Assembly: GCA_902524845.1 (NCBI GenBank) | Contig: CABZEW010000002.1 | Location: 1,160 to 65,159 of the forward strand | Reading direction: 5' to 3' | From: an uncultured Alphaproteobacteria bacterium | GTDB taxonomy: Bacteria > Pseudomonadota > Alphaproteobacteria > Rhodobacterales > Rhodobacteraceae | Length of the DNA stretch: 64,000 bases | In this document: one piece after another, positions 1-64,000 of the stretch | How positions within the stretch are numbered: position 1 is the first letter of the stretch | Layout: the number at the start of each line of letters is the position of its first letter | Program-made: the position numbers and the translations under genes | Notes under the pieces: generated by a model | What the model was told of the DNA's origin: nothing | The model's input: only the letters and a program-made list of their open reading frames with translations | Database searches by the model: none

Positions 1-44
1 TTAATAAGAAGGGTTTCCAATTAAGTAGGAAATACATTCTTCGC

Positions 45-527
45 TTAACTTTTCTTTACCAATGTTCTGATAATAGGCCCCTCAGGCTCTTCGTGGTCAC
101 TAACGTGTCTTCTTATGGAACCTTCATAGTAGGCTCCGTCCTCAATAGCAATTGTTTCATGGAACGTATCTCCTTCTACTCTTGCAGAAGATCCAAACCG
201 TACTTTTTTTCCGAATACAGGACCAATTATTCTGCCTTTAATCACTAGATCTTCGGAAGTGACAGACCCAACCACTTTTGCTGATTTTTCAATAACTAAC
301 TTGGAGGCTGTTATTTCACCTTCTAGAACTCCATCTAATTGAAGAGCACCTTTTGAAGATATTTTCCCATATATTTTTATATCTTTCCCCAATAGTGAAG
401 GAGCGTTAAGTCCATCAAGTTCAACTCCATCAAAATTTCCATTGTCCTCTTCTTGTGTGGCCTTCTTATTAAATGATTTAGTCTTGTCGGACCGTGCTCT
501 TATTTTTTTCCACGAATTAAAAATCAT
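45..527 (-). CDS. bactofilin family polymer-forming cytoskeletal protein
   Basis: 160-aa ORF with a repetitive beta-helix-type core (LVIEKSAKVVGSVTSEDLVIKGRIIGPVFGKKVRFGSSARVEGD) and charged termini, typical of DUF583/bactofilin. Confidence 0.75.
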   Translation of the reverse strand: MIFNSWKKIRARSDKTKSFNKKATQEEDNGNFDGVELDGLNAPSLLGKDIKIYGKISSKGALQLDGVLEGEITASKLVIEKSAKVVGSVTSEDLVIKGRIIGPVFGKKVRFGSSARVEGDTFHETIAIEDGAYYEGSIRRHVSDHEEPEGPIIRTLVKKS

Positions 528-692
528 TATCTTGACGAATTAGTTTTTTGATGAACTTTGTATAATCAAAATACCACAAAAATAAAAAAAGTTAACCAAA
601 ATAAGAATTGTCTAGAATAGTTTTTTGATTGATCAAATGTTCATGTATGTGGTACCATGCCATTATAATTTTTGAAATTGAGGATTAGTGTT

Positions 693-812
693 ATGAAGAA
701 ATACGTTCTACTTTTTGCAATAGCAGTCGGCGGACTTTTTATCGCTGGATGTGAGGCACCGACAGTATCACCAGATTCAGTGTCTTGTACCAAGACCGGT
801 GGATGCAGTTAA
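693..812 (+). CDS. small lipoprotein (39 aa), unknown function
   Basis: Not in the ORF track (too short). ATG at 693 lies 7 nt after GAGGA. The translation MKKYVLLFAIAVGGLFIAGCEAPTVSPDSVSCTKTGGCS has a signal peptide and an IAGC lipobox. Confidence 0.5.
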   Translation: MKKYVLLFAIAVGGLFIAGCEAPTVSPDSVSCTKTGGCS

Positions 813-836
813 GCATCAACCCAACAATCGAATTTT

Positions 837-866
837 GGCTCCGAGTTTATTTTTTTATTCGGAGCC
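837..866. terminator. hairpin between convergent genes (possible bidirectional terminator)
   Basis: GGCTCCGA (837-844) pairs with TCGGAGCC (859-866) around a T-rich loop, between the lipoprotein stop and the acyltransferase stop. No clean U-tail, so weak. Confidence 0.35.
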
Positions 867-868
867 TG

Positions 869-1714
869 TCACTTCCAACGTTTATGTGGCCAATACCACT
901 GAGTGGGAGTAGCTTTCACTCTTTTCTCAAGGCTGCTATTCATAGCTTTAGTAATTGAGTTTACTGTATTTAACTCTATGGGTGTATCAAAGCTAACCTC
1001 TATATCACCTATATCTGTTCTGATACCGTAAGCCGGTATTAGTAAAACTCCGTATTTCAATGATATTTCAGCAATTGCCGTCGATGTTCTTGCAGGAGTT
1101 CCTAGAAATTTGAAGTACTTACCTTCTTTGACTGCTTGATCAATCATCAGCGCGACTATCCCTCCAGATTTTATAAGGGAAATCATTTTTCTAGTCCCAG
1201 TTCTTCCTACCTCAAAAATAGGTTCTCCACCCTCCTTAATAGCACCGAGGTGGAGCCGCTCATAAAAAATATTTCTATTTCGTTTGTAAAGAGCGCCAGA
1301 AGTCAGCCCATGCTTTTTCAGCACTGCTCTTACCGCTTCCCATGAGCCAATATGCCCTGATATTATTATTATTGGTCGATTTATTTTTTTAGCTGCAATA
1401 AGAGGTGCTAATTGTTTGTTATTGTAAATAATTTTATCGGTACGTTTTTGAAATTCTCTATTAAACATCAGCTCTATGAAACTTTTACCAATCATTTTTG
1501 AGTTTTCTTTAATAAACTGTTTCCTTTTTTGATGAGACATATCCGGGTAAATCAATTTTAGATTTTTGTCTACTCTTTTGTAAAACTTTCCAACTAAGGG
1601 TAGTATTAATTTACAGACCTGTGCCCCCCAAAAAACTCTTTTTTCAAAAGGTAGTATTTTTAAAATTATGATCAGTAGATAAAACGGTAATATCTCAAAG
1701 AGCTGACGATGCAT
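869..1714 (-). CDS. lysophospholipid/lipid A biosynthesis acyltransferase (LpxL/HtrB family)
   Basis: 281 aa with an N-terminal TM segment and a GHIGSWE motif (the H-x4-E/D acyltransferase catalytic motif). Length and layout fit lauroyl/myristoyl acyltransferases. Confidence 0.65.
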   Translation of the reverse strand: MHRQLFEILPFYLLIIILKILPFEKRVFWGAQVCKLILPLVGKFYKRVDKNLKLIYPDMSHQKRKQFIKENSKMIGKSFIELMFNREFQKRTDKIIYNNKQLAPLIAAKKINRPIIIISGHIGSWEAVRAVLKKHGLTSGALYKRNRNIFYERLHLGAIKEGGEPIFEVGRTGTRKMISLIKSGGIVALMIDQAVKEGKYFKFLGTPARTSTAIAEISLKYGVLLIPAYGIRTDIGDIEVSFDTPIELNTVNSITKAMNSSLEKRVKATPTQWYWPHKRWK

Positions 1715-1749
1715 TTCTATTTTTATCTAATCCAATAAATTAAAGAAGT

Positions 1750-2241
1750 TTAAGTATTGGGGTATATTATCATGATCATTTGCCGTCCCTCAACTTTTGG
1801 AATAACATCCGGCTTGCCAAGGTGGGCGGTGTCTACAGCTACCCTCTCCATGAGTTCAGCGCCTAATTCTTGATGCGCCATCTCTCTACCTCTAAATCTG
1901 AGCGTTATTTTAACTTTATCTCCATTTTCAAGAAATTTAGTCACAGAACGCATCTTAACTTCATAGTCATGAGTATCGGTATTTGGTCTAAACTTTATTT
2001 CCTTCAGCTCAATTGTTTTTTGCTTTTTTCGTGCTTCCGCTTCCCTTTTTTGTTGATCATATTTAAACTTACCAAAGTCCATAATCTTGCAAACTGGAGG
2101 GCTAGCATTAGGAGAAATCTCAACAAGATCGAGGCCAGACTCGCTTGCCATGGTGTTTGCCTTCTCCGGGGTGACAATTCCTACCATATTTCCGTTTGCG
2201 TCTATTAAACGTACTTCTTTACATACGATTGATGCATTCAC
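1750..2241 (-). CDS. infC: translation initiation factor IF-3
   Basis: Clear IF-3 sequence ([44 protein letters not shown]). The track start at 2241 is GTG. The frame stays open upstream, and an in-frame ATT at 2274 is a plausible classical AUU start. Confidence 0.9.
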
Positions 2242-2327
2242 TCGAGCCGCTACTTCCTTTTGTCCCGAGGCAATTTCTTGATTTCTTCTTACTATTTCAA
2301 GCTCCTTTTTATTTAAACTAATTTAGG

Positions 2328-4331
2328 TTACGTTCTTGTTATAACGGCATCTATATTATCTTTTTTTTCTTTAAGGTCTGGTGGCATGGCTTCCATTGCA
2401 AGCTCTCTTATAGCAGAATCTAATGAAATGGTTTGAGAATCTTTTCGACCAAGTCGCCGTAGGTTAACAGACCGGTCTTGAATTTCTTTCTCGCCTACGA
2501 CCGCAATTATAGGGATCTTTGAAAGAGAATGCTCTCGCACTTTATAATTAATTTTTTCATTTCTGTTATCTGCTTTGCACCTTAATCCTACATCTTTAAA
2601 AGATCTGATAACTTCGGCAAGGTATTTATCCATATTAGTTGTTATTGACGCAACTACAATCTGTGTTGGTGCAAGCCAGAGAGGAAGTCTGCCAGTTGTA
2701 TTCTCAAGTAATATACCAATGAATCTTTCAAAAGATCCTAGTATCGCTCTATGTAGCATTACAGGTGTATGCTTTTCTCCCATATCGGTTATGTAGCTCG
2801 ATCCTAGTCTTTCAGGTAAAACAAAGTCAACTTGTAAGGTGCCACACTGCCAATCTCTGCCCAAAGCATCTGTTAATACAAATTCTAACTTTGGGCCATA
2901 GAAAGCTCCCTCACCTTTATTGATCAAATAATCGTATCCTGCGGTTTTGGTTGCACTTTTTAGGGCTTGTTCGGCACGGTCCCAAACGTGATCGCTTCCG
3001 GCTCTATTCAATGGCCTATCAGAAAATTTAATCTTAAATTCTGCAAAACCCAGTTCTTTGTAAATCACAGATAAAAGGTCAATGAATTTTTTTGTCTCGC
3101 TTTCTATTTGCTGTTCGGTACAGAAAATGTGGGCATCATCTTGTAAGAAAGCTCTTACTCTCATTAGACCATGCAGTGCACCTGATGGTTCATTTCTATG
3201 GCAAGCACCAAATTCAGCCATTCGTAAAGGCAGGTCTCTGTACGATTTTATACCTTGATTATAAATCTGAACGTGGCAAGGACAGTTCATTGGCTTAAGA
3301 GCATTTATTCTAGGTGCTTTTTCTTGTTCATCTACCTCAACAATGAACATATTTTCTCTAAATTTATCCCAGTGGCCTGATTTTTCCCAAAGTCGTTTAT
3401 CCACCATCTGAGGTGTTTTTACTTCTAAGTAACCATTGTTTTCAAGTTTTCTACTCATATATCCCTGTAAAGTAGAGTATAGCTTCCACCCGTTTGGATG
3501 CCAAAAAATACTTCCAGTAGCCTCTTCTTGTAGATGGAATAAATCCATTTCCCTTCCTAGTTTTCTGTGATCTCGTTTTTCTGCTTCTTCCAGTCTAAAA
3601 AAATATTGTCTTAGTTCAGCTCTGCTCCTAAACGCTACTCCATATATTCGCTGTAACATTTTATTTTTGCTATCACCTTTCCAGTACGCACCCGCAACTC
3701 TCGTAAGCTTAAAAGCATCTGCAGGAACCTGGCCGGTGTTAGTTAAATGTGGACCTCTACAGAGATCTTGCCAATCACCATGCCAGTACATCTTAATATC
3801 ATGATTGGTCGGAATATCTTGAATAAGCTCAACTTTGTAGTGCTCATTTCTTTCTTTGTAAAACTCCAGAGCTCTATTACGATCCCATATTTCGCTTTTT
3901 ACAAGATCTTTCTTTGCGATTATCGATCGCATCAGCTTTTCAATTTTTTCTATATCATTCTCAGAAAAAGGCTCTTCTTTATCGAAATCATAAAAGAAGC
4001 CATCTTGAATAACCGGGCCTATAGTAACCTTTACATTTGGCCATATCTCTTGAACTGCTCTAGCCAAAATATGTGCACAGTCATGCCTAATTAATTCCAA
4101 TGCTATCTCGGTATCTTCAGTAGTGTGTATTATAAGAGAGCAATCTTCTGTCAATTTAGTTGATAGGTCTGTTAAGTCACCGTTTAAAGAGCATGCTACA
4201 GACTTTTTTGCGAGAGAAGTCGATATTTCTTCTGCTATCTCTAAGCCAGTGATACCAGATGGATACGTTTTTAAAGAACCGTCTGGTAGTTCAACAGCGA
4301 TTTTTTTTTCTTCAGGAAGATTTAAACTCAC
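2328..4331 (-). CDS. thrS: threonine--tRNA ligase
   Basis: 667 aa with a TGS-like N-terminus, editing domain, class II core ([22 protein letters not shown]) and anticodon-binding C-terminus. Conserved thrS-infC order. Confidence 0.95.
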
Positions 4332-4342
4332 GCTATACTTCT

Positions 4343-5494
4343 TTAACTTGCTTTTCTAAAAGATAAAGTACTGTATGCATTAATTAATATCTCTTCTATG
4401 TTTTTAACATCGAAGTTATTTAATACATAATTACGGTTTATTCGTCCAGTAAAAACCCTCTCTGGTGCTTTAATTTGCAGTAGGTGCGTCAAAATTCTCT
4501 CTAAACTCGTTGTTTCACCATTTCCAGAAAGATAACTATGATATTCTTTAGGTACAAGCTCTTTATTTACATCGTTCTCCCAACTAACTACCGCATTACC
4601 CATAGCCAAAGCGTTTAGTATGTCTAGTGAATAGTAATCGGTTTGAGGATTTAAGTCTAAGTATATCGAGGATAATTTTAAGCATGCCTCGAAGTCAGTT
4701 AAAGGATCCATAAGACATAAAACACTAGTTCTGTTTTTGAAGTATTTTTCCTCGAATTCAATGAGTTGTTTCTTATTCGCACGATTTTTCAAAACTATGA
4801 GGTAAGGTTTAATATTTTCTGGGAGTTTCTCTAGGATAACAGAGAGTTTAATTATCTGGTTTTGCCATTTTTTTGAATCAAAATACGCTCGAGTGAAAAC
4901 TATATGCCGAGGTTTCTCAAGCATCCCCCACTTGGTAGCTAAGGAGATAGTTCTTTCTTGACTAATCTTGTTCTCATCAAATATCGTGAAGTCCACCGGT
5001 ACTGGGACATGAACCAGGTCAATATTTTTTCTCGAATATTTGGTTAAAAGTTCTTTGTATGCTGTTTTGCTGGGCACTAAGGTTGTAACTTGAGGTAGAG
5101 ACTCTCCAAATATGGTCGTATTCAATCTGTTCATTATACTTTGCTCTGATGTGTTTTTCAGTAAAGACATTATTATTTTTATTGAACAGCTTTTCTGAAC
5201 CTGTAAAGCGGCTTTATAGCCTGCTGTATCATACACATGTATTATCGTTATAGATTTTGAGGACACAACTTCACAAATTTCCTTGACGGCAGATTTAGAA
5301 TAAACAATATCTATTGACGACGAGCGTTGGCTGACAATTTCTGCACCCCATCTTTTGAAATATGACAATTCTCTACCTAGGGGAGCGAAAACATATGCGT
5401 TACAGTTATTATCTTTTAAGACTTTAGAGTGAGCTGCGACTGCTCTTATTGAAATATCTGCATCAAAGCTGCTTAGAAGTTGAAGAATGTTCAT
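4343..5494 (-). CDS. glycosyltransferase (GT-B fold, GT4-like), putative
   Basis: The long ORF is 4343..5584. The likely start is MNILQLLSS at 5494, which removes the overlap with the divergent gene. The C-terminal half has a GT1/GT4-like layout, but the assignment is weak. Confidence 0.45.
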
Positions 5495-5545
5495 AGGTAT
5501 GAGACTATCATAAAAAATTTTATATCGTATAAATAGATCAAGAGA

Positions 5546-6313
5546 ATGGTTGAAACAAGTTTCTTTCACATTGACGATGAACAAAAATTAGCTTTTTCAC
5601 AAGTTATTGGTGGCAAAAATAGAAGAATGTTTCCCGGTGTTGTATTCTTGAGTGGTCTCAAGTCAGATAAAGAAGGGACAAAGGCAGTTTTCTTATCTCA
5701 GTGGGCTGAAAAGAATGAGAGGGACTTTTTAAGATTTGACTACCGAGGTCATGGAGCTTCCTCAGGAACGTTTGAGGATACTTCTATTACGGATTGGCTT
5801 GATGATACAATAAGAATTGTCATGGGTCTTACATCGGGCCCTCAGATTTTGGTAGGATCTTCTCTTGGGGGATGGATATCACTTTTATTTGCGCGAATGT
5901 TCCCTCAAAAGGTTGCAGGGGTAATTGGTATTTCTGCAGCTCCTGACTTCACAGCACAATATGCCAGCAATAAACTTACTTCGGATCAAAGACAAGAGCT
6001 ATTAAGTACAGGTAAACTTTCTTTTTATTCTGAGTATTTTGATCAGCCTCTAGTCATTACCAAAAAATTAATCGAAGACGGAAATAAAAACCTAGTTTTG
6101 ACAAAAAAACAAAACATAAAATGCCCAGTAAGACTTTTCCATGGATCTTGCGATGAAGATGTTCCTCTTTCTACTAGTATCGATATATTGAAAAGAATAA
6201 GTAGCATTGACGTGCAACTTCAAATTATTAAAGGAATAGATCATAGGTTTTCTACACCAGACTGCTTGAAACTAATACAAAAAGCAGTAGAGCAGGTGCC
6301 TCTACCCTATTAA
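5546..6313 (+). CDS. alpha/beta hydrolase
   Basis: 255 aa with a GSSLGG nucleophile elbow (G-x-S-x-G) and a late GIDHRF histidine. Confidence 0.7.
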   Translation: MVETSFFHIDDEQKLAFSQVIGGKNRRMFPGVVFLSGLKSDKEGTKAVFLSQWAEKNERDFLRFDYRGHGASSGTFEDTSITDWLDDTIRIVMGLTSGPQILVGSSLGGWISLLFARMFPQKVAGVIGISAAPDFTAQYASNKLTSDQRQELLSTGKLSFYSEYFDQPLVITKKLIEDGNKNLVLTKKQNIKCPVRLFHGSCDEDVPLSTSIDILKRISSIDVQLQIIKGIDHRFSTPDCLKLIQKAVEQVPLPY

Positions 6314-6532
6314 CATTCCGACGAGTACGATAATAAGACCAAAAGCGCCTAATGAAAGAGAAAGATAATTTATCATTATTAATCTTTCGAAGAAAATCTT
6401 TTGTTCTTTCTTGGCGTAACGTTTAGAGTTTTTTCTGATTAAAATACTACAAATGATAACTGTAGAAAGCCCAATTAGACAGAAAAAGCACAGAAAAACT
6501 CCGAGGCTAACTAAAATTAAAGCCAACATCAT
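6302..6532 (-). CDS. small membrane protein (2 TM), hypothetical
   Basis: 76-aa ORF with two hydrophobic helices around a basic loop. No recognisable family. Confidence 0.35.
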   Translation of the reverse strand: MMLALILVSLGVFLCFFCLIGLSTVIICSILIRKNSKRYAKKEQKIFFERLIMINYLSLSLGAFGLIIVLVGMLIG

Positions 6533-6629
6533 TATGCATTACATCAAAACTTAACCGAAATATACAAATAGATAACTTACAATAAAATTTTATTGCAAAA
6601 ACAATAAAATGTTTCTAATTTCGGACCGT

Positions 6630-6705
6630 GCCTCTATAGCTCAGTTGGTAGAGCAACTGATTTGTAATCAGTGGGTCGGGAGTTCGAGTCTCTCTGGGGG
6701 CACCA
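6630..6705 (+). tRNA. tRNA-Thr (anticodon UGU)
   Basis: 76 nt, GCCTCTATAGCTCAGTTGGTAGAGCAACTGATTTGTAATCAGTGGGTCGGGAGTTCGAGTCTCTCTGGGGGCACCA. The cloverleaf was folded by hand: acceptor GCCTCTA/TGGGGGC, anticodon stem ACTGA/TCAGT with loop TTTGTAA, T-arm GGGAG/CTCTC, encoded CCA. Confidence 0.9.
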
Positions 6706-6784
6706 TCCAGTTACAGTGTTAGCTTTATTTGCTTGGCTTTGATGAAACTTAGTCAAGGAGGGTAGACCAAATGGTAGACCAAAA
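6706..6784 (+). promoter_or_regulatory. attL-side arm (P' arm) with tandem 12-mers overlapping the int start
   Basis: TCCAGTTACAGTGTTAGCTTTATTTGCTTGGCTTTGATGAAACTTAGTCAAGGAG, then GGTAGACCAAAT (6761-6772) and GGTAGACCAAAA (6773-6784). The int ATG (6771-6773) straddles the two 12-mers and the SD AAGGAGG is at 6755-6761. Confidence 0.55.
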
Positions 6785-7886
6785 TGGAGCATATTTATTC
6801 AGAAAACGTGGTATCTACTACTTTTCAAAGCGCATACCATCAGATCTAAAACATTTGTATCGAGTAGAGAGACTAATACATTCTCTTAGAACTAAATGTG
6901 ATAGGAAAGCCAAGTCACAAGCATTAGCTATGTTGCTTAAGCTTGACGATCATTGGTCAAAAGCAAGACTGCACAATGATGTGCTTCACAGAAAATCTCT
7001 CAATCACAACAAAGCCATAAAATTCACGGAAAGTGTTTCAGAGTATCTTTCTGCAAATGGATCTAACCGAAGTATAACTTTTGAAAAAGCTGTGCAGAGA
7101 GCATCCAGATACCTTGTAGAGTCTGTTGGAGATAAAGACCTCAAAAGTTACACACGTGCTAATGCAAATTCTTTTAGAGACTATTTAATTGATAAAGGGT
7201 TGGCAGGTAGCTCAATTACTAGAATACTTACCACAATTAAAGCGATACTTAATTTCGCTAAACGTGAACATAGTTTAAATATGAACAATCATTTTGTTGG
7301 GTTGAACTATGATAGAAGCAAGAGAGTAGGGGGCAGACTACCTATTCCTATGAAGCACCTTCAAGCAATACAGAAGCGATGTGTAGAAATAGATGATGAG
7401 CTAAGATGGCTTGTTGCCCTAGTATCAGATACTGGGATGAGATTAGCAGAAGCTACAGGTCTTTTGGTGGAGGATATAAACTTAGATGCAGATATTCCTT
7501 TTGTCTCTTTAAAAAGTTATCCTTGGAGACCTTTGAAGACGGAGGGAAGCACAAGAGATATCCCTTTGGTTGGACAAGCTTTGTGGTCTGCAAAACGAAT
7601 AAAAACCATGTCACAAAGTAGGTTCGCCTTTCCTAGGTATAATACCATGTCTATTACGAGCTCTAATACAGCTAGTGCTACACTCAACAAGTGGTTAAAA
7701 AGCGAAAGTAATTATAATTATACGATGCATTGTTTTAGACACTCATTACGAGATAGATTGAGAAATATTAACTGTCCCTCAGACGTAGCTGATCAGATTG
7801 GTGGCTGGTCTAATAAAACGGTAGGGCAGGAATATGGTAGTGGCTATGCTTTGAGGAATTTGGAATGGTGGATGAGTTTAATTTAA
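6771..7886 (+). CDS. tyrosine-type site-specific integrase
   Basis: 371 aa. The N-terminal YYFSKRIPSDL-type arm is common in tRNA-island integrases. The catalytic signature is present: R in DTGMRLAEATGL, H-x-x-R in HCFRHSLRDRL, and W/Y in GGWSNKTVGQEYGSGY. Sits directly 3' of the tRNA. Confidence 0.9.
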   Translation: MVDQNGAYLFRKRGIYYFSKRIPSDLKHLYRVERLIHSLRTKCDRKAKSQALAMLLKLDDHWSKARLHNDVLHRKSLNHNKAIKFTESVSEYLSANGSNRSITFEKAVQRASRYLVESVGDKDLKSYTRANANSFRDYLIDKGLAGSSITRILTTIKAILNFAKREHSLNMNNHFVGLNYDRSKRVGGRLPIPMKHLQAIQKRCVEIDDELRWLVALVSDTGMRLAEATGLLVEDINLDADIPFVSLKSYPWRPLKTEGSTRDIPLVGQALWSAKRIKTMSQSRFAFPRYNTMSITSSNTASATLNKWLKSESNYNYTMHCFRHSLRDRLRNINCPSDVADQIGGWSNKTVGQEYGSGYALRNLEWWMSLI

Positions 7887-7889
7887 CAA

Positions 7890-9368
7890 TTATTTTGTAT
7901 AATGTCTTCTATGCCTTTCCAACCTCTTCCTGTAGCCCTCAGTCGATACACTTTCATTCACAAAATGCATATTATCTAAATAATAATCTCTGTCTGGTCC
8001 TGTACTGTACTTTGCTTGGTTGACCTGACCAAGCGTAAGATTTTTATTAAACTTTACCTTTGTTTTGTTTTTATTCGTGACATATACAAAGGCTTCCTTC
8101 ATCAGTTTCTCAAGCCTGTCCTCTTCTCCAAAAGGAACGATAAAACTATCATGTACGGTCAGGATAGGCGTATCCGTTTTAACAAAATCTTTAATAATAT
8201 ATTCAGCTATTTTACTATCTATATTCATCAACTCTAATCCTGCACCACTATTAATGAGATGCTTAATCTTTGGGTGCTTATCCTTAATGCTCTGAAGTAT
8301 TTCAGAGAGCTTTTCATCAGGAAATGAATAGCGTACAGAATAGTTTTTATAGTCAAACTCTGATCTAAATGCTTTGAATAAACTGGACTCGTCAGACGCA
8401 TTAAATGCGAGCAAAGTAAGTTGCTTTACGACATCTCGTGCATGATCAGGGTACTCTATGCCCTCTATAGGAATATTGTAGGGGTCTTCATCTGTTGTTG
8501 CCCAGTAGTCTATACCCTCTTTGGCATATGCTAGGATTACATGAAGACCAGAGAAGTCTATTTCAACAGTGGAACTATCATTTAATCGTATAGCTCCTCT
8601 TAATATTTGATCTATTTGCTGCCAGAATCCACCGTAGAAACGTCCTCCCTGATCCCATGAGCTATTGTTGAACACTCTATGGGTGAACTTGCCATGATGG
8701 GTAATGTTGACATATCTAGTTTTACCTGAGTTCTTATCTTTAATCTCTAACATGGGTTTATTCATGTCAGGGATATCTATGAATGTTTTTTCCAACAGAT
8801 CGTTGTTAGCTCGTACAACTTTAGCCATCTCTTCTGTATGTTTTGTAGTCTCATATTCAACATTCTTTTTGTTGCTATCACGTAGAATAATGACTTCTTT
8901 ATTCTTAATATAATTAATATCAAAGTATCCAAATTGTGCAGTCTCAAATGCTTCTATAAGGCGCTCATAAGCCCATATACGGGATGTACGTCCTCCATAC
9001 TCAAGACTACCTTCATAACCTTCTTTAAAGCCTATAAGCCCTACATCTTTGAGTCTGTGAATGACTTGAATGATAGTATCTTTTATATGCAGTTCGTTAT
9101 ATCTGCTCTTACCTTTAGAGAAGACTGTCCCATCACTATACGCATTGGGAGACATGTGAACTCCTATACATAGGTTGGGATCATCTATCCATGCTACATA
9201 GAGATCTAGGAGTACTACTTTGAGTAGTTTTTTACGTATAGTTTTGTTGGCATTATCAGTTAGGAAATATTGCTCATATATAGAGTTCACAAATGTGTTG
9301 GTTTCAGTATAACAACTCCACCTATGGACATCTAAAGGTCTTGAATAGTTATAGTCTCTTGTAACCAT
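7890..9368 (-). CDS. compact polymerase-like protein with T7-type single-subunit RNAP / family A palm motifs
   Basis: 492 aa. WDQGGRFY (239-246) resembles T7 DWRGRVY. EIDFSGLHVILAY (D271) resembles motif A DGSCSGIQH. RDVVKQLTLLAFNAS (K315, F322) resembles motif B RSVTKRSVMTLAYGS. TVHDSFIVP (D407) resembles motif C IHDSFGT. The T7 motifs are quoted from memory and motif order is conserved. Confidence 0.55.
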   Translation of the reverse strand: MVTRDYNYSRPLDVHRWSCYTETNTFVNSIYEQYFLTDNANKTIRKKLLKVVLLDLYVAWIDDPNLCIGVHMSPNAYSDGTVFSKGKSRYNELHIKDTIIQVIHRLKDVGLIGFKEGYEGSLEYGGRTSRIWAYERLIEAFETAQFGYFDINYIKNKEVIILRDSNKKNVEYETTKHTEEMAKVVRANNDLLEKTFIDIPDMNKPMLEIKDKNSGKTRYVNITHHGKFTHRVFNNSSWDQGGRFYGGFWQQIDQILRGAIRLNDSSTVEIDFSGLHVILAYAKEGIDYWATTDEDPYNIPIEGIEYPDHARDVVKQLTLLAFNASDESSLFKAFRSEFDYKNYSVRYSFPDEKLSEILQSIKDKHPKIKHLINSGAGLELMNIDSKIAEYIIKDFVKTDTPILTVHDSFIVPFGEEDRLEKLMKEAFVYVTNKNKTKVKFNKNLTLGQVNQAKYSTGPDRDYYLDNMHFVNESVSTEGYRKRLERHRRHYTK

Positions 9369-9527
9369 ACCTTAGTATATTAGGTCACTAAGATGCTATA
9401 AATACTTAATATTAAGTACTCTTATAAATATAGTAACTAATATATATTATTACTTCCTCCATAAACTTCTTCCATTACCAATAGGTTTTTTAAACTATCC
9501 TTGTTTTAACATGAAAGGAGTAGCCAA

Positions 9528-9689
9528 ATGTGGTTACCAATAACTTGTAAAAGCACCAACGCCTACTACATGCAAAGTATGATAATATTCGTAGCAACAT
9601 TAGCCACTATCCTGCTTTTAACAAAGCTTGGAGCAAAGCCGAAGCAACAGCCAAAGCGGTTTAGGGTGAATGCAAAGACGAAAAGTTAA
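9528..9689 (+). CDS. small membrane protein (53 aa), hypothetical
   Basis: Not in the track. ATG lies 8 nt after AAAGGAG. MWLPITCKSTNAYYMQSMIIFVATLATILLLTKLGAKPKQQPKRFRVNAKTKS has one TM helix and a basic tail. Confidence 0.35.
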   Translation: MWLPITCKSTNAYYMQSMIIFVATLATILLLTKLGAKPKQQPKRFRVNAKTKS

Positions 9690-9962
9690 AGCAAAGATTC
9701 AAGCGTGATTATGCACAGAGTTCCAGTAAGCAAGTAGCACAACTGCTAAAACAAGCAGATGATTACATTGCTAGCAGTGGAACTGAGTTTTTTAAATGCG
9801 TAGCAAATAGCAAACAACGCTCGTATAGCGTCATACAAGCGTTGTAAGAGTTTATAGTATAAGATTATGTTTAAGGCTTTTAGACTACGTATAGTGCTTA
9901 AGATTAGCCTACAGCCTCTTCTTCGTTATCTAATTCATAAAAATCAATAACACTTTGAAGCA

Positions 9963-10337
9963 TTATTGAGGACTTATCCACCAATCATCTGTTGCGTTTT
10001 CATATATTTCTAGACCTTTCACAAAATGTTCTTGGAATGCGGGAACTTGTTGCATTTTTCTAAAATCTGCCTGTATAGATGCTATATCTGCACCACTGCT
10101 TGTCCACTTTATTCTATTAGGATTTCCTGAGATAGGTAATGTAACTGCTAGCTCTACTCCATTTTCAGCACATATTTTGACGAAACCAAGAGCATGTTGA
10201 ACTGCTAGTGGTAACGGTGTTCCGTCCCGTACTTCAGCAGTGCGTGACCAGTAAGCCTCTGCAGAAACAAAATTTGTTGAGGCTATTAAACACACTAGCG
10301 TTAATAACATTGATATTTTTCTTCTTATAATTTTCAT
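9963..10337 (-). CDS. small secreted protein, hypothetical
   Basis: Signal peptide MKIIRRKISMLLTLVCLIASTNFVSAEA. The ATG at 10337 is 8 nt after AAGGAG, whereas the track start at 10346 is a GTG overlapping the SD. Confidence 0.55.
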   Translation of the reverse strand: MKIIRRKISMLLTLVCLIASTNFVSAEAYWSRTAEVRDGTPLPLAVQHALGFVKICAENGVELAVTLPISGNPNRIKWTSSGADIASIQADFRKMQQVPAFQEHFVKGLEIYENATDDWWISPQ

Positions 10338-10538
10338 ATTTTTCACTCCTTTTTAAAAATTGTTGAAATTAAATTTCATGAAATAATTTTTTTTTAAAAA
10401 GTGCAATGAACATATCTTATTACGTTGCGTCATGACTAAACACAATCAAATGTTAATGTCTGATTGTGTTTAGTACTGGCTACCATTGTTGTAAAAATAA
10501 ATATTTTCTATAAAGTAGATATGGGGATAGGGGTGAAT

Positions 10539-10865
10539 ATGATGAAACTAAAACATTTTATTGCGACACACACTTTTCATTCGGATAAAGTAAAAAAAGA
10601 ATATTTGAAGTTTGTCAAACATAGGAAAAAAAATGCTGAGTGGTTTGAAAATGTACCACAGAGGGAGGATGCCCAACTACATCAATTGTTTATTGGCAAG
10701 GAAGATTTTTTCTTTTGCCACTGGTATGCTGAGAGCGAAAAAGCGATTATTGAAACTTTATCCGAAGCAGGTGCTGATCAATATATGATAACGATGGCCA
10801 CTGAGGTAGGCGTACCTAAAATTGATTTAGATAAAATGACAATGTTGATGGGAAAAATTAAATAA
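10539..10865 (+). CDS. hypothetical protein (possibly DUF4242-like ferredoxin fold)
   Basis: Likely start is MMKLKH at 10539, after AGGGGTG. FFFCHWYAESEKAIIETLSEAGADQYM loosely resembles DUF4242. The stop TAA lies inside the left end of CBR1. Confidence 0.45.
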   Translation: MMKLKHFIATHTFHSDKVKKEYLKFVKHRKKNAEWFENVPQREDAQLHQLFIGKEDFFFCHWYAESEKAIIETLSEAGADQYMITMATEVGVPKIDLDKMTMLMGKIK

Positions 10866-11061
10866 ACCCCATCTGCTGCATAATCCAAGACCATACTACG
10901 TGTATACCCCTTGCGTCCCATGCGTGGGAGGGGTCACTTAGACTTTGAAACAAATCGTGCCTATTGATATGAACACGGGGATACCTGAGTTCCTGTAATT
11001 CACCTCTTTTTGTTGCTAATGGTGCAGTATAAGGGCAGTTAACTTTATCTCAGCCGCACCA
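10861..11061 (+). repeat. cassette boundary repeat CBR1 (diverged 'type 2')
   Basis: AATAAACCCCATCTGCTGCATAATCCAAGACCATACTACGTGTATACCCCTTGCGTCCCATGCGTGGGAGGGGTCAC ... AATGGTGCAGTATAAGGGCAGTTAACTTTATCTCAGCCGCACCA. The 12-mers and tRNA-derived part are degenerate. Confidence 0.6.
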
Positions 11062-11081
11062 TAATCTGGACCTCTTTCAAC

Positions 11082-12365
11082 CTAAAGCTGTAATTTGTGA
11101 ATACCGATCTTTTCTGTTCTACCTGGAATACTAAAATTTGCCTCGAAATCAGACTTGATTTCTTCAGATAATCGTTTGGCCACGGCATCGCTAATAATTA
11201 CTTGGCTATCAAATTTTTTACACGCATCACATAAACGATTAGCTACATTCACTGTATCTCCTAAAACGGTGAATTCAACTCTCTGATCTCCGCCAATGTT
11301 CCCAATTATGCATGGGCCAAAATGAATGCCAATTCTGTGCGTTATTTGAGGTAGTTTCTTTTCTGCGCGTTCTTTTGACCACTGGTTCATAGAAATTTGC
11401 ATTTTTCTCGCGCATTCAAATGCATTTTGAGCGTCATTGCCTCTACTAGTAGGTGTCCCAAACGTAGCCATAACTGCATCGCCTATAAATTTGTCAACAG
11501 TACCACCTGAACTAAATATCGCAGCAACCATTTTGGACTGGTACTCAGAAACCAATCGAACTACATCTTTGGGATCCATCGTTTCGGTCATCTTCGTAAA
11601 GCCATTTATATCTGTAAACAAAACTCCTACTAAAGAAGATTTTTCTACTTCAGTAATGTCAGAAAAACGGCTATTCTCTATTTCATCTTTAACCTCAGGA
11701 GAAAAATATCTACCTAATACCTGGTTTGCCCTCTCAAAATTCGAAGCTTGATTTGTTACTTTATCGAACTGCCAGCTAGTTACCGTAACCACTATAACCG
11801 TGAATACAACAAATAAACAATTCAAAACAAACCAGTCCAAATTTATAGCGAGTCCGTCTGAGAAAACAACTGGCAGGTTGCTAGAAAAAAATACACCATC
11901 AATGCTTAAAGCCATATATTGCTGGATAACAATGCTAGTTACAAATAATGCCGACAGGAATGCAGAAATAGTCAATCTGAGATATAGAACAGATACCACA
12001 ATAAACATAATACCAGGCGCGAATTGATAATCAACAATCCTTCCAACATTAGACTCAACGAGTAATGGATCATTATCAAGATTCGTAAGTATAGCGACAC
12101 CAATATTTGTTAAAATTATTAATAAAAGGCTCAAGAAAAGTAAAGGGCGATAATTTTCGATTCTAGTGTTCAACGCTATTGCTGCATTTAGTAGCGAACT
12201 AGTAAGAAACAAAGTAGGAAACCCAAACTTACCTAAGTCAGTGCTTGCGGTAGGTATTAGGAGTTGTGAAAATACTACCATCATCTGAATCATAGCATAG
12301 ACCCAGCTCACCATCTTCAACCCAGAGACATATCTTGAAATTAATTGATCGTTATTCATCATCAA
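11082..12365 (-). CDS. membrane-anchored class III adenylate/guanylate cyclase
   Basis: 427 aa with about 6 TM helices followed by a cyclase homology domain (VLFTDINGFTKMTE, DKFIGDAVMATFG, EFTVLGDTVNVANRL). Paralog of 33600..34895. Confidence 0.85.
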   Translation of the reverse strand: MMMNNDQLISRYVSGLKMVSWVYAMIQMMVVFSQLLIPTASTDLGKFGFPTLFLTSSLLNAAIALNTRIENYRPLLFLSLLLIILTNIGVAILTNLDNDPLLVESNVGRIVDYQFAPGIMFIVVSVLYLRLTISAFLSALFVTSIVIQQYMALSIDGVFFSSNLPVVFSDGLAINLDWFVLNCLFVVFTVIVVTVTSWQFDKVTNQASNFERANQVLGRYFSPEVKDEIENSRFSDITEVEKSSLVGVLFTDINGFTKMTETMDPKDVVRLVSEYQSKMVAAIFSSGGTVDKFIGDAVMATFGTPTSRGNDAQNAFECARKMQISMNQWSKERAEKKLPQITHRIGIHFGPCIIGNIGGDQRVEFTVLGDTVNVANRLCDACKKFDSQVIISDAVAKRLSEEIKSDFEANFSIPGRTEKIGIHKLQL

Positions 12366-12462
12366 TCTTTAACCAGCAAAATATTGGTTTGTTTGATAGA
12401 CATAGCATACCTTTTCATAACCAGACCATTCAATAGTTTGTATAGTGAACTTAATAGTTAAA

Positions 12463-12686
12463 GTTGTAAACTCCCCATCTGTTGCACACTCCAAGAAAAT
12501 ACTACGTGTACACCCCTAGTGGTCTGGCATGGGGGTAGACCAAACGGTAGACCAAAATTGTTTAATTGATGCGTAAATCTATGTTAAACTTTCAGATAAG
12601 TAGCCAAGAAAAGCTAATTATAGTTGGTAGAGCAACTGATTTGTAATCAGTGGGTCGGGAGTTCGAGTCTCTTTGGGGGGGCACCA
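12463..12686 (+). repeat. CBR2, full-length 'type 1' repeat with pseudo-tRNA-Thr
   Basis: GTTGTAAACTCCCCATCTGTTGCACACTCCAAGAAAATACTACGTG... The 12-mers are GGTAGACCAAAC at 12534-12545 and GGTAGACCAAAA at 12546-12557. A spacer is followed by the tRNA segment at 12623-12686, which is identical to the gene over GAGCAACTGATTTGTAATCAGTGGGTCGGGAGTTCGAGTCTCT and has a 5-nt D-loop deletion and a non-pairing 5' acceptor. Confidence 0.85.
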
Positions 12687-12741
12687 TCGAGTTCTAGCTC
12701 TGTTTATTTGGCTTTGATGCAGCTTAGTCAAGGATGTAGAC
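12687..12741 (+). repeat. P' arm remnant without integrase
   Basis: TCGAGTTCTAGCTCTGTTTATTTGGCTTTGATGCAGCTTAGTCAAGGATGTAGAC aligns with 6706-6767 next to the real tRNA. Homology stops inside the first 12-mer, where int would start. Confidence 0.7.
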
Positions 12742-12964
12742 ACTGTCAGCACTAATTAAAATAATTTGTTGTGATGACAAAATAAAGTGTGAAACTAAGA
12801 AGTACAATTGGTTTTATCAATCCAACTTAAATTATCTTATTCCATTTTCAATTGCTTTTTAGATATCTTTCGCATGGCCTTTTAACGAAATACTCACAGA
12901 GAAATTATTTTTGTAGTCTAATTAGAAATCGTTATATAAACTGACAGCTGTAGGTAAGCAAAGA

Positions 12965-13165
12965 ATGGAAAAAATTGCAAAACTAATAAATGTAACCACA
13001 CAAGATTTTGGGGCGTCAAAAGATACGGTATTGCATGATGTCAGATGGGAAAAAATGAAAGCCCACTGTTTTCCCGTGCTCCAAAAGGCTGGTCAAATAA
13101 AAATTACTACCATAAGGGTCTGGAATAAAGCTAATAAATTCAAATACTTGCACGTTTTTGAATAG
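12965..13165 (+). CDS. hypothetical protein (66 aa)
   Basis: ORF only; no motif and no clear SD. Confidence 0.2.
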   Translation: MEKIAKLINVTTQDFGASKDTVLHDVRWEKMKAHCFPVLQKAGQIKITTIRVWNKANKFKYLHVFE

Positions 13166-13374
13166 AGTAGCCAAAAATCATTTGAAGATTGTCAACCTAT
13201 ATGGAAGCAAATCTAACCCGAGCTTTTCAAAGATCTGTTGGTTAAAATGGTCTCTGACAAGGGTATTGTAGTCGTTGAAGATGTTTAGATAAAAATTACT
13301 CGAGCTCTATAGGATCTCTTTATTTGTAGTTCATAAAGTTTTCTAATCCATAAAATTGTATATACCTGCTACTT

Positions 13375-15228
13375 CTATTGATTTAAATAGCCAATTTCAT
13401 CTAAGTAAGGCTTGATAAGAGGATAAACTTTCCCATCTTTCCAATTCTGTAACCTCGAGATTTTTAATCCCGCCTTATTAGCTCTTGCTAATAACTTTTT
13501 AGCCTCTTCTAAATTACCAACTTCAGCCTCTAAAGCCGCATAAAGAATTAGAAGAAGCGAAGTTTTGTTAGAGAACTCATCGTTTAAAACATCCTTTAAT
13601 AGTGTCTTTATTTCATCCTTTCGATCAAGCATATAAAGCTGAGGGGCCAACTGCATTTTTACCATATGCTGTACATCATTTGGCATCAATCGAAGAGCTT
13701 CATAGCGGTAACCGACTGCTTTTTCAGCCAATCCACACATTTCTAAAATATTTGCCCCGACATTCAAAACAGTCGGATTAGCACTATTGATAGATAGCGC
13801 TTTATTAATGTGGCCCATCGCTATATCGCAATCCTTTGACAAAAAGATAAATTCTACATTCGCTCTCATCATGTACGCATCGTCATTTCCTTTAGTATTT
13901 ATGATATTTTGAGAAATATAATCTAGACGTGCGATATCCTCTTCTCGTTTCTGAGATAGACCTAAACGCAACCTCTGATATATCGTCCAACCTTCGATAT
14001 ATTCCATAACATATTGGTTACTGGATATTTTTTTTAAACTTTCAAATAGTTCTAAATGTTTATTATATCCTTCAGGCGTCCATCTTCTCCATTCATTTCT
14101 GTGATTTAGAAAAAGCGTATATGCTTCAGCAGTATCGAATTCATTCAACCATTTTTTTGCATTTTGGCCTTCAACCATATTTACTTGAAGTTCAACAAGT
14201 AAATTTGTCCCTAAATCATCTTGAACCTTAAAAATATCTTTTTGCTGAAAATCTAGCAAATCTGACCATGATATTGTTCTCTTCTCGAAGTCATAAAGCT
14301 CTACAGTTAACCTACTTTGTTCACCAAAAGCTTGCACAGAACCCTTTATCAAATAATTTACACCAAAATTCTTACCGATCTCATCATCACTTATGTCCTG
14401 CTCTAATATATTAAAACTAGTACTTGAGGACAAAACGTTGATGCCGTTATATTTTGATAAAATAGATATTACACCTTCTGTAAGAGCTGTTCCAACCGAA
14501 CTATTATCTGAACCCAATGTCTGGAATGGCTTAACCAATATAGTGGGCAGAGAGTTTTTGTTTTTCTGTACTTTTAGTTCCTGGTCCGTATCTTCTTTAA
14601 ATATGCTGAATGTTGAAAAGACCAAAAAGCCAATTACTAAAAGAGCTGCAATTGCTCCAACGGACACAAACCTCAAGCTTTTTTTATTTTTAAGTGTTCT
14701 CTTTTGCGACGGATCAAGAAGTATATCAAACGCATGGAATTCGTTCTGTTTAACCTTTTGTACCCCAAGATCATTAAAAGTCATCTTAGTTTTTGGCACA
14801 ACAAAGTCGTATACACTTTTTGATATTGATATCCCGTTCGGTTGAGCAAGAGCTTCTAGCCTGGCGGCGATATTTACACCGTCTCCTATAAGATTGGAAT
14901 CTTTTCTTACGACATCTCCCATATTTATACCAAGACGAAACTCCAGCTTTACAACTGCTTTTTGAGAGTCGTGTCTTTTCTTTATTTGTTTTTGGAACTC
15001 AACTCCACACTCAACAGCATTAACAGCACTAGGAAACTCAGCCAGGACCGAATCTCCAGCAGTGTTAAACACAGATCCCTTATATTTTTTGAGGAGTGTT
15101 TGTAAGATCTTTTCACAAGAATTGTAGCTATTGATTGTGGCATTTTCATCTTTTTCCATATGCTTGGAATAGCCAACTACGTCGGCAACAAATATAACAG
15201 CGATTTTACGATCAAAATTGCTAGACAT
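13375..15228 (-). CDS. class III adenylate cyclase with TM segment and C-terminal TPR-like domain
   Basis: Start moved to MSSNFDRKIAVIFVADVVGYSKHM at 15228, because the track's 56-aa N-terminal extension runs through CBR3. The cyclase domain (FNTAGDSVLAEF, NLIGDGVNIAARLE) is followed by one TM helix and TPR-like repeats. Confidence 0.85.
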   Translation of the reverse strand: MSSNFDRKIAVIFVADVVGYSKHMEKDENATINSYNSCEKILQTLLKKYKGSVFNTAGDSVLAEFPSAVNAVECGVEFQKQIKKRHDSQKAVVKLEFRLGINMGDVVRKDSNLIGDGVNIAARLEALAQPNGISISKSVYDFVVPKTKMTFNDLGVQKVKQNEFHAFDILLDPSQKRTLKNKKSLRFVSVGAIAALLVIGFLVFSTFSIFKEDTDQELKVQKNKNSLPTILVKPFQTLGSDNSSVGTALTEGVISILSKYNGINVLSSSTSFNILEQDISDDEIGKNFGVNYLIKGSVQAFGEQSRLTVELYDFEKRTISWSDLLDFQQKDIFKVQDDLGTNLLVELQVNMVEGQNAKKWLNEFDTAEAYTLFLNHRNEWRRWTPEGYNKHLELFESLKKISSNQYVMEYIEGWTIYQRLRLGLSQKREEDIARLDYISQNIINTKGNDDAYMMRANVEFIFLSKDCDIAMGHINKALSINSANPTVLNVGANILEMCGLAEKAVGYRYEALRLMPNDVQHMVKMQLAPQLYMLDRKDEIKTLLKDVLNDEFSNKTSLLLILYAALEAEVGNLEEAKKLLARANKAGLKISRLQNWKDGKVYPLIKPYLDEIGYLNQ

Positions 15229-15284
15229 ATTGAACCATAGGGACACAAAAATTAATTTACAAGATTGACGTAACTGGAGTTCTT

Positions 15285-15400
15285 TTCTGCTGTGCTTGAC
15301 TGCAGCGTACTCCAAGAAAATTCTGACTGTACGTCCCCAGTAGTCCTGCATAGGGGTAGACAAAACTCTAAACAAATATATGCGTTGGGAGACCACCCAG
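15285..15400 (+). repeat. CBR3 (decayed left module with degenerate 12-mers)
   Basis: TTCTGCTGTGCTTGACTGCAGCGTACTCCAAGAAAATTCTGACTGTACGTCCCCAGTAGTCCTGCATAGGGGTAGACAAAACTCTAAACAAATATATGCGT. Confidence 0.55.
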
Positions 15401-15454
15401 AGTGGGCGAGATTAGTTCATCCTACTTGTTTATTTCTAGCAATATTCCATAAAT

Positions 15455-15483
15455 TTGACAATTTAGAGTTTTTTGTAGATAAT
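15455..15483 (+). promoter_or_regulatory. sigma70-type promoter of module B copy 1
   Basis: TTGACA (15455-15460), 17-bp spacer, GATAAT (15478-15483). The same geometry is conserved in copy 2. Confidence 0.6.
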
Positions 15484-15489
15484 ATCGCG

Positions 15490-15593
15490 GGAACAAGTCT
15501 GTGAGAATGTTGTACCAGTTGGGGAGGAAAATTCCACAGAAACACTATTTCTATACATTATTCTGAAAATTAAACAGGCTGTTCCTTTTTTTT
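15490..15593 (+). ncRNA. candidate ~105-nt structured RNA (sRNA or leader) of module B copy 1
   Basis: Predicted +1 is about 7 nt after the -10. 5' GGAACAAGTCTGT (15490-15502) can pair with ACAGGCTGTTCC (15574-15585), directly followed by T8 (15586-15593). An alternative hairpin, CTGTGAGAAT/ATTCCACAG, presents a CCAGTTGGGGAGGAAA loop. Confidence 0.45.
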
Positions 15594-15623
15594 AAAAAAA
15601 AAGGGCCACACTTTGTATGGCCC
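15594..15623 (-). terminator. intrinsic terminator-like hairpin reading on the minus strand
   Basis: GGGCCA...TGGCCC hairpin (15603-15623) preceded by A9 on the + strand, which is hairpin plus U9 on the minus strand. Conserved in copy 2. Confidence 0.4.
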
Positions 15624-16119
15624 AGTGGGGAGGAAATGTCCGATTAGGACAATAGTTTGATGTTAAACTAAATATCTTAGACTGCAAGAATAACGTGACG
15701 TTAACGTAAACTTAACGTTGAGTAATTCTTAATAAAGTTACCTTCGATCTGGCAACACTTTAGTTTGCAATTAAATTACCTTACAAGTTTAAAAGGATGC
15801 TCAGGTATCTGAAGTTATTGTGTAAATGTTTCGGTCAATTATTTGCTAATTTTGACCGCTTGATTGAAACAATTCTTAAAATTGTAGCTTAATAAAATTA
15901 TAACTCGTCGTAATGAGGGTTTACTTGGTTTTATAACAAGAGCGAAAACGAATTTGTAATTAATGATTCACTAAAAAATTTATTACTGCATCAGTTTGTA
16001 TTTTTAAAAAAGGCATAGTGAACGCAAGGTCTCAGTTTTATTATTTTGGAATTGAGATAATGGCATAAACAAAAAGGATCAGATTAAATATTTCCAGAGT
16101 TTCAATTCTGATGTCGTTT

Positions 16120-18042
16120 CTAATCAGACAGTCCTAGCGGCTTAAGTACATTGCCAATGTCAGCCAAAAACTTCTTATTCTGGAATGCAGGATAGTCAGA
16201 AAACGGGGAGTTTGCAGTATATTTCCTCCCAATACCATTACTCATTTCTAATGTTTGAGCAGCAAGTTTGTTTTGTTTTTTCTTTTCATAAGAGTACGCC
16301 AATAGGGCCGAGATCGTTGGCAATGCCATAACATCATTATGGTATCTCTTGGATTTCTCTGACATCCAAAGGCTCTCGAGTTTTCCGGAGTCCACACCAT
16401 ATTGAAAAGTGAGATAGGCATATCCATAAGCAAGATATTTCGCGTTAAAAGCGCTAGGTCTTAATTCAAGTGATCTTTCCATATGAAGCAAGCCTTGCTC
16501 AAATTGATCTTGTGAGCTCCCATTCGAAGAACAGACTTGGTACAATAATCCAAAGTCGAATTGGCTCAGATGATCGTCGTAAATCCTATTTTCATATTGT
16601 TTGAGATCTGGAATAATAGAACAAGCCAAATCAAACTTCTGTAAGATTGCCTGATAAATACTCTTTCCCGCAAATAAATATAAATATATTGAATCAGCTT
16701 GATCAACAAATTGAATGCCGTGAGATAGATAATTTATGGCCTTGTTGATTTCCAAGGTAGGATCATCAACAAGTCCCAAGCTAGTACTAGCAAATGTATG
16801 AAAAGCTGCCAGTTGTAAAACGTGAGGATCATTTGGTGCAGAAGCTAGGTTCCTTTGTAATAGTTGACCTGCATAAGTCACACTCTCGACTGTTGATTTT
16901 AGAATAGCCTTATCAATCTTGATAAGATCAAAGTAAGTTTTGGGGTCATTCGTGTATTTGAACACGTGCTGCTTAGATGAAATATATCTCGATAATCCCT
17001 TCATAAGAAACATTGCAAGTTGTTCTTTTACCACGATCATGTTTTCTTCTATTCGGAAATCATACTGCTCTCTGAAAATTGTTTCAGAGGATACTGCTTC
17101 AACAACTCTGTATTGAACTCTTATAAATTCCTCTGAGTTTTGTACTGTGCCCGTGACCACATAGCGGATATCATTATTTGCCGCCAATTCTTTGTAAGGC
17201 AGTTTTTCTTCGATGAGCAATTGAGCTTCGATAGAGTCAATAAATTTCATATCAGTATTAAGATCTGATAAAGTATTGTTGATACTAACAGAGAGGTTAG
17301 CTTGTTCACTGCCAAAGTTTTTTTCAGAACTTTGGCTTTCAAATGGAAGAATAAGTATTTTCGGTCTTATATCGGAAATATCTGTAGCTGAATTTATTTC
17401 TTCATTATTAAAGAAAATAGAGAAGTATGTAATTGCGGCAGAGGATATTAAAATTAATACTGCCAGTCCAAACATACTCAGCTTTTTCAATCCGGATTGG
17501 GGTCTCAATTTTCGTTTTTGTTTAGGATCAAGTATGACATCATAGACGTGAAATTGGTTGCTTTTTACTTTCTGTATACCCTGGTCAGCAAAAGAGAGCT
17601 TTGTCTTGGAAGATACATATTCAAAAATGCCCTTTGAAATTGATATCCCACTTGCTTGAGCCAAAGACTCTAGACGGGCGGCTATGTTGACTCCGTCACC
17701 TAAAAGGTTTCCTTTTTCCTTTATTACATCCCCAACGTTAATCCCGATGCGAAACTCTAACTTAACTGTTGCACCTGCAGTTTTATTTCTTCTTTTAATT
17801 GCATTTTGAAATTCAACGGCGCACTCAACCGCGGCAACGGCACTTTCAAACTCTCCAAAAAATGAGTCTCCCCCAGTATTAAAAAGTCTAGCTTTATATT
17901 TCTCGAAAAGGTCCTTTAGCAAACTTTCGCACGCTCGAAGGTTTTTTATAGTAGCATTTTCATCGCTTTCAATGTGCTTACTGTATCCAACTACATCAGT
18001 CGCAAAAATTACAGCAATCTTCCGCTCTATGGCAGTGTTCAC
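16120..18042 (-). CDS. class III adenylate cyclase with TM segment and C-terminal helical-repeat domain
   Basis: 640 aa. N-terminal cyclase domain (IAVIFATDVVGYSKHIE, FNTGGDSFFGEF, NLLGDGVNIAARLE) and one TM helix. Same architecture as 13375..15228. Confidence 0.85.
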   Translation of the reverse strand: MNTAIERKIAVIFATDVVGYSKHIESDENATIKNLRACESLLKDLFEKYKARLFNTGGDSFFGEFESAVAAVECAVEFQNAIKRRNKTAGATVKLEFRIGINVGDVIKEKGNLLGDGVNIAARLESLAQASGISISKGIFEYVSSKTKLSFADQGIQKVKSNQFHVYDVILDPKQKRKLRPQSGLKKLSMFGLAVLILISSAAITYFSIFFNNEEINSATDISDIRPKILILPFESQSSEKNFGSEQANLSVSINNTLSDLNTDMKFIDSIEAQLLIEEKLPYKELAANNDIRYVVTGTVQNSEEFIRVQYRVVEAVSSETIFREQYDFRIEENMIVVKEQLAMFLMKGLSRYISSKQHVFKYTNDPKTYFDLIKIDKAILKSTVESVTYAGQLLQRNLASAPNDPHVLQLAAFHTFASTSLGLVDDPTLEINKAINYLSHGIQFVDQADSIYLYLFAGKSIYQAILQKFDLACSIIPDLKQYENRIYDDHLSQFDFGLLYQVCSSNGSSQDQFEQGLLHMERSLELRPSAFNAKYLAYGYAYLTFQYGVDSGKLESLWMSEKSKRYHNDVMALPTISALLAYSYEKKKQNKLAAQTLEMSNGIGRKYTANSPFSDYPAFQNKKFLADIGNVLKPLGLSD

Positions 18043-18086
18043 AGGAGTTCTTTCATAAAGTCCTTATAATGAACTTTATACGCACA

Positions 18087-18312
18087 GTTGTAAATACCCC
18101 ATCTGCTGCACACTTCAAGAACATACTACGTGAGTACCCCCTATGTCCCACGCAAGGGTGGGGTAGACCAAACGGTAGACCAAAAGTGATTAATTTATGC
18201 TTTAATCTATGATATGCTGGTAAAAGAGTAGCCAAGAAAAGCTAACTATAGTTGGTAGAGCAACTGATTTGTAATCAGTGGGTCGGGAGTTCGAGTCTCT
18301 CTGGGGGCACTA
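18087..18312 (+). repeat. CBR4, full-length type 1 repeat with pseudo-tRNA-Thr
   Basis: GTTGTAAATACCCCATCTGCTGCACACTTCAAGAACATACTACGTG... 12-mers at 18162-18173 and 18174-18185. The tRNA segment at 18251-18312 ends CACTA instead of CACCA. The track ORF 18053..18235 lies inside this repeat and is judged spurious. Confidence 0.85.
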
Positions 18313-18433
18313 CAAAAAAAGCGAAATCAATCTAAAGATATTTTTCCAAAAAAATTGGGCTACACCGGGGGAAACATATTATGGAGAAACCATCTACAAA
18401 AACCATGCGCTTCCTAGTTTATAAATCTCTTGT

Positions 18434-19147
18434 CTAAGTTTTTGTAACCATAGCCTGTCCAGTGGGCAATTCACAAATGAAATAGTTTCTTTCTTTAAAC
18501 CATGCATGCTCTTTTAGAGCCTGAATTATTGCAATTTTATTACCATAGTCATCTAGTAAACATACAGACCCTCTGACCATTTTTTCAAACAAAACTTCTA
18601 ATGCACCAATCTCTCCTAAAGACGTGTTCAAATCTAAGTGCAGAAATGAAACCTTTGTTAGCGTGTCAGTTTCATTAAAAATTTCAGGTACTTTTCCCTT
18701 AATTATTTTGACGTTAGTCAGTCCCTTGAATCTTTCTTCAACTTTTTTGAGATTTGATTGATCTTCATATCTGTCGATTTTTGTCCTATTTTTGTCTAGT
18801 TGTTCTGCAGGAATACCTTCCCAAGTATCAAAAAGGTAGAGTTTCTTGCTTAATCTCCCAAAGTCTGTATATCTTGTTGCAACAGCTGAAGAAAAGCCTC
18901 TGTAGACACCACATTCAATAAGATCTCCTTCGAGTTTTAACCCATTGATAAAAGCCCATAAAAAAATATGAACTCGCCAAACGCGTATCTTTTCTCGCTT
19001 GTCTTCATATGTTTCTCTGTAAACCTTTGCAAACTTCTTATCCTTCATAAATAAAAGGTTTTGATCGAAGACACATAAGTTTTCTGCATGGAAAACCTCG
19101 CTTTCCATATTCTCTTTAAATCCTTTTATAATTTGTGATTTAATCAT
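18434..19147 (-). CDS. TylF/MycF-family class I SAM-dependent O-methyltransferase
   Basis: 237 aa. LIECGVYRGFSS (SAM-binding loop), LFDTWEGIP and LHLDLN motifs are typical of macrocin-O-methyltransferase-like proteins. Confidence 0.7.
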   Translation of the reverse strand: MIKSQIIKGFKENMESEVFHAENLCVFDQNLLFMKDKKFAKVYRETYEDKREKIRVWRVHIFLWAFINGLKLEGDLIECGVYRGFSSAVATRYTDFGRLSKKLYLFDTWEGIPAEQLDKNRTKIDRYEDQSNLKKVEERFKGLTNVKIIKGKVPEIFNETDTLTKVSFLHLDLNTSLGEIGALEVLFEKMVRGSVCLLDDYGNKIAIIQALKEHAWFKERNYFICELPTGQAMVTKT

Positions 19148-19233
19148 GCTTATCTCTTACCCCGCCAGATAACTCTTCTCAAATGAGCTTACAACAAATT
19201 TATAACAAGGAAATAGTAATTTACCGTATTTTA

Positions 19234-19420
19234 CCAAGAACGTACTACCCGTACATCCCTTATGTCCCCTGCGGGGGAGAGGTAGACCAAATTCTTTTAA
19301 ATGATGCGTAAATCTATGTTAAGCTATTAGAGAAGAAGCTAAGAAAAGCCAATAATAGCTGGAAGGGCAACTGATTTGTAATCAGTGGGTCGGGAGTTCG
19401 AGTCTCTCTGGGGGGCACCA
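19234..19420 (+). repeat. CBR5, type 1 repeat truncated at left, with pseudo-tRNA-Thr
   Basis: Starts at CCAAGAACGTACTAC and lacks the CCCCATCTGCTGCAC part. Single 12-mer GGTAGACCAAAT at 19281-19292. tRNA segment at about 19355-19420, with a perfect anticodon-to-T-arm match and one extra G. Confidence 0.8.
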
Positions 19421-19746
19421 CAAAAAAAATAGCTTATGAAAAAAGCGCACTGGCGGCAAATTTATTTTGGGTAGCTAATGGCATTCTCGTGGCACAGACT
19501 ATGATGCAAATTTAACCAATATATTGCTCTCAATTTTAGTTAGCTTGACCTATAGCCCTGGGGTATCTCATCTTTACAGATTTAGACTGGTTACATAATT
19601 ATTATGAGGACATAGTGTTGGAAGAAGTGAAACACTTTATTTAACAAGAATATTCAAGATGGAGGTACTGTCATATGTTATAATTGAAACTCTTGACATA
19701 AATCTTAATTGTATCGATGCTGATAAACCCAATTATGGTAGGTTTT

Positions 19747-20538
19747 ATGAAACTAATTGATCTCTCGGTTCCTCTTGATAATGACGTGCTTGCTGATCCC
19801 CCAAATTCCAGACCCTCAATACAGTATTTAGGGCATAGGGAAACTTTTGAGCGCTTAGAGCCACATTTTCCTGGCCTTAATCTGAAAGATATGCCGGACG
19901 GAGAGGCTTGGGCTATCGAGAAAGTAAGCCTTACTACCCATCATGGGACGCATTTGGACGCGCCTTGGCACTTTCATTCCACATCCAATCATGAGGTTAA
20001 AGAAGGAGGTGAGCGCTCTCGTACAATAGATGAAGTCCCTTTGGATTGGTGTATTAGACCTGGCATAAAGTTAGATTTTCGAGAGTTCCCAGACGGCCAT
20101 GTAGTTACAGTTAATGAAGTAAAAGAAGAACTTCTGCGAATTAATTACCAAATTCAAGCGTACGACATTGTTGTGATTAACACTAGTGCTGGGAAAAAAT
20201 ATGGCCAAAAAGACTATGTTTCATCTGGTAGTGGTATGTCCCGAGAAGCAACACTTTGGCTTATTGAACAGGGCGTTCGAATAACTGGAACAGATGCATG
20301 GAGCTGGGATGCCCCTTTTGTTCATACTGCAAGAAAAGTTTACAGAACAGGCGATAAGTCTTTAATATGGGAAGCCCATAAAGCGGGGCGTGAACGCGAG
20401 TATTGCCACTTAGAAAAGCTTCATAATCTTGAAGTCTTACCGTCTGTTGGATTTACAGTAATTTGTTTCCCAATTAAAATTACGAGAGCGTCAGCAGGAT
20501 GGGTTCGTGCTGTGGCGATAGTAGATCCTGATAATTGA
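19747..20538 (+). CDS. cyclase-family protein (kynurenine formamidase-like metal hydrolase)
   Basis: THHGTHLDAPWHF matches the H-x-G-T-H-x-D-x-P-x-H signature of the putative cyclase/arylformamidase family. Start taken at MKLIDLSVPL. Confidence 0.75.
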   Translation: MKLIDLSVPLDNDVLADPPNSRPSIQYLGHRETFERLEPHFPGLNLKDMPDGEAWAIEKVSLTTHHGTHLDAPWHFHSTSNHEVKEGGERSRTIDEVPLDWCIRPGIKLDFREFPDGHVVTVNEVKEELLRINYQIQAYDIVVINTSAGKKYGQKDYVSSGSGMSREATLWLIEQGVRITGTDAWSWDAPFVHTARKVYRTGDKSLIWEAHKAGREREYCHLEKLHNLEVLPSVGFTVICFPIKITRASAGWVRAVAIVDPDN

Positions 20539-20865
20539 CAAAAGCATAACCTATTTTGGACCTATATTAATACCACTAGCATTATAATGTTTAGCTACAC
20601 AAACTGCATAAGAAATGAAACCGTCGAGCCTAGAGAGGAAAGAAAATAAATCAAACACTTCAAGCAATTAATTGACTTCGGTCGGATTAGAAACATACTC
20701 TTGAGAGGATTTTTTTTTTGGCGGTATACTGAGTAAAAATATTTGTCAAAAAGTGAGTTACATACACTAGATATGCTTGTGTTTGTTTAGAAGCGAAAAA
20801 TATTGAGCCAACTCTTGAAAGATGAAGGGTAATCAGATGAAACATAAGCCAATAAGGTTATAAAA

Positions 20866-21723
20866 GTGAAACCACCAAACTTTCAATACAAACGACCCTT
20901 CTCTATCGATGAAGCATTGGCGATAATCGATAATTGCAAAGACCTAGATGTTCGTATTATTGCGGGTGGTCAAAGCCTTATACCAATGATGAATTTTCGA
21001 GTCGCAGTCCCAGAAGTTTTAGTAGATCTCGGTGCAATTCAAGGATTAACCACTATTCAAAAAGATAGTGACTTCTTGTATATTGGAGCTATGGCCACAG
21101 CTACGAGTGTAATGCAGAGTGATCTAATTTTAAGAAATGCTCCCTTAATACCACTAGCGTATGAGCATGTTGCACATCCTACAATTCGAAACCGAGGAAC
21201 TCTTGGAGGCAATCTCTGCCATTGCGATCCTGCGTCTGAAATGCCAATGGTAATGTCAGTGCTTCAAGCCAAGCTAATAGTCGCATCCACTAGGGGGGTC
21301 CGTTGCATCTCAGCAAAGGACTTTTTTAAAGATCTTTATACCACCGCTTTAGAACCCGATGAAATTCTTACTCAGATCAGAGTACCCTTTGCTTCTCATA
21401 GTACACGATTTGCTTTCGAGGAGATAAGTTTGCGTAAGGGTGACTATGCAATAGTAGGCATTGCAGGAAGTATTGAAACTAAGCAAGGTAGTTGTAAAAA
21501 TCTACGTATTGGTCTTTGCGGTGTTAGCAATGTTGTAGCCTGCTTTGATCAGTTTAGTGACCTAACCCAAGGATGTAGAGTAGAGAATATTCCTACAGAG
21601 AAGATTATTGAGAGAGTCAGATCTCAAATAAACTTTGAGTCTACTGCTTCGGTTAGTGCTGCCTATCGAAAGTATGCCACAGAGGGCTTAATCAGGCGTG
21701 TTGTTGATCGCTTACGAGGGTAA
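20866..21723 (+). CDS. xanthine dehydrogenase-family molybdoenzyme, FAD-binding medium subunit (CoxM-like)
   Basis: 285 aa with IIAGGQSLIPMMNFR and RNRGTLGGNL motifs. Confidence 0.85.
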   Translation: MKPPNFQYKRPFSIDEALAIIDNCKDLDVRIIAGGQSLIPMMNFRVAVPEVLVDLGAIQGLTTIQKDSDFLYIGAMATATSVMQSDLILRNAPLIPLAYEHVAHPTIRNRGTLGGNLCHCDPASEMPMVMSVLQAKLIVASTRGVRCISAKDFFKDLYTTALEPDEILTQIRVPFASHSTRFAFEEISLRKGDYAIVGIAGSIETKQGSCKNLRIGLCGVSNVVACFDQFSDLTQGCRVENIPTEKIIERVRSQINFESTASVSAAYRKYATEGLIRRVVDRLRG

Positions 21724-21730
21724 ATGGTTC

Positions 21731-22216
21731 ATGAAATATGACGTTAAAATGAAAGTTAATGGAGACCTTGTAGAAGAACAAGTTACTTCCCGAATGTTGC
21801 TATCGGATTTTATCCGAGATGTCTTAGGTTTAACCGGCACCCATATCGGTTGTGAGCACGGGGTGTGTGGCTCCTGTACAATAAAAATCGATGGCGTAAC
21901 GAATAGGGCTTGCCTTATTTTTGCTGTTCAGGCTAACGGTGCTGATATTTCTACAATAGAGGGTCTGAGTAATGAGGATGGATCTATGTCAATTTTACAG
22001 GAGTTGTTTAGTAAGCATCAAGCCCTCCAATGTGGGTTTTGTACTCCTGGGATTTTGTTAGCAGCGCAAGAATTTATCGATGGGCCAGGAGTTACTGTTG
22101 ATCGCGAGACAGTACGTGAAGTCATATCTGGCAACCTGTGCCGTTGCACTGGTTATGAGACAATTGTGGATGCAGTTGTTGAAGCAGCAGCTTTAAAAAT
22201 TGAGGGAGAATTATGA
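21731..22216 (+). CDS. (2Fe-2S)-binding small subunit (CoxS-like)
   Basis: CEHGVCGSCT and CGFCTPG...NLCRCTGY cysteine clusters. ATG at 21731. Confidence 0.9.
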   Translation: MKYDVKMKVNGDLVEEQVTSRMLLSDFIRDVLGLTGTHIGCEHGVCGSCTIKIDGVTNRACLIFAVQANGADISTIEGLSNEDGSMSILQELFSKHQALQCGFCTPGILLAAQEFIDGPGVTVDRETVREVISGNLCRCTGYETIVDAVVEAAALKIEGEL

Positions 22217-24621
22217 TCCCAAACCGTAAAAACAGTAGTTGGATCGGGGCTTCATTAGAGCGTCGGGAAGATCGTCGTTTGCTTAAGGGAAGGGGAAGGT
22301 TTGCTGACGATGTCTCCCTGCCAAGAATGGGCTATGTTGCCTTACTCCCAAGTCCTTATGCCAACGCTCGTATCAAGAAAATTGATCTTAAAGCTGCACA
22401 AGCATTATCGGGAGTATATCTAGTGGTTACGGGTGCTCAATTTGTCAAAACTGTGGGGCCTATGCCCACACGCTCTAATGCCCCAGTAGTTCAATACTGT
22501 ATCGCAGTGGATCGGGTTCGGCATGTTGGCGAACCTGTGGCAGCAGTTGTAGCGGTAAATAGGTATATCGCTGAGGACGCCGTCGAACTGATTGAAGTAG
22601 AATATGAGGAATATGATCCCGTTGTAGATCCGATGGCATCAATTAAAGCGACTGGTAATGGAGTGCTCCATCCAGATGTGGGAAGCAATGTAGTTCATAA
22701 AAGCGAACATTCATGGGGCCCGCTGTCACAAAATCTTAAAAAAGCTGCCCATATAGTAACCGAAAATTTTCGTTGGAACCGTGTCGCACCTCAACCAATT
22801 GAGACATGTGCGGCAGTAGCAGATTTTAATCCTGCTGGCGAATACTTTACAATATGGTCCAACATGTCGCAGCAAAGTATTATTGGCGGTAATTTAGCTA
22901 TTTCTCTTGGAGTACAAGAAACTCAAGTCAATTATCATTTATGTGACGTTGGAGGAAGTTTTGGGGGTAAGGCAGGATTATTTCATGTTCCTATGATTGC
23001 TGCAGGATTGGCTCGCTTGGCAAAGCGACCCGTTAAGTACGTAGAAGATCGAATGGAACATATGGCCAATGGAAATCAGAACGGCTCTGACAGAATATAT
23101 ACTGCTTCTTTGTCACTAGATTCTGATGGCAGGTTTACCGCAGTCATATTTGACGTAATCGATGATTTTGGCGCATATTTTATGATAAACACGGGATCGC
23201 ATGGGAACTCGTTGGCACAGGCCACTGGACCCTATGATATACCAGCACTTGGTTATAATTTAAAATGTGTTCTCACTAATAAGGTGCAACAAGCACCATA
23301 TCGCGGATTTGGCGGAGAGGTAGCTAACTTTGTGCTAGAGCGTCTTGTCGATGCAGCTGCCAAAAAGATGAATTGGGATCCAATTGATCTTCGGCGACGT
23401 AACTTCATTACAAAGGATAACTTTCCCTATCGCATACCTAACGGGAATATATACGATAGTGGAGATTATGAGAAAGTGTTGGAAAAAGCTCTCATGGCTG
23501 CAGACCTTCCATATTGGGAGTCAAAAAAGAAGTCCGCAATTCAAAAAGGAAAAAGGATTGGATGGGGGATATCCACAGTTAATGAAAGAAGTGTGCTATC
23601 GATGACTGAATTCTGGTTTTTAGATAAGTCTCCAAGATTTCCTCAGACTTCTAGCCCAGAAAGTGTTCAAATTCGGATTGCCTCCAATGGTCGTGCCGTG
23701 GTAACAATCTATGCACCACACTGGGGTAATAGCCCTGAAACGATGGCGGTTCAACTAGTTGCTGAAACACTTGGCATGCACCCCGATCATATAGAGGTCA
23801 ACTACGGTTCTACTGAAAATGGTATGATTTCCAAAGGTCCAGTAGGCAGCCGTTATACCGTGATGCTCGCAGGAGCGATTGCTGGTGCCTGTAAGAAGCT
23901 CAAAGATCGAATATTCACCTTTGCTGCACACATGCTAGAGGTTGAAAAAAATGAATTGGTGATTAGGGATGAGGTTGTTTCTAGTGCGTTTAGTAGCGGT
24001 AGTAGCCTCACATTCGCAGAGATAAGTCGCTTTGCGCATAATTTTCGATTGGAATTTCCAGCCGGTGAGGAGTATGCAAGCGGCCTAATAGCACAGTATA
24101 CTTATGATCATCCGTTAACAACATCTCCAAACCCGGACACCAATGACTTGGGAATTTTTTACCCAATCGTCGGCCATGCTTGCCATATTGCAATTGTCGA
24201 GGTAGACGAGATAACACTTCAAACAAAATTTTTAAAATATGTTGCTGTTCACGATGCTGGTACTATCGTAAATCCAAAAGCCGTTGCTGGTCAGATTCGA
24301 GGTGGGATTGCTCAGGGAATAGGAACTGCATTGTATGAGCGGGTCTACTATGATGACCAAGGACAATTGTTGACCGTGACCCTGGCCGATTACGCTATAC
24401 CTACTTCTTTAGAAATTCCTGATATTGTCATAGATCATGTTGAGACACCCTCTCCTTATACAGAATACGGCATCAAGGGCTGCGGAGAGGGAGGTCGGCT
24501 TGCAGCAATGCCTGCTATTGCGGCTGCAATTGATAATGCTTTCAAGGATAAAGGACTTTTCATTCGAGAATTACCTGTCACTCCATCTTTTTTGTATGAT
24601 AATTTGCATATCGATGACTAG
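22213..24621 (+). CDS. molybdopterin-binding large subunit of an XDH/aldehyde oxidase-family hydroxylase
   Basis: 802 aa with an ATGA overlap onto the small subunit. The active-site loop reads QQAPYRGFGGE, which matches neither CODH signature (AYxCSFR or AYRGAGR). Confidence 0.85.
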   Translation: MIPNRKNSSWIGASLERREDRRLLKGRGRFADDVSLPRMGYVALLPSPYANARIKKIDLKAAQALSGVYLVVTGAQFVKTVGPMPTRSNAPVVQYCIAVDRVRHVGEPVAAVVAVNRYIAEDAVELIEVEYEEYDPVVDPMASIKATGNGVLHPDVGSNVVHKSEHSWGPLSQNLKKAAHIVTENFRWNRVAPQPIETCAAVADFNPAGEYFTIWSNMSQQSIIGGNLAISLGVQETQVNYHLCDVGGSFGGKAGLFHVPMIAAGLARLAKRPVKYVEDRMEHMANGNQNGSDRIYTASLSLDSDGRFTAVIFDVIDDFGAYFMINTGSHGNSLAQATGPYDIPALGYNLKCVLTNKVQQAPYRGFGGEVANFVLERLVDAAAKKMNWDPIDLRRRNFITKDNFPYRIPNGNIYDSGDYEKVLEKALMAADLPYWESKKKSAIQKGKRIGWGISTVNERSVLSMTEFWFLDKSPRFPQTSSPESVQIRIASNGRAVVTIYAPHWGNSPETMAVQLVAETLGMHPDHIEVNYGSTENGMISKGPVGSRYTVMLAGAIAGACKKLKDRIFTFAAHMLEVEKNELVIRDEVVSSAFSSGSSLTFAEISRFAHNFRLEFPAGEEYASGLIAQYTYDHPLTTSPNPDTNDLGIFYPIVGHACHIAIVEVDEITLQTKFLKYVAVHDAGTIVNPKAVAGQIRGGIAQGIGTALYERVYYDDQGQLLTVTLADYAIPTSLEIPDIVIDHVETPSPYTEYGIKGCGEGGRLAAMPAIAAAIDNAFKDKGLFIRELPVTPSFLYDNLHIDD

Positions 24622-24722
24622 CATTATTACCTTGTGTTACGAGATGAAATCTTAGCAAAAATCGTAAAGTCAAGCAAAATAAGAAAAGAGAAGATAACAA
24701 GCTACTATCTAAAATTGCGGTT

Positions 24723-24917
24723 CATCTGACCTGCTTCCCCAAGAATATACTACGTGCACATTCCCTGTGTCCCATGCGTGGGAGGGCTAGACAAAACGGT
24801 AGACAAATATGTGCGTCTTGACATGAATTACACTTTATCTAACATAGTGATATTGCTTACGTCGATGTAGTCATTGGTGCAGGTACTGAGCAATTAACTC
24901 TCTCTGGGGGCGTCACA
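24723..24917 (+). repeat. CBR6 (type 2)
   Basis: CATCTGACCTGCTTCCCCAAGAATATACTACGTGCACATTCCCTGTGTCCCATGCGTGGGAGG GCTAGACAAAAC GGTAGACAAATA ... ATTGGTGCAGGTACTGAGCAATTAACTCTCTCTGGGGGCGTCACA. The right flank (AAAATAATTGAT...) is also shared with CBR9. Confidence 0.75.
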
Positions 24918-25233
24918 TTATCAATGACTTGGAAAATAATTGATCTAACTGTCTGTCAGCATTGGGTTTCTGGTGGCACGGACTATGGAGCTACATAACG
25001 AATATATTACCCTATATTTGCTGTCATGTGACCTGTACACCAGGGCACCCCACTTATCTAATTAGGATCCCTGATAGTATTTTGTGATATGAATCGCGCT
25101 CAAGAAATTGTTGGGAATTTAATCTTTTTAAGTTTTTTATAATATGAAGTATTTTGTCACAATTTTGATAAAATTTTGTATTACTTTTTATTTCTTCTGT
25201 TAATTTATATTTTTATGTGGAAAGGGAGTTCTA

Positions 25234-27027
25234 ATGAGATTATTGTCTTTTTTAAAGTGTACAATTATATCTTTATTTGTACTTAGTGCAGCTTATGCTG
25301 GCGAGCTAACATTATTGCATATCAATGACCATCATTCACATTTGAGGGCAGACTCAAGAATGTCTTTAACCATCGGTGGTGAAAAAACGAGGGTGCGTTC
25401 TGGTGGCTTTCCCGCGGTAGTCAATATGTTTAATTTATTATCGGAAGGAAAGAATAATGTTCTAAAACTTCATGCTGGCGACGCAATAACTGGTGATTTA
25501 TATTTCACTCTTTTTAAAGGCGAAGCCGATGCTGCATTAATGAACGAGGTGTGCTTTGACGCTTTTGCAATTGGAAATCACGAATTTGACGAAGGGGATT
25601 CTGGATTAGCTAAGTTTCTAGATTTCTTAAATGAAGGTGACTGTAAAACTCCTGTGCTTGGGGCAAATATTATTCCTGAGGTGGGAGTTTCACCATTGGC
25701 AAAAAAAACAGTTAATGACTACATCAAACCCTATACCATAATAGAAAAAAATGGGCTCAATATTGGTATTATTGGGATTAACATCGTTGGGAAAACTGTG
25801 ATTTCTTCAAGTCCTAACGCTACCACGCAATTTATTGGTGAGAAAGAAACAGCTCAGAGGTATATAAATGAGCTTAAATCTAAAGGAATTAACCACATAG
25901 TTTTGCTTACGCATTTTCAATACAAAAATGATCTTAATCTAGCAAAAGAGTTGTCGGGAGTAGATATCATTGTTGGAGGAGACTCGCATTCTCTTTTAGG
26001 AGATTTTTCTAAGGTTGGGCTGAATTCGCAGGGCTCTTATCCCACTATAGTTAAAAATAATGATGGTAATATTGTTTGTGTAGTTCAGGCTTGGCAATAT
26101 AGTCAAGTTGTCGGGGAATTGAATGTTGAGTTTGATAAAATGGGTAATATTAAGTCATGTGAAGGGACGCCACATTTGATGCTAGCAGATACGTTTAAAA
26201 GGAAAAACGCAGATGGAGAAAGAGTTGAAATTGAGGGTGAGGCGAGAACTGCAGCTTTGAACGCTATTAGAGAAAACCCTAGCCTTAATTTGATTTCTGA
26301 AGATCCTGAAGCAGCGGTAATACTGAAAAAGTTCTCTTTAAAAGTGGATGAGTTAAAAACGCGAACAGTAGGTGAGGTGGTGACAGACCTTTGTTATGAG
26401 AGAATACCGGGTCAGGGAAGGTCAAAATTATGTGATGTGTCCAAGACGGCAAAGAATGGTTCGGATATTTCAAATATAGTGGCTCATGCATTTAGAGAAA
26501 TGACAAGAACTTCTGAAATCGCGATTCAAAATGGTGGTGGAGTGAGAATTGATGTTCCGAAAGGTGATTTTTCTATCGGTACCGCATATATGCTTCTTCC
26601 ATTTGCAAACACTATTGTTGAGTTAGAGATGACGGGTGCTGAAATTTCACAGGTACTTGAGGAAGCACTAGATTGGGCTCTGAATCCAGATGGTTCCACC
26701 GGAGCATATCCTTATGCAGCAGGGTTAAGATGGGATATTGATGCTAGTAAATCTATAGGATCTAGGTTTACTAATATCCAATTTAAAGGTCCAGGTGAGA
26801 GTAAGTGGAGTAATCTTGATTTGAGTAGAACCTACAAGGTGGCAACCAACAATTATATTGCTGCTGGTAAAGATGGATATAAAATGTTCGGAGTAGTTTC
26901 AAAGTCGGGTAGAATGGTAGATACTTATCTTGATTATGCTCAGAGTTTTGTGAATTACGTTAAAAAATATAAATCGATTGACAAATTGCCCTTGGATGAT
27001 TACTCGACGCAATCTTATAAACAGTAG
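25234..27027 (+). CDS. secreted bifunctional 5'-nucleotidase / UDP-sugar hydrolase family protein (UshA/NadN-like)
   Basis: Signal peptide, metallophosphatase motifs (HINDHHSH, GDAITGD, GNHEFD) and a C-terminal 5'-nucleotidase domain. Confidence 0.85.
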   Translation: MRLLSFLKCTIISLFVLSAAYAGELTLLHINDHHSHLRADSRMSLTIGGEKTRVRSGGFPAVVNMFNLLSEGKNNVLKLHAGDAITGDLYFTLFKGEADAALMNEVCFDAFAIGNHEFDEGDSGLAKFLDFLNEGDCKTPVLGANIIPEVGVSPLAKKTVNDYIKPYTIIEKNGLNIGIIGINIVGKTVISSSPNATTQFIGEKETAQRYINELKSKGINHIVLLTHFQYKNDLNLAKELSGVDIIVGGDSHSLLGDFSKVGLNSQGSYPTIVKNNDGNIVCVVQAWQYSQVVGELNVEFDKMGNIKSCEGTPHLMLADTFKRKNADGERVEIEGEARTAALNAIRENPSLNLISEDPEAAVILKKFSLKVDELKTRTVGEVVTDLCYERIPGQGRSKLCDVSKTAKNGSDISNIVAHAFREMTRTSEIAIQNGGGVRIDVPKGDFSIGTAYMLLPFANTIVELEMTGAEISQVLEEALDWALNPDGSTGAYPYAAGLRWDIDASKSIGSRFTNIQFKGPGESKWSNLDLSRTYKVATNNYIAAGKDGYKMFGVVSKSGRMVDTYLDYAQSFVNYVKKYKSIDKLPLDDYSTQSYKQ

Positions 27028-27104
27028 GTAACATTTTAAAGAAATTAATTAAATTGCCACTGAGTTTACTCTGGATGCTAATCTAAATGAGCACTTATAA
27101 AACT

Positions 27105-27133
27105 GTGAGAGGTGACTTTAAGTTACCTCTCAC
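27105..27133 (+). terminator. hairpin downstream of the 5'-nucleotidase gene
   Basis: GTGAGAGGT (27105-27113) pairs with ACCTCTCAC (27125-27133). Poor U-tail. Confidence 0.3.
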
Positions 27134-27168
27134 TTACAATAAAATCTATCTTCAAATAGGAGATAACT

Positions 27169-27393
27169 ATGTCAGAAAATTCGCAATTGAATAAAACTTA
27201 TGCGCTGTTAAAAGAAGTGTATGGGCCGCTTGAAAACTTATCTCAAACTCAATGGTCGCAAATTGAACTGGGCGTAAAAGCATTAATGAAAGAATATGGG
27301 CCTGATATCCCTCTTGACACTCTGAAAGCTATGAAGCATACCTATGATAACTACTACGCTGAAAAAGATGTAGCTTTGGATTATCGGAAATGA
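27169..27393 (+). CDS. hypothetical protein (74 aa)
   Basis: ATG preceded by AGGAG. No recognisable family. Confidence 0.45.
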   Translation: MSENSQLNKTYALLKEVYGPLENLSQTQWSQIELGVKALMKEYGPDIPLDTLKAMKHTYDNYYAEKDVALDYRK

Positions 27394-27766
27394 AAATGAC
27401 GTGAGTTTATCGTAAGAGAGAGGTGGCCGAGGGGCCCACTCCTATCACACCCCCGGGACCCCACCCTTCTGGCCAATTATCTTATAACAATACTGCTTCC
27501 ACCTGAGTGCTTCAGTAAGGACCATTTTCCAAAACCCACTTGCTGAAAACCTCGAAAGCTTTCCTGTTATTTCCCTGCGTTTGGACACCTTTTATGAACT
27601 CTCTAAACTCAGTCATAATTTTATTTTATACGATCTTGTTTATTTCTTTCTCTTCTTGTTTGTTTATTCAATTTTCTTAAAAAAAATAAGATAAAAAACT
27701 TTGTTTAAGTTTAAGTATTAATATGCTAAGTCCTCATTGGCTTAATACAAAGTATTATTGAAATTT

Positions 27767-28219
27767 ATGAATTCAAAAAAATTAATGGAAACTTATTTGA
27801 TTGAGGTTGGTCAGAATGGTAGGCTTGACTTGATCGAAACCATAACCCAGCCAGATATGATTGATGAAGCGAATAGGGCATTTGGTGGTCCACTTGGAAG
27901 AGATGGTCTTATAGCGCATGTAAAAACATTTCGGCGACAAGTATTAGACCTAAAGGTGGATATACAAAAGATAGTTGGAAATAAAGATGAAGTAATGGCA
28001 CATTGGTCTTTTACCGGTATTCACAATGGCCCCTGGTTGGGGTGTGAGGCGACCGGTAAAAAGATCTCGGCTGATGTCTTTAGCTTTTTTACTTTAAAGG
28101 AAGGTCTCATCAGTTATTATCGTTTATGGCTACATGCTAAGTTTGATAAACCAATAATATTTGATTCCTCAAATCTAAAAAAGGGAGTCGATAGGATATC
28201 ACCAACAATCAAAATATAA
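27767..28219 (+). CDS. SnoaL-like ester cyclase family protein
   Basis: NTF2-like fold signature of predicted ester cyclases (GRDGLIAHVKTFRRQVLDLKVDIQKIVGNKDEVMAHWSFTGIHNGPWLG). The ATG at 27767 is preferred over the track's TTG at 27758. Confidence 0.65.
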   Translation: MNSKKLMETYLIEVGQNGRLDLIETITQPDMIDEANRAFGGPLGRDGLIAHVKTFRRQVLDLKVDIQKIVGNKDEVMAHWSFTGIHNGPWLGCEATGKKISADVFSFFTLKEGLISYYRLWLHAKFDKPIIFDSSNLKKGVDRISPTIKI

Positions 28220-28254
28220 ATTTTTAGAGCTACTAAGGTAGTATTGGTGATCTG

Positions 28255-28626
28255 TTAATGAATACAGGTTTGATCCAGTGTAAACCCATCAGACACTTCT
28301 TTGCCACCCACCATTTCTCTCCAATTTTTCCCATCTTTCCAAAATTGAACGTTAGGTGTAAAAAATATTTTGCCATCAATTCTAATAATATCTTTCCAAA
28401 GAAACGTGTCCTCATCCTCATATAGAAGTTTAATATCCTCTATAATTAAACCTTTATCAAACTAGTCATTTACGTGGTCAATCATCTCAACTCCGACAAC
28501 GAGGGCAGTTTCACGGGCATACATATATTCATTATGCAATGAACTCCTCATAAGTTTGTTGAACTTTTTCTTATCTATATCTCGAGTTTTAATCATATCC
28601 TTGAAATGCTTAAACTTATCTCCCAT
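28255..28626 (-). pseudogene. 124-codon ORF interrupted by an in-frame TAG
   Basis: MGDKFKHF...EMIDHVND (54 codons), then TAG at 28464..28462, then the same frame continues FDKGLIIEDIKLLYEDEDTFLWKDIIRIDGKIFFTPNVQFWKDGKNWREMVGGKEVSDGFTLDQTCIH to TAA at 28257..28255. The track ORF 28233..28421 is in another frame. Confidence 0.5.
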
Positions 28627-28699
28627 TCAATTGTTTTCTTTGCCTTGGGGTGCTGAAGTGAAAGGGAACTGACACACCATAGTGAACGTTTTTAATTGT

Positions 28700-28775
28700 G
28701 TTGTAAACACCCCATCTGCTGCACACTCGAAGTGCATAATAAGTGAGTACCGCCCTCAGCTTCTATGCGTGAAGA
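28700..28775 (+). repeat. CBR7 (left module only)
   Basis: GTTGTAAACACCCCATCTGCTGCACACTCGAAGTGCATAATAAGTGAGTACCGCCCTCAGCTTCTATGCGTGAAG. No 12-mers or tRNA part. Confidence 0.65.
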
Positions 28776-28819
28776 AGGAGAATAAAAGCTGAATGTTATT
28801 TTTTTAATCCGTGGTCTCT

Positions 28820-29974
28820 TTAAGTTTGCACGATCCGCTCTAGCGACCACCATACTCCAAAAAACCCAATAATTAGTGATCCTGGTATTGTTATATAATT
28901 TCTGAATTGTTCTTGTGTATTGAACAATAATTTGAGAATGAAATACACTAGGAATACAATAGTAATCTGACCGAGTTCAACTCCTACGTTGAAACCTGCT
29001 AGAGCCAGCAGGAAATGGTTCTCAGGCAGACCAAAAGTATTTAGGACACTTGCGAAACCAAGCCCATGCAGCAAGCCAAAAATAAAAATTATTATGGATC
29101 TATATTTTGAGCCTTCAGACTTAAATATGTTTTCGATTGCGATGTATACAATTGTAAGGGCTATCAACGGTTCAACAAATGCAATAGGCAAATTAATTAT
29201 TTTTAGAGAGTTTAAACCTAAAGTGATGGTATGAGCCAAGGTAAATAATGAAATCTGAAACACTAAAGCATACATTTTCTGTGAGAAAAAAATCAAGCCC
29301 AACACAAATAGAATATGGTCTAGTCCCTTAGGAATTATATGAGTAAATCCTACTTGTATGTATTTGAAAAATATACCTACCCTACTTACTAGTTGCTTTT
29401 CATCGTAAGAAATAATGGCACTTTTTTCTCCAGAAAGCAGGTATTGAGCAGAACCATCCTTAGTGTTTCTTACTCGCAATATAGTGTCGCCAAGCTTTTT
29501 AGAAAGTTGAACTGAAAAAGGACTTAGGTCCTGATTCTCAATGAAAAAATGTACAACAGTCAAGCGGGGAACGCTTAGGTCAGCAGTCGCTTCACTTTTA
29601 AGAAATGAAAAGACAATTTTATTTAGCTTCGAACCGTCCTCTCTGGAAAGTGAAAATAATGTTGTAAAATCTTTCCATTTTAGTAAAAACTTTTCGTTTA
29701 ATTTTTTATCACTTAGAGCTCTATATGTTTTATACAGTTGTTGGTTTTCATAATCATCCGTATTATCAACTATTGAAAGATCCATACCAGAGATATATGC
29801 CTCAAGGTTGGTAGTAAATTGAACTGTGATCCGATTGTTTTCTAATTTAAGGTCTAGTATGTTTGGAGATAATTCATGTGCAAAAAGTTGTGATGAAACG
29901 CATATTATGGAACAAGTAAATAAAATCATTGTAGCTAAAAAAAAGTTCGTCGCTATTTTAGCTAGTTTGGTCAT
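28820..29974 (-). CDS. HupE/UreJ-family membrane protein with N-terminal periplasmic extension
   Basis: 384 aa. Signal peptide, ~190-aa soluble domain, then a HupE/UreJ core (GFTHIIPKGLDHILFVLGLIFF, LLHGLGFASVL). Confidence 0.7.
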   Translation of the reverse strand: MTKLAKIATNFFLATMILFTCSIICVSSQLFAHELSPNILDLKLENNRITVQFTTNLEAYISGMDLSIVDNTDDYENQQLYKTYRALSDKKLNEKFLLKWKDFTTLFSLSREDGSKLNKIVFSFLKSEATADLSVPRLTVVHFFIENQDLSPFSVQLSKKLGDTILRVRNTKDGSAQYLLSGEKSAIISYDEKQLVSRVGIFFKYIQVGFTHIIPKGLDHILFVLGLIFFSQKMYALVFQISLFTLAHTITLGLNSLKIINLPIAFVEPLIALTIVYIAIENIFKSEGSKYRSIIIFIFGLLHGLGFASVLNTFGLPENHFLLALAGFNVGVELGQITIVFLVYFILKLLFNTQEQFRNYITIPGSLIIGFFGVWWSLERIVQT

Positions 29975-30761
29975 TTTAGCGATCTCTGATTTATGGATTT
30001 CACGAGCATATACTCATGAGTTGTGGTTGGAGCCGACGAAGTTTTATATAAATACTAACGAAATGCTAGAAGTCAACATCAAACTAGGAGAAAAACTTCA
30101 GGGCGCGATCTTACCATTTTTGCCAGCCAGCTTTAAAGAATTTTACTGGAGTCAAAACGGTGTTAAAAACTTAATAAAATCTAGACTAGGAGATAGACCA
30201 GCCTTTTCTGCACCGGTCCCTAAGGATGGACTTATATCCGTCATTTATGTATCAAAAGCTTCCACTTTAAGATACCAGACATTTGATAAGTTTGAGAAAT
30301 TTGCTCAAAGCAAGGATTTGGGACCGGTAAAACGACTACATAAGGAGCATGGCTTTTCAGAAAATGAATTTAGCGAGATTTACAGTCGCTTTGCTAAGGC
30401 CATTGTAAGAGTTGGTTCTGGTTTGGGAAAAGACAGGTCTTTCGGGCTGACCACTGAGTTTATACTGTTGAATAATCCCTATGAGAGCAAAGATGAAGAT
30501 TTTGTAGAATTAAAATTGCTTTACAATGGAGCGCCAAGAAGTAATGCGCAAATTGAGATTTTTGAAAGATCAGATGACGGCATTGTAAAACTTGCTACGA
30601 CAAGAACACTCAGCACTGGTATTGCGGTGATCCCAATTAAACGAGGTAATGAATATCTATTTAATGCAGTGAAGTTACGTAGAGCAGAAGCATATTCTCC
30701 CCAAAACGTAGTTTGGGAAACTTTATGGGCTAGCTTAATGGTCAAGATACCACATTACTAA
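29907..30761 (+). CDS. DUF4198-family periplasmic protein (Ni/Co uptake-associated)
   Basis: Signal peptide followed by THELWLEPTKFY, typical of DUF4198. Start taken at MEQVNK (29907); it still overlaps the divergent gene by 68 nt. Confidence 0.6.
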   Translation: MEQVNKIIVAKKKFVAILASLVILAISDLWISRAYTHELWLEPTKFYINTNEMLEVNIKLGEKLQGAILPFLPASFKEFYWSQNGVKNLIKSRLGDRPAFSAPVPKDGLISVIYVSKASTLRYQTFDKFEKFAQSKDLGPVKRLHKEHGFSENEFSEIYSRFAKAIVRVGSGLGKDRSFGLTTEFILLNNPYESKDEDFVELKLLYNGAPRSNAQIEIFERSDDGIVKLATTRTLSTGIAVIPIKRGNEYLFNAVKLRRAEAYSPQNVVWETLWASLMVKIPHY

Positions 30762-30951
30762 AACATTTTAACTGGTTGTTTTTAGAAATAGACCTGTCCT
30801 TTCTAGTACTTAAAAAAACATGTGGCCCGCGGGTGAGCAATGGCTTATTACTATATCTTGGCAAATTCTGTAACGTCTAATGAACAAAATTTAGAGGTAC
30901 TTAAGTAAAGTCTTTATAAATAGTCTAGTAAAGTAAAAGGAGGAAATTCAG

Positions 30952-31254
30952 TTGAAAATGACTAGCGTAATAGCAATCTCTCCAATAGACGGTTCAGCGG
31001 ACGATGTGAAACAATTAATCGTAGACAGCTGAGCGGAAGGGATAGCGGGTTCAAAAAAATATAGCATAGTATTAACTAAAGAGTATCAGTTACTTGTTAT
31101 CAATGAATGGGTTTCGCTTGATGCTTTTATGGATTACGTCAATAGTCCTCACAATATGATTGAGTTAATCAAACATTTATGTAATCGATATGATGAAAGA
31201 AATGTTTGTAAAGCATACTCAGAAACAGTCGTCCATGAAGAGTTAGCTAACTAA
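30952..31254 (+). pseudogene. ~100-codon ORF interrupted by an in-frame TGA
   Basis: SD AAAGGAGG, then TTG 30952 / ATG 30958. MTSVIAISPIDGSADDVKQLIVDS, then TGA at 31030-31032, then the same frame continues AEGIAGSKKYSIVLTKEYQLLVINEWVSLDAFMDYVNSPHNMIELIKHLCNRYDERNVCKAYSETVVHEELAN to TAA at 31252-31254. Confidence 0.5.
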
Positions 31255-31278
31255 TTTATTAAGACCTTTTTTTTCGTA

Positions 31279-31363
31279 CTCCATCCGCTGCATACTCCAA
31301 GAATAGAATATGGCCTCACTCCTAGTGGTCCTGCATTGGGGTAGACAAAACAGTAGACAAACA
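31279..31363 (+). repeat. CBR8 (left module plus 12-mers)
   Basis: CTCCATCCGCTGCATACTCCAAGAATAGAATATGGCCTCACTCCTAGTGGTCCTGCATTGG GGTAGACAAAAC AGTAGACAAACA. Confidence 0.7.
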
Positions 31364-31420
31364 TGAGAAAGTTCTGCCTAATAAAACAAGTTCATAAAAT
31401 AAACTTAAAAGGAGAGTAGA

Positions 31421-31777
31421 ATGAATGTAGATCAAGTACTTGTAGCAGCGAATAATAGAGTACATGACGTATATAAAACTCTTTATGTATCGATAGCTAG
31501 CTATTTAATAATAATCATAGGGCTTACAGTATCAGACTCTGGAGAGGTAAACTTAATCTGTGCAGTGCTTGCGGTTGCTACAGCTATTGTACAAATCGCT
31601 GCTGGAGATGGAGCTATCAGAGATATTGAAGCTTTAAGAAATGATATGCCTAAAGAAATGCAAAATTCAAACTATGCAGAGAGCTGGCGATCACAGCCTA
31701 TTGGACTTTTTAGACTATTAAACCTAATTGTGCCAATAGCCGTTAGTGGTGCAACTCTTTTAACGATTTATAATTAG
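31421..31777 (+). CDS. small membrane protein (3 TM), hypothetical
   Basis: 118 aa, ATG preceded by AAGGAGAG, three hydrophobic helices. Confidence 0.55.
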   Translation: MNVDQVLVAANNRVHDVYKTLYVSIASYLIIIIGLTVSDSGEVNLICAVLAVATAIVQIAAGDGAIRDIEALRNDMPKEMQNSNYAESWRSQPIGLFRLLNLIVPIAVSGATLLTIYN

Positions 31778-31907
31778 CTCAATTTTAATTTGAGTGGTCT
31801 TTTCAATAAAAGTGACTCTCCACGAGTTTGGCAAGCCACTCGAATATTTTTAAGCTAGGATTATTAAATTTAGTGAGTAGTTTCTGGTGAGTGAATTAAT
31901 ATTAGAT

Positions 31908-32105
31908 CATAAACACCCCATCTGTTGCACACTTTAACAATAGAATAACTTCATACTTCTAGTGGTCTGGCATAAAGGTAGAAAAACGGTAGACAAATAG
32001 GTGTGGCGTGATATGGACCTCTCTTTATCTAACAAATTGATACTCCTTAGTCTGATTTAATGATTGGTGCGGGTAGGGAGTAATTAATTTTTCTGGAGGC
32101 ACCAC
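31908..32105 (+). repeat. CBR9 (type 2)
   Basis: ATCATAAACACCCCATCTGTTGCACACTTTAACAATAGAATAACTTCATACTTCTAGTGGTCTGGCATAAAGGTAGAAAAAC GGTAGACAAATA ... ATTGGTGCGGGTAGGGAGTAATTAATTTTTCTGGAGGCACCA. Confidence 0.75.
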
Positions 32106-32363
32106 AAAATTATTATCTTATAAAATAATTGATAGTGATAGAGAACGTACCCAGTGGACGGAACAGTGATCTTTCGAGTAAGTCTGTTAACGCATAAACA
32201 ATTAGATTTGATTGACTTGTAATTTGTATTCTAGCGCACATACACTTATTCCAATTACGAATTTAAAATTTGTTGTAGTTGCTCTATGTGAATGCCAGTA
32301 GTCTAATAGGAGTAGGTGAGATCAGACCAGGTTATTATTTTTTTTTAAGTATTTTTCAACAAT

Positions 32364-32392
32364 TTGACATTTTCAATTTTTTTGTTGATACT
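32364..32392 (+). promoter_or_regulatory. sigma70-type promoter of module B copy 2
   Basis: TTGACA (32364-32369), 17-bp spacer, GATACT (32387-32392). Confidence 0.6.
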
Positions 32393-32398
32393 ATGCCC

Positions 32399-32503
32399 GG
32401 GGACTAGTCTGTGAGAATGTTGTACCAGTTGGGGGAGGAAAATTCCACAGGAACTCGATTTCAACAGATTATTTTGAAATTTAAAACAGACAGTTCCCTT
32501 TTT
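32399..32503 (+). ncRNA. candidate ~105-nt structured RNA of module B copy 2
   Basis: GGGGACTAGTCTGT (32399-32412) can pair with ACAGACAGTTCCC (32486-32498), followed by T5 (32499-32503). Same internal hairpin and CCAGTTGGGGGAGGAAA loop as copy 1. Confidence 0.45.
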
Positions 32504-32532
32504 AAAAAAAAGGGCCACTTTTGGTGTGGCCC
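32504..32532 (-). terminator. minus-strand intrinsic terminator-like hairpin (copy 2)
   Basis: A8 followed by GGGCCAC TTTTGGT GTGGCCC (32512-32532). Confidence 0.4.
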
Positions 32533-33004
32533 AGTTGGAGGAGGAAATGTCCGATAGGACAGTAGTTTGATGTTAAACTAAACGCACCAATTTGCAAGAA
32601 TAACGTTACGTTAACGTAAACTACAAGCAGACTTACTAAAATAAAGTAATCCACAAATTGATCGACGATTTAGTTTTCAATTAAACTACCTTACTAAGTT
32701 TAAGAAAATACTTTTGGTTTTGAGATTTACGTGCAGATGTCTCGCTCGATTATTTGCTAAGGTTTAATGCGTAATAAAAATAAATCTCAAATTGTAGCTT
32801 TATAAAGTGAATACTTGCTGTAATTAAGCGCTTGAACGTTCTCACAACAAAAAACAAGAAATGTGAAATAAAGTTGATCAACTTAGAATTTACACAAAGT
32901 TGAATTTATATTTGATGAATTTAAAGCGAGTTGACGTTAGGTTTCAGTTTTCTTTTTTAAATCAGTTCATATGATGAACTTAAGTTACGAGAAAGGATAT
33001 TAAG

Positions 33005-33493
33005 ATGGCATTGCATTGCCCAGGATGGATACTTTGTATTTTTTGTGCAAATGCGGCTAGGGAAACCCTATTTTATTCTGCACCACTCAATGTTATTACA
33101 AAAAAGTATACAGATGAAATCGCAGTTCATTACAAAGAGATCTCTGCAGAATTTTTACAAATTTGCAGCGAGAAAATTTTGGGTTCGTTAGTTGAAGTTG
33201 AAGCAGGAGAGAGTGCTGAGGAAGTCATAAGAGGATATTTGTATCAAAAGATTAAATTCAAAGATGATGGGTCTGTAAGAAAACTGGTGGGCCTATTTTC
33301 ATCAGAGTTTAGTGGTGAAAGATCTCAATCTGGAACGGAAAAATATATTGTCACAAATTTTAGAGCTTTTTTATTTTCATTAAGGTCTGGAAAAAAAGTT
33401 GGCTGTCCTCCAGGTTGGCAGGTTGATCAAGTACCTGATCTTAAATGGGTGCAAGAGGTAATGATGAAAAAAGTATCGATAATGGATGTTTAA
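33005..33493 (+). CDS. hypothetical protein (162 aa)
   Basis: ORF with a weak SD (AAAGGA). No recognisable motif. Confidence 0.45.
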   Translation: MALHCPGWILCIFCANAARETLFYSAPLNVITKKYTDEIAVHYKEISAEFLQICSEKILGSLVEVEAGESAEEVIRGYLYQKIKFKDDGSVRKLVGLFSSEFSGERSQSGTEKYIVTNFRAFLFSLRSGKKVGCPPGWQVDQVPDLKWVQEVMMKKVSIMDV

Positions 33494-33599
33494 ATAAAGT
33501 TAAGAAATAATTTGCTGTATAAGAGAAATATTACCACGGCTTGCCCAATTCTTGTTTTCTATAAAGTATTAGAACGAATATTGTTAGGATCCTAAAGTA

Positions 33600-34895
33600 G
33601 TGAAGACAGAAAGAGATCATAAAAGAGATAGGCATGTCACTGGACTAAAGCTGTCCTCTGCCGTGTTTTTGGGAAACAGTGTCATAGGGATAATTAATTT
33701 TTTCTATTTTCAGACTTTTAATTTACCTTTTTCTAACCAAATCGCCTTAGCAAACTTAATAATTGGTATGGCAATTGCGGGGTCAATTTTCTATTTTGCA
33801 AACAGAGAAAATTATAATTTGCTCCTAGCTATTTCTGTTTTAAAAGTGATAACTTCGTTTGTCATATTTCGCCAAATTATCCCATACGATTTTGTTAATA
33901 GCGTAGAAAATCCAGGAGACTGGATAGGTAGAAGCATGGACTTCCAATTTTTGGTGCCACTAAGTTTTCTGCTTTTTTCGTTAACTTATTTACGATTTTC
34001 TGTAGTCCTTTTTTTGTTACTTTTTATTACAATTTACTTTTTTGGATATGAAATTTATGGGTATTTTAAAATGTTTCCGGACGCATATTTGTCAGACGAC
34101 ATGGCAAAGGTGTACTCTGATAGTAATGCGATTTATAGAGTTTTTTTTATTGCAAATGTAGGGAACTTTGTTGTTTATGGCACCATTGTACTCTTTGTAA
34201 GCTTCCTAATCGAAAGACTGACGGGAAATGTTGCGAGGTTTGAGAAAACTAACGCTCAATTGGGAAGATATTTCTCGCCCCAAATCAAGGAGGAAATAGA
34301 AACTTCCGAGCTAGATAATATAGGTAAAAATGCTAAGGATCTTTTTGTCGCAATTCTCTTTACTGATATAGTAGGCTTCACCAAATTGTCAGAAAAAATG
34401 GATCCTAAAGATGTATTATCTCTTTTATCAGATTATCAAGCGATTATGGTAGATTGTATATTTGCTCACAGAGGTACTGTCGATAAATTCATCGGGGACG
34501 CCGTAATGGCAAATTTCGGTACACCGAAATCCGCTGGCAATGATGCACAAAATGCATTTAATTGTGCATTGGAGATGAATTTGAAGCTACAAAAATTCAA
34601 CAAATTTAGAAAGAAAAAAGGGCTAAAAGAGATTAAGCACAGAATAGGAATTCATTATGGACCCTGTGTCGTTGGGAACATAGGTAGTGAACTCAGGACA
34701 GAGTTTGCGGTTATCGGAGACTCAGTAAACGTAGCAAGTAGAATATGTGACGCATGTAAGGAGTTTGATACGAACTTAATAATAAGTAAAATTGTTGCCG
34801 ATAAAATAAATATGAATGGTAGTTTTGTACAAATTAAGGACTACAAAATAAGAGGCCGCAGAGAAGTAATTGATTTGGTGAAAATTTCTAATTAA
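33600..34895 (+). CDS. membrane-anchored class III adenylate/guanylate cyclase
   Basis: 431 aa, GTG start, ~6 TM helices plus a cyclase domain (ILFTDIVGFTKLSE, DKFIGDAVMANFG, EFAVIGDSVNVASRI). Paralog of 11082..12365, sharing the linker LGRYFSPxxKxEIExS. Confidence 0.85.
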   Translation: MKTERDHKRDRHVTGLKLSSAVFLGNSVIGIINFFYFQTFNLPFSNQIALANLIIGMAIAGSIFYFANRENYNLLLAISVLKVITSFVIFRQIIPYDFVNSVENPGDWIGRSMDFQFLVPLSFLLFSLTYLRFSVVLFLLLFITIYFFGYEIYGYFKMFPDAYLSDDMAKVYSDSNAIYRVFFIANVGNFVVYGTIVLFVSFLIERLTGNVARFEKTNAQLGRYFSPQIKEEIETSELDNIGKNAKDLFVAILFTDIVGFTKLSEKMDPKDVLSLLSDYQAIMVDCIFAHRGTVDKFIGDAVMANFGTPKSAGNDAQNAFNCALEMNLKLQKFNKFRKKKGLKEIKHRIGIHYGPCVVGNIGSELRTEFAVIGDSVNVASRICDACKEFDTNLIISKIVADKINMNGSFVQIKDYKIRGRREVIDLVKISN

Positions 34896-34975
34896 ATACC
34901 TCGTCTCCTGCACACTCCAGAATAGTATATGAGTATTCCTTTTGTAGTCTGGCTTTGGGTTAGTAAAGAGTGGTG
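34890..34975 (+). repeat. CBR10 (decayed left module)
   Basis: AATTAAATACCTCGTCTCCTGCACACTCCAGAATAGTATATGAGTATTCCTTTTGTAGTCTGGCTTTGGGTTAGTAAAGAGTGGTG. The cyclase stop TAA (34893-34895) aligns with the TAA of the repeat's TGTAAAC. Confidence 0.6.
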
Positions 34976-35130
34976 CGTTTTTAATCAAAAACCTTATTGT
35001 TTTTAGTTTAATAAACATGTTTATTTAGACGCGAAGGCTTATTATTCTGGTAAAAGTCATTAGGTTTGTTGGAAGATAGGTAGATTACCTCACTTATTTT
35101 TAAATAAGATGCTTAGTTGAGCGGAAGAAA

Positions 35131-36219
35131 ATGAAACACAATAGTAATGCAAGTAGCAACGGCTTTGATGAAGCAAAGCTAGTAAAAGCAATAGAGTTTT
35201 CAAAAAAACATGAGTCCAAAATGGATCGTAATATCGAAAGAGCTCTTAAAGAGGGTCATTTCCATGAACCATGGCCAATCGGTAAAACTATAGGACCAGT
35301 AAAAAAAAGAAAAGGCAACTCTGGAGCGATATTAAGAGGAAATAAAATTGTAAAAGTTTGGGGCGATGTTGAATATACTGATATGGCATTCAGTATGAGT
35401 AAAAGTTTTCTTTCCTTATGCGCTGGAATTGCATTTAAAGAAAACATTATTCGCGATTTTCATGCTCCCATAAGAGATAGAATAAAAACCAAAATTTTTG
35501 AAACAGAGCAAAATAGAAAAATCACGTGGTCCCAAATGCTTCAACTCACAAGTGAGTGGGAGGGAGAACTTTGGGGAAAACCAGATTGGATCGATCATAA
35601 TCGTAATTTAAATGATGCCCAGAAAAACAGATTAGAAAAAGGACAAAAAAGAAAGTTACACCTACCAGGAACGTTTTGGGAGTATAATGATGTACGAGTA
35701 AATGTTCTCTCATATGCTCTTATGTTGGCCTTTGGTCGCTCACTTGCTGATGTTTTACGAGAACACATAATGGTTCCCATAGGAGCAAGTAATACTTGGG
35801 AATGGCATGGATATGAAAATTCATGGGATGAAGTTAAAGGCGACAGATTGCAATCTGTTTCTGGTGGAGCTCATTGGGGTGGTGGGTTATGGATAAGCAC
35901 TCTTGATCTTGCGCGGGTTGGCCAACTAATTGCTAACCAAGGACTTTGGGATGGTAAAGTAGTTATTCCTAAGAAATGGATTAAAATGAGTACCAAACCA
36001 TGCAAGTTAGCCTTAAATTACGGTTATCTATGGTGGCTTAATGATAAAAAAAGCGGGATGTTTCCTGGCGCACCGACTAGTGCATTTGCTGCCATGGGAG
36101 TGGGCACACAAATCTTATATATTGACCCAAAAAATGATTTAGTAATCGTAAATAGGTGGATTGAAAAAGATAAAGTAGCAAAATTTGTAAAACTAGTATT
36201 AGGTAGTATTGATTTTTAG
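35131..36219 (+). CDS. serine hydrolase (beta-lactamase/transpeptidase-like family)
   Basis: 362 aa with an S-x-x-K motif in FSMSKSFLSL and a late WGGGLW / YLWW region. Confidence 0.65.
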   Translation: MKHNSNASSNGFDEAKLVKAIEFSKKHESKMDRNIERALKEGHFHEPWPIGKTIGPVKKRKGNSGAILRGNKIVKVWGDVEYTDMAFSMSKSFLSLCAGIAFKENIIRDFHAPIRDRIKTKIFETEQNRKITWSQMLQLTSEWEGELWGKPDWIDHNRNLNDAQKNRLEKGQKRKLHLPGTFWEYNDVRVNVLSYALMLAFGRSLADVLREHIMVPIGASNTWEWHGYENSWDEVKGDRLQSVSGGAHWGGGLWISTLDLARVGQLIANQGLWDGKVVIPKKWIKMSTKPCKLALNYGYLWWLNDKKSGMFPGAPTSAFAAMGVGTQILYIDPKNDLVIVNRWIEKDKVAKFVKLVLGSIDF

Positions 36220-36423
36220 CCTTGAGATAAGTATTTAAATTTCGATCTCTCGAAACGGTTGGATAAATTAATCATTGACCGAAATAATGCATATTATGTT
36301 GGGATGTTGTTTATTAAATATTGTTCAAAAGGTATATAAACAAAAAAGTTCACTGAAATATTGACAAAATGTAAATTGTTTAATACTAAAGTTCATTTTT
36401 ACTACTATTTATCACTCATTTTC

Positions 36424-36870
36424 ATGGAAACAGTATTAATTAAATCAGGCTATTACTCCCATGTGTTTAAAGATGATCCTGTAAGACCCCATTTAACGGA
36501 GGAATTTAGGTTATCTGACAACAGATTGGGATTGGCTTTGATTGATAACCAAATGTGTAAGGCGGCGGTTTGCGTGGCAATATCTAGTGAAGTTCCAACA
36601 AATGAGATTGAATTAGATAAGTTCTCTTCGGAGAATACAAACATTGAAAAATCAATAGCAATATTTTACACAATTTGGAGTTATGATAAAGGATGCGGTC
36701 GGAAAATGCTGTTTAATGCTGTAGAGTGGCTGAAAATAAATAGACCTAAAATTAAACGATTTGTAACACTCAGTCCAAAGAACAATATGGCCAGAAGTTT
36801 TCATATGAAAAATGGAGCCAAAGAATTGAAGGCAAATGAAAATTCACTTAACTTTGAATACTTTATCTAG
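36424..36870 (+). CDS. putative GNAT-like acetyltransferase
   Basis: Start taken at METVLIK. The IAIFYTIWSYDKGCGRKMLFNAVEWL segment resembles GNAT motif A. Weak. Confidence 0.35.
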   Translation: METVLIKSGYYSHVFKDDPVRPHLTEEFRLSDNRLGLALIDNQMCKAAVCVAISSEVPTNEIELDKFSSENTNIEKSIAIFYTIWSYDKGCGRKMLFNAVEWLKINRPKIKRFVTLSPKNNMARSFHMKNGAKELKANENSLNFEYFI

Positions 36871-36871
36871 A

Positions 36872-37090
36872 TCATAATTTAACCTGATAAATAAGTACCC
36901 CACCTTTTGTACTCTTTAAGTCATAATACCGGCACGCCCCGTATGTGTCATACGTTGGAGAGTACACTAAATGATAATCCGAAAATGGCTGCAAGTCTCT
37001 TGTCAAGTCACCGATCCATACTATGTTCTGTTTAGGTCTGTATCTATGGTTAATTTGTCGAACAACCGTCGCGAAAAAAGCTTGGAGCAA
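36872..37090 (-). CDS. hypothetical protein (72 aa)
   Basis: ORF only. Competes with the overlapping + strand ORF 36971..37201. Confidence 0.2.
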   Translation of the reverse strand: MLQAFFATVVRQINHRYRPKQNIVWIGDLTRDLQPFSDYHLVYSPTYDTYGACRYYDLKSTKGGVLIYQVKL

Positions 37091-37214
37091 GATCTAAGAA
37101 CTGGGTATTTAAAATTAAACACGATTTTCTATCTTAGAAGCCTAGAATGGGGCGACCAAGATAGAAGAATTCTTTGGAATTTGAGAGTACTGCTTAAATG
37201 AGACTCGGCTTGAA

Positions 37215-37724
37215 ATGAGATATTCTATTGGCTTAATAGTGTTACATTGGACAACTGCCGCTCTTATGTTAGCTTTGGCAACTTCTGGTCTACTATATAG
37301 TTACAAAATTGTTGGTACAAATGCATTGATCTTTCACCAGTGGGGGGGGCAGCTTCTTTTAGTGGTTGTTTTTATGTGGATCGGAGTAAGGCTAGCTTTC
37401 GGGGTTGGTCCACGTAATTCTGATCATGTGTGGTGGGAAAAAATGCTGGCTGCTTTAGTTAAAATCTCCCTTTATGCGCTTCTTATTGCTTACGTTATTA
37501 CTGGCTACGTTACAGCTTCAGGCCTCAGAAATTCTGAGATATTGTTTCCCATTAATGTTGCTTTTGCCAGATCTGACTTAGGGGACTTGTTCATGGAAGC
37601 TCACTTTGCATTAAAATGGGTGTTACTTGTGGTTCTTGGTCTCCATGTATTAGGAACGATTAAGCATATTTTGATAGACCGTGACAACACCTTTAGAAAC
37701 ATATGGATAACAAAGAAAGGATAA
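37215..37724 (+). CDS. cytochrome b561-family membrane protein
   Basis: 169 aa, 4 TM helices, with conserved His positions (LHWTTAALM..., FHQWGG, HFALKWV, HVLGTIKH). Confidence 0.7.
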   Translation: MRYSIGLIVLHWTTAALMLALATSGLLYSYKIVGTNALIFHQWGGQLLLVVVFMWIGVRLAFGVGPRNSDHVWWEKMLAALVKISLYALLIAYVITGYVTASGLRNSEILFPINVAFARSDLGDLFMEAHFALKWVLLVVLGLHVLGTIKHILIDRDNTFRNIWITKKG

Positions 37725-37731
37725 CCTGAAT

Positions 37732-38250
37732 ATGAAAAAAATTTCTCGTCGACATGTCATTGTCACTCTTTCCAGCACTGCCACATTCTTATGTCCAGCT
37801 GTACTGAACGCAGCAACGACTACAGATCTAAGTGGTTGGGCTAATATCCCAACGGATATCCCAATGGGACTTAAAAAAGTTTTACGACTTGGAAATGGTC
37901 CTGCGAGCATTGATATATCACAGCTTAAACCTGGAGACGTTAGTGTAATTGCCCGTCCGAATGATAGTGCAGACTACGCAGGAACTGGACAAACGCAATT
38001 TGTTGCAGCAATGCGGAGAGATAAAGACTACCTGATCGTTGAATTGACCTGCCCTCATAAGGGAAAAGCCATCGGCCTAACAGGCGATCCTAAAGTGCCA
38101 TTCGCCTGCACCAAACGTGGCAGGTACCACTCGAGTGAGTTTGACTCAAATGGCCTAGGAGTGGCAGGTAAATCATCAGGAGATCCGATGATTGTTCCAG
38201 AGCATAAGTTGACCAGTTCTAACGGAAAAGTTGTGCTTGAACTAGCCTAA
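37732..38250 (+). CDS. Tat-exported Rieske-like [2Fe-2S] domain protein
   Basis: Twin-arginine signal SRRHVIV and a first Rieske box, LTCPHKG. The second box is atypical (C-T-K-R-G-R-Y-H instead of C-x-x-H). Confidence 0.5.
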   Translation: MKKISRRHVIVTLSSTATFLCPAVLNAATTTDLSGWANIPTDIPMGLKKVLRLGNGPASIDISQLKPGDVSVIARPNDSADYAGTGQTQFVAAMRRDKDYLIVELTCPHKGKAIGLTGDPKVPFACTKRGRYHSSEFDSNGLGVAGKSSGDPMIVPEHKLTSSNGKVVLELA

Positions 38251-38330
38251 CGTCAATAATTGCTGGTGAATATTTATGACAAAAATAGAGTAATTCCTAA
38301 GGATAATTAAGTTCAAAAAACAACAGCACG

Positions 38331-38400
38331 CTATTTGGTGCAAACTAAAAGAATAAACTACTTGAATACCCCTTGTGTTGAATACGCGAGAGGTCAGCAC
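38331..38400 (+). repeat. CBR11 (decayed left module)
   Basis: CTATTTGGTGCAAACTAAAAGAATAAACTACTTGAATACCCCTTGTGTTGAATACGCGAGAGGTCAGCAC aligns with CBR1. Confidence 0.5.
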
Positions 38401-38455
38401 ATACGTGAGTAAATCGAAATCATTTGATCTATGTAAGCGCCAATACGTTATAGCT

Positions 38456-39442
38456 TTAAATCGCTAGCCACTCTTTAATGATATTATTTAATTCATCAGG
38501 CTTTTCTTGCGCTATCCAATGGTCACTATTGATGGTCGCCTCCTTTAGGTTCGAACAATTTTCTCTCATAGGATCTGCCAAGCTGGTATGACATGTATCA
38601 CAAACTCTGTCATATTTCGCATGAATGAAAAGAATTGCCTTTTCTAGTTTTTTAAGTGGTGCTTTCTTAAAATATGCACTATTGAGCTGAGTATTCATAT
38701 ACCATGAACCCGGCCCAAAAAACCCATTCTCGGACAAGTATTTTGAATATATTTCAAGCTCTTTTCTCGATAAAACATTCTCATCCAAAGCAATATCTGG
38801 TGCTATTCCGTTCTTAAACCAACCATTATTTTTTCTGACGAAAGCTGTATTGGCGAGCTTTCCTAAGTTTTCTGCATTACCACTTCTGAAGAGGCATTTA
38901 ATTGTGTTTCTGGGATTATCTTCTAATGATTGTTTCGCTTTATCAAAATTTTCCCTATAAAAGATTTGGTACTCCCACTGCCCATAAGGAAATTCGTCCT
39001 CCGGATAAAGCTGCCTGTCAATACTAGATAGCATGTTGTCATTTTCCATCATTTTAAATGGCACGCATAAGCTTACGATTTTTTCTACATACTCGTCATG
39101 GTGGCAAGCAATGTTCCAAACAACAGGTGAACCCCAATCATGCCCAACCCATATTGCTTCTCCTCCTCCAAGATGAGCATGAAGTTCAATCATATCTTTA
39201 ACAATTTCTTCTTGACAGTAATCTGTATGCTTATCGTAGATTGATGATTGGCCATATCCTCTCATGTCTGGTGCTATTGCATGCAAACCGAGATTAGAAA
39301 AAAAGCCTAATTGATTTCTCCAGCTGATACTAAGTTCGGGCCATCCATGAAGAAAATAAATTTTTTTATTATTTTCTTCTCCAGCAGAAAGGTAAAAGGT
39401 CTTGTGTCTATTATTTTGATATGTATTTTCAGAAAATTGCAT
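38456..39442 (-). CDS. alpha/beta hydrolase, epoxide hydrolase-like
   Basis: HGWPELSISWRNQ and GHDWGS (Asp nucleophile) motifs of the epoxide hydrolase/haloalkane dehalogenase clade. Confidence 0.75.
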   Translation of the reverse strand: MQFSENTYQNNRHKTFYLSAGEENNKKIYFLHGWPELSISWRNQLGFFSNLGLHAIAPDMRGYGQSSIYDKHTDYCQEEIVKDMIELHAHLGGGEAIWVGHDWGSPVVWNIACHHDEYVEKIVSLCVPFKMMENDNMLSSIDRQLYPEDEFPYGQWEYQIFYRENFDKAKQSLEDNPRNTIKCLFRSGNAENLGKLANTAFVRKNNGWFKNGIAPDIALDENVLSRKELEIYSKYLSENGFFGPGSWYMNTQLNSAYFKKAPLKKLEKAILFIHAKYDRVCDTCHTSLADPMRENCSNLKEATINSDHWIAQEKPDELNNIIKEWLAI

Positions 39443-39497
39443 TAAAATAATCCCTTTTGATTTAGAAACGGTTTATACTATGAACCCAACAAAATTA

Positions 39498-39560
39498 GTT
39501 GTAAACAACCCATCTGCTGCAGACTCCAAGAAGATACTTTTCTGCTCAATTCTCCAACAA
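39498..39560 (+). repeat. CBR12 (truncated left module)
   Basis: GTTGTAAACAACCCATCTGCTGCAGACTCCAAGAAGATAC... The track ORF 39478..39702 overlaps it and is judged spurious. Confidence 0.6.
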
Positions 39561-39780
39561 ATTCATTCTCAAGGTTGATCTGTATTAAAAAGATAACCGG
39601 TTTCGTTACATTGTCTGTATGGTAATGGTTAGTATTTTTGAGACTGACTGTGTAAAAGGGATAAGAGCTATATATGCACCTGCAACTTGGGAACTGCAAC
39701 ATCGATATAAACCCTAGTAAAATAAAAATGGTTTTTTTTTTGAACTTTAGGTATACCTTAGAGAAATAAAGGAAAATAAA

Positions 39781-40326
39781 ATGAGAGAACTATTTCAATT
39801 GCATGATCACAGTACTGCTCCATCAGAAAGCAAACAATTGCTGGAGAAAGTTAAAGCTTCTTCTGGAATGATACCGGGGCTCTATGCAGTTCTTGCCGAA
39901 TCCCCTGAGGCTCTGAAGGCATATGTTGAGTTAGGAAAAATTTTTGGTCAATCAAGTTTGTCTGATGAAGAAAAGACTGTTGTATGGCAAACAATAAATG
40001 TTGAACACGACTGTAAGTTCTGTGTTCCTGCGCATACTTTGGTTGCGAAGCTTATGAAAGTTGATGAAACGATTACAAACGCTCTCAGAGACAAAACCCT
40101 TCTTCCAAACGAGAAGCTCGAGAAGCTAAGAGAATTCACGCTGATTTTAGTACGTAATAGGGGAAAGGCTAGTGAAGAAGAAGTATCGGCCTTTATAGAA
40201 GCGGGCTTCACAAGAAAAAATATACTTGAGGTGATTGTTGGAATATCTCAAAAAGTACTAAGCAACTACACCAATTATATTGCTAGGACTCCATTAAACA
40301 AAGAATTTCAACCTTTTGCTTGGTAG
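39781..40326 (+). CDS. carboxymuconolactone decarboxylase (AhpD-like) family protein
   Basis: 181 aa with a CKFCVPAH (C-x-x-C-x-x-H) motif. Confidence 0.7.
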   Translation: MRELFQLHDHSTAPSESKQLLEKVKASSGMIPGLYAVLAESPEALKAYVELGKIFGQSSLSDEEKTVVWQTINVEHDCKFCVPAHTLVAKLMKVDETITNALRDKTLLPNEKLEKLREFTLILVRNRGKASEEEVSAFIEAGFTRKNILEVIVGISQKVLSNYTNYIARTPLNKEFQPFAW

Positions 40327-40354
40327 GTTAGTTAGTAGATATTCCTTGCATTCA

Positions 40355-40540
40355 ACCCATCGCTGCACTCCCCATGATAGACTCCTTAGTCACTATGGTA
40401 GACAGGCATTGGGGTAGCCCATAAGTTCTTAAATTGTAATTGCATCCCCGTTATCAAAGTTAAAGAGTGGCAACACAAGTGGATTCCAGCCGGTTGAGCA
40501 ACTGACCTTTAGTCAGGAGGTTTTTGAGGCTCTCTCAATG
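40355..40540 (+). repeat. CBR13 (decayed full-length copy with degenerate tRNA-like part)
   Basis: ACCCATCGCTGCACTCCCCATGATAGACTCC...TATGGTAGACAGGCATTGGGGTAGCCCATAAG ... CCGGTTGAGCAACTGACCTTTAGTCAGGAGGTTTTTGAGGCTCTCTCAATG retains a recognisable anticodon-arm relic. Confidence 0.55.
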
Positions 40541-40660
40541 TTTCCTGAAGCAGTTTTTATTCTAATTGGAAGCAATAGAATAGAAATTTATTTTGTTTGT
40601 GAATTAAAAAACTTATAAATATTATCAGAGCTTATTTATAGAGATATATTTTTTCAAGCC

Positions 40661-42022
40661 ATGTTTCGTTTGTCACCAATAATTATATGTTTTTTCCTAT
40701 ATACTCCGTTAACTCTTGGGCAGAGCCAACCTCCCACACATTCATATTATGTATTGGATGGAACTTGTTGTGGAGGAGAGGATTCTGATCCTCATGCTGT
40801 TTTTGGGATTGAAGCGTCAGACGGCTATATCCTTTTAGGAAAGTCTATAGATTCGGGTGGATCGGAAAACGCATTTGCAGTCAAACTCTCTAAAAAACTA
40901 CCAAAAGAGAAATTATTCCTTCATCCTGAAGAAGACAAAAGCTTCGAGTGGTCTCTTGTTTTTGGTGAAGCAAATAAGCGAGACGGATTTAACTCTGCTG
41001 CTGTATTAGGTGAGTATATATTTTTGGCTGGATACAAAGAGAGTAAGGTAGGAGTTATTGATCGTTTCTTGATGAAGATAAATACTGTAGATGGGTCTCT
41101 GATCTGGTCAAAAACATTTCCAAGTAAAAAAAAAGGAAAATCTAGTGCGTTTGAGTCTATAGTTTTGACTAGTGAAAATGCTTTGTTGCTGACGGGTGTT
41201 ACCGGGGCAAGATACAGTGCGGTTGAAGGATTTAAATCCTATGGAAACCCATCTGAAGGCTACGCGTTCGCTCTCTATTTAAGCCCAGAAACCATAGCCC
41301 GAAAAAAAGCACCAAAGATGGCAGATTGGGAAAAAGTGTATGAAAATACACTAACAGGAAAAAGTATTGAGGAAATTGGGTCTTCAAAAGAGTTCGTTCT
41401 TGTAGGGTCATCTCATGAGCCCACTGTGGCAAAACTTTTGAAGATAAATAGGTCTGGAAAGATCCTTTGGGAAAAGAAATTCCCTCAACACGGTGAAGTT
41501 ACAGACCTAGCTGTTTCAAAAGATGGTATTTTTCTATCTGGTCACAAGGGTGGTTGGGAAACTGGAATAGATGGAAGTCTCTCAAAGGTTTCTGACGATG
41601 GAAACTTAATCTGGAATAAAACGTTTGGAAACCCAATTGGTGGTGAAAATGTTTATGCTGATTTAGGAAGAGGAAATAATAAATTAATTTTTGACGAGTG
41701 CTGGTCGGTTACCACCGTTGACAAATTTGATGCTATAATGGCATGTGGCACTGGCATAGAAGGATGCGCAGGTCATACTGGATCAATTAAAAAAGAATGC
41801 GAAAGTGATCCCCGCCTAAACTGGCGAAGCTATGTCGCTAAAATAGACGCTGATGGAAGATTAGTTTGGGAAGTCGCTAGCTCTTTTTCATTTCCAGAAG
41901 AAGAAAGTGACGATTTGCCTTCAACTGCTTCTGAATGGGTGTTCACAACCAAGAATGGTGATTTAGCTTCTGTAGTAGACTTAGATTTTGGTTTCGGTTT
42001 AGAAATACTCGGACTCAACTGA
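40661..42022 (+). CDS. secreted beta-propeller-like repeat protein
   Basis: Signal peptide plus recurring DGxLxWxKxF blades (DGSLIWSKTF, SGKILWEKKF, DGNLIWNKTF, DGRLVWEVAS). Confidence 0.55.
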   Translation: MFRLSPIIICFFLYTPLTLGQSQPPTHSYYVLDGTCCGGEDSDPHAVFGIEASDGYILLGKSIDSGGSENAFAVKLSKKLPKEKLFLHPEEDKSFEWSLVFGEANKRDGFNSAAVLGEYIFLAGYKESKVGVIDRFLMKINTVDGSLIWSKTFPSKKKGKSSAFESIVLTSENALLLTGVTGARYSAVEGFKSYGNPSEGYAFALYLSPETIARKKAPKMADWEKVYENTLTGKSIEEIGSSKEFVLVGSSHEPTVAKLLKINRSGKILWEKKFPQHGEVTDLAVSKDGIFLSGHKGGWETGIDGSLSKVSDDGNLIWNKTFGNPIGGENVYADLGRGNNKLIFDECWSVTTVDKFDAIMACGTGIEGCAGHTGSIKKECESDPRLNWRSYVAKIDADGRLVWEVASSFSFPEEESDDLPSTASEWVFTTKNGDLASVVDLDFGFGLEILGLN

Positions 42023-42099
42023 TTTCTTAAATAATTGAAATATGCGTTATACAGTTTATGAAAAATGCTCTTTGATCACTAATAAATTTATAACACTCA

Positions 42100-42166
42100 A
42101 AATATTCTACCTGTGGGCTCCCGGCATTCAACGCGTTGGAAGGTCAGACCAAAGGGTAGACAAAAT
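42100..42166 (+). repeat. CBR14 (decayed, keeps 12-mers)
   Basis: ...CTACCTGTGGGCTCCCGGCATTCAACGCGTTGGAAGGTCAGACCAAAG GGTAGACAAAAT. Confidence 0.5.
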
Positions 42167-42252
42167 TGGTTATTATTTTCTATGTAGAACAAGTGAAATT
42201 TATTAGTGCTCTCTCAAACATTGTTTATGAACGCAAAATTCTTTTTGCAAAC

Positions 42253-42636
42253 TTACTTCCCTCCCGTCATGCTTGCTGCCCAAGCAGAACAAACAAGCTT
42301 CAAAATAAGACCATAGAAAACGGGTAGAAGAGCAATAGGCGATGCTTTATTGAAAAATGTGTTAATTCCCTCAGGAGTTGAAAGATCAGTGCTACCTAAC
42401 ATTAGAACTATACCTATTAAAAGAGCAATCCAACCCAACGTGAGAGCTGAATTACCAAAAAAACTCACTGCCTCTTTATCAAAATTACCCCTACTCATAG
42501 CAAGGCTTGCGAAAAAGGCTCCTCCTGCCACTATGGCAAGTGACGGAATATCTAAAAATGGGCCTAATCCTCCGCCAGAGATTGCAGCGTAAAAAATGAA
42601 CCCAACTACTCCTATTGTGCCTACTATCAAATACAT
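42253..42636 (-). CDS. small membrane protein, resembles the N-terminal part of MotA/TolQ/ExbB-type proteins
   Basis: 127 aa, 3-4 TM helices. GGGLGPFLDIPSLAIVAGGAFFASL is similar to the MotA N-terminus. Too short for a full stator subunit. Confidence 0.4.
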   Translation of the reverse strand: MYLIVGTIGVVGFIFYAAISGGGLGPFLDIPSLAIVAGGAFFASLAMSRGNFDKEAVSFFGNSALTLGWIALLIGIVLMLGSTDLSTPEGINTFFNKASPIALLPVFYGLILKLVCSAWAASMTGGK

Positions 42637-42739
42637 CTTAAAGTCCTCCTATCCTTGAGATTCAATGTTTATAACCCAAAACACGTCTTTTAATCAAATA
42701 AAAACGTCTAGCATGTTTGTATATACTTTTTATAAATGA

Positions 42740-42937
42740 CTGCAATCACCCCATCGACTGCGCATTAAAGGAACATAATATCCTGACACCCTTTGCATCA
42801 TGCGTGGGGGGTAAACAAAATGGTAGAAAAATTTGTACATCTTGACATGAACTACACTTTCGCTAACTCATTGGTGGTGCTTTCCATAATGTATGTGTTA
42901 GTGCAGGTATAGAGCAATAATTCCCTCTTGGGCGCCA
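42740..42937 (+). repeat. CBR15 (type 2)
   Basis: CTGCAATCACCCCATCGACTGCGCATTAAAGGAACATAATATCCTGACACCCTTTGCATCATGCGTGGGGGGTAAACAAAAT GGTAGAAAAATT ... TTAGTGCAGGTATAGAGCAATAATTCCCTCTTGGGCGCCATTG. Confidence 0.7.
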
Positions 42938-42976
42938 TTGGTCTGCTGCGTTAGCTCTATTTACTCGCTTTGATAA
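42938..42976 (+). repeat. second P' arm remnant without integrase
   Basis: GTCTGCTGCGTTAGCTCTATTTACTCGCTTTGATAA aligns with CAGTTACAGTGTTAGCTTTATTTGCTTGGCTTTGATGAA next to the real tRNA. Confidence 0.55.
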
Positions 42977-43012
42977 TATACATACTGAAAGTTTAAAATT
43001 TGACGGAAAAAA

Positions 43013-44305
43013 TTACTTTAGTGGAGAACTTTTTCTAGCATTAAATTTTTTTACGCTCTTTTTTTTAAAATTTCTACCTTTAGCGGGATATGCTCTTTTC
43101 CCCTTACTATCAATTTTTTTCGGCAACTCATTATTAGGAGGTTTTTGTTTGTGGACACGTAGACTTGTAGAGTGGTACTCAGTTTTAATTTTAGCTTTTA
43201 TTAACCTTTCAATTGCTCGAAGCTTTTTTATTTCTGATTCTGAACAAAATGATATTGCATCTCCTATCATTCCAGCTCGTGCAGTGCGACCAATTCTGTG
43301 AACATAGCTCTCTGGAGCTTCTGGCAAATCATAGTTGATCACTGCTTCTACTCCCGGAACATCTATCCCTCTCGCAGCGATATCTGTAGCCACCAATAAA
43401 GGACACGAACCCGTTTTAAAATTCATTAAGGATTTTTGTCTCTGATTTTGTGATTTGTTTCCATGAATTGAAGAAACAGCGAAGCCATCTTTCGATAGGC
43501 TTTTTACAACCCTTTCTGCCCCATGCTTAGTTTTGGTGAAGACTAGTAATCTGGCTCCCGATCTTTTTTGTGCAATTTCTTTTAAAGCATCTATTTTTTG
43601 AGCAGAGCTTAAAATTAATATTTTTTGATTAACTTTATCAACTGGTTTAGCAATTACCGAAACTGCAACCTCTACCGCTTCCACCATAAACTTCGTTACA
43701 AGATTCTTGATCTCTATCGGCATCGTTGCAGAAAAAAGTAACGTTTGTCGTTTTTTTGGGGTAGTGCTCAGGATCCTCTTTATTGCAGGTAAAAATCCAA
43801 TATCTAACATTTGGTCAGCTTCGTCTAATACCGCATAATTTACGCTAGTTAGGTCGATTGATTTTTGTGAAATATGGTCCTCTATTCTGCCTGGAGTTCC
43901 AACTATAATATCAGAGCCTTTTCTTAAGTCTCTAAATTGTTTAAAGATTGGCACACCACCGACGATCGTGCACGTTTTTAAATTAGTCGCCGATGCAAAA
44001 GGTTTAACCACTTCCCCAATCTGTTGAGCAAGCTCTCTTGTCGGGGATAACACGAGTATTTTTACTTTTCTGAATTTGCCTGTCTGCTGTGTTCCATACA
44101 ACTTGCTTAGCAACGGAAGAATGAATGCAGCAGTTTTACCAGTGCCCGTCTGGGCAAGTCCTATAACATCCTTTCCTTCTAATATGATTGGTATTGATTT
44201 CTCTTGAATAGGGGTGGGGACATGTAGCCCTTGTTTATCTAATGTTTTCAAAATGGGAGATACGAGACCCAAAGATCTAAAATTCAAGCTAGGATATCCT
44301 TTCAA
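43013..44305 (-). CDS. DEAD-box ATP-dependent RNA helicase (RhlE-like)
   Basis: Q motif (TPIQ), AQTGTGKT, DEAD, SAT, HRIGRTAR and a basic C-terminal tail. Confidence 0.9.
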   Translation of the reverse strand: MKGYPSLNFRSLGLVSPILKTLDKQGLHVPTPIQEKSIPIILEGKDVIGLAQTGTGKTAAFILPLLSKLYGTQQTGKFRKVKILVLSPTRELAQQIGEVVKPFASATNLKTCTIVGGVPIFKQFRDLRKGSDIIVGTPGRIEDHISQKSIDLTSVNYAVLDEADQMLDIGFLPAIKRILSTTPKKRQTLLFSATMPIEIKNLVTKFMVEAVEVAVSVIAKPVDKVNQKILILSSAQKIDALKEIAQKRSGARLLVFTKTKHGAERVVKSLSKDGFAVSSIHGNKSQNQRQKSLMNFKTGSCPLLVATDIAARGIDVPGVEAVINYDLPEAPESYVHRIGRTARAGMIGDAISFCSESEIKKLRAIERLIKAKIKTEYHSTSLRVHKQKPPNNELPKKIDSKGKRAYPAKGRNFKKKSVKKFNARKSSPLK

Positions 44306-44428
44306 ACTTTTTTGCAGTGGTCCATGAGATGAATGTTATTCGCTTTAAAGACTATTCCAATTCATGATGTATATGCTGGTTCTACACTTAATGCAAAGGA
44401 GATTTAAAGCATACTTGGTTTGACAAAA

Positions 44429-44490
44429 CACATCCTGCTCCACAATCCAAAGCTTCTCATTATTGTTACCCACTATTGTAGAAACCTCAA
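44429..44490 (+). repeat. CBR16 (very decayed, tentative)
   Basis: ACACATCCTGCTCCACAATCCAAAGCTTCTCATTATTGTTACCCACTATTGTAGAAACCTCAA aligns loosely with the left module and first 12-mer. Confidence 0.3.
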
Positions 44491-44567
44491 TAAGAAATAG
44501 AGCCTTCAATAATATAAAAATTCAAACAAGCAATTAGAAAATAAAATAGTTGTAATCGTTATGATTT

Positions 44568-46057
44568 TTGACCTTTAATTATCTTATGGAAAAATATTCT
44601 ACGGAAGGCACAGTACTTGATCTTTTATTTCGGGCTGCGCGGGAAAACCCCTCTAAAACATATTGTAAATCGGCTCATCACGAATTTACTTATCACCAGT
44701 TTATTTCTGCAACTATTAAACTGTCGAGTAAGATATCGCAGAAAAAAATAAAAAATAAGTATGTTGGGGTTTTACTGCCCAATTCTATCTTATTTTTAGT
44801 AGCTTACTTTGCTGTTCTAATTTCTGGTAATACGCCCGCATTACTAAACTTTTTATTGCCAGAATAGGCACTTAGAAAATTATTAGGTGACTTACAACCG
44901 TCTTTAGTCCTCTCCAACAAAGAGTTATCAGAATATGAGAGCCTTACACTGGAAATTCAGGACTATCTTAATATGGCGCTATCAGATATTAAGGAAATCA
45001 ATCACAGATGTAATGGTGGAGACACTGCAGCTGTGTTATTCTCTGGCGGCACAACGGGTATTCCAAAGCAGATTAATCATTCTCATAGATCTATAACCTT
45101 TATGGTTGATCGAATGGAATGGGGATGGCCAACCAAACCCAATGAAAATTGGTTAATAGTCGCACCATTTACTCATATCTATGGATTTTTAACCGGTGTG
45201 ACCAACCCATTATTAAAGTCTGGCACTGTTTTCATACCGGGAGCTTTTGATCCTAAATTTATTGTTGAAAAACTGAGCAGTGAGAAATTACTGTGTTTGG
45301 GGGAGCCCCCCCCCTCAATATACCAAGCTTTACTCTCTGTTGAGGAATTTGAAAATAGTCAAATGCCATATTTAAGAGTATGTCCCGGTGGAGGAGCACC
45401 ATTTCCTCTAGCTGTACATAAAATGTGGCAAGAAAAAACTGGAATCCCAATTTATGAGGGATACGGTATGACTGAAATTGCACCTATATCGGTAAATACA
45501 GTTCAAAGTGGTACTAAAATGGGATCTGCTGGTAAAGCGGTTCCTGATACTGTAATTGAAATTGTTGATATTGAGACGAGGAGGAAAGTGTTAAAGCCAG
45601 GTGAAACAGGAGAGATTCGCGTTAGAGGGCCTCATATGATGTTAGAATATGAATCAAATATCGAGGAGACTAAAACGACCATTAGAGATGGCTTTATTTA
45701 CAATGGTGACATTGGAGTATTAGATGATGAAGGATTTCTATTTATAACTGATAGAAAAAAGACGTGATACTCGTTAAAGGCTTTAATGTATTTCCCCGGG
45801 AAATTGAAGAACAACTAATGTCCCAATCAAATGTTTCTTCTGTTTGTGTTGTACCAAAGCAAGATAATCGTAGTGGTGAAACACCATTGGCATTTATTAC
45901 TCTCAATAGACAGATCGATATTTCTATTCTTAAGGAGTATTGTGAAGAGACTTTATCACCCTATAAAGTTCCTTCAGAATTTACAGTGCTAGAGAGTCTA
46001 CCTCTGACACCAGCAAAGAAGGTGGATAGAGCTGCCTTGAAAAATAGTCTAATTTAA
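44568..46057 (+). pseudogene. AMP-binding acyl-CoA ligase, disrupted
   Basis: Three colinear ORFs of one enzyme. There is an in-frame TAG at 44865-44867 (the next ORF's ATG at 44973 is 35 codons downstream, in frame). There is also a frameshift in the A6 run at 45755-45760: restoring one A gives FITDRKKDVILVKGFNVFPREIE, the canonical A8 region. SGGTTGIPK and GYGMTE motifs are present. Confidence 0.75.
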
Positions 46058-46078
46058 TTAGGACACTAAAAAACTGAT

Positions 46079-47077
46079 CTAGTGCTTTGCAGCTATCAAA
46101 TTGAAATGTTTGTCAATATCTATATTTTTTCCGCACATTAAAGCTAAAGAAGGGCCTTTTGGAGTGGATTTATTGTTTAAAAGTGACGCAATAGCTACAG
46201 CTCCCGCTCCCTCAACTATTTGAGATTCGTGCCAATAGGCATGATGAATTCCTTTTGCGATTTCTTCTTCACTTACGAGCACTATCTCATCAACTAGTTT
46301 TCTCGTTAGATCAAAAGTATATTTGTTATCAAGACCAATACCTCCTGTTAGAGCATCAGCAAGGCTTTCCTCCTCTTTAACAAAGATTGGTTTCCCAGCT
46401 TTTTGAGACTCATACATTGCAGCTCCTCTATCCATTGAAACCCCTATCACTTTTAAATTTGGGTTTAAGCTTTTAAGAGCTTTGGCTACTCCACAAATCA
46501 ATCCACCACCTGATAACGGAACAAAAACAAATTTTAGCTTAGGTATCTGTCGATAAATCTCGAGTCCAAGAGTCCCTTGACCTGCGATAACATCGATATT
46601 ATCGAATGGTGAGATATACGTCATACCTTCCTCAATTGAAAGTCTATCCGCTTCTAGTTGCGCTTCGTCTTGATTTCCCCCAATTAATTTCACTTCAGCT
46701 CCAATCTCTTTTATCCCCTCTATTTTGTTATTAGGCACAAGTTCCGACATGCATATAATACATCGTATTTTCATAAGATTTGCAGCATATGCTAAGCCTC
46801 TACCATGGTTTCCCGTAGATAAAGCGACAACTCCTGCTTTTCTCTGTTCTGGAGTAAGGTTTGATATCGCATTAATAGCTCCCCTTATTTTAAAACTTCC
46901 AGTGATTTGTTGATTTTCCAGTTTTAAATATATCTCTTCACCAATAGCATCCGATAGAGCCTTTGATTGTACTATTGGGGTCTTGACAACATGCTTGGCA
47001 ACTATCTTTTCAGCACGTTGTATGTCTTCAAATAAAAGCATTTTCCCTACTTTCTTGTTAACGGCTAACTGTTTCAT
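46079..47077 (-). CDS. PLP-dependent threonine/serine dehydratase (threonine ammonia-lyase-like)
   Basis: 332 aa with the PLP lysine in GSFKIRGA and a glycine-rich loop, SGGGLICG. Confidence 0.8.
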   Translation of the reverse strand: MKQLAVNKKVGKMLLFEDIQRAEKIVAKHVVKTPIVQSKALSDAIGEEIYLKLENQQITGSFKIRGAINAISNLTPEQRKAGVVALSTGNHGRGLAYAANLMKIRCIICMSELVPNNKIEGIKEIGAEVKLIGGNQDEAQLEADRLSIEEGMTYISPFDNIDVIAGQGTLGLEIYRQIPKLKFVFVPLSGGGLICGVAKALKSLNPNLKVIGVSMDRGAAMYESQKAGKPIFVKEEESLADALTGGIGLDNKYTFDLTRKLVDEIVLVSEEEIAKGIHHAYWHESQIVEGAGAVAIASLLNNKSTPKGPSLALMCGKNIDIDKHFNLIAAKH

Positions 47078-47122
47078 ATCATCTTAGTTTTTATTATTAC
47101 TTTTTTTTGGTAGGATAACAAT

Positions 47123-47980
47123 ATGATCAAAAAGAGTTTTAATGAGGATATCGTCAAAGAGAAGATCGGATTAGCTGGCTGCGGGAATATGGGCCTGCCT
47201 ATGCTTTATTCAATGTTGTCGAAAAATATTGATGCACGGGGATATGATATAGATAGCAGAAAGTCTTTATCTGGCTTGGGAGAAAACTTTATCGATTCAA
47301 AAAAGAAGTTTCTAGATGATAGGCAAATTATAATCAGTGTCGTGAGAGATGCCGCAGATACTCTTGAGCTGTGTCTAGGAAGAAATGGCTTATTTGAGCA
47401 GAAATCAAATAAAATCTTGATAATATCTTCAACATTGTCTCCAAGGTTTTTGATGGATTTAAAGAGCAAAGCACCGAAAAACATTACAATTATTGATGCA
47501 CCTATGTCTGGAGCAACGGTGGCAGCAGAACAGTCAAGGCTCACATTTATGGTTGGATGTAAAAAAAAATTGTTTGATTATACCAAGCCACTTCTAACTG
47601 TTATGGGCAGCCAAATAAATCATGTGGGACACTATGGCTCAGGTATGATGGTAAAAGTGCTAAATAATTTTATTGCTGCAGCGTCTGTAGTGTCAGTTAG
47701 GCATGTCATTAATCAAGCTGAAAAATTTGATCTAGATATTGAAACAATATTTAAAACGATTGATACGTCATCAGGCCAAACGTGGTTTGGGACCAATAGA
47801 GAAAAAATTGATTGGTTTAAAGAACCTTATAATGATGATAATACCATTGGAATTCTCAAAAAAGATGTAGAGGCATATGTCGACGCCTTTGAGAATGTAT
47901 CGGAATTGGACAACTTTGTGACTGGTGAGCTTAGTTCCTCTATTATTAAAGCTATAAATAATATGCCATTGACAAGATGA
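47123..47980 (+). CDS. NAD(P)-dependent beta-hydroxyacid dehydrogenase (3-hydroxyisobutyrate dehydrogenase family)
   Basis: GLAGCGNMGLPM Rossmann motif and DAPMSG; about 285 aa. Confidence 0.75.
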   Translation: MIKKSFNEDIVKEKIGLAGCGNMGLPMLYSMLSKNIDARGYDIDSRKSLSGLGENFIDSKKKFLDDRQIIISVVRDAADTLELCLGRNGLFEQKSNKILIISSTLSPRFLMDLKSKAPKNITIIDAPMSGATVAAEQSRLTFMVGCKKKLFDYTKPLLTVMGSQINHVGHYGSGMMVKVLNNFIAAASVVSVRHVINQAEKFDLDIETIFKTIDTSSGQTWFGTNREKIDWFKEPYNDDNTIGILKKDVEAYVDAFENVSELDNFVTGELSSSIIKAINNMPLTR

Positions 47981-48014
47981 TAATGTAGAAATTTTTCTAA
48001 AAAGGTTTAATAGA

Positions 48015-48731
48015 ATGAACAATATTAAAGCGCTTACTTTCGATACTGGTGGAACTATACTTGACTGGCACTCAGGTTTCAGAGAGGCACTAAAGACAGT
48101 TGGTGAAAAATACAACTATCAAAAAGATTGGGCCTTTTTGAGTAATGAACTGAGAAGAAGAAGTTTAAATGCTATGCTCAATTTAGGTGAAAATGAACCT
48201 CCACGATACAATTTCGACGATGCTCATAGGTTCGTCTTGGAAGAACTAATTGAAGAAAACAACCTAACAAACTTTACGCAGGAAGACATTCGATATATCG
48301 CTTACGAAACAGTTCATAACCTAAAGTGTTGGGAGGATTTTCCAGATATACTCCCAAAATTGAAAAAAAACTTCATAGTATGTTCATTTACTATACTTAG
48401 CTATCGGATAATAATTGATACTGCGCGAAAAAACTCTCTTAGTTGGGACGCAGTGTTTTCCTGCGAAGGTATTAAAAAATATAAACTTTTGCCAGAAGCT
48501 TATGATACCGTTAGAACGCATCTTCAAATACAGCCTGAGCAGTGTATGATGGTTGCTTGTCATAATTTCGATTTAGACGCGGCGAAGCGCGTGGGTTTTA
48601 AAACAGCCTTTGTGAAAAGACCAGATGAGTGGGGGGAGCAGGGACCCCCTGATCCAATTCCAAATCCTAAGCATGATTTAATCGCGGAGGACTTTCCAGA
48701 TTTACTTATTAAAATGGAAAGGTTTTTATAG
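48015..48731 (+). CDS. HAD-superfamily hydrolase (haloacid dehalogenase type II-like)
   Basis: FDTGGTILDW motif I and a late ACHNFDLDAAKRVGF. Confidence 0.7.
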   Translation: MNNIKALTFDTGGTILDWHSGFREALKTVGEKYNYQKDWAFLSNELRRRSLNAMLNLGENEPPRYNFDDAHRFVLEELIEENNLTNFTQEDIRYIAYETVHNLKCWEDFPDILPKLKKNFIVCSFTILSYRIIIDTARKNSLSWDAVFSCEGIKKYKLLPEAYDTVRTHLQIQPEQCMMVACHNFDLDAAKRVGFKTAFVKRPDEWGEQGPPDPIPNPKHDLIAEDFPDLLIKMERFL

Positions 48732-48768
48732 GCTTTTTAAAAGAAAAGTTATTCATAATTAAAATCAT

Positions 48769-49494
48769 TTATTCTTCAATTTTCTTTGAAGCGTTTACCA
48801 GTGGATCGACTACTTTTCCCTTTAGGTCAATGCCTATACCACATTTGCATCCTGGGCAATTTAGACAAGTGTCTAACCCAAGTTTTACGGCTTGAGTTAC
48901 TGCATCATCTTTCTGTTGATTGCTCGAGACAGGATCTAAAACAATAGCTTGTAGCTTCAACAATGAAAAGGGGTTTCCATACTTATATCTTTCTCTACTT
49001 TCATTAAGTTCAACATTATTTTTTTCATGCATTGGACAATTATGAAGGCAAGCGTAGCACTCTATGCAGGATGTAAGTTCATGATAATCTTCGGAGGCAT
49101 CAACATTTAGATCATTACCACCAGAATTTCGGTAAATTTTTCCCCGAAGCTGCCTAGATATTTGATCTCTTTTCACAACCAAATCAGTTATTACTGGCAG
49201 AGTCGACATTGCCTTTAAATTATCATTTTCCCGGACTACAGAACGACAAGCTATTCTTGGTAATCCATTTATATCTATCGTACAAACTCCGCAGTTTCTT
49301 GCACGACATCCATACCTAAATGCCAGATCAGGAAGGCTTGTTTCCTGAGCTTGAAGCAAAATATCAAGTGCCATAGGTTTTTCTCTATCATGTCTTTTTT
49401 TATATTTGAATTTGACCGGAATATCTTTGCCGTCTAAATGAGTAATGATCGTGACATTAAGATATTGACGATCTCTAACATTTTTAATGGTCAT
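48769..49494 (-). CDS. succinate dehydrogenase/fumarate reductase-type iron-sulfur subunit
   Basis: CRARNCGVCTIDINGLPRIAC (2Fe-2S), CIECYACLHNCP and CLNCPGCKC (4Fe-4S/3Fe-4S). Confidence 0.75.
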   Translation of the reverse strand: MTIKNVRDRQYLNVTIITHLDGKDIPVKFKYKKRHDREKPMALDILLQAQETSLPDLAFRYGCRARNCGVCTIDINGLPRIACRSVVRENDNLKAMSTLPVITDLVVKRDQISRQLRGKIYRNSGGNDLNVDASEDYHELTSCIECYACLHNCPMHEKNNVELNESRERYKYGNPFSLLKLQAIVLDPVSSNQQKDDAVTQAVKLGLDTCLNCPGCKCGIGIDLKGKVVDPLVNASKKIEE

Positions 49495-51443
49495 AGTATT
49501 TTTTGATCTCCTATAGCGGCCTCTACACTTCCTGGTTGGACAGTAATTGAAGATTTTTGAATATTCATAATTTTTTTGTAACGCTTTTCGAGAATATTGT
49601 CCTTTAGCCTCATAGGCATAAGTCTTAAAAATTTTGCTCCCAAGAACTTCTTTTGTTCTTCAAACTTAAATTTTATGAGCTTTTTAAAGTCAGTTTGTTT
49701 CCTTTGCAATCGAGTAACATGCGCATCATTACCAAAAAATCTTGCAACGGTTGAGTACGGCTTTGAAAAAAGCGAGATGTTTGGACAGTCGGATCTTACA
49801 TGGCCTCCTAGACTCCCATCTCTTTCTAATGCCGCAATAGCCATTAATTCTGCGGTATCCAGCATGTTTTCTAGTTCAAGGTACTCAATTAAAGCTTGAT
49901 TCCATTTTGTTCTATTTGAAATATTGATATTTTTCAGTTGCTTTTTTGTTTTTCTAATGAATAACTTTGTGTTAGTCAGTCTTCTCTTATCTCTTATTGG
50001 CCCTAAATTTTCCCAACATTTTTTTTGAACTGTAAGTTTTATTTTTGATGCGTGTAGATGACCTTTTTGTCCAATTAACGAATGAACTCTTTTTGCTTTT
50101 TCAATAAATAATTTTTTATTTAAAAGGTTAATTACAGATTTTTGTGCATGAAGAGCAGCACTCTTTCCAGCGCGCTGTCCAAAAACAGCTCCCTCTGTTA
50201 ACGAGGTAGATCCAAGTCTATTTGCGCCAAAAAGTCCCCCCATTGCCTGGCCTGCAGCAAATAATCCTGATATACCACGATTTCTTAAACCATTTGATCC
50301 GCCTATAGAACGACAATTTTCATCAACTCTTATTCCTCCCATCATGTAATGTGCGCTTGGCCTTACCTCCCATAAGTCGTCACATTGTGACTCACTCTTG
50401 CTCATAGCTTGTCTTACATTGTTATAAGCCGAGGGCAAACTGCCTTTAAGGAAATTCATAAAGTACACCCCTGATTTAGGAGCTCTTTTGTTAGCTGTCA
50501 TATCCAGATATGCGCCACCATTCTTAGTTCCTCTTCCATCTTCAACTGCTTTCATTATCGCTGCTGAACACTCTGCACGTGTTCGCAAGTATACGCCATC
50601 CAAAATCACTTTTTTATTCTTATCTCTCAATACTCCCAAGTAGCTTGCAGTAACTGGTTCACCCCCCAATAATCCTTCAAACGCGGGGGGAGAAGTGAGG
50701 CAAAACGGTAAGAACTGTATTTGTTCCATGTCCACTAATTCGGCTCCAGCGCGAGCCGCAATAGCATAGCTGTCACCAGTATTTCCTCTCATTGTGTCAG
50801 TTTTAGGAAAATATATTGTTGATAGCCCTCCGGACGCAACAACAACAGAAGCGCATACAACTGCTAAAATTTCGCCACACTGAGCATCATAAATTAGAGC
50901 TCCAACAACTGATTTTGTATCATCTTTATTTGTTTCAGTTATTACGTCTATTAACCAACAATCTTCTTTGTAATCAATTTTTGTGTCCTTCACAATTGAG
51001 TTCCAATTTGCATGGCCAAATGCCACACCGCTATTTTTATGTCCGATACTTCTTCTCTTTGTATGACCCCCCATCGGAAGAGGAAGTGGGTCAGGGTTGT
51101 TTGTAATTGCAGAAATTTTGGGCCTTAGGCCGTTTGCTCTAACTTTGTCGTATGCCTTTTGACTATCTTTTGCGAAAGCAGATGTGATATTAATGTCGGG
51201 AAGATCACCACCTGCTAATTGTAAATTTTCCGATAAAGCATTTTCACTATCGTCTTCTGATCCAGATCCTCTAACAGTTGCAATCCCCTCAGAAATTTTG
51301 GTATCAGACGCACTTAAAGGGTCTTTAGTTACCAACAGGACAGATGCCCCCATATCAGACGCAGTTTCTGCCGCATTTGATCCAGCACCTCCCGAACCCA
51401 CTACCAGAACATCGTACTCTTTCCAGACCAAATTTATTCGCAT
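49491..51443 (-). CDS. FAD-binding flavoprotein of the succinate dehydrogenase/fumarate reductase/L-aspartate oxidase family
   Basis: YDVLVVGSGGAGSNAA dinucleotide fold and AHYMMGGIRVD. 4-nt overlap with the Fe-S subunit. No membrane anchor genes adjacent. Confidence 0.8.
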   Translation of the reverse strand: MRINLVWKEYDVLVVGSGGAGSNAAETASDMGASVLLVTKDPLSASDTKISEGIATVRGSGSEDDSENALSENLQLAGGDLPDINITSAFAKDSQKAYDKVRANGLRPKISAITNNPDPLPLPMGGHTKRRSIGHKNSGVAFGHANWNSIVKDTKIDYKEDCWLIDVITETNKDDTKSVVGALIYDAQCGEILAVVCASVVVASGGLSTIYFPKTDTMRGNTGDSYAIAARAGAELVDMEQIQFLPFCLTSPPAFEGLLGGEPVTASYLGVLRDKNKKVILDGVYLRTRAECSAAIMKAVEDGRGTKNGGAYLDMTANKRAPKSGVYFMNFLKGSLPSAYNNVRQAMSKSESQCDDLWEVRPSAHYMMGGIRVDENCRSIGGSNGLRNRGISGLFAAGQAMGGLFGANRLGSTSLTEGAVFGQRAGKSAALHAQKSVINLLNKKLFIEKAKRVHSLIGQKGHLHASKIKLTVQKKCWENLGPIRDKRRLTNTKLFIRKTKKQLKNINISNRTKWNQALIEYLELENMLDTAELMAIAALERDGSLGGHVRSDCPNISLFSKPYSTVARFFGNDAHVTRLQRKQTDFKKLIKFKFEEQKKFLGAKFLRLMPMRLKDNILEKRYKKIMNIQKSSITVQPGSVEAAIGDQKIL

Positions 51444-51832
51444 CCTATACCCCAGTCAATATAAGCGACTAAACTTACTTCAGAATTTAAGTATATTTAA
51501 AAAAGAGAATGTGGTCTAGCATTTTAAAAAACAGTTTGTACTAATGAGTAATAATAATTATTAAAATCTTTAAATATCCTTACATGATTAGTAGGCATAG
51601 TGCGCGCAAAGTGATTATGGCTTAAACCTTGTGTTGGTAAAATTTATGTCCGAATTATTGTAAAAAAACAGTGAGTGCGATGCTTGATAAAGACATGAAG
51701 CAAGGCGGACCTTAAAATTCAGGTTTAATGGGTTGATATCTCGTAAAATTATCAACCATTTTGCAAGAAAAAGGTACCCTCGACTTATCAATTTCTATTT
51801 CTTAAGTAAGGTTCTAAAGTTATTTCAAAGAC

Positions 51833-53140
51833 TTATTTTTTATCTGCAATTTGAAGTGCTTGATCTATATCTGCAACTATATCGTCGATATGTTCAATTC
51901 CTACCGCTAGCCTTATGTAGCCTGGAGTCACGCCAGCTTTGAACTGATCTTGTAGCGAAAGTTGAGAATGGGTGGTGGATGAGGGATGAATGGCTAGTGT
52001 TCGCGTATCACCAATATTCGCTACATGATACACCATTTTAAGATTATTAATGAATTCTTTTCCAGCATCAGCTCCTCCTCGTAGTACCATTCCCACAATA
52101 GGGCCATAACCGGTTTTGAGGTATTTATCTGCAGTTGCCTTGTCTTTCCCCTCAAACAGGGAGGGGTAAATAACTTGTTGCACGGCTTTATGAGACAAGA
52201 GATAATTAGCCAATTTCTCTGCGTTTTCCTGATGTGCTTTGTAGCGCAATGGGAGTGTCTCAAGTCCTTGGATTATGTTAAATGAATTCATTGGTGATAT
52301 CGCTGAACCTAAATCTCTTAAAAGAACCACTCTTGCTCTTACCGTAAACGCAATAGGAGCACCTAGCGCATCCGGAACGAGTTGACCCCAGATAGCCCCA
52401 TGATAACTTTCGTCAGGTTGATTAAATAGCGGTTGTCTTTTAGGATTTGCTGTCCAATCAAAGTTACCACTGTCTACTATAATGCCACCTATCGAGTTTC
52501 CATGTCCGCCTATATATTTAGTGAGTGAATTTACAACAATAGCAGCGCCATGATCGATAGGCCGACAGGTTAATGGTGATACCGTATTATCTATAATTAA
52601 CGGTATGCCTAACTCTTTCCCAATATTAGCAACTTCTTCAATTGGAAAAACTTTCAATTTGGGATTTGGAATTGTCTCCCCAAAAAAAGCTCTAGTATTT
52701 TCATCAACAAGCTCTCCAAATGTTTCAGGTTTTTCCGGATCAGCGAAGCGAACCTCAATCCCAAACTGCTTAAAGGTATTTACAAACAAGTTCCAAGTAC
52801 CGCCATAGAGATGTGGAGATGAAACAATATTATCACCAGCACTACATAAGTTTTGTATAGCTAACGCAGTCGCTGAGGAACCTGACGATAGCGCAAGGGC
52901 TGCGGATCCGCCTTCTATCGAAGCAACTCTTTCTTCAAGAACAGCATTAGTTGGATTCATTATTCGAGTGTAGATATTTCCAAGCTCTTTTAGAGCGAAT
53001 AGGTTTGCTGCATGCTCTGTATTTTTGAATTGATAACTCGTTGTTTGGTAAATAGGCACAGCCACTGCATTGGTATTTGAGTCGCTCCTATATTGGCCAC
53101 CGTGTAAAACCAAAGTTTCTGCGTTTGTGTAATCAGTCAT
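51833..53140 (-). CDS. metY: O-acetylhomoserine aminocarboxypropyltransferase/sulfhydrylase
   Basis: 435 aa Cys/Met-metabolism PLP enzyme with PLP lysine in SLTKYIGGHGNSIGG and an N-terminal ETLVLHGGQ. Confidence 0.85.
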   Translation of the reverse strand: MTDYTNAETLVLHGGQYRSDSNTNAVAVPIYQTTSYQFKNTEHAANLFALKELGNIYTRIMNPTNAVLEERVASIEGGSAALALSSGSSATALAIQNLCSAGDNIVSSPHLYGGTWNLFVNTFKQFGIEVRFADPEKPETFGELVDENTRAFFGETIPNPKLKVFPIEEVANIGKELGIPLIIDNTVSPLTCRPIDHGAAIVVNSLTKYIGGHGNSIGGIIVDSGNFDWTANPKRQPLFNQPDESYHGAIWGQLVPDALGAPIAFTVRARVVLLRDLGSAISPMNSFNIIQGLETLPLRYKAHQENAEKLANYLLSHKAVQQVIYPSLFEGKDKATADKYLKTGYGPIVGMVLRGGADAGKEFINNLKMVYHVANIGDTRTLAIHPSSTTHSQLSLQDQFKAGVTPGYIRLAVGIEHIDDIVADIDQALQIADKK

Positions 53141-53280
53141 ATTGGACCTCTATAAATAAAATTTTACCAACCGTAAGAAAAAAATTCGGCTATTTAAATA
53201 AAAAATTGAAAATTTTCCAAAAAAATCTCATTATGGTAAATATTTAAGAAAATTTTTCTAATTTTTCAAGGAATAAAGGA

Positions 53281-53733
53281 ATGGATGATATTGACAAAAA
53301 ACTTTTGAATCTTCTGCAAGTGAATGCGGATTTACCTTTATCTGAAATCGCGAAGAAAGTAGGGGTCTCATCAACTCCGTGTTGGAACAGGATTAAAAAG
53401 CTCGAAGAAAAAGGTATAATTAAATACAAAGTATCACTTGTTGACAAAGAAAAGGTCGGTTATGCGGTCACAGTCTTCCTCTCCATTTCTGTTAGCAATC
53501 ATAATACAGATTGGTTCACTGAGTTCGAGAAAGTTGTCATGCGTCATAGACATATTTTAGAGGTGCATCGCTTAACAGGATCAGGTGCGGACTACTTATT
53601 AAAAATTATTGCTAAGAGTATTGAGGAATATGATGCATTCCAGCAAAAATTAATATCAGAGATCCAGTTTACAGGGATGTCGTCAAGCATTTCTTTAAAA
53701 GAGGTAAAAAACGTTAAACAAATACCGGTATAA
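53281..53733 (+). CDS. Lrp/AsnC family transcriptional regulator
   Basis: MDDIDKKLLNLLQVNADLPLSEIAKKVGVSSTPCWNRIKKLEEKGII HTH plus a RAM domain. Divergent from metY. Confidence 0.9.
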   Translation: MDDIDKKLLNLLQVNADLPLSEIAKKVGVSSTPCWNRIKKLEEKGIIKYKVSLVDKEKVGYAVTVFLSISVSNHNTDWFTEFEKVVMRHRHILEVHRLTGSGADYLLKIIAKSIEEYDAFQQKLISEIQFTGMSSSISLKEVKNVKQIPV

Positions 53734-53812
53734 ATTTTTCTATGAGCGTATTCTCGATCCTTCCGAGTCTCATAGACAATTGCCAAGCTCCACGCAAAGA
53801 TTTTCCTTTAGA

Positions 53813-54604
53813 TTATTTTCCTTTCCATTTTGGAGGTCTCTTTTCAGCAAACGCTTTAGCTCCTTCAATTTGATCTTCACTCGAATATAATTGATCAACA
53901 GTTTTAAATTGTCTTTTGGTTATCCTGTTCAAGGCATCTTGAAATTTTGTGTCTTCTGCATCACGTACAATTTCTTTTATGGCAGCATAAACTAGCGGTG
54001 GTCCACTTGCTAAGAGTTCAGCTAGTTCCCAAGCCTTTTTTCTTAGTTGGTCAAATTTTACTATTTCCTTTATTAAACCATACGACTTCGCTTCCGGGGC
54101 ATTAAACCATCGTCCTGTTAATAAAAGATCCATAGCGACATGGTATGGTATTCTTTTTGGAAGCTTAATGGAAGCAGCATCAGCTACAGTTCCTGATCGA
54201 ATCTCTGGCAATGCAAAAGTAGCGTTTTCGGAGCAGATAATTAGATCACAGGATAGAGCTATCTCTAAACCTCCGCCGCAACAAATGCCGTTTACTGCAC
54301 AAATAACCGGCTTATTGAGATTCCCAAGTTCTTGCAGTCCTCCAAAGCCTCCAATCCCATAGTCACCATCTACAGCATCTTCTTTGGCAGCAGCTTTTAA
54401 ATCCCACCCTGCGGTAAAAAATTTCTCTCCCTCTGCTCTTAAGATAGCTACTCTTAATTTAGGGTTATCTCTGAACCCCATAAAGATTTCGCCCATTTTC
54501 TGACTAGTCAGCAAATCAATCGCGTTTGCCTTGGGGCGATCAAGAGTAACCTCAAGAATTGTTCCCTTAATTTTTGTTTTTAGCTCACAGGTGTTTATTG
54601 CCAT
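53813..54604 (-). CDS. enoyl-CoA hydratase/isomerase (crotonase) family protein
   Basis: 263 aa with oxyanion-hole segments FFTAGWDLK and VNGICCGGGLEIAL. Confidence 0.85.
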   Translation of the reverse strand: MAINTCELKTKIKGTILEVTLDRPKANAIDLLTSQKMGEIFMGFRDNPKLRVAILRAEGEKFFTAGWDLKAAAKEDAVDGDYGIGGFGGLQELGNLNKPVICAVNGICCGGGLEIALSCDLIICSENATFALPEIRSGTVADAASIKLPKRIPYHVAMDLLLTGRWFNAPEAKSYGLIKEIVKFDQLRKKAWELAELLASGPPLVYAAIKEIVRDAEDTKFQDALNRITKRQFKTVDQLYSSEDQIEGAKAFAEKRPPKWKGK

Positions 54605-54683
54605 TTTTTACCGTCTAATAATTTTCTCTTATAAGTGCGTCAGCCACAAAGACTTCATTTGATTTCACTAAAAGTGGATTTAT

Positions 54684-55004
54684 TTATAATTCAATTATCC
54701 TGTCCTTATTGTCTATAGCATAGCGCTGAAGCACGAAAATTGCCAAAACTAACTTTGCAATATTAACTGCTTTTTTGTTCCTATAACAATTTAGTAAGGG
54801 CCATATTCGTAGTTTTATCAATGCTACTTTTATCTCATATTTGTTACATGGCATACACAATGTAACGGTATCTCCTCGTAATTCTGATAAAATTCCACCC
54901 TCTCCGATAGTAAGCATATATCCATGTTGAGGATCTCTTACAATTCCTACTAACAGTTCTACAAAAACATTATTTACTTGGTGTTCAATAAGAAGGTTTC
55001 TGAC
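54684..55004 (-). pseudogene. C-terminal remnant of an ADP-forming acyl-CoA synthetase (ATP-grasp) gene
   Basis: Open frame of 107 codons bounded upstream by TAA at 55007..55005. ELLVGIVRDPQHGYMLTIGEGGILSELRGDTV resembles the ATP-grasp_5 region, and the N-terminal ~600 aa are absent. Confidence 0.4.
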
Positions 55005-55166
55005 TTAGTCACTTAAATTAAAGTCCACAGTTCAATCGATCCCTAGACTTGTAAAAATATCATAATTGTTTAATCCTAATATCAATTTTGTTGAAAACCA
55101 AAGCAAAAAACTTGCGAGCATTTGCGTGCCTAGCCAAAATCATAACTGGATCTTGCAGGAAGTACC

Positions 55167-56585
55167 ATGGAAAGACTGTCACTTAAACAAATTATTAAAT
55201 TATTGAGTGCTAGAAAAATATCAGAAGAAGAGCTAGTAAAATATTATTACTCTAGAATAGAGAAATACAATCCAACCCTTAATGCGGTCGTGTCTCTTAG
55301 AAATATTGATCAGGTTTTTGATGATCTTGCTTCATTAAAGCGCTCTTTATCTGGGCAAAAAAGAAAGTTGTTGGGTATACCTCTTGCCATAAAAGATTTG
55401 ATTGATGTTGCGGGTCTGCCAACGACCTACGGAGTCCCGAAATATAAAAACAATATAGCAAAAAAAAACAGCCTAATTGTTGAAAGACTAATTGACAGTG
55501 GTGCTTTAATAATTGGAAAAACTAATACGCCTGAGTGGGGACTAGGGTCGCAAACATTTAACCGACTTTTTGGCACCACAGCTAATCCTTATGATACCTC
55601 TAAAACTCCTGGTGGCTCAAGCGGTGGAGCGGCCGCAGCCATTGCCGCCGATTTAATCCCAGTAGCTGATGGATCAGACATGATGGGTTCATGTCGAAAT
55701 CCTGCTGCCTATTGTAATCTATATGGGTTCAGACCAACCCCAGGGGTAATACCCGAAGAAAGATCAAAAACAAGACATAAAAAGTTACCCATATTATCAA
55801 CTCTTGGCATAATAGCAAAAAACCCTGAAGATTTGGCCTATTCCCTTGATATTGTTTCAGGCGCACACAGATCTGATCCGTTTTCTTTCAATCTAAACAG
55901 CTCTTTTGATGACTCGCAGATCTGTGATGATTCAGAAAAAAAAATAAAAATTGGCTGGTTAGACAATTTTGATGGTTATTATCAAGTGGACGAAGAGATA
56001 CGTAATCAGTGTAAGTTAACACTTGTTACACTCGCTCAAAACAAAGTCGCAGTTGAAGAAGTAAAGCCAACGGCTAATCCCCATAACCTAAGTGAAAGTT
56101 GGAAAACGCTAAGGTCAAAAAGCCTACATGACGAGTTGGTAAAATACAAATTGAGTGCAGATGAAAAAATACATTCCATTGATTGGGAAATTAGAAATGG
56201 TGAGTTAATTAAAGAAGAGGATGTTGATAAAGCATTATTATGGAGATCACAATGGCACAAGGATATTAATTCAATTTTCAAAAAATATGATTATTTGGCT
56301 TTGCCTGCTGCTCAAGTTTATCCCTTTAATAAAGATATCCCATCTCCTGCTGCGATTAATGGAGTTCAGATGGAGACATACCATCAGTGGATGGACATAG
56401 TTGTTTTAGCAAGCATTCTGGGCTTGCCAACAATCTCAGTTCCTGTTGGCTTGAATAGAGACGGTCTCCCTATAGGAATGCAGATAATAGGAAACAGAAT
56501 GTCTGATACAAATTTAATCGCCTTTGCAAAAAAATACGAAGCTTTATTCAATTACTCTGAAATAATCCCAAAAGATTTTAATTAG
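55167..56585 (+). CDS. amidase (amidase-signature family)
   Basis: 472 aa with a GGSSGGAAAAIA signature and the K-S-S triad context. Confidence 0.85.
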   Translation: MERLSLKQIIKLLSARKISEEELVKYYYSRIEKYNPTLNAVVSLRNIDQVFDDLASLKRSLSGQKRKLLGIPLAIKDLIDVAGLPTTYGVPKYKNNIAKKNSLIVERLIDSGALIIGKTNTPEWGLGSQTFNRLFGTTANPYDTSKTPGGSSGGAAAAIAADLIPVADGSDMMGSCRNPAAYCNLYGFRPTPGVIPEERSKTRHKKLPILSTLGIIAKNPEDLAYSLDIVSGAHRSDPFSFNLNSSFDDSQICDDSEKKIKIGWLDNFDGYYQVDEEIRNQCKLTLVTLAQNKVAVEEVKPTANPHNLSESWKTLRSKSLHDELVKYKLSADEKIHSIDWEIRNGELIKEEDVDKALLWRSQWHKDINSIFKKYDYLALPAAQVYPFNKDIPSPAAINGVQMETYHQWMDIVVLASILGLPTISVPVGLNRDGLPIGMQIIGNRMSDTNLIAFAKKYEALFNYSEIIPKDFN

Positions 56586-56697
56586 TTGAACGCATTTTTC
56601 GCATTAGATAAAAAAATGTATGTTATAAATATGGGATTCAAGTCCAAGCACAGATAACAGATAGCTCAATAACCATTAATGGAGAAAAAAGATACGC

Positions 56698-57966
56698 ATG
56701 AATTTCCAAGATTTTTTTAATCCTGATAGGGTCGTAGATTTAAGTTTTTTTAACTTTGAGAACGCTATCACTGCCTGCTATTACGCAGATAAGAATTTGA
56801 GAGTGAAAAAGGTCAATAAAAACTTTAAAGGTTTTTTTCCTGTTTTAGGCAACGTTAAGGATGCGTACTTCCCAGACATTTTGAAGCAGTTAGGAGTAAC
56901 TGACGAACAGATAAACCTTTTTGAAAATGAAATACATAATAAGGGCTCTGTTTTAATTCCTAAGGTAAAAATTATTATAGATAATAACGAGCGGCTCTTT
57001 TCATTGCTTTCAACAAAAACCAAAAACTCTGACTTTGAGTACTTAAATGGAATTCAAGGTCAATTCGTAGATAGAACAAATGAGCATGAGTTAACCAAGC
57101 AGAGAGACTTACTTATAGAAGGGCAACTTAAAGATAAACAAATAATTGAGGAGAAAAGTAAAAAACTTGAAAGTCTAGCTACTAGATTAGCCAAATATCT
57201 TTCTCCACAGATTTATAAAAATATTTTTGACGAAGAAAAGGAGCAAGGGGTCTCTCATAGCAGAAAAAACCTAACCGTTTTTTTTTCTGATATCGTAAGT
57301 TTTACTGATTTAACTGATAAGATGGAGCCGGAGAAACTCGCATTAATTATCAATTCCTACCTGTCAGAAATGTCGACAATAGCTATAAAATATGGTGGTA
57401 CGATAGATAAATTTATTGGTGACGCTTTAATGGTTTTTTTCGGTGATCCAGAAACTCTAGGAGAAACTGATGACGCCCTAAAGTGTATAGAAATGGCGAT
57501 AGCTATGCAGGAAAGAGTAAAAGAATTGCAATCACACTGGAGGGGCTTAGGAGCGGTTGAAGGAATCTCGGTCAGGATGGGGGTTTCAAATGGCTTTTGT
57601 ACGGTAGGAAACTTTGGCTCAGACTTACGATTAGACTATACAATACTTGGAAGCCCAGTGAACCTAGCTGCGAGACTTCAGTCTATGGCTGAAGTAGACG
57701 ATATGCTTGTTGATGAAAACACAAAAAACCTAATTTCATCAGAGGTTGAAACTGATTTTGTTAAAGAATATACGCCCAAGGGGTTTGTGAGACCAATTGG
57801 AGTATTTAAAGTTAAGAAATTAAAGTCTCAAAAAGAAAGTAAGATAAGATTGTCGCACAAAGGGAAGAGGGTTGAAATTAATGTCACGGATAGTTCCGAT
57901 ATTCGTGCCGCGATTGAGGAATTAAAGTCTATCCAACAAGCGTATGAAAAGCAGCTAGATAAATAA
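56698..57966 (+). CDS. class III adenylate/guanylate cyclase with N-terminal sensor-like domain and coiled coil
   Basis: 422 aa. C-terminal cyclase domain (VFFSDIVSFTDLTD, DKFIGDALMVFFG, DYTILGSPVNLAARL). Soluble, unlike the cassette-borne paralogs. Confidence 0.85.
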   Translation: MNFQDFFNPDRVVDLSFFNFENAITACYYADKNLRVKKVNKNFKGFFPVLGNVKDAYFPDILKQLGVTDEQINLFENEIHNKGSVLIPKVKIIIDNNERLFSLLSTKTKNSDFEYLNGIQGQFVDRTNEHELTKQRDLLIEGQLKDKQIIEEKSKKLESLATRLAKYLSPQIYKNIFDEEKEQGVSHSRKNLTVFFSDIVSFTDLTDKMEPEKLALIINSYLSEMSTIAIKYGGTIDKFIGDALMVFFGDPETLGETDDALKCIEMAIAMQERVKELQSHWRGLGAVEGISVRMGVSNGFCTVGNFGSDLRLDYTILGSPVNLAARLQSMAEVDDMLVDENTKNLISSEVETDFVKEYTPKGFVRPIGVFKVKKLKSQKESKIRLSHKGKRVEINVTDSSDIRAAIEELKSIQQAYEKQLDK

Positions 57967-58005
57967 TTTTATTGATTTGGTTTTAAAACGCAATTTTTTA
58001 GAGAC

Positions 58006-58443
58006 CTAAAATAGAGTTTCCGACACTTTACTTGTTGCTTTTATAGTTACTAAAGCAGAGGCAGTTAGTATCCTATTTTCATTTTTTATCGTATACACTT
58101 TCGATTCTCCATGGAAAATACTCCGACCCCCTTGTAAAATCTCTGCTTCAGCGATCAGCCTTTCCCCATCTGCAATATTTAAAAAATTAATCTTAAACTC
58201 AATTGTTAAAGGCTCTTTGTCCTTACCCATCAAGGTCATTGCAGCAAATCCAGCGGCATTGTCCGCAATTGCTCCTGAAATCCCACCATGAAACAAACCA
58301 TGTTGCTGAGTTATACTTCTTTCATAAGCGACTTCTATGCAAGCTTTCCGGGGCGATATCGCAGAGAGTTTTGCGCCTATATAAGGCATAAGGGGTTGAT
58401 TTAAGAAAGACGCTCTCAATTCTTTTTCTGTACGAACTTCCAA
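58006..58443 (-). CDS. PaaI-family hotdog-fold thioesterase
   Basis: HGLFHGGISGAIADNAAGFA motif. The track ORF overlaps the upstream gene, so a TTG at 58443 (5 nt after the upstream stop) or the ATG at 58389 is the likelier start. Confidence 0.7.
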   Translation of the reverse strand: MEVRTEKELRASFLNQPLMPYIGAKLSAISPRKACIEVAYERSITQQHGLFHGGISGAIADNAAGFAAMTLMGKDKEPLTIEFKINFLNIADGERLIAEAEILQGGRSIFHGESKVYTIKNENRILTASALVTIKATSKVSETLF

Positions 58444-58447
58444 AGTT

Positions 58448-59047
58448 TTAAACCCTATGTTTTCCAACCGTCCAATTGGTGGGTTTCTTAAGATATTTTT
58501 CACCTTTCTCAATTGGCAAATCTTCCAGAGATGATCCCATACTGTCATTCCAACGGTTGAGAAAGCCAAACAATGCAATAACACCCATCATCTCAACAAT
58601 ATCACTATCATTCCAATAAGTTTTTAATTGCGATATTTCTTTCTCCGTGACCTTATTAGGAACAGATGCTGCCGCGCTAGCAAAGTCTAAAGCGGCTTTC
58701 TCTGCATTTGAAAAAACAGACGAATTCGAATAATTCCAAACCTCCTCTAGTCTTTTTTCTGTGCTTCCGAAGCGTTCCGCTCCTAAAATAGTGTGAGCTT
58801 GGCAATAAAGACATCCCGAAGAAAAACTTGTTATATATCCGATAAGTCTTTTAAACTCAGGCGTAACTGACCCTTTGCATTCCATTACCGCGATGTTAAG
58901 GTCTGTGAATGCATCGGCAACATTGGGGTGGTAACTCATCGTTTTAACGGAGCTTGGTATAACACCTAGGGGTCCTTTAAAGAACTGTATTTTATCTAAT
59001 AAAGTTGGATCAATTTTGTTTTCTTCAAGGGGCTTCACAATTTCCAT
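58448..59047 (-). CDS. carboxymuconolactone decarboxylase / peroxidase-related (AhpD-like) family protein
   Basis: 199 aa with a SSGCLYCQAH C-x-x-C-x-x-H motif. Confidence 0.75.
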   Translation of the reverse strand: MEIVKPLEENKIDPTLLDKIQFFKGPLGVIPSSVKTMSYHPNVADAFTDLNIAVMECKGSVTPEFKRLIGYITSFSSGCLYCQAHTILGAERFGSTEKRLEEVWNYSNSSVFSNAEKAALDFASAAASVPNKVTEKEISQLKTYWNDSDIVEMMGVIALFGFLNRWNDSMGSSLEDLPIEKGEKYLKKPTNWTVGKHRV

Positions 59048-59427
59048 ATTGTCCTTTCAAACTATTTTATAATTTTCAAAATTATTTCAGAATAAAAAAA
59101 AATAGCACGAATTTAAATTTCAATCGTCACAATGATGTTAAATACTACCTACCTTTAAAATTAATAGCTGAGAAATATTACGCAAATTTATTTAGGTAAT
59201 AAACCTCTTTATGTTTTCAATATAGATTTAAATTTCTCTAATATTAACGAGGCTATTTGAAAATTGGTTCCCCTCATACATAGGTTTGGGTTTATATTGG
59301 GAGTATGAGGGGACTATATGACTGCAAAACGCATGCCATTAGATACAATACCACAAACTTGAATAAAAAAAAATCATAGTTTTTTTCTATCTAAAGATAC
59401 TTTCTTTTTGTGCTTTATATAACTAAT

Positions 59428-60597
59428 ATGCTTACAGGTAAGGAGGAAATAAAGTTGCCCGGATTTGAGGTTATTGATGAAAGAGAGAAAAAAGCAATTT
59501 CTAACATCTTTGATGAGGGGAAAGTTTTTTTTGCTCACGGTTTCGATACAAAAAGAAAACATTTTCATGTAAGAGAATTCGAGAAAAAATTGAAAGCTGT
59601 TTTTAGCCCCCAAATGGCGGATGCTCTTTGCGTCTCATCTGGGACTGCCGCGATAAAAGTAGCGCTGAAGGCTTTAGGTGTAGGTAAAGGTGATCATGTT
59701 ATAACTCAGGCCTTCAATTTCATTGCGACAGTAGAGGCAATCGTAGACACTGGTGCGAGTGTAATTTTTACTGATGTAGATGATACGTTAAATATGAACC
59801 CTAAAAGTCTAGAAAGATTAATAACAAAAAAAACAAAAGCTATCATACCTGTTCATATGCTTGGGGTCCCTGCAGATATGATATCAATTAACAGGGTAAG
59901 TAAAAAAAATAAAATCCCGGTAATTGAGGATGCATGTGAGGCGATAGGAGCAAAAGTTGCACGAAAATTTGTTGGGGGGTTGAGTGAATTTGGAGTATTC
60001 AGTTTTGACTTTGGCAAAATGATTACAACCGGTGAGGGGGGCGCACTTTTTTCAAAGAGGAAAAGCGATGGAAAAAACGCGAGAATGTATCACGATCACG
60101 GCCATAAAAATATCCCCAATTTGCCAAGAGGTTTAGATCGTGCTGGGTTAATAGGTTTTAATTATAGGATGACAGAAATAAGTGGAGCCTTTGGCAAAGT
60201 TCAGTTGCAAAAATTTCCAAGAATTTTGAAAGAATCTCGAAAAAGATATCGTACCCTTGAGAGATACATTAGACACAATGAGATAAAATTCAGAGACATA
60301 AATCCAGGTAATGAGCCCAATTATGATACTTTCGTTATCTCTATAGAAAATAAAAAAATACGTGACCGAGTGATAGGTGTTTTAAACAAAACTGGCTTTG
60401 GCACGAAAAACTTACCTGATGCATTTAACTGGCATTGTGCGTATTTTTGGGAACATATCGATAAAAAAATTAGGAATAAGGAGGTGACCAATTGCTATAA
60501 TAGGTTGATAAAATGCATTGCTATTCCAATTTTAGTATCGAGGCCAATTATAGATTACAAAAATATAGCCAGTTATATTAATGAATGCTCAGAATGA
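59428..60597 (+). CDS. DegT/DnrJ/EryC1/StrS-family PLP-dependent sugar aminotransferase
   Basis: FSFDFGKMITTGEGG (PLP lysine) and an N-terminal EKKAISNIFDEG. ATG at 59428. Confidence 0.8.
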   Translation: MLTGKEEIKLPGFEVIDEREKKAISNIFDEGKVFFAHGFDTKRKHFHVREFEKKLKAVFSPQMADALCVSSGTAAIKVALKALGVGKGDHVITQAFNFIATVEAIVDTGASVIFTDVDDTLNMNPKSLERLITKKTKAIIPVHMLGVPADMISINRVSKKNKIPVIEDACEAIGAKVARKFVGGLSEFGVFSFDFGKMITTGEGGALFSKRKSDGKNARMYHDHGHKNIPNLPRGLDRAGLIGFNYRMTEISGAFGKVQLQKFPRILKESRKRYRTLERYIRHNEIKFRDINPGNEPNYDTFVISIENKKIRDRVIGVLNKTGFGTKNLPDAFNWHCAYFWEHIDKKIRNKEVTNCYNRLIKCIAIPILVSRPIIDYKNIASYINECSE

Positions 60598-61381
60598 AAA
60601 CTTTGTTATAGTTATTCCTGCTCGAAAAAATTCAAAAAGGCTTAAAGACAAGAATTTTAAGGATTTTCATGGATTTCCTCTATTTGAGTGGAGTTTGGCA
60701 GCTGGGTTGTTTTTAAAGAATCAGCTCAGCGACTCAAGAAAGATTTCAGTTATTTGTTCGAGCGATGATGATCGGATTTTAGATCTAGTAAAAAAGAAAT
60801 ATTCTTCTCATGTTTATACTGTTCAAAGGGATCCAAAGCTTTCTGATAGTCAGGCAGTTCTATCTGACGTTATAATTGATTGTATTTATAGGTTAGCTGA
60901 TAAACAAGACATCAGTTTGGATGATTATTTAGGTGGAAGCTTTATATTGTTACAACCAACCTCTCCAATTAGATTAAAAAATGATCTAGTTAATTTTTGC
61001 AGACAAATAAAAAACATGGGAGATCATCTTTCTTTGGTATCTGTCAATGAAGATTATGATAAAATCAAAGATATTTATCAGATTGAAAATTACAAAAAAG
61101 TAAATTCAAATTTTTCAATAGGCCACATAGGTAAAAAACTGCTTTCACGGCAAGACATAGCCAAAAATAGTAATACAGCTTTTGTCGATGGAAGTTTATA
61201 TCTAGGCTTTATATCTATGCTAAAAGAAAAAGGCTTCATGCCTGAAGCCAAGACTCTGGCTTTTCCTCTTTCGGTTGATTGCTCAATGGACATTGATACG
61301 GAAGATGAGTTTAAAGATGCGTTGATCTCGATCGAAAAACTACAAGATTTGGGAATAGAGTATGTCAAACCAGCTCTATGA
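60581..61381 (+). CDS. acylneuraminate/nonulosonate cytidylyltransferase family protein
   Basis: VIVIPARKNSKRLKDKN and LLQPTSPIR motifs of CMP-NeuAc synthetase-like enzymes. Confidence 0.75.
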   Translation: MNAQNENFVIVIPARKNSKRLKDKNFKDFHGFPLFEWSLAAGLFLKNQLSDSRKISVICSSDDDRILDLVKKKYSSHVYTVQRDPKLSDSQAVLSDVIIDCIYRLADKQDISLDDYLGGSFILLQPTSPIRLKNDLVNFCRQIKNMGDHLSLVSVNEDYDKIKDIYQIENYKKVNSNFSIGHIGKKLLSRQDIAKNSNTAFVDGSLYLGFISMLKEKGFMPEAKTLAFPLSVDCSMDIDTEDEFKDALISIEKLQDLGIEYVKPAL

Positions 61382-62906
61382 CTTAGCAATTATCGGTGCT
61401 GGGACCTCTGGGTTAGAAATTGCAAAAAATGCTAGCAGATCTGGTTTCAAAGTATGTTTAATTGAACAGGGAAATTCTGAAGGCAAAAGTTATTTAAATA
61501 AAGTCCCATTATTATCAGGGAAACTACTTCAAAACGATAAACATTGTTTAAGCTTCATATCTAAGAAGCAAGAAGGTTTAGGAAATCGAGAATTGCCCAT
61601 TCTCCAGGGAACTGGGTTTGGTGGTTCAAGTTTAATAAATGGAAATGTTTCATACTTAGGTTTTAAGAAGAGATTTGAAGATGTCTTTTACTTTTGGCCA
61701 AGAAATTTTTTCCAGAAAATTTTGGACAGCATATATCGTAATGCGGATTTCTCATATAATAGAGAGTACGGATATTCAGATCAACTAACCGATATTTTTA
61801 GCAAAACTCTGAACAGTATTTCAATCCCTGAGGTGGCGGATTTGGATAATTTTTTAGAAGGTTGGGCAAAACTCCACCTTAATATGCTTGACTCAAAAAG
61901 ATATAATTTTTCAAATGATTTTGAAGAAAATGCCAAACATAGAAATATTGTGAGGCTAGCAAATACGCGTGCGATAAAACTCCTTTTTAGAGATAATGAT
62001 GCGTCGGGAGTTGAATGCGAAAATTTGTTAACAAATGCAAAAACTGTTGTTAACGCACGAAAGATAGTTGTTTCAGCTGGCACAATATTTTCACCGTTTA
62101 TTCTGATGCAGTCAGGTATCGGGGATCCCAAAGATGTCAACAAAGCTGGTGTCCCATTGAAAATCAAACAAGAACATGTAGGAAAACATTTGAGAGATCA
62201 TGCGAATTTTAGGATTGAATTTGATTGCACTGGATTTGATACGCTCAATCAAAAAACACGTGGGTTGAAATTATTAATTGAACTGACCAAGTATATCACC
62301 TCAATGAATTCGATTTTTAAAAGTCAAGGAGTGACTCTTGCCTGGAATAAATCAAGTTTTAATAACAAAAATAATATTAATGACCTGGTGAGATTTCATT
62401 TGGTGCATTTCACACAAGATCGAAGCTTGTTATCTTCCAAAGGCATTAGATTTCAAAAAACCCAGAGAGCGTCAATTGGGTGCTTTCAAGTTTTTCCAAA
62501 ATCTGAAGGATCAATTTCTCTTAATAATGAGAAAAGCATTGAAATTGATCCAAACTATTTGTCAAAAAAATCTGATAGAGTTCTCGCTCATAAAGCTTAT
62601 GTTAGTGCACTAAACCTTTTAAAAAAATCGGGCTTTTCTGAAAGCGGGAAAGATCTCCTGCCGAACAATATCGAGCAAAACATAGAGTCAGAAACCTATT
62701 CCGGATACCATCTTATAGGAACCAATAGAATGTCCAGAGATAAAAATAGTGGGGTAGTTGACGAAAATTTTAAAGTGTTTGGAATAAATAATCTTTATGT
62801 ATGTGATGCTTCGATATTTCCAGATTTTGTGTCTACGCATCAATATTTGCCTACTTTAGCAGCCAGTAAGGTTTTTTCTCTTAAACAAGGATTTATTAAT
62901 GGGTAG
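61362..62906 (+). CDS. GMC-family FAD oxidoreductase
   Basis: YDLAIIGAGTSGLEIA dinucleotide fold, GGSSLINGN and a C-terminal HLIGTNRM active-site region. Confidence 0.8.
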   Translation: MSNQLYDLAIIGAGTSGLEIAKNASRSGFKVCLIEQGNSEGKSYLNKVPLLSGKLLQNDKHCLSFISKKQEGLGNRELPILQGTGFGGSSLINGNVSYLGFKKRFEDVFYFWPRNFFQKILDSIYRNADFSYNREYGYSDQLTDIFSKTLNSISIPEVADLDNFLEGWAKLHLNMLDSKRYNFSNDFEENAKHRNIVRLANTRAIKLLFRDNDASGVECENLLTNAKTVVNARKIVVSAGTIFSPFILMQSGIGDPKDVNKAGVPLKIKQEHVGKHLRDHANFRIEFDCTGFDTLNQKTRGLKLLIELTKYITSMNSIFKSQGVTLAWNKSSFNNKNNINDLVRFHLVHFTQDRSLLSSKGIRFQKTQRASIGCFQVFPKSEGSISLNNEKSIEIDPNYLSKKSDRVLAHKAYVSALNLLKKSGFSESGKDLLPNNIEQNIESETYSGYHLIGTNRMSRDKNSGVVDENFKVFGINNLYVCDASIFPDFVSTHQYLPTLAASKVFSLKQGFING

Positions 62907-64000
62907 AGGTCTCAAAGAACGTTTTCTGTAAATTCAATTCCCAAATTTTTTTATTATTTAAAATCTTTGTGAATTTTTTTGCTGATTGGCCGGTCCCAAA
63001 ACTATTATCAGTCTGAAAACGTTTGCCCCATTGGGTCTCAACCACCTTATCAAGTTGCTTGGTTTTTAGAACATCGAAGTTTTTTATACTTTTTGCCTCA
63101 CCTCTTCTAAATTGCCTTGACCCTATATTTATAGAAGGGATCCCAAGGAAAGGAGCTTCTCGAACTCCGGCAGAACTATTCCCAACAATTATTTGGGCAT
63201 GTTTCAGTAAACTCGAAAAATACGAAAATCTCATCGAAGGTATCTGTTTAAAATGAGACCTTGGTAGTTTTCCGATAGTCTTGAATATTATTTCACACCC
63301 AGGGTCATTGTTTGGAGAGATAACTACAAAATTCTTTTTTATTTTTTGCAAAGAATGGCAGCAAATTTGGATCTCTTTCTTTAAACTTTCTAATTCGGAA
63401 GTGACAGAGTGAAATATAAAAATCCCATAGTCATCCCAGTCAATATCGTAATAATTTAAAACCTCATTTATCGGAATCATGTCTCTTGCTCTATGTACAT
63501 CAAGTTCTGGAGACCCCAGAACAAAAACCCTATCGGGGTGCTCTCCAAGTTTCGTAACTCGCCTTTTTGCCGATTTTGAACTTACAAAGTGGACTGTGCA
63601 TAACTTGGTATTACAATGGCGATAAACTTCATCTATAGTTCCCGACACCTCTCCTCCTTCGATATGAGCGCTTCGGATGTTATTTGTGGCACACACAAGA
63701 GAGGCCGCAACTGCCTCAATTCTATCTCCATGGATCAAAACAAGATCAGGCTTTAATTTTCTGACATATTCGGAGATGCCTGTAATAGTTTTAGAAAGAA
63801 TTTTATCTTGAGGATCCCCCTCCATTTGATTGATAAATTCAAATCTTGAAATATCTTCCATCCTTGAAACTTCTATGCTCGTAAGACCATACTTTTCCAG
63901 AAGATGCATGCCTGTAACAAAAAAGTAAATTTTAAATCCTGCCGATTTTGCACTGGAGGCTAATGGTTCAAGTTTGCCGAAGTCAGCTCTTGTACCTGTT
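62896..64000 (-). CDS. neuC: UDP-N-acetylglucosamine 2-epimerase (hydrolysing), NeuC family; partial, N-terminus beyond window
   Basis: HGDRIEAVAASLVCATNNIRSAHIEGGEVSGTIDE. The frame stays open upstream of the track's Met (TGTRADFGKLEPLASSAKSAGFKIYFFVTGMH) to the window edge. Confidence 0.75.
   Translation of the reverse strand, partial: TGTRADFGKLEPLASSAKSAGFKIYFFVTGMHLLEKYGLTSIEVSRMEDISRFEFINQMEGDPQDKILSKTITGISEYVRKLKPDLVLIHGDRIEAVAASLVCATNNIRSAHIEGGEVSGTIDEVYRHCNTKLCTVHFVSSKSAKRRVTKLGEHPDRVFVLGSPELDVHRARDMIPINEVLNYYDIDWDDYGIFIFHSVTSELESLKKEIQICCHSLQKIKKNFVVISPNNDPGCEIIFKTIGKLPRSHFKQIPSMRFSYFSSLLKHAQIIVGNSSAGVREAPFLGIPSINIGSRQFRRGEAKSIKNFDVLKTKQLDKVVETQWGKRFQTDNSFGTGQSAKKFTKILNNKKIWELNLQKTFFETSTH

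Follow-up and report, generated by a model that had tools for sequence, protein, structure and literature searches.

The 64,000 nucleotides of DNA from an uncultured alphaproteobacterium analyzed here (the window) contain the same noncoding module at two places within a mobile cassette array, which raises the question of what such a module specifies. An initial annotation, made from the sequence alone, had proposed a single large structured RNA transcribed from the plus strand. We consider the chances about even that the module instead combines the gene for an αR8-like anti-Shine-Dalgarno sRNA with the gene for a linked antagonist that acts like CrfA.

A duplicated noncoding module with a core of about 340 bp

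In a blastn comparison against the window, copy A (15380-16050) was colinear with copy B (32290-32965), as had been noticed initially; the query 15380-15740 matched 32310-32622 with 79.9% identity over 318 nt (E 4.7e-72), the two copies lying within 17 kb of each other. A homologue search of genomes and metagenomes yielded 10 copies beyond the window pair, and thus 12 in all, from marine alphaproteobacterial single-cell genomes and metagenomes. In all five genome records with the module, the title names an uncultured Alphaproteobacteria single-cell genome, and the window module is 88% identical to the one in locus L005. The 12 copies are closely related and represent approximately seven distinct sequences. 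They were retrieved by exact 20-mers from the two most conserved blocks, which inflates their apparent invariance; each block is invariant, or nearly so with one mismatch in locus L013, in the set retrieved via the other block. Among 16 metagenome matches to a 20-nt pattern from the minus-strand unit described below (sRNA-2), 11 were discarded as chance matches with no Rfam match and a similarity limited to about 25 nt. Two of these chance-match loci, L010 and L011, resemble coding sequence. Two pattern scans found no module in viral contigs, and exact-protein look-ups with the integrase and three spurious ORFs overlapping the module returned nothing.

Among the 12 copies, family-wide conservation is confined to a core of approximately 340 bp (about 15380-15718). 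The initially proposed module of about 600 bp is duplicated in the window, but as a family it ends near 15718. The extension (15740..16050, plus strand) is common only to copy A, copy B and L013, and conservation drops to 0.35-0.57 over this region in the other copies. In copy B and L013, the extension runs into ATGGCATTGCATTG... (33005 in copy B), whereas copy A has lost the ORF together with its start codon. The corresponding leader in copy B (32640..33004, plus strand) precedes an ORF at 33005-33493 that encodes 162 aa without a Pfam match (ORF162). The outer 330 bp or so, formerly counted as part of the noncoding RNA, are instead the remnant of the intergenic leader of this ORF and lie outside the family-wide module.

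The noncoding character of the region was borne out. No ORF of at least 20 aa is common to both window copies, the ATG-initiated frame is broken between them by a GGGG/GGGGG indel, and a hairpin loop reads GATTA in one copy and GATA in the other, all as first described. Indels of 1 and 2 nt also fall in the most conserved segments of the module.

Predicted small-RNA genes on opposite strands

A promoter scan placed promoter P1 on the plus strand at 15455..15483 (TTGACA, 17 bp, GATAAT) and its counterpart in copy B at 32364..32392 (TTGACA, 17 bp, GATACT), in agreement with the near-consensus promoter initially reported for both copies. In 11 of 11 copies, neither TTGACA nor the 17-bp spacer varies, and the -10 element reads GATAAT, GATACT, AATACT or GATAAC. 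Downstream of P1, folds and a covariance model predict an RNA of approximately 104 nt that belongs to no known class (sRNA-1; 15490..15593, plus strand; in copy B 32399..32503, plus strand, supported by a fold and by 129 bits with covariance model R2). Model R2 finds sRNA-1 in all 11 full copies. In the folds, the 5' end GGGAACAAGUCUGU pairs with the 3' end ACAGGCUGUUCC, which is followed by U8, and CCAGUUGGGGAGGAAAA lies in the interior. The sRNA-1 "terminator" is formed not by a local hairpin but by a long-range 5'/3' stem. It consists of a stem and U5-8 in subtypes I and II, while in subtype III the U-tract is interrupted (CCCUCUC, CCCCUUCU), so that the 3' end of sRNA-1 is uncertain in this subtype. 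The sRNA-1 helices have canonical pairs in 225 of 230 cells when read on the plus strand, compared to 187 of 230 on the minus strand, and the U.G/U-A alternations in the closing stem fit the plus strand only. A local hairpin of CUGUGAGAAU and AUUCCACAG suggested initially fits the sequence variation but was rejected, the long-range closing stem being more stable by about 8 kcal/mol. No plus-strand Rfam match had an E-value below 0.03 (none below 1 over sRNA-1), and all scored well under their gathering scores. Since the plus strand matches no Rfam family, the RNA that P1 very likely drives is previously unclassified. A plus-strand IMES-4 match at 15586-15647 (20 bits, gathering score 48) was dismissed, as it owes its score to GGGAGGAAAUG only.

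The second predicted RNA, sRNA-2, lies on the minus strand at 15594..15653 and comprises approximately 60 nt according to Rfam, terminator scan, fold and alifold. It is composed of a weak hairpin (15651-15637), the single-stranded stretch AUUUCCUCCCCACU and a terminator hairpin (15623-15603) that runs into U9; the fold has a z of -4.7. Its counterpart in copy B (32504..32563, minus strand; model R1 96 bits) has the seed UUUCCUCCUCCAACUGG, a terminator hairpin at 32532-32512 and U8. The terminator scan was positive for both window copies on the minus strand, with a GGGCC... stem of 7-9 bp and U8-9; the stem is kept in 10 of 10 aligned copies and the U-tract in all copies. Canonical pairs occupy 110 of 110 cells of the sRNA-2 helices on the minus strand (alifold) versus 102 of 110 on the plus strand, and a U.G pair present in the terminator stem of 8 of 10 copies fits the minus strand only. 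Covariation is weak, as a single base pair shows double changes among the 12 copies (about seven distinct sequences). The two genes are convergent, and their terminators abut tail to tail (T8 | A9).

Upstream of sRNA-2, promoter P2 (15660..15687, minus strand) consists of TTGCAG (15687-15682), a 16-bp spacer and TAACAT (15665-15660). In copy B, P2 and an adjoining palindrome occupy 32570..32621 on the minus strand, with the -10 element TAACAT at 32575-32570 and the -35 element TTGCAA at 32597-32592. All 12 copies have TTGC-N2, a spacer of exactly 16 bp with a variable first half, and a -10 element TANNNT of which T1, A2 and T6 are invariant, a pattern that fits that of a working promoter. An operator-like ACGT repeat and palindrome, TAACGTGACGTTAACGTAAAC, is located at 15691..15712, centered approximately 49.5 bp before the predicted start of sRNA-2; in copy B it is the perfect palindrome TTACGTTAACGTAA at 32606-32619. 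It is nearly invariant across copies and, within the window and the further loci, confined to the module. Transcription of sRNA-2 is probably controlled via this palindrome at about -50.

This arrangement bears on the initial proposal of one long structured plus-strand RNA of 230-600 nt, in which two SD-like GGGGAGGAAA motifs would bind ribosomes or a CsrA-type protein. P1 is strong and invariant, both motifs lie on the same DNA strand, and the degenerate U-tract of subtype III makes plus-strand read-through plausible. However, the A8-9 tract, the GGGCC hairpin and the U.G pair form a canonical terminator on the minus strand only, the promoter-like conservation upstream of that unit belongs to the minus strand as well, and the Rfam family RF00519 matches the minus strand in every copy tested. 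The core splits into two opposite-strand units instead of providing more than 400 nt on one strand; the plus-strand RNA is predicted to end after about 104 nt in a stem and U-tract, and what follows the end of conservation at about 15718 is an ORF leader. The resemblance to GOLLD or ROOL that had been considered did not materialize, as an Rfam scan gave no match to these or other large RNAs at gathering or E-value thresholds. Sponges of the CsrB/RsmZ type, which display such motifs in hairpin loops, carry far more GGA motifs than the two or three that sRNA-1 contains by inspection. A single long plus-strand RNA is therefore quite improbable.

Even less probable is that the module acts only as DNA, as a recombination site or a regulator-binding region of the island, and that its RNA-like features are incidental. 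Such a role would suit its position directly after an att-like repeat, the conserved block upstream of P1 and the conserved palindromes, which besides the ACGT element include TAGTTT-N5/6-AAACTA, found twice in the module. Against it stand the two promoter/terminator pairs arranged as complete genes, the strand-specific G.U patterns and the full-length match to an RNA family; moreover, other cassettes of the same arrays lack the module according to models R1 and R2.

Resemblance of the minus-strand RNA to the αR8 family

αR8 sRNAs, among them MmgR of Sinorhizobium meliloti, SuhB of Sphingopyxis and SisA-D of Caulobacter, are near-universal in Alphaproteobacteria and expose a single-stranded 10-mer, 5'-UUUCCUCCCU-3', between a weak hairpin and a Rho-independent terminator (PMC12559287). 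The primary copy usually adjoins an N-formylglutamate amidohydrolase (FGase) gene, with paralogues elsewhere. Characteristically, these sRNAs act in trans and associate with Hfq. Their Rfam family, RF00519, matched sRNA-2 with 35.4 bits in copy A (E 0.0014 over the whole window) and 35.1 bits in copy B. It was the only non-tRNA family with an E-value below 0.05 in the window, matching both copies on the minus strand, and, across eight further loci totalling 43.6 kb, the sole family below 0.1 (31.4-38.9 bits). Over the 10 of 10 copies tested, scores ranged from 31 to 39 bits with E-values of 1e-4 to 1e-2. As this is below the gathering cut-off of 41 bits, sRNA-2 cannot be filed as a curated RF00519 member and is termed here a divergent relative or αR8-like. 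The alignments are full-length and comprise the hairpin, UUUCCUCCC, ACU, the GGGCC stem and U8. The match could partly reflect convergence, given that it includes a terminator and a CCUCC stretch.

The putative seed of sRNA-2 (15622..15636, minus strand), UUUCCUCCCCACUGG, is the reverse complement of the second copy of a motif noted in the initial annotation. Both the MFE and the consensus folds leave it unpaired, and its opening requires only 0.1-0.3 kcal/mol. The 10-mer within it is preceded by a hairpin of 4-5 bp. Types I and III have UUUCCUCCCC, with 9 of 10 nucleotides as in the family, and type II has UUUCCUCCUC, with 8 of 10. With a weak hairpin, an anti-SD 10-mer, a Rho-independent terminator, a length of approximately 60-75 nt and an alphaproteobacterial host, sRNA-2 thus resembles αR8 sRNAs. 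It differs from them in several respects: it resides on a mobile cassette belonging to a tRNA-Thr island, in which two copies are separated by 17 kb; the usual synteny is absent, as no FGase gene was found among the annotated module neighbors; its seed has a lineage-specific 3' extension, CACUGG or CUAACUGG; and its gene is physically coupled to that of a complementary RNA.

Complementarity between the two predicted RNAs

The motif CCAGT(T)GGGGAGGAAA does occur twice per copy, as had been observed; its interpretation as a pair of ribosome or CsrA sites is better replaced by complementarity between two RNAs. Motif 1 (CCAGTTGGGGAGGAAA; 15515..15530, plus strand) lies in sRNA-1, while motif 2, formerly assigned to the same plus-strand RNA, belongs to the opposite-strand gene with its own promoter and terminator. 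Motif 1 is the predicted pairing site for the sRNA-2 seed. Hybrid energies are -25 to -31 kcal/mol, and opening of the partly sequestered site in sRNA-1 costs about 6-7 kcal/mol. The predicted duplex has 15-17 bp and a net energy of -12 to -19 kcal/mol; it consists of 15 bp with a bulge in type I and of 17 contiguous bp including one G.U pair in types II and III. The three substitutions in motif 2 are all G-to-A on the plus strand and therefore become G.U pairs, and, from one subtype to another, indels in one motif go along with indels in the other. In the Rfam consensus UUUcCUCCCUAgACUU, 13 of 16 positions are, by inspection, complementary to CCAGUU(G)GGGGAGGAAA of sRNA-1 as well. An inverted partial duplication of the sRNA gene is the apparent origin of the sponge arm, and the complementarity could have come about as a by-product of this event without being a selected interaction.

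[quoted passage not shown] Like CrfA, sRNA-1 is predicted to be an independently transcribed, G/A-rich small RNA that is complementary to the αR8 10-mer and would mask the seed in the same way. Unlike in CrfA, the duplex is longer (15-17 bp), and the sRNA-1 gene is adjacent and convergent to that of its sRNA and mobile together with it, whereas crfA and sis are dispersed chromosomal loci. sRNA-1 has no detected homology to any Rfam family.

In our favored reading, the core of about 340 bp is a self-contained riboregulatory cassette of two convergent small-RNA genes. sRNA-2, as a divergent member or close analogue of the αR8 family with the exposed anti-SD seed UUUCCUCCCC, would by analogy with that family repress mRNAs by pairing at ribosome-binding sites. 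sRNA-1, transcribed from its near-consensus sigma-70 promoter, would bind the sRNA-2 seed via CCAGUU(G)GGGGAGGAAA and probably also the seeds of other αR8 sRNAs of the host, which would then be titrated or destabilized, as SisA-D are by CrfA. A search for extended seed matches at neighboring gene starts found no target, GGGGAGGAAA-like sites were not enriched at gene starts of the window, and no convincing duplexes were obtained with translation-initiation regions of the neighboring cyclase and ORF genes.

The same anatomy might also serve an addiction cassette made of RNA only, of the type VIII kind and comparable to SdsR/RyeA: unopposed sRNA-2 would be harmful, abundant sRNA-1 would neutralize it, and the pair would stabilize the array as toxin-antitoxin cassettes do in integrons. 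The module exists as a solitary cassette of a mobile array and in two copies within 17 kb, and the antagonist has a strong promoter, the other RNA a weaker one. SdsR and RyeA of E. coli likewise derive from opposite strands of one locus, one antagonizing the other, as predicted here, whereas the genes for sRNA-1 and sRNA-2 do not overlap if their terminators work. The convergent pair, the same-strand repeat and the tail-to-tail terminators recall par/Fst, a convergent RNA I-RNA II layout in which one RNA encodes Fst and complementarity arises via a repeat read in opposite directions. However, no peptide is encoded here: the module contains no toxin ORF of the kind that characterizes type I systems such as par/Fst. 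Toxicity of sRNA-2 is hypothetical, αR8 sRNAs act as ordinary regulators in those species that have been studied, and the conserved operator upstream of sRNA-2 suggests conditional regulation instead of constitutive addiction. We therefore regard an addiction cassette of this kind as unlikely.

A more far-reaching idea, which we hold to be possible though doubtful, is that a mobile RNA-only cassette of about 440 bp unites an anti-SD sRNA with a dedicated anti-sRNA and serves either as a type VIII-like addiction module that stabilizes the tRNA-Thr array or in an island takeover of the host αR8 regulon.

Cassette context

As initially proposed, the module is cargo of a mobile cassette array. Both window copies follow an att-like repeat, copy A directly and copy B after about 300-400 bp, and the flanking cyclases differ in strand and architecture, as described before. 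Every copy with sufficiently long flanks belongs to a cassette array that has att-like repeats as its boundaries. The module stands alone in L005 and L020, between consecutive att-like repeats approximately 440 bp apart.

Judged by the downstream genes, the module could be a cis-acting leader or an antisense switch that controls cassette genes, in typical cases one for a membrane adenylate cyclase of about 430 aa, with P1 driving the operon, the sRNA-1 structure acting as attenuator and sRNA-2 as cis-antisense RNA of the 5' UTR. Such a cyclase is indeed found downstream and in the same orientation in three settings: in copy B, ORF162 is followed by AC431 (33600-34895); in subtype III, a 4HBT thioesterase gene is followed by AC432, which is 39% identical to AC431; and in L002 and L004, AC430 (41% identical to AC431) lies downstream. 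The lack of a good plus-strand U-tract in subtype III would be compatible with transcription into these genes. However, sRNA-1 of subtypes I and II ends in a terminator with stem and U5-8, and in L002, L004, L005 and L020 the next gene is set apart from the module by an att-like cassette boundary. The genes downstream of other copies differ, comprising a NIPSNAP-like ORF, a convergent 628-aa ORF and a convergent AC640. In addition, AC431 and ORF162 have close homologues in places that lack the module: no copy was found in 15 loci with AC431 homologues, and homologues of ORF162 reside in a core context of SCO1/SenC - ORF162 - dehydrogenase genes, where the upstream spacing of about 86-110 bp leaves no room for it, the latter loci having been judged by this spacing. 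A leader function of the module is accordingly not likely, and we return to the pair of an αR8-like sRNA and its antagonist.

The sponges CrfA, QrrX, SroC and 3'ETS-leuZ are unlinked to their sRNAs, and the mobile anti-sRNAs AgvB and AsxR target core sRNAs, not a co-travelling partner. If our favored reading is correct, an sRNA and its cognate sponge would here be genetically linked and co-mobilized, and the αR8/MmgR family would extend to streamlined, uncultured marine Alphaproteobacteria. Purely regulatory RNA could then be among the cargo of cassette arrays at tRNA genes of ocean bacteria. With two RNAs, two promoters and one operator in about 340 bp, the module would be a compact, testable system, and it seems suited for studying the spread of sponge/sRNA pairs and their origin, apparently by inverted duplication in this case. 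AgvB and AsxR, phage-encoded anti-sRNAs that target core sRNAs (see also PMC12559287), share with sRNA-1 the carriage on a mobile element; in the present case, both sRNA-1 and sRNA-2 are mobile.

A further conserved element, which contains ..GAGTGGGCGAGATTARWTCATCCTAC.. followed by an AT-rich stretch, lies upstream of the sRNA-1 promoter at 15380..15450. No convincing homology was found between this block and the 3' half of tRNA-Thr. It could be a regulator site or UP element, or it could mark the left cassette end. It is preceded by the att-like repeat at 15300-15379 and has 0.6-0.75 identity to copy A in nine non-redundant copies.

Extent and relatives of the module

As the initial annotation had described, the window contains two colinear loci, referred to here as copy A (core 15380-15718) and copy B (32290-32965 region); blastn aligns 15380-15740 with 32310-32622 at 79.9% identity over 318 nt (E 4.7e-72). 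The promoters claimed for them were found in both (TTGACA-17-GATAAT at 15455-15483, TTGACA-17-GATACT at 32364-32392), as were the interruption of the ATG frame by an indel between the copies, the indel within a hairpin loop and the duplication of the motif CCAGT(T)GGGGAGGAAA, and no ORF is common to copies A and B. The proposed length of about 600 bp did not hold. Among nine non-redundant copies, the conserved stretch lies between about 15380 and about 15718, beyond which similarity collapses; the extension at 15740-16050 is alignable among copy A, copy B and the metagenomic locus L013 only. In copy B and L013 the extension continues into the beginning of ORF162, which is 162 aa long (ATGGCATTGCATTG..., 33005-33493); copy A has lost this ORF together with its start codon. 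The outer half is therefore the leader of a cassette gene, of which copy A keeps only a remnant. In L005 and L020 the core is all that lies between two successive att-like repeats, spaced about 440 bp, and in L002 and L004 such a repeat lies between the core and the next gene; thus the core is an autonomous unit.

Homologues were searched by exact scans with two 20-nt blocks, one in either half of the core, yielding a small set of closely related members. All five matches in species-representative genomes were true homologues (L001-L005), each from a single-cell genome of uncultured marine Alphaproteobacteria, and five of 16 metagenome matches were as well (L009, L013, L014, L016, L020); the other 11 were discarded as chance pattern matches. 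The scanned viral contigs gave no module match. The 12 copies comprise subtype I (copy A, L002, L004, L005, L020), subtype II (copy B, L013) and subtype III (L001, L003, L009, L014, L016). Since each block was unchanged in the set fetched with the other, except for one mismatch in L013, the strong conservation is not only an effect of ascertainment.

Two predicted convergent RNA genes

The predicted plus-strand RNA (sRNA-1, about 15490-15593) is preceded by a -35 box TTGACA and a 17-bp spacer that are unchanged in 11 of 11 copies, followed by -10 variants GATAAT, GATACT, AATACT or GATAAC, which places its start near 15490. In folds, the 14 nt at its 5' end (GGGAACAAGUCUGU) form a stem with ACAGGCUGUUCC directly before the U-tract at 15586-15593, so that the predicted terminator is an unusual long-range stem. 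The U-tract is degenerate in subtype III, where transcription of sRNA-1 may continue through the tract and give an RNA fully antisense to the second one. The predicted 3' ends of the two RNAs abut, with T8 at 15586-15593 and A9 at 15594-15602.

The predicted minus-strand RNA (sRNA-2, about 15653-15594) has at its 3' end, in both window copies, a hairpin of 7-9 bp (GGGCC...) with U8-9 after it, which makes a canonical intrinsic terminator. Ahead of this terminator lie the unpaired AUUUCCUCCCCACU and a hairpin of 4-5 bp (UGUCC-loop-GGACA); the fold z-scores are -4.7 and -3.7. Its predicted promoter consists in 12 of 12 copies of TTGC-N2, a spacer whose length is fixed at 16 bp while its first 9-10 nt are free to vary, and a -10 element TANNNT with invariant T1, A2 and T6 (TAACAT, TAACGT, TAGAAT, TAATGT, TAACTT). 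A nearly invariant ACGT repeat and palindrome (TTACGTTAACGTAA in copy B) has its centre about 49.5 bp upstream of where sRNA-2 is predicted to start and was not found elsewhere in the window or the retrieved loci. Additionally, an inverted repeat TAGTTT-N5/6-AAACTA occurs at 15654-15671, overlapping the predicted -10/+1 region, and about 105 bp further upstream at 15759-15778 (copy B: 32564-32581 and about 32668-32688). The second repeat is missing from subtype III, and the two may represent paired operator sites.

The strand assignment is reflected in the helices. For sRNA-1, 225 of 230 pair cells are canonical on the plus strand and 187 of 230 on the minus strand; for sRNA-2 the figures are 102/110 and 110/110, respectively. 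The differences arise because G.U pairs and U.G/U-A or G.U/A-U alternations become mismatches on the opposite strand. The single long plus-strand RNA modelled in the initial annotation appears quite unlikely: its new, strongly promoted noncoding RNA stands, but as a short predicted transcript paired with an opposite-strand sRNA of known kind. True covariation was scarce, with double changes at one pair and a score reached by 9 of 500 shuffles. A purely DNA-level element is very improbable in our estimation.

Relationship of sRNA-2 to the αR8 family

When the entire window was scanned by E-value, the suhB/MmgR (αR8) family RF00519 was the only non-tRNA Rfam family with E < 0.05, matching the minus strand of copy A (15588-15657, 35.4 bits) and copy B (32497-32567, 35.1 bits). 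In 43.6 kb from eight other loci it was the only family with E < 0.1 and matched all eight copies on the same relative strand (31.4-38.9 bits). The alignments are full-length (hairpin, UUUCCUCCC, ACU, GGGCC stem, U-tract), with all scores in the copies tested under the curated 41-bit threshold. The defining features of the family are a Rho-independent terminator and, downstream of a weak hairpin, a single-stranded UUUCCUCCCU (Vogt et al., 2025, PMC12559287). Its distribution spans the Alphaproteobacteria with the exception of the Rickettsiales, usually with one copy adjoining an FGase gene and with extra paralogues and lateral transfer (PMC12559287). sRNA-2 has this architecture but falls short of the threshold and lacks the FGase synteny, and is therefore termed αR8-like; it is probably a divergent, laterally mobile αR8 paralogue.

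Complementarity between the two RNAs

With the genes convergent and both motif copies on one DNA strand, sRNA-1 contains a sequence complementary to the anti-Shine-Dalgarno seed of sRNA-2. The predicted duplex comprises 15 bp with one bulge in subtype I and 17 contiguous bp including one G.U in both subtypes II and III. The hybrid is predicted at -25 to -31 kcal/mol, with opening costs of 0.1-0.3 kcal/mol for the seed and about 6-7 kcal/mol for the sRNA-1 site, leaving a net -12 to -19 kcal/mol. Three features are relevant to whether this pairing has been under selection. Motif 2, the reverse complement of the seed on the plus strand, differs among copies by three substitutions, all plus-strand G-to-A and each giving a G.U pair in the predicted duplex, and indels in motif 2 and in motif 1 of sRNA-1 are correlated across subtypes. 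The likeness between the motif regions spans about 27 nt (CCAGT(T)GGGGAGGAAA..TCC), which suggests an inverted partial duplication of the sRNA-2 gene as the origin of the sRNA-1 site. As its pairing sequence also complements most of the Rfam αR8 consensus (UUUcCUCCCUAgACU), sRNA-1 could likewise act on canonical αR8 sRNAs of the host.

[quoted passage not shown] Since no Rfam family matches sRNA-1, it may be regarded as a functional analogue of CrfA whose homology is not demonstrable. The reading we favour most, at about even odds, is that the module is a mobile riboregulatory cassette, in which αR8-like sRNA-2 would be expressed from a regulated promoter and the strongly promoted antagonist sRNA-1 would cover its seed. 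New in this arrangement would be the linkage of an αR8-like sRNA with a co-mobile, CrfA-like partner. The same pair of RNAs could be read as an RNA-only addiction module, which we think unlikely.

Genomic context

The window (G+C about 36%) contains an island (6630-43000) anchored at tRNA-Thr(UGU) (6630-6705), which is followed by a tyrosine integrase (DUF6538 + Phage_integrase, 6771-7886) and more than 10 cassette-like units, an array resembling tycheposons or integron-like arrays. A repeat of about 90 nt (CCCCATCTGCTGCACACTCCAAGAA .. hairpin .. GGGGTAGACnAAAnGGTAGAC) marks the unit boundaries and also flanks the cassettes in all related loci with sufficient flank (L001-L005, L009, L014, L016 and L020 considered); three units of the window contain tRNA-Thr 3' fragments (12610, 18246, 19355). 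The cargo includes BioY, a 4HBT thioesterase, MAPEG, a NIPSNAP-like protein, MCD and cyclases, with four class III adenylate/guanylate cyclase genes of three architectures within 24 kb (11082-12365, 13375-15396, 16120-18042, 33600-34895).

A leader or antisense switch serving downstream cyclase genes would account for the association with cyclases about 430 aa long, which is real in three contexts. However, this link is not general: cassette boundaries intervene at some loci, other downstream genes differ, the scanned close homologues of the membrane cyclase AC431 (33600-34895) are without the module, and ORF162 homologues, in core-genome context, have too little upstream space to accommodate it. 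This role is accordingly improbable for what we prefer to read as a riboregulatory cassette.

ORF162 itself has no Pfam domain. Its homologues (L037-L049, 70-75% identity) lie in the conserved core context SCO1/SenC - ORF162 - NAD-binding dehydrogenase, in view of which the island gene looks like a captured paralogue. AC431-type cyclases have hundreds of relatives in marine metagenomes, some adjoining AlpA-type excisionase genes (L027, L031, L033, L034, L036). The mechanical GTG start (15396) of the minus-strand 673-aa cyclase ORF intrudes on the conserved upstream block of the module and is probably artefactual; by comparison with the N-terminus of its paralogue (16120-18042), the gene would start near 15228 (MSSNFDRKIAV...). 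In L005 (AG-899-B02), a second, P4-type integrase (4084-5334; Arm-DNA-bind_3, Phage_int_M, Phage_integrase) sits 3 kb from the solitary module cassette.
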